Source: Aulosira sp. ZfuVER01
GTDB taxonomy: Bacteria; Cyanobacteriota; Cyanobacteriia; Cyanobacteriales; Nostocaceae
DNA length: 15,053 nucleotides
Assembly: GCA_034530615.2 (NCBI GenBank)
Contig: JAVRCV020000069.1
Span: 1-15,053 of the forward strand
Direction of reading: 5' to 3'
A model generated the notes under the pieces. That model saw only the letters and a program-made list of their open reading frames with translations, was not told the DNA's origin and made no database searches. This document shows, piece by piece, positions 1-15,053 of the stretch (the first letter of the stretch is position 1; the number at the start of each line of letters is the position of its first letter). A program made the translations under genes and the position numbers.

Positions 1-50
1 TTTCCGATTTCCTTCCTGATTATACTCCTCCCGTAGTAACAAAAGAGGGT
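1..50. repeat. Dispersed ~50-bp repeat, copy 1 (inverted relative to 14512-14561; may extend beyond the window start)
   Basis: 41/50 identity to the reverse complement of 14512-14561. Core 12-45 (CTTCCTGATTATACT-N6-GTAGTAACAAAAG) matches 31/34. Confidence 0.85.
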
Positions 51-153
51 TATACCAATTTGAAAAATGATTGCGACAGATGGATCGTCCAAAAGCTTGG
101 TCAATCAATCTTTTACAATCCAAAATCTCAAATCCAAAATCCAAAATGGTATA
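51..153. mobile_element. MITE-like small repeat with TATACCA terminal inverted repeats and internal heptamer repeats
   Basis: Begins TATACCAATTT and ends AAAATGGTATA (11-bp IR, 1 mismatch). AATCCAA/AATCTCA heptamers x4 at 117-144. Left arm (TGCGACAGATGG) is shared in inverted form with 14636-14658. Confidence 0.65.
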
Positions 154-169
154 AAGTCCTGACTACGAA

Positions 170-1990
170 CTACTCAAGTTCTCCGATTAAATTGAGAATT
201 TCTCGGTAATATTGGATGTTACCTTCTTTATAATAAAGGTCGGCGGATTCTTGGAAATCAGCAATTGCTCTTTCATAATTCCCGAGATTGCGGTAAATGT
301 CAGCGCGTACTAGGTAAGCTTCTGTCCAGTGAGGTTGGAGTTGTAAGGCTTGGTTTAAGTCTTGGAGTGCTTCTTCTAATTCGCCTAGCCAAGAACGGCT
401 ACGACCTCGATTAAACCAGTCTTCGGCAAAACTAGGCTCGATGGTGATTGCTTGATTGTAATCTTCTAGTGCGCCTTGATAGTCTTCTATGGCATAGCGG
501 GCGTTACCGCGATCGCTATAAAATGCAGCGGAGTGGGGATTTAGCTGTAATGCTTGAGTATAATCTGCGATCGCACCTTCATAGTCTTCTAAGGCATAGC
601 GCAGAGAACCACGGTTGTAATAAGCTTCTACTAATTCGGGATTCAGGTGTAATGCTTGGTTGTAATCAGCAATTGCTCCTTGTTCATCGCCTATTTGGCG
701 GCGGGCGTTACCTCGGTTGCAGTAAGCTTGAGAAAAGTCGGGTGCAATTTCTATGGCATGGGTGTTATCGGTAATTGCGCCTTGGTAATCTTGCAGTGTT
801 TCGCGGACAATACCTCGACCATAGTAAGCTTCGGCTAAATTGGCATTAAACATCAAAGCCCGATCGTAATCTTTAATTGCGCCTTGGTAGTCTCCTAAAC
901 TCCGACGCGCCGCAGCGCGATCGCAATATCCCTCAGCCATCAGCGGATTGAGTTGCAGGAGTTTTGTACTATCTTTAATTGCTTCTTGATAATCTCCCAT
1001 GCGGCGACGCACATTTGCTCTTAAGCCGTATACTAAATCTAGAGTGGGATTCTCTTGCAATGCGCGATTATAGTCGGCAATTGCACCTTGATAGTCTCCC
1101 AAAGCACTGCGGACAAGACCTCTTTCATAGTATGCTTGCACATCATCAGGATTCAGGGCAATCGCTTGATTAAAGTCTGTCATTGCTTGCTGATACTCTT
1201 CTAAGTGAGCATACACAAGACCGCGATTATAGTAAGCGCCGGCGAAATGGGGGTTTAATTCTAACGCTCGGTTGTAATCTGCAATCGCCCGTTGATAATC
1301 TGTGAGAGCATAACGAGCATTCCCACGGTTATGATAAGCCTCTGCTAAATTGCCATCTAGCTGTAGTGCTTGGTCATGATCGGCTACAGCTTGCAGATAT
1401 TCTCCTAAAATATAGTAAACATTGCCGCGATTGGTGTAGGCGGCGGCAAAATTTGGGTTTAACTGCAAAGCTTGGTTAAAATCTGCGATCGCTTCTTGAT
1501 TATCGCCGCGATCGCAACTAGCTACACCACGATTATGGTAGGCATTGGCAATATCAACATTAATATAAGTAGATAATTGGGGATTAATTTTGACTGCTTG
1601 ATGAAAATTAGCCAGTGCTGTTTCGTAATATCCTAAAGCAAAGTAGGCTTTACCGCGACTATGGTAAGATTCAGCTAGACGGGGATTGATTTTTAATGCT
1701 CGATCGTGGTCAGCGATCGCTCCTTCATAATCTTCTAACCAGAAACGTGCATTTGCCCGATTGCAATAAGCTTCCGCAAAATCAGGATTAATTTCTACAG
1801 CCCGAGCAAAATCTGCGATCGCGCCGTGGTAATCTTTAAGTTCAGCGCTGATAATGATACCCCGGTTATAGTAGGCTTCGGCAAAATCGGGATTAAGTTG
1901 TATTGCTTGAGTGTAAGCTGCGATCGCGCCTTGATAGTCTCCTTGAAAGTTGTTGTTTAATCCCTGAGTTAAAAAATCTTCAGCATTCAT
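170..1990 (-). CDS. Tetratricopeptide-repeat-only protein (~606 aa, roughly 16-17 TPRs)
   Basis: Tandem 34-aa units of the form AEAYYNRG...LGDYQGAIADYNQALQLNP. Start placed at ATG 1990 (MNAEDF), because the 2209 start overlaps the upstream gene and adds a non-TPR extension. Confidence 0.93.
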   Translation of the reverse strand: MNAEDFLTQGLNNNFQGDYQGAIAAYTQAIQLNPDFAEAYYNRGIIISAELKDYHGAIADFARAVEINPDFAEAYCNRANARFWLEDYEGAIADHDRALKINPRLAESYHSRGKAYFALGYYETALANFHQAVKINPQLSTYINVDIANAYHNRGVASCDRGDNQEAIADFNQALQLNPNFAAAYTNRGNVYYILGEYLQAVADHDQALQLDGNLAEAYHNRGNARYALTDYQRAIADYNRALELNPHFAGAYYNRGLVYAHLEEYQQAMTDFNQAIALNPDDVQAYYERGLVRSALGDYQGAIADYNRALQENPTLDLVYGLRANVRRRMGDYQEAIKDSTKLLQLNPLMAEGYCDRAAARRSLGDYQGAIKDYDRALMFNANLAEAYYGRGIVRETLQDYQGAITDNTHAIEIAPDFSQAYCNRGNARRQIGDEQGAIADYNQALHLNPELVEAYYNRGSLRYALEDYEGAIADYTQALQLNPHSAAFYSDRGNARYAIEDYQGALEDYNQAITIEPSFAEDWFNRGRSRSWLGELEEALQDLNQALQLQPHWTEAYLVRADIYRNLGNYERAIADFQESADLYYKEGNIQYYREILNLIGELE

Positions 1991-2139
1991 AAATTTTTTA
2001 TAGAGAGTAAATCTTGCAATAGATTCTAAACGATTGGAAACCACACGCCAGTGGCTACCCAGAAGGTAGGCGTACACAGCGCGTTTACTCTCATCTTTGA
2101 TGCAAGATGTGAATAAAGGCTCATTATAGACGACAGAAA

Positions 2140-2712
2140 TTATTCCACCAAGGTTGTAGTGCTTCGTACAATATGATGCAGTTGCGATCGCTTTGTTACA
2201 CGCCACCAAATTGCTAGAGTTAATTGGCGATGAATTTCTTGGTTACTCCCTAGTTTGTCAATGGGATAACCAAACCAGCACACCTGCAAGCAGCGATGAG
2301 ATTCATAAGCTAACAGCCAGGTTTGTTCGTAGCGTACCAAATCCCTTACCCAAACTGGGTAAATCTCTTGTTGTTGGATGAAGTTAGCAAATGCGATCGC
2401 ATCTTCTCGATGTTTCTTGATACCCTGTGGTAAATGGGTTTCTGCATATCGCCAAAATAAATCGTTGAAGTTTTTACCTAACACCCGTGCAGTCCGTGGT
2501 AGCAGTTCGCGCACTTCTCCCAACCGCTTCCACTTGAGAGAATTAGCAAAAATATTTACCTGCTGTGTAGAGATTTGAGATAACTGCTGTGTCTCCTCAT
2601 CACTCAATCCCATCTCTGCACCAACGATTTGCGGATTAGCAAAGAAACGCTGTCTTAATTCACTATTGGTGTAAAGTTGGGCTAAAACTTGTTGTGTTTG
2701 TGCTAACCCCAT
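2140..2712 (-). CDS. Putative MNIO partner protein (DUF2063/HvfC/BufC-like N-terminal domain)
   Basis: Overlaps the DUF692 stop by 10 bp. Pattern LLPRTARVLG..F..LF..YA...DAIAF..F...WVRDLVRYE resembles DUF692-associated partner proteins. Confidence 0.7.
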   Translation of the reverse strand: MGLAQTQQVLAQLYTNSELRQRFFANPQIVGAEMGLSDEETQQLSQISTQQVNIFANSLKWKRLGEVRELLPRTARVLGKNFNDLFWRYAETHLPQGIKKHREDAIAFANFIQQQEIYPVWVRDLVRYEQTWLLAYESHRCLQVCWFGYPIDKLGSNQEIHRQLTLAIWWRVTKRSQLHHIVRSTTTLVE

Positions 2713-3539
2713 CGATTACGACTCCTACCGATTTGCCTTGCTTGTTGCAGTTCTCCTACCAATTCTGCAAATAATGGCAAGTTTTCATCTCTTTCTAAAA
2801 CAATCCCCTTAACTGAAACCTTGACTAACACTTCATCCATGAGTTGCCAAACCTCGACTGGCGTTGACTGGGAATGGCTATCAATCAATACACCATCATG
2901 CCAATGTCCGCCAACGAAATGCAACTGTACGACACGTTCTATAGGTAATTGTTGGAGAAAGTCCTGCACGTTATAGCCGTGATTCACAGCATTTGTATGT
3001 AGATTTGTCACATCCAACAGCAACCCACAATCAGCACGTTCTACTATTTCCGCCAAAAACTGCGCCTCTGTCATCTCAGCACCGGGAAGCGTCACCATAT
3101 AAGTGATATTTTCCAAAATTAATGGCACATCAATCCAGCGACGCACCTCAGCTATGTTGCGACAAACAACTTCCACAGCTTCCTGGGTATAAGGTAGCGG
3201 CGATAAATGTCCGATATCAACTCCACCAGCTTTAGTAAAGCAGATATGTTCGCTCCACCAAGGCGGGTTAAGCTGTTTAATTAGCGCTGCTAATTTACTT
3301 AGATAATCTCGATCCAAACCTTCAGCACTACCTAATGACAGATTGATAGCATGGGGAATTATCGGGAAATGCGCCGCAAGTAGTTCTAATTCCTGCTGTT
3401 TTTGCCAAGGTGCATCTAGATAGTGTTCGCAAACAATTTCCAGAAAGTCTACTTGCTGACGGTTGAGAAATAAATCGCTTTTAAATGGTTCGCGAAAACC
3501 TAACCCCACACCTAAAGTCGGGAGATGAGATAATATCAT
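2703..3539 (-). CDS. DUF692 family multinuclear non-heme iron oxidative enzyme (MNIO; MbnB/TglH/ChrH/HvfB/BufB family)
   Basis: Family motifs LGVGLGFR, FLEIVCEHY, HAINLSLGS, WWSEHICF, LENITY, LLLDVTNL, QLHFVGG, LIDSHS, VLERD. Start probably ATG 3539 (MILSHLPTLGVG); the ORF is open to 3581. Confidence 0.95.
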   Translation of the reverse strand: MILSHLPTLGVGLGFREPFKSDLFLNRQQVDFLEIVCEHYLDAPWQKQQELELLAAHFPIIPHAINLSLGSAEGLDRDYLSKLAALIKQLNPPWWSEHICFTKAGGVDIGHLSPLPYTQEAVEVVCRNIAEVRRWIDVPLILENITYMVTLPGAEMTEAQFLAEIVERADCGLLLDVTNLHTNAVNHGYNVQDFLQQLPIERVVQLHFVGGHWHDGVLIDSHSQSTPVEVWQLMDEVLVKVSVKGIVLERDENLPLFAELVGELQQARQIGRSRNRWG

Positions 3540-3590
3540 GTCTGGTGCAAGACTTATCATTATAGTTATCAGCTCCTTCATATTTTAACT

Positions 3591-3995
3591 ATGCCAGCAG
3601 AGACTGTTACCCTTCAAATACCAGAGGTTATTTATCAGCGATTGGTAAATACAGCTCGTGCAACCCATCGATCCCTAGAAGATGTAATACTTCGCGTCTT
3701 ACAAATAGGTAGTCCCCCTGCATGGGATGACATACCATCAGAGTTTCAAGCAGAAGTTGCCGCATTGGATAAATTAGATGATGACAGCTTGTGGCAAATA
3801 GCTCGTGCCAAAAAAACAACGAATGACATGGAGCGATACAACCTATTGCTTGAGGGCAATTCTAACGGTACTCTGAGTGAGGAGGAACGTTTAGAATTAA
3901 TGACACTCCGGCATGAAATGGATCTTTTTATGTTGTGCAAAGCCCAGGCAACTGTGTTACTTCGCTGGCGAGGGCATAATGTACAAACTCGGTAA
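3591..3995 (+). CDS. Putative antitoxin / ribbon-helix-helix-like DNA-binding protein
   Basis: N-terminus TVTLQIPEVIYQRLVNTARATHRSLEDVIL has a beta-helix-helix pattern. The protein is acidic and lies 6 bp upstream of an HNH nuclease gene. Confidence 0.7.
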   Translation: MPAETVTLQIPEVIYQRLVNTARATHRSLEDVILRVLQIGSPPAWDDIPSEFQAEVAALDKLDDDSLWQIARAKKTTNDMERYNLLLEGNSNGTLSEEERLELMTLRHEMDLFMLCKAQATVLLRWRGHNVQTR

Positions 3996-4001
3996 TAAAT
4001 A

Positions 4002-4427
4002 GTGTCTGCATATATTCCTGAAAGTTTAAAAAATCGAATTGTTTTAGCAGACTCTTCACGGTGTTGTTATTGCTTAACAACAGAAGCTAACAGTGGTATA
4101 CCAATGACGTATGACCATATTCTACCTGTTTCTAAAAATGGAGAAACAAGTTATGAAAATCTTTGTTTAGCTTGCCGTACATGTAACGAATTTAAAGGGG
4201 ATGCAACCGAAGCTACCGATCCATTATTAGGAGAAACTACGCCTCTTTTTAATCCTCGTACACAAAAATGGTCTGAACATTTTGTATGGAGTCTTGACGG
4301 TACAAGGGTTGAAGGTTTAACTGCTGTTGGTAGAGCCACAGTTGCACGTTTACGAATGAATAATCCAGTTATCATTGTTGCTCGTGGCCGATGGGTTATT
4401 AGCGGTTGGCATCCACCTAACGATTGA
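4002..4427 (+). CDS. HNH endonuclease (McrA-like, putative toxin)
   Basis: RCCYC, DHILP, GETSYENLCLACRTCN motifs plus LFNPRTQKWSEHF tail; GTG start. Confidence 0.92.
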   Translation: MSAYIPESLKNRIVLADSSRCCYCLTTEANSGIPMTYDHILPVSKNGETSYENLCLACRTCNEFKGDATEATDPLLGETTPLFNPRTQKWSEHFVWSLDGTRVEGLTAVGRATVARLRMNNPVIIVARGRWVISGWHPPND

Positions 4428-4469
4428 TAAGTAAGCGCGCATCTAGAAGTGAGGTAGGGTAAAGCTTTT

Positions 4470-5429
4470 CTAGTCACCACCACCGCCACAACCACCGCAA
4501 CCGCCGCAGCCACCACCACCGCAGGAACTGCCACCACTACAAGAACTGCCACTACTACAAGAACTACAACTAGAACTACTACAGGAACCATTTGACGAGC
4601 TACTTTGTCGGCTGCTTGTTCTAGAGTATGTTGGGGGAAAGAATACTTTGTAGTATGAATCGTAGGAAGTACCAGCAAGAGCTTCAACGCCAAATAATGC
4701 TACAACCAAGTTGTATTCAAATGCAGAAGGGATGCTAAATTTGACCTTGGTTTTCGCCTCTGCAAAGGTTTGTTGGAGTTGTTGGAGATAAGCTTCACCT
4801 CGCAAACTTAAGCGCGATCGCTTGCTCACAAACGATAAAATAGCGATAATCGATAAGACTCCCATAACTATCAAAAACCCAACGTTATGGCGTCCTTTTC
4901 CTAAAGCGATAAGCAGCTTATAAATCCCCAGGCTAAAAATAATTGTCGCCGCAATTAAGCCTACTTGAATATTGGATGCTTGCCATTTTTGAGCGTATAG
5001 CAGTTGCTCTTTGTCTAACTCTTCTCCGTAAATTTGACAGTAAGGTTCTACTTTCTCAGCTATTGAATTGATGGATTTTATCGCTGGAGAAGAGGAAAAA
5101 CTAGAAAAAACTTGCTGTTCTAGAGGCTGTAGCTTAGATAGATTGTCATGATTTGGTGCTTGACTAATTAATTGTTCAGCAATTTGTAAATAACCTCTCT
5201 GAATTAAATTCAAAATTGCTACCTTTACCACTTCTACTGTTCCCGAACGCAAGTAAGCAATTTCGTAGGGATCTGGTTCGCTGGGAATTAACGGTAAAGG
5301 TTGGTTTTTTGTGGGATCTTGTATGAGCCACCCACAGACTAACAGTGCCAAGATAATGACGCTACCATACAACAGTAGAAAATCTGGCCCGTACATATCT
5401 GCAATTGGATTATGTAGCAAGGCATCCAT
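4470..5429 (-). CDS. TIGR04222-domain membrane protein with Cys/Ser/Gly-rich C-terminal tail
   Basis: MYGPDFLLLY and DPYEIAYLRSG motifs, three hydrophobic helices, tail ...SCSSSSCSSCSSGSSCSGGSSCGGGGCGGCGGCGGGGD. AGGAG RBS 8 nt upstream of the ATG. Confidence 0.88.
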   Translation of the reverse strand: MDALLHNPIADMYGPDFLLLYGSVIILALLVCGWLIQDPTKNQPLPLIPSEPDPYEIAYLRSGTVEVVKVAILNLIQRGYLQIAEQLISQAPNHDNLSKLQPLEQQVFSSFSSSPAIKSINSIAEKVEPYCQIYGEELDKEQLLYAQKWQASNIQVGLIAATIIFSLGIYKLLIALGKGRHNVGFLIVMGVLSIIAILSFVSKRSRLSLRGEAYLQQLQQTFAEAKTKVKFSIPSAFEYNLVVALFGVEALAGTSYDSYYKVFFPPTYSRTSSRQSSSSNGSCSSSSCSSCSSGSSCSGGSSCGGGGCGGCGGCGGGGD

Positions 5430-5465
5430 AAAGTTTACTCCTGTTCAGCACACCACTTGCTTTTT

Positions 5466-5489
5466 GGGAATTCAAACTTAAGAATTCCC
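5466..5489. promoter_or_regulatory. Perfect 8-8-8 inverted repeat upstream of the TIGR04222 gene (operator or 5'UTR hairpin)
   Basis: GGGAATTC-aaacttaa-GAATTCCC, 36 nt upstream of the ATG at 5429. Confidence 0.4.
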
Positions 5490-5595
5490 CAAATTTCAAG
5501 GAACAATGTATTTCTACACCATGAGTCACAACGTTTACGGAAACGATTTGCATTACAATTGTACTACACGTACCACAATGCGTAAAGCTATACTT

Positions 5596-5614
5596 CAAAT
5601 GACAAATGACAAAT
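5596..5614. repeat. STRR2-type heptamer tandem repeat
   Basis: CAAATGA CAAATGA CAAAT immediately downstream of the channel stop codon. Confidence 0.65.
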
Positions 5615-6393
5615 TAACTAGGTAATTTCGCTCCACACCTTTTACAAAACCGAGCATCTGTATCGTGAAAAGCCAAACCACATCCCGAACAAATTGTTTC
5701 TACTTGGTTAGCAGTTTTCACCAATCGCTTAATTAAATCTCCCACTTGCCAAGGAATTAGTGCAATACCTGTCAAAATCATCAATACTGTTAGCCCACGA
5801 CCTAATTCTGAAGCTGGTGTCACATCACCAAAACCTACAGTTGTCATCGTAACAATTGAAAAATATAAGGCATCCAAAAAAGTTGTGAAAACTTGGGGAT
5901 TGACAGGATGTTCAACTTGATAAATTAAGCCTGAATAAACAAATATAATAGCAAATAATGTAAATAATATCCGAGCAAATATTACCCCATCTTCACTACT
6001 AATAGTACCAAAGAAAAATCTTTGATCGATAAATCTAACTAATCTTAAAATCCGGAACCATCGCAGCAACCGAATAAAGCTGAGATCCACTGCTCCTAGA
6101 AAGAATGGTAAAATTGCTATTAAATCAATAATTGAATATAAACTCAAAAAATACTTAATTTTATTTTCAGCACTCCACAAACGCAATCCATATTCAACTG
6201 CAAAAATTATAAAAATTGCAGTATCTAGGAGATGTAATTGGAAGCGGACAGAATCAGGAATATGATAAGTTTCTGCCACAAAAATTCCTGATGACAACAG
6301 AACTAGTCCAGCAATAGTTAAATTAATCCATTGACCTACTGGTGTATCTAGATCTGTTAAGTAGAATTCAGTTTTCTCTCTGCTAAGTAACAT
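5614..6393 (-). CDS. 6-TM voltage-gated-type potassium channel with C-terminal zinc ribbon
   Basis: S4-like IRLLRWFRILRLVR, selectivity filter TMTTVGFGD, C-terminal CSGC...CKRC. Confidence 0.92.
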   Translation of the reverse strand: MLLSREKTEFYLTDLDTPVGQWINLTIAGLVLLSSGIFVAETYHIPDSVRFQLHLLDTAIFIIFAVEYGLRLWSAENKIKYFLSLYSIIDLIAILPFFLGAVDLSFIRLLRWFRILRLVRFIDQRFFFGTISSEDGVIFARILFTLFAIIFVYSGLIYQVEHPVNPQVFTTFLDALYFSIVTMTTVGFGDVTPASELGRGLTVLMILTGIALIPWQVGDLIKRLVKTANQVETICSGCGLAFHDTDARFCKRCGAKLPS

Positions 6394-6483
6394 AATTAAC
6401 TCTAGCTATTTTTCAGTAGTTCGCAGAAATAATAGGCAAAATAAGCTATTCTTAACAAGTAGCTTGTTTACATTCTAACTATC

Positions 6484-6909
6484 ATGAATCATGAATATTT
6501 TATGCATCTAGCATTGATAGAGGCAAAAAAAGGTGATGCGCCTTATGGTGCAGCGATCGTGAAAGATAACGAAGTAGTTGCCGTAAGTCATAATACTGTA
6601 AGACGAGATAACGATCCATCTGCTCATGCAGAAATCAATGTTATTCGTAGTTTAACAGCTAAACTTAAAAATCCTTCTTTGGAGGGTTATACTATCTACA
6701 CAACTGGCGAACCTTGTCCAATGTGTGCAACTGCTTGTGTTTGGACGGGTATTTCAGAAATTGTATATGGTGCTTCAATTCAAGATTTGATTTCTGTAAA
6801 TCAGTCACAAATTGATATTTCTTGTGAAGAGGTGATTGCTAAGTCATTTAGAAATATCAAAGTGACAAAAGGTATTTTAAGAAACGAATGTTTGGAATTG
6901 TTTAAATAA
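6484..6909 (+). CDS. Nucleoside deaminase (cytidine/deoxycytidylate deaminase family; guanine-deaminase-like)
   Basis: Zn-binding HAE and PCPMC motifs, DAPYGAAIV. Confidence 0.92.
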   Translation: MNHEYFMHLALIEAKKGDAPYGAAIVKDNEVVAVSHNTVRRDNDPSAHAEINVIRSLTAKLKNPSLEGYTIYTTGEPCPMCATACVWTGISEIVYGASIQDLISVNQSQIDISCEEVIAKSFRNIKVTKGILRNECLELFK

Positions 6910-6981
6910 ACTTATTGTATAGATAATAATAATTTACTTTATATTCTTCTCTCCTTCTCTGCGCCTCTGCGTGATAAAAAG

Positions 6982-7644
6982 TTAATCAGACTCCTTTAAA
7001 TATGATAAATATGTATTAGCAAAAATTGCTGCTTGGGTGCGATCGCGCAAATTTAGGCGATTCAACATATTTGTGACATGATTCTTCACCGTACCCTCAG
7101 AAATATAAAGTTGCTGGGCAATTTCTCGGTTACTAGCACCTTGAGCAATTAAGCATAAAACCTCTTTTTCTCTAGGAGTAAGTTCCGCCAAACTCGGTGG
7201 TATTGGTGGTGAAGTGTTTGCTTCTAAACTAGGAAACTGAGTTAAAAGTTTTTTAACTATTCCCGGGCCTAGTTGAGTATAACCTTTATCGACAGCGCGA
7301 ATAGCGAAGGCTAATTCTTCTGATGGCGTATCTTTCAGTAAATAACCCATTGCCCCATTTTGTAGCGCTGCTTTTACATATTCATCATCGTCAAAAGTTG
7401 TTAATACTAAAACTTTAATACTGCTAAAACGCTTTTGAATTTCTCTGGTAGCTGCAACTCCATCCATAATCGGCATTCTAATATCCATTAGCACTACATT
7501 TGGTTGTAATTCGGCAATTAAATCAATTGCCATTTTTCCATTTTCTGCTTCTCCCACTATTTCTAAATCTTCTTCTAGTTCTAATAATGCTCTTAATCCT
7601 TGCCGAATTAAATTTTGGTCATCTACTAACAATACTTTTATCAT
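6982..7644 (-). CDS. NarL/LuxR-family response regulator
   Basis: REC domain (VDD, MDIRMP, LTTF, LLKD) plus LuxR HTH (LTPREKEVL...SNREIA...TVKNHV). ATGA overlap with the kinase stop. Confidence 0.96.
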
Positions 7645-8849
7645 TTATTCAACCTCATTTGGGGAATATCAACTGTAATTTTACAACCAGCGCCAGGAGC
7701 ACTTATAATATTAAATACACCACCAAGCGCTAAAGTGCGATCGCGCATACTTTGCAATCCAAAACCCGTAGTATTTTGTTTAAAATCAAAGCCTTTTCCG
7801 TTATCTTGAATAGTTAAACGTAAACCTCTGGGAGTTTTATCAATTTCTATTCTAACTTCTGTGGCTTCCGCATACTTAGAGATATTTGTCAATGACTCTT
7901 GAATAATCCGATAGATGGCAGTTTTAAATTCATGGGGTAGAGAATTTTCTAAATTGATTATGCAAATTGGTGAAAAGCCTTTTGTATGCTGAAAGTCTTC
8001 TAATAGTCCCTGAATTGCTTGTTCCAAAGATTTCTCTTGCAAGGGATGAGAACGCATAGCAGAAACCGATTGTCGGACATCCTGCAAAGCTTTAGAACCT
8101 AATTCTTTAGCTCTCACTAAAAAACTCTGAGCTTTATTTGGATTAGATTGCGAAAGTTTTAAAGCCGTTTCTAGTTGCAAATTTAATGCTGTTAGCGAAT
8201 GTCCCAAAGAATCATGAATTTCCCTGGCGATGCGATTACGTTCTTCTAGAGTTGCTTGATTTTCAATTCGTAGTGCATATTGACGAAGTTTTTCGTTAGC
8301 GATAGCTAGTTCTTCACGACTTTGGCGTTCAGATAATACTGTATTCATCAACAGTAATACGAAAATTAAACTTAAGCCAAATAATAGAGATAGGCTCAAA
8401 GTAAAGAATTGAAAACGCTCTTGTGCTTGTGGTGATATGGGAAAGTTGTGTAACCGACGCTGTAATGTTAAGAGAAATAAAATAAATGAGATAAGTGTGA
8501 CTACTAAGCGCCCTGGTAAATTAAAAATTAAGCAACTGCGAGTTACCAAAATTATGTAGATAAAAGGAAAAAGTCTTGAAGCTCTGCCACCAACAAAACC
8601 AGTTATTAAAATCAAGCAAACTTCAAGAAATGTATAGATTACCTTAGTTATTTTATTACCAGTGGGTAATCGCAAACCCATTAAGCCAAAAATAATCAAA
8701 CTTGCAGTTGCTACTTCTGGAAACCGACTAGAAAATTTTGGTGAGGGATATGGCAGTACAGCGCTGATAGTAGCGATCGCTAGTAATATCCACTCTAAAT
8801 AAAGTAAAAATCGAAAAGGATGATTGTGAAATTGGATTGGGCGTTTCAT
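7641..8849 (-). CDS. Membrane sensor histidine kinase (HisKA_3)
   Basis: Multi-TM N-terminus, [16 protein letters not shown]-box, [24 protein letters not shown]. Start probably ATG 8849; the ORF is open to 8888. Confidence 0.95.
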
Positions 8850-9052
8850 GTTATTTAAATTGAAATTAACGAAGTTTGATTTATTCACTATTTAAAAATT
8901 TCAGCAATGTACTTAGATTTATTTACGCGCATCTACTTAGCCGCTCGGAATATATTTCTATAAAAATATAAAAACTATCTACTTGGTAAGCAATTTTATA
9001 ACCATAGTTTAATTTACATTAAATGGCTATGATTATTGGCTATCAGCAAATA

Positions 9053-9120
9053 ATGACTAAAGTCATGGGTGTATTCATGACTTTCTCCCCATGTAATCAA
9101 TCGAGATAACTTCTTATGAT
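9053..9120 (+). promoter_or_regulatory. Putative response-regulator operator and -10 box of the spy/cpxP-like gene
   Basis: ATGACT-AA-AGTCAT palindrome (9053-9066), a second ATGACT half-site (9077-9082) and TATGAT at 9115-9120. Confidence 0.65.
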
Positions 9121-9159
9121 GGTGGCATCTACACAAGGAAACAAAACACGAGGTTATCC

Positions 9160-9732
9160 ATGAAAGTTAAAGCATTATCACTAGTAGTTGGAGCGATCGC
9201 CTTAACTTTAGCTGCTACCCCCTTTGCAGTCAAAGCGCAAACAGGCTTTTCTTCTCATCGACTAGTTGCACAAGCCACAAATGGACAAGTTCCCCATAAC
9301 CGTAAAGGGCCTTGGGCAGAATTGGGTTTAACAGATACACAAAAAAGCCAAATTCAAGCAATTCAACGTGATTCCCGCAACCAAATTGAACAACTTATTC
9401 TCCAAAGAGTCAACTTTACTCAAGAACAAAAAGATAAGTTAAATGAATTAAAGGCACAAAGAGGTCAATGGCAGCAAGGTCAACGTCAAACAGGTCAACA
9501 GCGAGGTCAGGGTCATAAGAGAGGTTTTGCTGCACTGAATCTAACTACCGAGCAGAAAAATCAAATTAAGGAAGTAATGCAATCATCGGAAGTTAAGCAA
9601 ATCAGGCAGTCTTCACAACAAAAGATTCAAGCATTACTAACTCCCGAACAACGGACAAAACTTCAAGAACTTCGCCAAAATGCACGTTCTCGCTGGCAAC
9701 AACGCCGTTCTAACCAAGGCACAACACCTTAA
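9160..9732 (+). CDS. Spy/CpxP-family periplasmic chaperone (LTxxQ motif protein)
   Basis: Signal peptide ending VKA; motifs LTDTQ, FTQEQ, LTTEQ, LTPEQ; Gln-rich. Confidence 0.88.
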   Translation: MKVKALSLVVGAIALTLAATPFAVKAQTGFSSHRLVAQATNGQVPHNRKGPWAELGLTDTQKSQIQAIQRDSRNQIEQLILQRVNFTQEQKDKLNELKAQRGQWQQGQRQTGQQRGQGHKRGFAALNLTTEQKNQIKEVMQSSEVKQIRQSSQQKIQALLTPEQRTKLQELRQNARSRWQQRRSNQGTTP

Positions 9733-9744
9733 ATTATCCAACTT

Positions 9745-9764
9745 TTGAGCAGCTTTTGCTCAAT
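9745..9764 (+). terminator. Hairpin just after the spy-like stop codon
   Basis: TTGAGCA-gctttt-TGCTCAA; no clear U-tract. Confidence 0.4.
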
Positions 9765-9930
9765 AAATATAGGCACAATACCACTGTCTACCGCATTTCT
9801 AAGTTAGCTTTAATGCTCGGAGAATTTATTGCCAATGAATTGACTACAAATGTACCCTTAATAAGGGTAAAAAATTAACAGTATTATTCTATTAAATATA
9901 GAGTAATTAAACATTTATAAACCCGAAGCT

Positions 9931-9958
9931 GACTGAACATAATTGTTCAGTCTTTTTT
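9931..9958 (+). terminator. Intrinsic terminator
   Basis: GACTGAACA-taat-TGTTCAGTC followed by T6. Confidence 0.7.
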
Positions 9959-10017
9959 CATAACATAAGTAAGCCAAATTGAAATTGCGTTAATTTACGA
10001 AATTTAAACACAAGAGT

Positions 10018-10539
10018 ATGATGCAATCCTCCACCCCTGCTTCTAATGCTGTTTCTCGCTTGCAACAACTGTTAGATTTTCTTGACCACCAAGCTGAAGC
10101 AAAGGGACTAGCTGTTCCTCAAATTGTCTACATAGAGAAATTGCGACAGCTTCCTGTGGGGACTTTTGGCAGAACTTGGGCTGACTTTTTAGAACAAAAC
10201 AACCTCAAACCTTTCACCACAGGCCCCCGCCGCAAACAACTCCACGATGGTATCCACGTTATCGCAGGTTATGGTGCAGATTTAATTGGGGAAGCGGAAG
10301 TCCAAGCCTTTCTCTTAGGTGCTAAGTTTGGACTAATTAATTTGATGCTGGGGCTAGGGCTGTTACGCATCATCTACAAAAAACAACGACAGCAGCTTAG
10401 TTTGGAAAGACTGTGGCAAGCATACCAACGCGGTTATCACTCCCAGCTAGATCCAGATACTTGGCAACCAGAATTAATTTGGCATTTACCTTTAGCTGAT
10501 GTGCAAGCATTGTTTGGTCTAGCCAACAGTCACAATTAA
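10018..10539 (+). CDS. Coq4-family protein
   Basis: LRQLPVGTFG and HDGIH-x11-E metal-binding motif (HDxxH...E). Confidence 0.8.
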   Translation: MMQSSTPASNAVSRLQQLLDFLDHQAEAKGLAVPQIVYIEKLRQLPVGTFGRTWADFLEQNNLKPFTTGPRRKQLHDGIHVIAGYGADLIGEAEVQAFLLGAKFGLINLMLGLGLLRIIYKKQRQQLSLERLWQAYQRGYHSQLDPDTWQPELIWHLPLADVQALFGLANSHN

Positions 10540-10568
10540 AAAATTCACTAGCCCCTAGCAAAAGATCC

Positions 10569-10599
10569 GAGTTTTGAGTTATGAGTTAATTCAAAACTC
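10569..10599. repeat. Heptamer-derived inverted repeat between the coq4-like gene and sipA
   Basis: GAGTTTT GAGTTAT GAGTTAA followed by TTCAAAACTC; GAGTTTTGA pairs with TCAAAACTC. Confidence 0.5.
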
Positions 10600-10613
10600 T
10601 TTGTTTGATCAAA

Positions 10614-10877
10614 ATGTCTAAAGAATTCCCTATTGGTAGTAAAGTCCGGGTTGTCGCACTACCACCTTACGTCAAAACTGCTGAACCCATGCCCATGCTC
10701 CGTCCTCCTGATGTTATTCACCTTGGCGAAGAAGGTACAGTAATGGATCGTCGTCCCGGTGGATATTGGGGTATTCGCTTTGCAAAGGGAGCTTTTCTGC
10801 TTGATAGCCAATATATCGAAAGTACAGATATCCCTCCCAAATCTGAGTCAGAGCCAAACAGCGACCAAGAATTGTAA
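10614..10877 (+). CDS. sipA: SipA, NblS-interacting regulatory protein (DUF3148)
   Basis: PPYVKTAEPMPMLRPPD...GEEG...RRPGGYWGIRF..GAFLLD signature; ATG at 10614. Confidence 0.88.
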   Translation: MSKEFPIGSKVRVVALPPYVKTAEPMPMLRPPDVIHLGEEGTVMDRRPGGYWGIRFAKGAFLLDSQYIESTDIPPKSESEPNSDQEL

Positions 10878-10908
10878 ACTTGTGTAAAGTTATCATTCTT
10901 ATCTGCAC

Positions 10909-11478
10909 ATGATTTCTCGTCGCACTTTTTTGGGCATATTATTTGCCAGCTGTGTTACTCTTCTCAGTTGGCTAAACTTTACTTCTGTTGCTGATGCGCT
11001 TGGTGGTAAACTCCCAGCGATTAATCAACCTGCGCCAGAGTTCACTTTGCCAACCAATACTGGTAACGGGACAATTTCTCTCTCTCAATTGCGTGGTAAG
11101 TGGGTAGTGCTGTATTTTTACCCGAAAGACTTCACCTCTGGTTGCACAATAGAAGCACGTCGTTTTCAGCAAGACTTGCCCAAATACATCGAAAAGAATA
11201 CGCAAATTATTGGTGTGAGTGCTGATGATGTTGATTCCCATGCTGAATTTTGTGATTCAGAGGGGCTAAAATTCCCGCTTTTAGCAGATACCACTGGCGC
11301 AGTCAGTAAAGCTTACGGTTCTTGGATTGGTTATGTCTCTATGCGTCACAGTTTTGTCATCGATCCAGAGGGCATTTTGCGCGAGACTTTTGTTAAAGTC
11401 AATCCCAATATTCACAGCGCAGAAGTTCTGGCGCGACTGGAGGAGTTACAACGCCAAAATGCAGGAAGTAATGTTTAG
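10909..11478 (+). CDS. bcp: Peroxiredoxin Q/BCP with twin-arginine signal peptide
   Basis: YFYPKDFTSGCTIEA active site; SRRTFLG Tat motif followed by a hydrophobic stretch. Confidence 0.9.
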   Translation: MISRRTFLGILFASCVTLLSWLNFTSVADALGGKLPAINQPAPEFTLPTNTGNGTISLSQLRGKWVVLYFYPKDFTSGCTIEARRFQQDLPKYIEKNTQIIGVSADDVDSHAEFCDSEGLKFPLLADTTGAVSKAYGSWIGYVSMRHSFVIDPEGILRETFVKVNPNIHSAEVLARLEELQRQNAGSNV

Positions 11479-11544
11479 CAAGTAGTTAATAGTGAGTCCA
11501 GCTTGCTACTAAATAAATTCTTGGTAGTAGTTTCAATATACAAG

Positions 11545-11593
11545 GGTGTGTTGTCGCGCAGCGCAACGCACCATCAACAATTCAAGGTGCGTT
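11545..11593. repeat. Small palindromic intergenic repeat between convergent genes
   Basis: GGTGTGTTG...CAACGCACC hairpin (11545-11572), with an alternative partner GGTGCGTT at 11586-11593. Confidence 0.45.
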
Positions 11594-11652
11594 AGCGAGG
11601 AGAAAATGAACCACCGATGAACACCGATAAAATAGAAAATGCGATCGCATTT

Positions 11653-13806
11653 TTAGCGAACTGATTGCGCATCAATGCCGCAGCCATAAGCCATTTTGAC
11701 ATAACGAGGTTTTGTAGAGCGACACCAAGTCCGATTGTTACCAGGGACAGGATTGGTTTTCAGAGATTGAATATTTAATGCTGTATCTGGCAACTTATTT
11801 TGGGGATCTGTTTCTGGCAATAGCAGGTAATTATCTTTGCCGTTTCCATCGACAAATAACCCTAATGTCAGCATCAACTCTCGCAATCCACTAACACCTT
11901 CTAACCGCGATTGCCCATAAGCGGGTTCTAATAAAGATAGATAAGTGTCGTTGCCATGCTTATCCCAGAAAACTCCAATACCGTTGATATCGCCAGTACC
12001 GAAAGTCATTATGCTGCCGTTATACCAATCGTTGCCGGCACTATCTTCAAACCAGCCAATACTCCAGTCGCGACCATTGCCTAAACTTTGCATAATGATA
12101 CCCGTATAGCGATCGCTTCCCCCATCATCTTGATAAACTCCCACACCGAAATGGGGCGAACTTCCCAAGCTATACCATCCTGCATCGTGGTAGTCATCAC
12201 CTGCTTTATCTGCCAAAAATCCTAAACTATACCAGTAAGCTGTACCTTGACCGTAAACCTCACATTCGTAGCGGTCATTCCCTGCGCCATCCACTAGCAT
12301 CCCTACACCTCCAGCCCAACTGTGACCCTCTGTATAGTCTGCACGTCTTCCCAAGCCTGCACCTTGGATAAAATGGACATGCCTTTTGGCTCCAAATGGC
12401 CCGCCATTAGGATACTTGTCTTCTAGTCCAATGTATTTATCGTCACCTACGCTATCTAATAGTAGCCCCACTCCTTTAGTAAAACCATAGCCTTGACCGT
12501 ATCTATAAAGAGAATAGCGATCGCTGCCTTCATTATCAATCAGCAGTCCCGAACCAAAAGTACCGCTACCTTGTAAATTGCTAATGCCTTGATAGGTGTC
12601 TTGTCCTTGTGCGTCGTAAAGAATGCCAGTACCAAAAATACCTATGCCTTGACTAGCGTATTGTGCCTCATAACTGTCATCACCTTGCAAATCCATAAGT
12701 GCTGCGTAGCCGAAGATACCAGCCCCAAAGCTGGGAACTTTTCCTGGTGGGCTAGAGTAGCGGTCGTTGCCAGCTAAATCTAAGGTAACGCTGATACCAT
12801 GAGTAATATTTGTAGTAGCAGCACCGCCAGCGTAACTATCATTACCGTCAACATCTACAATCAATAAGTAATCATCAGGGGAATAAGCATGATCTCCTTT
12901 ACCACTGAGGATAATTCGCCCTTGGGGTGTATCTATGGTGTAGTGGTAATTGCCTTGCAACAAATTAACTGGTATTTGACTGATTTGGCGTTGCATTTCA
13001 CCTGCTGCCGCTGCTGTTAAAATTGCTCCTGTGTTGAGGATTTTAAAATCAACGTTGTCTAACAAAGATTCAATTAACAGTACCTTTTCTGGGCTAGCAT
13101 CTACTTCTTCTGCGGCTTCTTCTTCCACAGTCTTGACTGCATAGTTAAATACTTCGGTGTAGACAGTGTCGGCATCTAGTTGTAGTTTAGCAAGCGATCG
13201 CAACAATCCCACCTGTCTGTAATGCAGTGCATCTGGGACTGTGAATAAAAACTGCGCTACCGCAGCGCGTAACTGTGCGGGCAAAGCTTTGTATTCGCTA
13301 TTTTTAAAACTATCAGCAGGCTGAGTGGTTAATTTACTCAAAGCAACAGCCAAAGCATCATCACCCAGCTTTTCTACTTGCTGTTTGTATTTTGTAAGTA
13401 AATCTCTGTTTAATTGCGGACTCACACCGCCATCGATTCTTTTGTAGGTATTGGCGGCGAGTTGGGCTAAATCTGATTTGGTTGCGAGTAAATCTTGAGT
13501 AATAGTGCGAGTGTAAGGACTGATTTTCCAAGGGTTATCAAAAAATATATCCAGCAACTTGACTCGATATTTATCGCCGCCAGAGAGATCCATGTCTTTC
13601 ATGTCGAAGCGGACATCCTCTGGCGTTAGCTTAGCAGCAGCCAGTGCTTGGCGAAATAGTTCCCCTTGTTCGCTTAAGTATCCTACAGTGGCAGCGTTAA
13701 CCGGAGATAGGGAGAAAACCAAAAGACAAGTCAAGATAAATGGAGCAATTGCCAGAAAAGACTTTGGAAGCGATCGCCCAAATTGTCGCACAATTTTTGG
13801 TATCAC
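11653..13806 (-). CDS. Secreted hypothetical protein with ~12 DxxGxDxY glycine-rich repeats
   Basis: 717-aa ORF with signal-like N-terminus (..LSPVNA), a helical middle region and C-terminal repeats such as LDLAGNDRY, MDLQGDDSY, YDAQGQDTY, IDNEGSDRY. Confidence 0.85.
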   Translation of the reverse strand: MIPKIVRQFGRSLPKSFLAIAPFILTCLLVFSLSPVNAATVGYLSEQGELFRQALAAAKLTPEDVRFDMKDMDLSGGDKYRVKLLDIFFDNPWKISPYTRTITQDLLATKSDLAQLAANTYKRIDGGVSPQLNRDLLTKYKQQVEKLGDDALAVALSKLTTQPADSFKNSEYKALPAQLRAAVAQFLFTVPDALHYRQVGLLRSLAKLQLDADTVYTEVFNYAVKTVEEEAAEEVDASPEKVLLIESLLDNVDFKILNTGAILTAAAAGEMQRQISQIPVNLLQGNYHYTIDTPQGRIILSGKGDHAYSPDDYLLIVDVDGNDSYAGGAATTNITHGISVTLDLAGNDRYSSPPGKVPSFGAGIFGYAALMDLQGDDSYEAQYASQGIGIFGTGILYDAQGQDTYQGISNLQGSGTFGSGLLIDNEGSDRYSLYRYGQGYGFTKGVGLLLDSVGDDKYIGLEDKYPNGGPFGAKRHVHFIQGAGLGRRADYTEGHSWAGGVGMLVDGAGNDRYECEVYGQGTAYWYSLGFLADKAGDDYHDAGWYSLGSSPHFGVGVYQDDGGSDRYTGIIMQSLGNGRDWSIGWFEDSAGNDWYNGSIMTFGTGDINGIGVFWDKHGNDTYLSLLEPAYGQSRLEGVSGLRELMLTLGLFVDGNGKDNYLLLPETDPQNKLPDTALNIQSLKTNPVPGNNRTWCRSTKPRYVKMAYGCGIDAQSVR

Positions 13807-13972
13807 GAAAATTGTTATATATTGCGTAGATATTAAATTTTATACTCTATCACTCCGCAATTTCCCAGTCGATCGACGGTTTTTTGTTCGGCATTATACA
13901 GTCCGACAATGTAAGGCTGATAACCGATAACGCCGATAATTAGTCCATCGACAGTCATGTAACAATATCCCT

Positions 13973-14389
13973 CTTCTAAGAAACCAGATTTGGTGAAGGC
14001 TGAGAAATAAGCCCAAAACCAAAAGCCTGGGCTTTTTTGTGGAGGTTGTTGACCATTCGCTCTCGGTAACGTTGCTCATAATAATCAATACCAGGATCGG
14101 TATAATCTCCTCCAGTTGTCCAAAGTTGGTAAAAAATCCGCGCAATCTTATGGGCAGTAGCGGTAATAGCTTTAGGTGCGCCAAAGCGAGAACGTAAACG
14201 ACGATAAAACGCTCCTAAAGCAGAATTACTTTTTCCGGCGGTTTGTGCTGCCATACGGAAAGCATTTGCAGCGCGGTTTACTACCGGACGAGTTTGAGAA
14301 CTTTTAACTTTGCCACCAGTAATACGACTAAAGACCAACGTCTTTACGCTTCACCAATGCCATCGCCGTCACAACCCAGAACCACGCTT
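13973..14389 (-). mobile_element. Internally deleted IS110 element (inferred ends)
   Basis: Transposase stop is followed by AAG (13975-13973). About 57 nt of GC-richer non-coding sequence upstream of the fragment is preceded by AAG (14389-14387). Boundaries are inferred. Confidence 0.45.
13976..14329 (-). pseudogene. IS110-family transposase, C-terminal fragment only
   Basis: SRITGGKVKSS...NRAANAFRMAA...ALGAFYRRLRSRFGAPKAITATAHKIARIFY is typical of the IS110/IS116/IS902 C-terminal domain. The N-terminal DEDD/RuvC domain is absent. Confidence 0.88.
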
Positions 14390-14511
14390 TTGTACGAACA
14401 AAGTTGCACCATTGAAGGAACGGTCTTAACTGTCAAGACACAATGCGAGTATAAGCTTTTTTGATGCTTTTTATTTCGTTTCTTCCATCCATCGTGGACA
14501 TATCGTCCATC

Positions 14512-14561
14512 AACCGCTTTTGTTACTACGGGGAAAGTATAATCAGGAAGAAAACTAGAAA
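14512..14561. repeat. Dispersed ~50-bp repeat, copy 2 (contains TATAAT at 14538-14543)
   Basis: Reverse complement is 41/50 identical to positions 1-50. Confidence 0.85.
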
Positions 14562-14564
14562 TAG

Positions 14565-14658
14565 TAATACCAATTCAAATAATGTTTACGACGCATAAAT
14601 TATTCATAAGGGCACAAGCAATGTTGTGTCCCTACCCATCTGTCGCATTCTTTTTTTC
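14565..14658. mobile_element. MITE-like element with internal REP-like hairpin, right terminal repeat truncated
   Basis: Starts TAATACCAATTCAAAT, contains AGGGCACAA-gcaatg-TTGTGTCCCTAC, and ends CCATCTGTCGCATTCTTTTTTTC (inverse of the arm at 51-83 but lacking AAATTGGTAT). Confidence 0.6.
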
Positions 14659-14963
14659 TAGAACAGCAAGTTTGCTAGAGAAGTAGTTGCTCAAGAGTAG
14701 CCAAGTAAGCTTTAGGATTGCGACGGAATCGAAGTTGTTTAATGCGATGAAGTCGATGTTGGCGTAAATCAGAGCGTAATTGTTGCCAATTCTAAACACA
14801 AACCTCAGCTAAATCCTGGGCTGTAAAAGAATGAAGTGCTGTCTTCTATGGGTGAAGCTAACTAGACTGTCCTTCGAATCACAAGTGATGAAGGAGCAAC
14901 TTTACGACCAGTACAACGACGTTGATGATGTCGCAAAATAACAAATACCTGTTCAAGGTTAAT
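14658..14963 (-). pseudogene. Decayed transposase C-terminus (cyanobacterial ISNCY-like)
   Basis: Manual translation: NLEQVFVILRHHQRRCTGRKVAPSSLVIRRTV*LASPI / frameshift / TALHSFTAQDLAEVCV*NWQQLRSDLRQHRLHRIKQLRFRRNPKAYLATLEQLLL*. Family recognised from memory. Confidence 0.72.
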
Positions 14964-14964
14964 G

Positions 14965-15007
14965 ACAAAAGCCTCCCTAACGCTGTTTCAGTTAGTGAGG
15001 CTTTTGT
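14965..15007 (-). terminator. rRNA operon intrinsic terminator
   Basis: 17-bp arms ACAAAAGCCTCCCTAAC / GTTAGTGAGGCTTTTGT (1 mismatch), about 11 nt past the 5S 3' end. Confidence 0.85.
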
Positions 15008-15017
15008 GAGATTATAA

Positions 15018-15053
15018 ACCTGGCATCGAGCTATTGTGGCGGGAGGCAACCCT
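15018..15053 (-). rRNA. rrf: 5S rRNA, 3' end (partial; runs off the window)
   Basis: Reverse complement AGGGTTGCCTCCCGCCACAATAGCTCGATGCCAGGT matches the cyanobacterial 5S 3' end and is followed by a strong terminator. Confidence 0.9.

Follow-up and report, generated by a model that had tools for sequence, protein, structure and literature searches.

A minus-strand gene trio in Aulosira sp. ZfuVER01 as a candidate MNIO (DUF692) system acting on the cysteine-rich tail of a membrane protein

MNIO (DUF692) enzymes are known as peptide-Cys oxidases, and to our knowledge the substrates characterized so far are all short peptides. Several described systems bear on the locus presented here. In the bufferin systems (BufA-BufB-BufC; Buf1/DUF2282, Buf2), Cys-rich substrates become copper-binding thiooxazoles, as summarized in PMC12452194. 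In the 3-thiaglutamate pathway (TglH-TglI/TglA; PDB 8hi7/8hci), TglHI acts on a 50-residue scaffold peptide, removing the beta-carbon from one C-terminal Cys (PMC9016710). The methanobactin system (MbnA-MbnB-MbnC) likewise combines an MNIO with a partner and targets Cys beside Gly or Ser, and its product is a secreted small peptide, unlike the candidate discussed below. TIGR04222-MNIO-PME-type 2 clusters, together with the hypothesis that the TIGR04222 tail is the substrate, have been proposed in silico (Microb Genom 2025, PMC12452194); the supplementary table of that survey includes cyanobacterial genomes with the pattern, and its main text contains 0 mentions of cyanobacteria. In the literature searched, no experiment on the TIGR04222-MNIO pairing was found, this in silico survey being the only work retrieved on it. 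An earlier note on this DNA, made from the sequence alone, had remarked that such tails had been likened to RiPP precursors, as far as its author knew without evidence of modification; the remark is outdated in that both the substrate hypothesis and the PME-type 2 class were published in 2025.

The window, i.e. the whole stretch of 15,053 nucleotides that was analyzed, carries at 2140..5429 a minus-strand gene trio, delineated by ORF analysis and encoding a TIGR04222 membrane protein, an MNIO/DUF692 enzyme, and then a partner protein (Table 1). The trio consists of real genes whose pairing had been predicted from genome surveys, and here it is split by an endonuclease cassette. The earlier note had described a same-strand series of these genes: the TIGR04222 and DUF692 assignments hold with scores above their cut-offs, the partner gene does overlap the MNIO stop (by 10 bp), and all three genes lie on the minus strand, but they are not contiguous, since about 930 bp (3540-4469) with plus-strand RHH-like and HNH genes, which went unmentioned, intervene between TIGR04222 and MNIO. 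As in the clusters of PMC12452194, the membrane protein gene precedes the MNIO and the partner follows it, the partner lacks a DUF2063 signature and has a TglI/NGO1945-like fold, the MNIO lies near bufferin and oxazolin enzymes, and Ser, Gly, and Cys abound in the tail. Unlike in those clusters, a cytoplasmic tail is favoured here, against the published periplasmic one, and the cluster is interrupted by the HNH/RHH cassette. The core idea is thus already in print; the new points are the invariant GGCGGCGG, the probably cytoplasmic tail, the occurrence of tails without an MNIO, and a natural strain whose cluster a mobile cassette has split. We consider oxidation of the tail cysteines of the TIGR04222 membrane protein by the MNIO and its partner to be the most likely reading, somewhat better than an even chance, with tail modification, its chemistry, and metal binding proposed as candidate activities of the trio.

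Table 1. Features of the trio and of the insertion (window positions)
Feature	Coordinates	Strand	Basis
TIGR04222 membrane protein, 319 aa	4470..5429	-	NCBIfam TIGR04222 92.4 bits, cut-off 43, residues 25-252
Ser/Gly/Cys tail coding region, residues ~270-319, 8 Cys	4473..4622	-	tail kept in homologues
Terminal GGCGGCGG, residues 309-316	4482-4505	-	conservation in 107 sequences
Lineage-specific insertion between TIGR04222 and MNIO, ~930 bp	3540..4469	genes +	homology break in relatives
HNH endonuclease gene, 141 aa	4002-4427	+	PF01844 39.3 bits; PtuB-like/HNH matches
RHH-like gene, 134 aa	3591-3995	+	weak matches only
Promoter-like site, TTAAAA - 18 nt - TATAAT, 10/12	3559..3588	-	cassette edge, upstream of MNIO start M15
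MNIO/DUF692 enzyme, 292 aa from first ATG	2703..3581	-	PF05114 301.9 bits, cut-off 25
MNIO partner, 190 aa, TglI/NGO1945-like ('PME-type 2')	2140..2712	-	AF2 + Foldseek

The PF05114 match to the MNIO spans profile positions 1-261 of 263, and the motifs that the earlier note had called intact are borne out by alignment: all nine positions of the TglH iron ligands (H71, H107, E151, D184, N187, H216, D229, H231, and E258; PMC10880893) are conserved, as H77, H112, E157, D190, N193, H221, D234, H236, and E263. Fe/O2-dependent peptide oxidation is predicted for the enzyme, whose sequence matches in the PDB are 3bww (E 9e-41) and TglH 8hci_D (E 4e-32). The nearest enzyme model is the BufB equivalog NF050167 (246.7 bits, below the cut-off of 310), HvfB (NF003818) gives 216.7 bits, below its cut-off of 360, and similarity to MbnB is distant (49.5 bits, cut-off 325). 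The product chemistry proposed below draws only on this sub-threshold similarity to BufB and HvfB, a point against the favoured reading. In further distinction from the bufferin systems, the candidate substrate is an integral membrane protein without a Sec signal peptide, and the genome (99.99% complete) contains neither the PF10048 (DUF2282) precursor nor the PF09836 (DUF2063) partner in a profile search confined to these two families and positive for a control genome. Unlike in methanobactin systems, no exporter or other methanobactin genes were found here. Start candidates of the MNIO are M1 at 3581, M8 at 3560, and M15 at 3539; homology to relatives begins near M15, and the start is probably M15 or M8.

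The partner gave no match in a Pfam profile search that included the DUF2063 signature, and its homologues carry the precomputed label PF26136. Its AF2 model (pLDDT 88.2, pTM 0.79) folds into a helical N-domain over residues 1-137 and, over residues 141-184, a three-stranded sheet; the top Foldseek matches of the model are TglI 8hi7_A (E 1.2e-5, TMq 0.69), 8hci_A, and NGO1945 3dee (prob 1.00, TMq 0.52); TglI is thus its best structural match, and the MbnC fold is weakly similar (prob 0.6). With no DUF2063 signature, a modelled fold related to TglI/NGO1945, and a gene directly after the MNIO, the partner is a PME-type 2 protein as defined in PMC12452194. Its N-terminus also matches the NHLP clan weakly (28.1 bits, cut-off 40), an identity set aside for the TglI-like fold. 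A complex prediction of the MNIO, the partner, residues 204-319 of the TIGR04222 protein, and 2 Fe, run without controls, scored 0.01 against a mark of 0.32 and speaks neither for nor against binding.

As modelled by AF2 (pLDDT 86.3, pTM 0.76), the TIGR04222 protein is composed of three TM helices (14-35, 147-178, and 184-202), a soluble helix/beta-hairpin domain (~37-146), and a disordered tail (~270-319) with pLDDT below 50. Eight Cys fall within its last 60 residues, and many CxxC-like spacings occur in the tail; unlike the single Cys of TglA, the Cys here number 5-11 and lie in a membrane protein's Gly/Ser tail. Among 3259 homologues, tail statistics were taken from the best 120 and the 116 full-length ones, and per-residue conservation from 107 sequences. 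The tail differs in length among strains; 117 of the 120 have it, and 112 of the 116 carry CGGCG within their final 16 residues. The 107 sequences show no variation at G312, G313, and C314 and at least 90% conservation at G309, G310, C311, G315, and G316, so that the terminal GGCGGCGG is, by sequence comparison, the best-conserved element of the protein. Structural searches with the model yielded no PDB match at E<=0.001 in Foldseek and only generic three-helix-bundle matches (Z<=9.9) in VIA-align wide. When the soluble domain (residues 37-146) was searched in the ESM Atlas, no score reached 0.9, and DUF2207_C was the sole lead. DUF2207 was dropped as a homology argument for topology: the cyanobacterial DUF2207 protein L020 combines a signal peptide and TM segments with a zinc ribbon and a poly-Gly tail but has no DUF2207_C match, and the TIGR04222-DUF2207 link therefore fails; no DUF2207_C protein above cut-off was found in the Aulosira genome. 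For SCO6045, the literature offered one expression-table row and nothing further usable.

The tail probably faces the cytoplasm, contrary to the periplasmic placement predicted for other TIGR04222 family members in PMC12452194. K/R counts favour an N-out model in 103 of the 116 homologues (6.78 versus 1.86 per protein), and the N-terminal soluble domain of 170-220 aa in long-subtype relatives is without a signal peptide in 14/14 cases. Also counted for a cytoplasmic tail are the four TM-like segments that follow this domain in 12 of the 14, a signal-like or TM segment added at the N-terminus in 11/120 homologues, and the fourth hydrophobic segment, for which AF2 models a helix of just 11 residues. 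Counted against it, the same segment reaches TM-like hydropathy in 36/116 homologues; for this reason, and given the published periplasmic prediction, the cytoplasmic placement is not secure.

Linkage was assessed in a comparison sample of 201 genomes of the order, in which an orthologous MNIO, defined as at least 69% identical, occurs in 14 genomes including the Aulosira genome itself. The latter (8.03 Mb) has one MNIO and one TIGR04222 gene about 0.9 kb apart. In all 13 other genomes, TIGR04222 lies directly upstream of the orthologous MNIO on the same strand, with spacing from overlap to 193 bp at 12 loci and of 477 bp at one; 10 of the 11 genomes having only a ~30%-identical MNIO paralogue are without TIGR04222. 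The co-occurrence and adjacency that the earlier note had asked to see checked are therefore present, and with these genome and adjacency counts the pairing cannot be put down to chance. All 14 genomes retain the partner, which adjoins the MNIO in 12 and lies at another locus or on another contig in G156 and G122; strong partner-profile matches occur in 15/201 genomes, namely the 14 with the trio and one orphan. Tandem TIGR04222 copies upstream of one MNIO in G152 are precursor-like behaviour. As the earlier note had stated for the vicinity, neither the whole window nor the 13 related loci contain a short ORF, peptidase, or exporter that is conserved, and across the 14 loci the conserved families are the trio only, other conserved 'ORFs' being shadow frames inside the trio genes. 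Held against the strict RiPP criterion (leader/core, proteolytic release, export), the system resembles modification of a protein more than production of a released peptide, because the candidate substrate is a 319-aa membrane protein.

The insertion is a single copy in the genome, and no terminal inverted or direct repeats were found for it. The homology break is evident at the junction, which measures 24 bp in the relative L005 against ~940 bp here, and a search of the 13 related loci detected no homologue of the RHH-like or HNH gene. The interrupted operon counts against the favoured reading. Within 1900-5800, no site fits the consensus better than the promoter-like one; since the number of sites there (6) does not exceed that in shuffled sequences (8.3 +/- 2.7), it is a hint only.

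In the proposed mechanism, the TIGR04222 protein would insert with its N-terminus out and have a cytoplasmic soluble domain and tail. The MNIO-partner heterodimer would bind the tail or the conserved ALFG-type segment preceding it, and the MNIO would oxidize tail cysteines using O2. By analogy with the nearest characterized relatives (BufB, HvfB, and MbnB), the products may be thiooxazole or oxazolone/thioamide rings, and the oxidation would yield a redox or metal-binding module, the metal probably being copper, that is anchored in the membrane. In the Aulosira genome, transcription of the MNIO and partner genes may come from read-through or start at a promoter located at the edge of the cassette. 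Cyanobacteria traffic copper to thylakoids. If the tail is modified, these organisms would gain an anchored metal-handling element, and integral membrane proteins would join small secreted peptides as targets of MNIO chemistry.

The pairing might instead mean that the MNIO and its partner modify another, unlinked or unannotated peptide, with the TIGR04222 protein as an accessory (anchor, scaffold, transporter, or immunity protein), as the short-peptide substrates known in general for these enzymes would lead one to expect. The same kind of tail, ending in CGGCGG, also occurs on longer TIGR04222 proteins without any MNIO: among genomes with MNIO-unlinked TIGR04222 (96-100% completeness), 15 of the 16 searched gave no PF05114 match, and a third of TIGR04222 genomes in the published survey are without an MNIO (PMC12452194). 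The tail thus has a role independent of the MNIO and does not serve MNIO modification solely, which also counts against a simple form of the favoured reading. A separate substrate nevertheless seems unlikely to us, given that no short ORF outside the trio is conserved at the 14 loci and that the DUF2282 precursor is missing from the genome, and the overlapping or adjacent TIGR04222 and MNIO genes of all 13 relatives, like the tandem copies, follow the usual precursor-enzyme arrangement. The MNIO-free tails, whose CGGCGG terminus is conserved with or without the enzyme, would equally suit a tail that stays unmodified as a family-wide cytoplasmic thiolate arm for metal binding or redox, the MNIO link then being functional in another way (metal delivery, membrane recruitment); its modelled disorder and CxxC-like spacings point in the same direction. 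This too we hold to be improbable, as it leaves the strict three-gene co-inheritance unexplained and sits poorly with MNIOs being peptide-Cys oxidases and with a TglI-like partner, the kind that presents peptide substrates.

A further possibility concerns the Aulosira genome only, in which the module may be uncoupled or decaying because the 930-bp opposite-strand cassette, exactly at the substrate-enzyme junction, would deprive the MNIO and partner genes of the TIGR04222 promoter. We think this very unlikely: the three ORFs are intact with all ligand positions kept, the same insertion with colinear flanks persists in ~94%-identical contigs from two other studies, and the promoter-like site weakly suggests an alternative start of transcription. 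Returning to tail oxidation as the favoured reading, its parts can be joined, tentatively and with rather less than even confidence, into a scheme in which the tail is cytoplasmic, the MNIO-partner pair modifies the fully inserted membrane protein at the invariant terminal CGGC, and the product is an anchored, cytoplasm-facing, heterocycle-based copper or redox site built on an older, MNIO-independent platform. If true, the MNIO family would thereby have its first whole-protein substrate, at a site unlike that of the periplasmic bufferins. The 14 long-subtype TIGR04222 proteins also carry the Cys/Gly tail with its CGGCGG terminus; in the same cyanobacterial order, such long proteins bear a WHLHL-motif domain at the N-terminus, and this domain might act on the tail in cis.

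The trio under study, comprising the TIGR04222 membrane protein, the MNIO (DUF692) enzyme and a partner protein, lies on the minus strand of the window. The TIGR04222 protein carries 8 Cys among its last 60 residues, within a C-terminal Ser/Gly/Cys tail. The full-length MNIO scores below threshold against both of its nearest curated models, with 246.7 bits for BufB (cut-off 310) and 216.7 bits for HvfB (cut-off 360). Alignment to TglH (8hci_D), read together with the ligand list of the TglHI structure paper (PMC10880893), finds all nine iron-ligand positions intact (H77, H112, E157, D190, N193, H221, D234, H236, and E263). The earlier note had described a DUF692 with intact His/Glu/Asp motifs and an overlapping partner gene, and both descriptions hold. 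Its same-strand series holds as to strand but not as to contiguity, as two plus-strand genes separate the MNIO from the TIGR04222 stop (4470); that observation is real and incomplete. By sequence comparison, the MNIO start is probably M15 (3539) or M8 rather than M1, because homology to relatives begins near M15.

Genes and features of the window, with strand and principal matches where available
Feature	Position	Strand	Match or remark
Partner, 190 aa	2712..2140	-	10-bp overlap with MNIO stop
MNIO/DUF692, 292 aa from first ATG	3581..2703	-	PF05114 301.9 bits, profile positions 1-261 of 263
RHH/Arc-like gene, 134 aa	3591-3995	+	weak ribbon-helix-helix/Arc-like matches
HNH endonuclease gene, 141 aa	4002-4427	+	PF01844 39.3 bits; PtuB-like and phage HNH matches
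TIGR04222 membrane protein, 319 aa	5429..4470	-	NCBIfam TIGR04222 92.4 bits (cut-off 43)
NarL-type response regulator and HisKA_3 histidine kinase	6982-8888	-	
LTXXQ (CpxP/Spy-like) protein	9160-9732		
Coq4-like protein, CRR42-like protein	after LTXXQ protein, within 6982-11478		
Peroxiredoxin	10909-11478		

The genome itself (8.03 Mb, 99.99% complete) contains exactly one match to PF05114 and exactly one to TIGR04222, both in the window, and profile searches in which the positive control matched found neither a DUF2282 precursor nor a DUF2063 partner in it. In a 201-genome sample of the same order, 25 genomes have an MNIO match, and 14 of these, the present one included, encode an orthologue (≥69% identity). 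In all 13 other genomes with an orthologous MNIO, the next gene upstream, in the same orientation, is a TIGR04222 gene (spacing between overlap and 193 bp for 12 loci, 477 bp for one), so that the predicted co-occurrence and adjacency of TIGR04222 with this DUF692 clade are borne out. Eleven genomes possess only a ~30%-identical MNIO paralogue; ten of them lack TIGR04222, and in the remaining one it lies on a different contig. The partner adjoins the MNIO in 12 of the 14 genomes and is retained at another locus or contig in G156 and G122, two genomes of one genus (G156:C1:150156-150713, ~1.9 Mb from the TIGR04222-MNIO pair, and G122:C16:33777-34334). Strong matches to the partner profile occur in 15/201 genomes, namely the 14 trio genomes and one orphan, and at E<=1e-5 the number is 16, counting one further weak remnant. 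An in-frame TAG splits the partner of one locus (L012 of genome G051, 5874-6479) into 124-aa and 65-aa ORFs, which may reflect a pseudogene or a sequencing error.

Clustering of all ORFs of at least 25 aa from the 14 loci recovered only the three trio families as conserved, the other recurring ORFs being shadow frames inside them, in agreement with the claim that no separate short precursor ORF is present nearby. Two tandem TIGR04222 paralogues, one with an extra N-terminal hydrophobic segment, precede a single MNIO in G152 (locus L008, 4828-7064), and G052 carries an additional 104-aa N-terminal TIGR04222 fragment (locus L013, 4868-6206), an arrangement that resembles multiple precursor genes for one enzyme.

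The tail is present in all 14 full-length orthologues of the related loci, with 5-11 Cys among the final 60 residues and termini of the type CGGGCGGCGG, and in 117 of the 120 best database homologues, the other three being short or truncated records. CGGCG falls inside the last 16 residues of 112/116 full-length homologues. Across 107 aligned sequences sharing 39-80% identity with the query, mean column identity is only 33%, whereas G312, G313, and C314 show no variation and G309, G310, C311, G315, and G316 are at least 90% conserved; no other element of the protein is therefore as well conserved as the terminal GGCGGCGG. The tail is disordered in the AF2 model (pLDDT 86.3 for the protein). 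Its length evidently varies between strains, since X4 and X5, contigs of two other studies, replace the tail-coding stretch 4456-4500 (43 letters in the window) by 144 letters, inside a repeated Ser/Gly/Cys-coding region.

The partner has no match in the local Pfam copy. Among its 97 homologues, all those with a source name are cyanobacterial; most carry the precomputed label PF26136, and several are named 'SCO6045-like C-terminal domain' in UniRef. Its AF2 model (62 sequences; pLDDT 88.2, pTM 0.79) comprises a helical domain (1-137) and a three-stranded sheet (141-184), and the best structural match is TglI (8hi7_A, E 1.2e-5, TMq 0.69; also 8hci_A), along with NGO1945 (3dee, prob 1.00, TMq 0.52) and, more weakly, MbnC (prob ~0.6). 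With this predicted fold, the protein corresponds to a PME-type 2 partner as defined in PMC12452194.

Co-inheritance, adjacency, intact ligands, partner fold, and tail conservation form the observed basis for the reading that the MNIO and its partner oxidise the tail cysteines. An MNIO-partner heterodimer, in a TglHI-like arrangement, would capture the tail or the conserved segment preceding it (consensus LLVALFGVxxLAGTxY; L241, F246, G247, and Y256 at least 90% conserved, L251 invariant), and the MNIO would then oxidise the tail cysteines in an O2-dependent manner. By family resemblance, the product could be a thiooxazole, as in bufferins, or an oxazolone/thioamide, as in methanobactins and oxazolins (PMC12452194). 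The interpretation offered in the earlier note is in this respect reasonable, and is already published as an in-silico hypothesis.

The same tail also occurs where this enzyme is lacking. TIGR04222 is matched in 35/201 genomes, 21 of which have no orthologous MNIO. The unlinked set comprised 16 loci from genomes with MNIO-unlinked TIGR04222, plus second TIGR04222 copies of G156 and G122; these second copies, which bear the same tail, lie in loci L042 and L043. Fourteen proteins of a long subtype (459-620 aa) have Cys/Gly tails that likewise terminate in CGGCGG. A search of 16 genomes whose TIGR04222 is not linked to an MNIO (G136 and 15 of those that supplied loci) found no PF05114 match in 15 of them, at 96-100% completeness. 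On this sequence evidence, the Cys/Gly tail is an MNIO-independent trait of the family, and the MNIO would be an addition for the short subtype, unless the link is of another kind; for this reason, we favour cysteine oxidation by the MNIO and partner with only moderate confidence. Within ~2 kb of the unlinked genes, no neighbour is conserved beyond genus level. The long-subtype N-terminal domain, found in loci L026-L039 of MNIO-free cyanobacterial genomes (e.g., L026:1867-3327, protein P0338), has no Pfam or NCBIfam match and contains an invariant VDxVWHLHLxYTxSYWxEFC-type motif; the tail might be an in-cis target of this His/Cys-motif domain.

The published survey describes TIGR04222 tails as periplasmic, from models of Micromonospora and Pirellula proteins (PMC12452194). 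In the present protein, three membrane helices (14-35, 147-178, and 184-202) are indicated both by hydropathy and by the AF2 model. A fourth hydrophobic segment is modelled as a helix of just 11 residues (236-246), and its hydropathy is TM-like in 36/116 homologues and clearly below that level in 22. Flanking K/R counts favour an outside N-terminus, with the soluble domain and C-terminus inside, in 103/116 homologues (6.78 vs 1.86 per protein). An extra N-terminal hydrophobic segment precedes the conserved MYGP motif in 11/120 homologues, four of which show a signal peptide-like basic n-region and A-I-A site. All 14 long-subtype relatives begin with a soluble domain of 170-220 residues without a signal peptide, followed in 12 by four TM-like segments, a layout that would therefore place both ends in the cytoplasm. 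A cytoplasmic tail is thus the probable arrangement in this clade, with the status of the fourth segment as its weak point.

The gap between TIGR04222 and the MNIO reflects an inserted cassette. In DNA comparison with 13 related loci, homology ends at ~4475 and restarts at ~3532-3536, break points that are 24 bp apart in one of them (L005) vs ~940 bp in the window. Because neither the RHH-like nor the HNH gene has a homologue in those loci, the ~930 bp of 3540-4469 is, by comparison, a lineage-specific insertion. The two-gene cassette is opposite in orientation to the trio, sits exactly at the TIGR04222 stop/MNIO start junction, shows no terminal repeats and occurs once in the genome; three paralogues of the HNH protein are encoded elsewhere (45-48% identity). 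X4 and X5 run colinearly through 2200-4456, insertion included, with 137 differences (~94% identity), and through 4500-5598 at ~92% identity, so that an assembly artefact confined to a single data set does not account for the insertion. Within 1900-5800, the best sigma-70-like match falls at the cassette edge (3588..3559, minus strand) and is only a hint of a promoter, because such sites are no more numerous there than in shuffles. In a named Calothrix strain, the locus tags (MNIO ..18950, TIGR04222 ..18980) likewise hint at two intervening genes.

The locus belongs to a known kind defined in silico: subsets of TIGR04222 proteins were proposed in 2025 as MNIO substrates with PME-type 2 partners (PMC12452194). 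The main text of that survey makes no mention of cyanobacteria; its Supplementary file 2 includes cyanobacterial genomes, and the clade is therefore present in its tables. One Nostocales genome listed there has two DUF692, no DUF2063, and one TIGR04222, the latter and one DUF692 bearing consecutive accession numbers. A full-text literature search, with subscription journals outside its coverage, found no experimental test of the TIGR04222-MNIO pairing. The present analysis adds the strict phyletic pattern of the trio within one cyanobacterial order, the invariant terminal motif of the tail, its probable cytoplasmic location, its occurrence in MNIO-free genomes, and the cassette insertion common to a related strain.

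The gene immediately upstream of TIGR04222 (5614-6393, same strand) encodes a voltage-gated-type K+ channel carrying a zinc ribbon at its C-terminus, and this neighbour recurs in 5/14 loci. The genes of 6982-11478 may form a neighbourhood concerned with envelope or redox stress, and a 717-aa minus-strand ORF beyond it (11653-13806) has no Pfam match at E<=0.001. In another cyanobacterial locus (L020:541-2190), a DUF2207 protein of 549 aa combines a signal peptide, TM segments, and a C-terminal zinc ribbon with a long poly-Gly/Ala tail. It is a further membrane protein bearing a low-complexity Gly tail, but one that lacks Cys.
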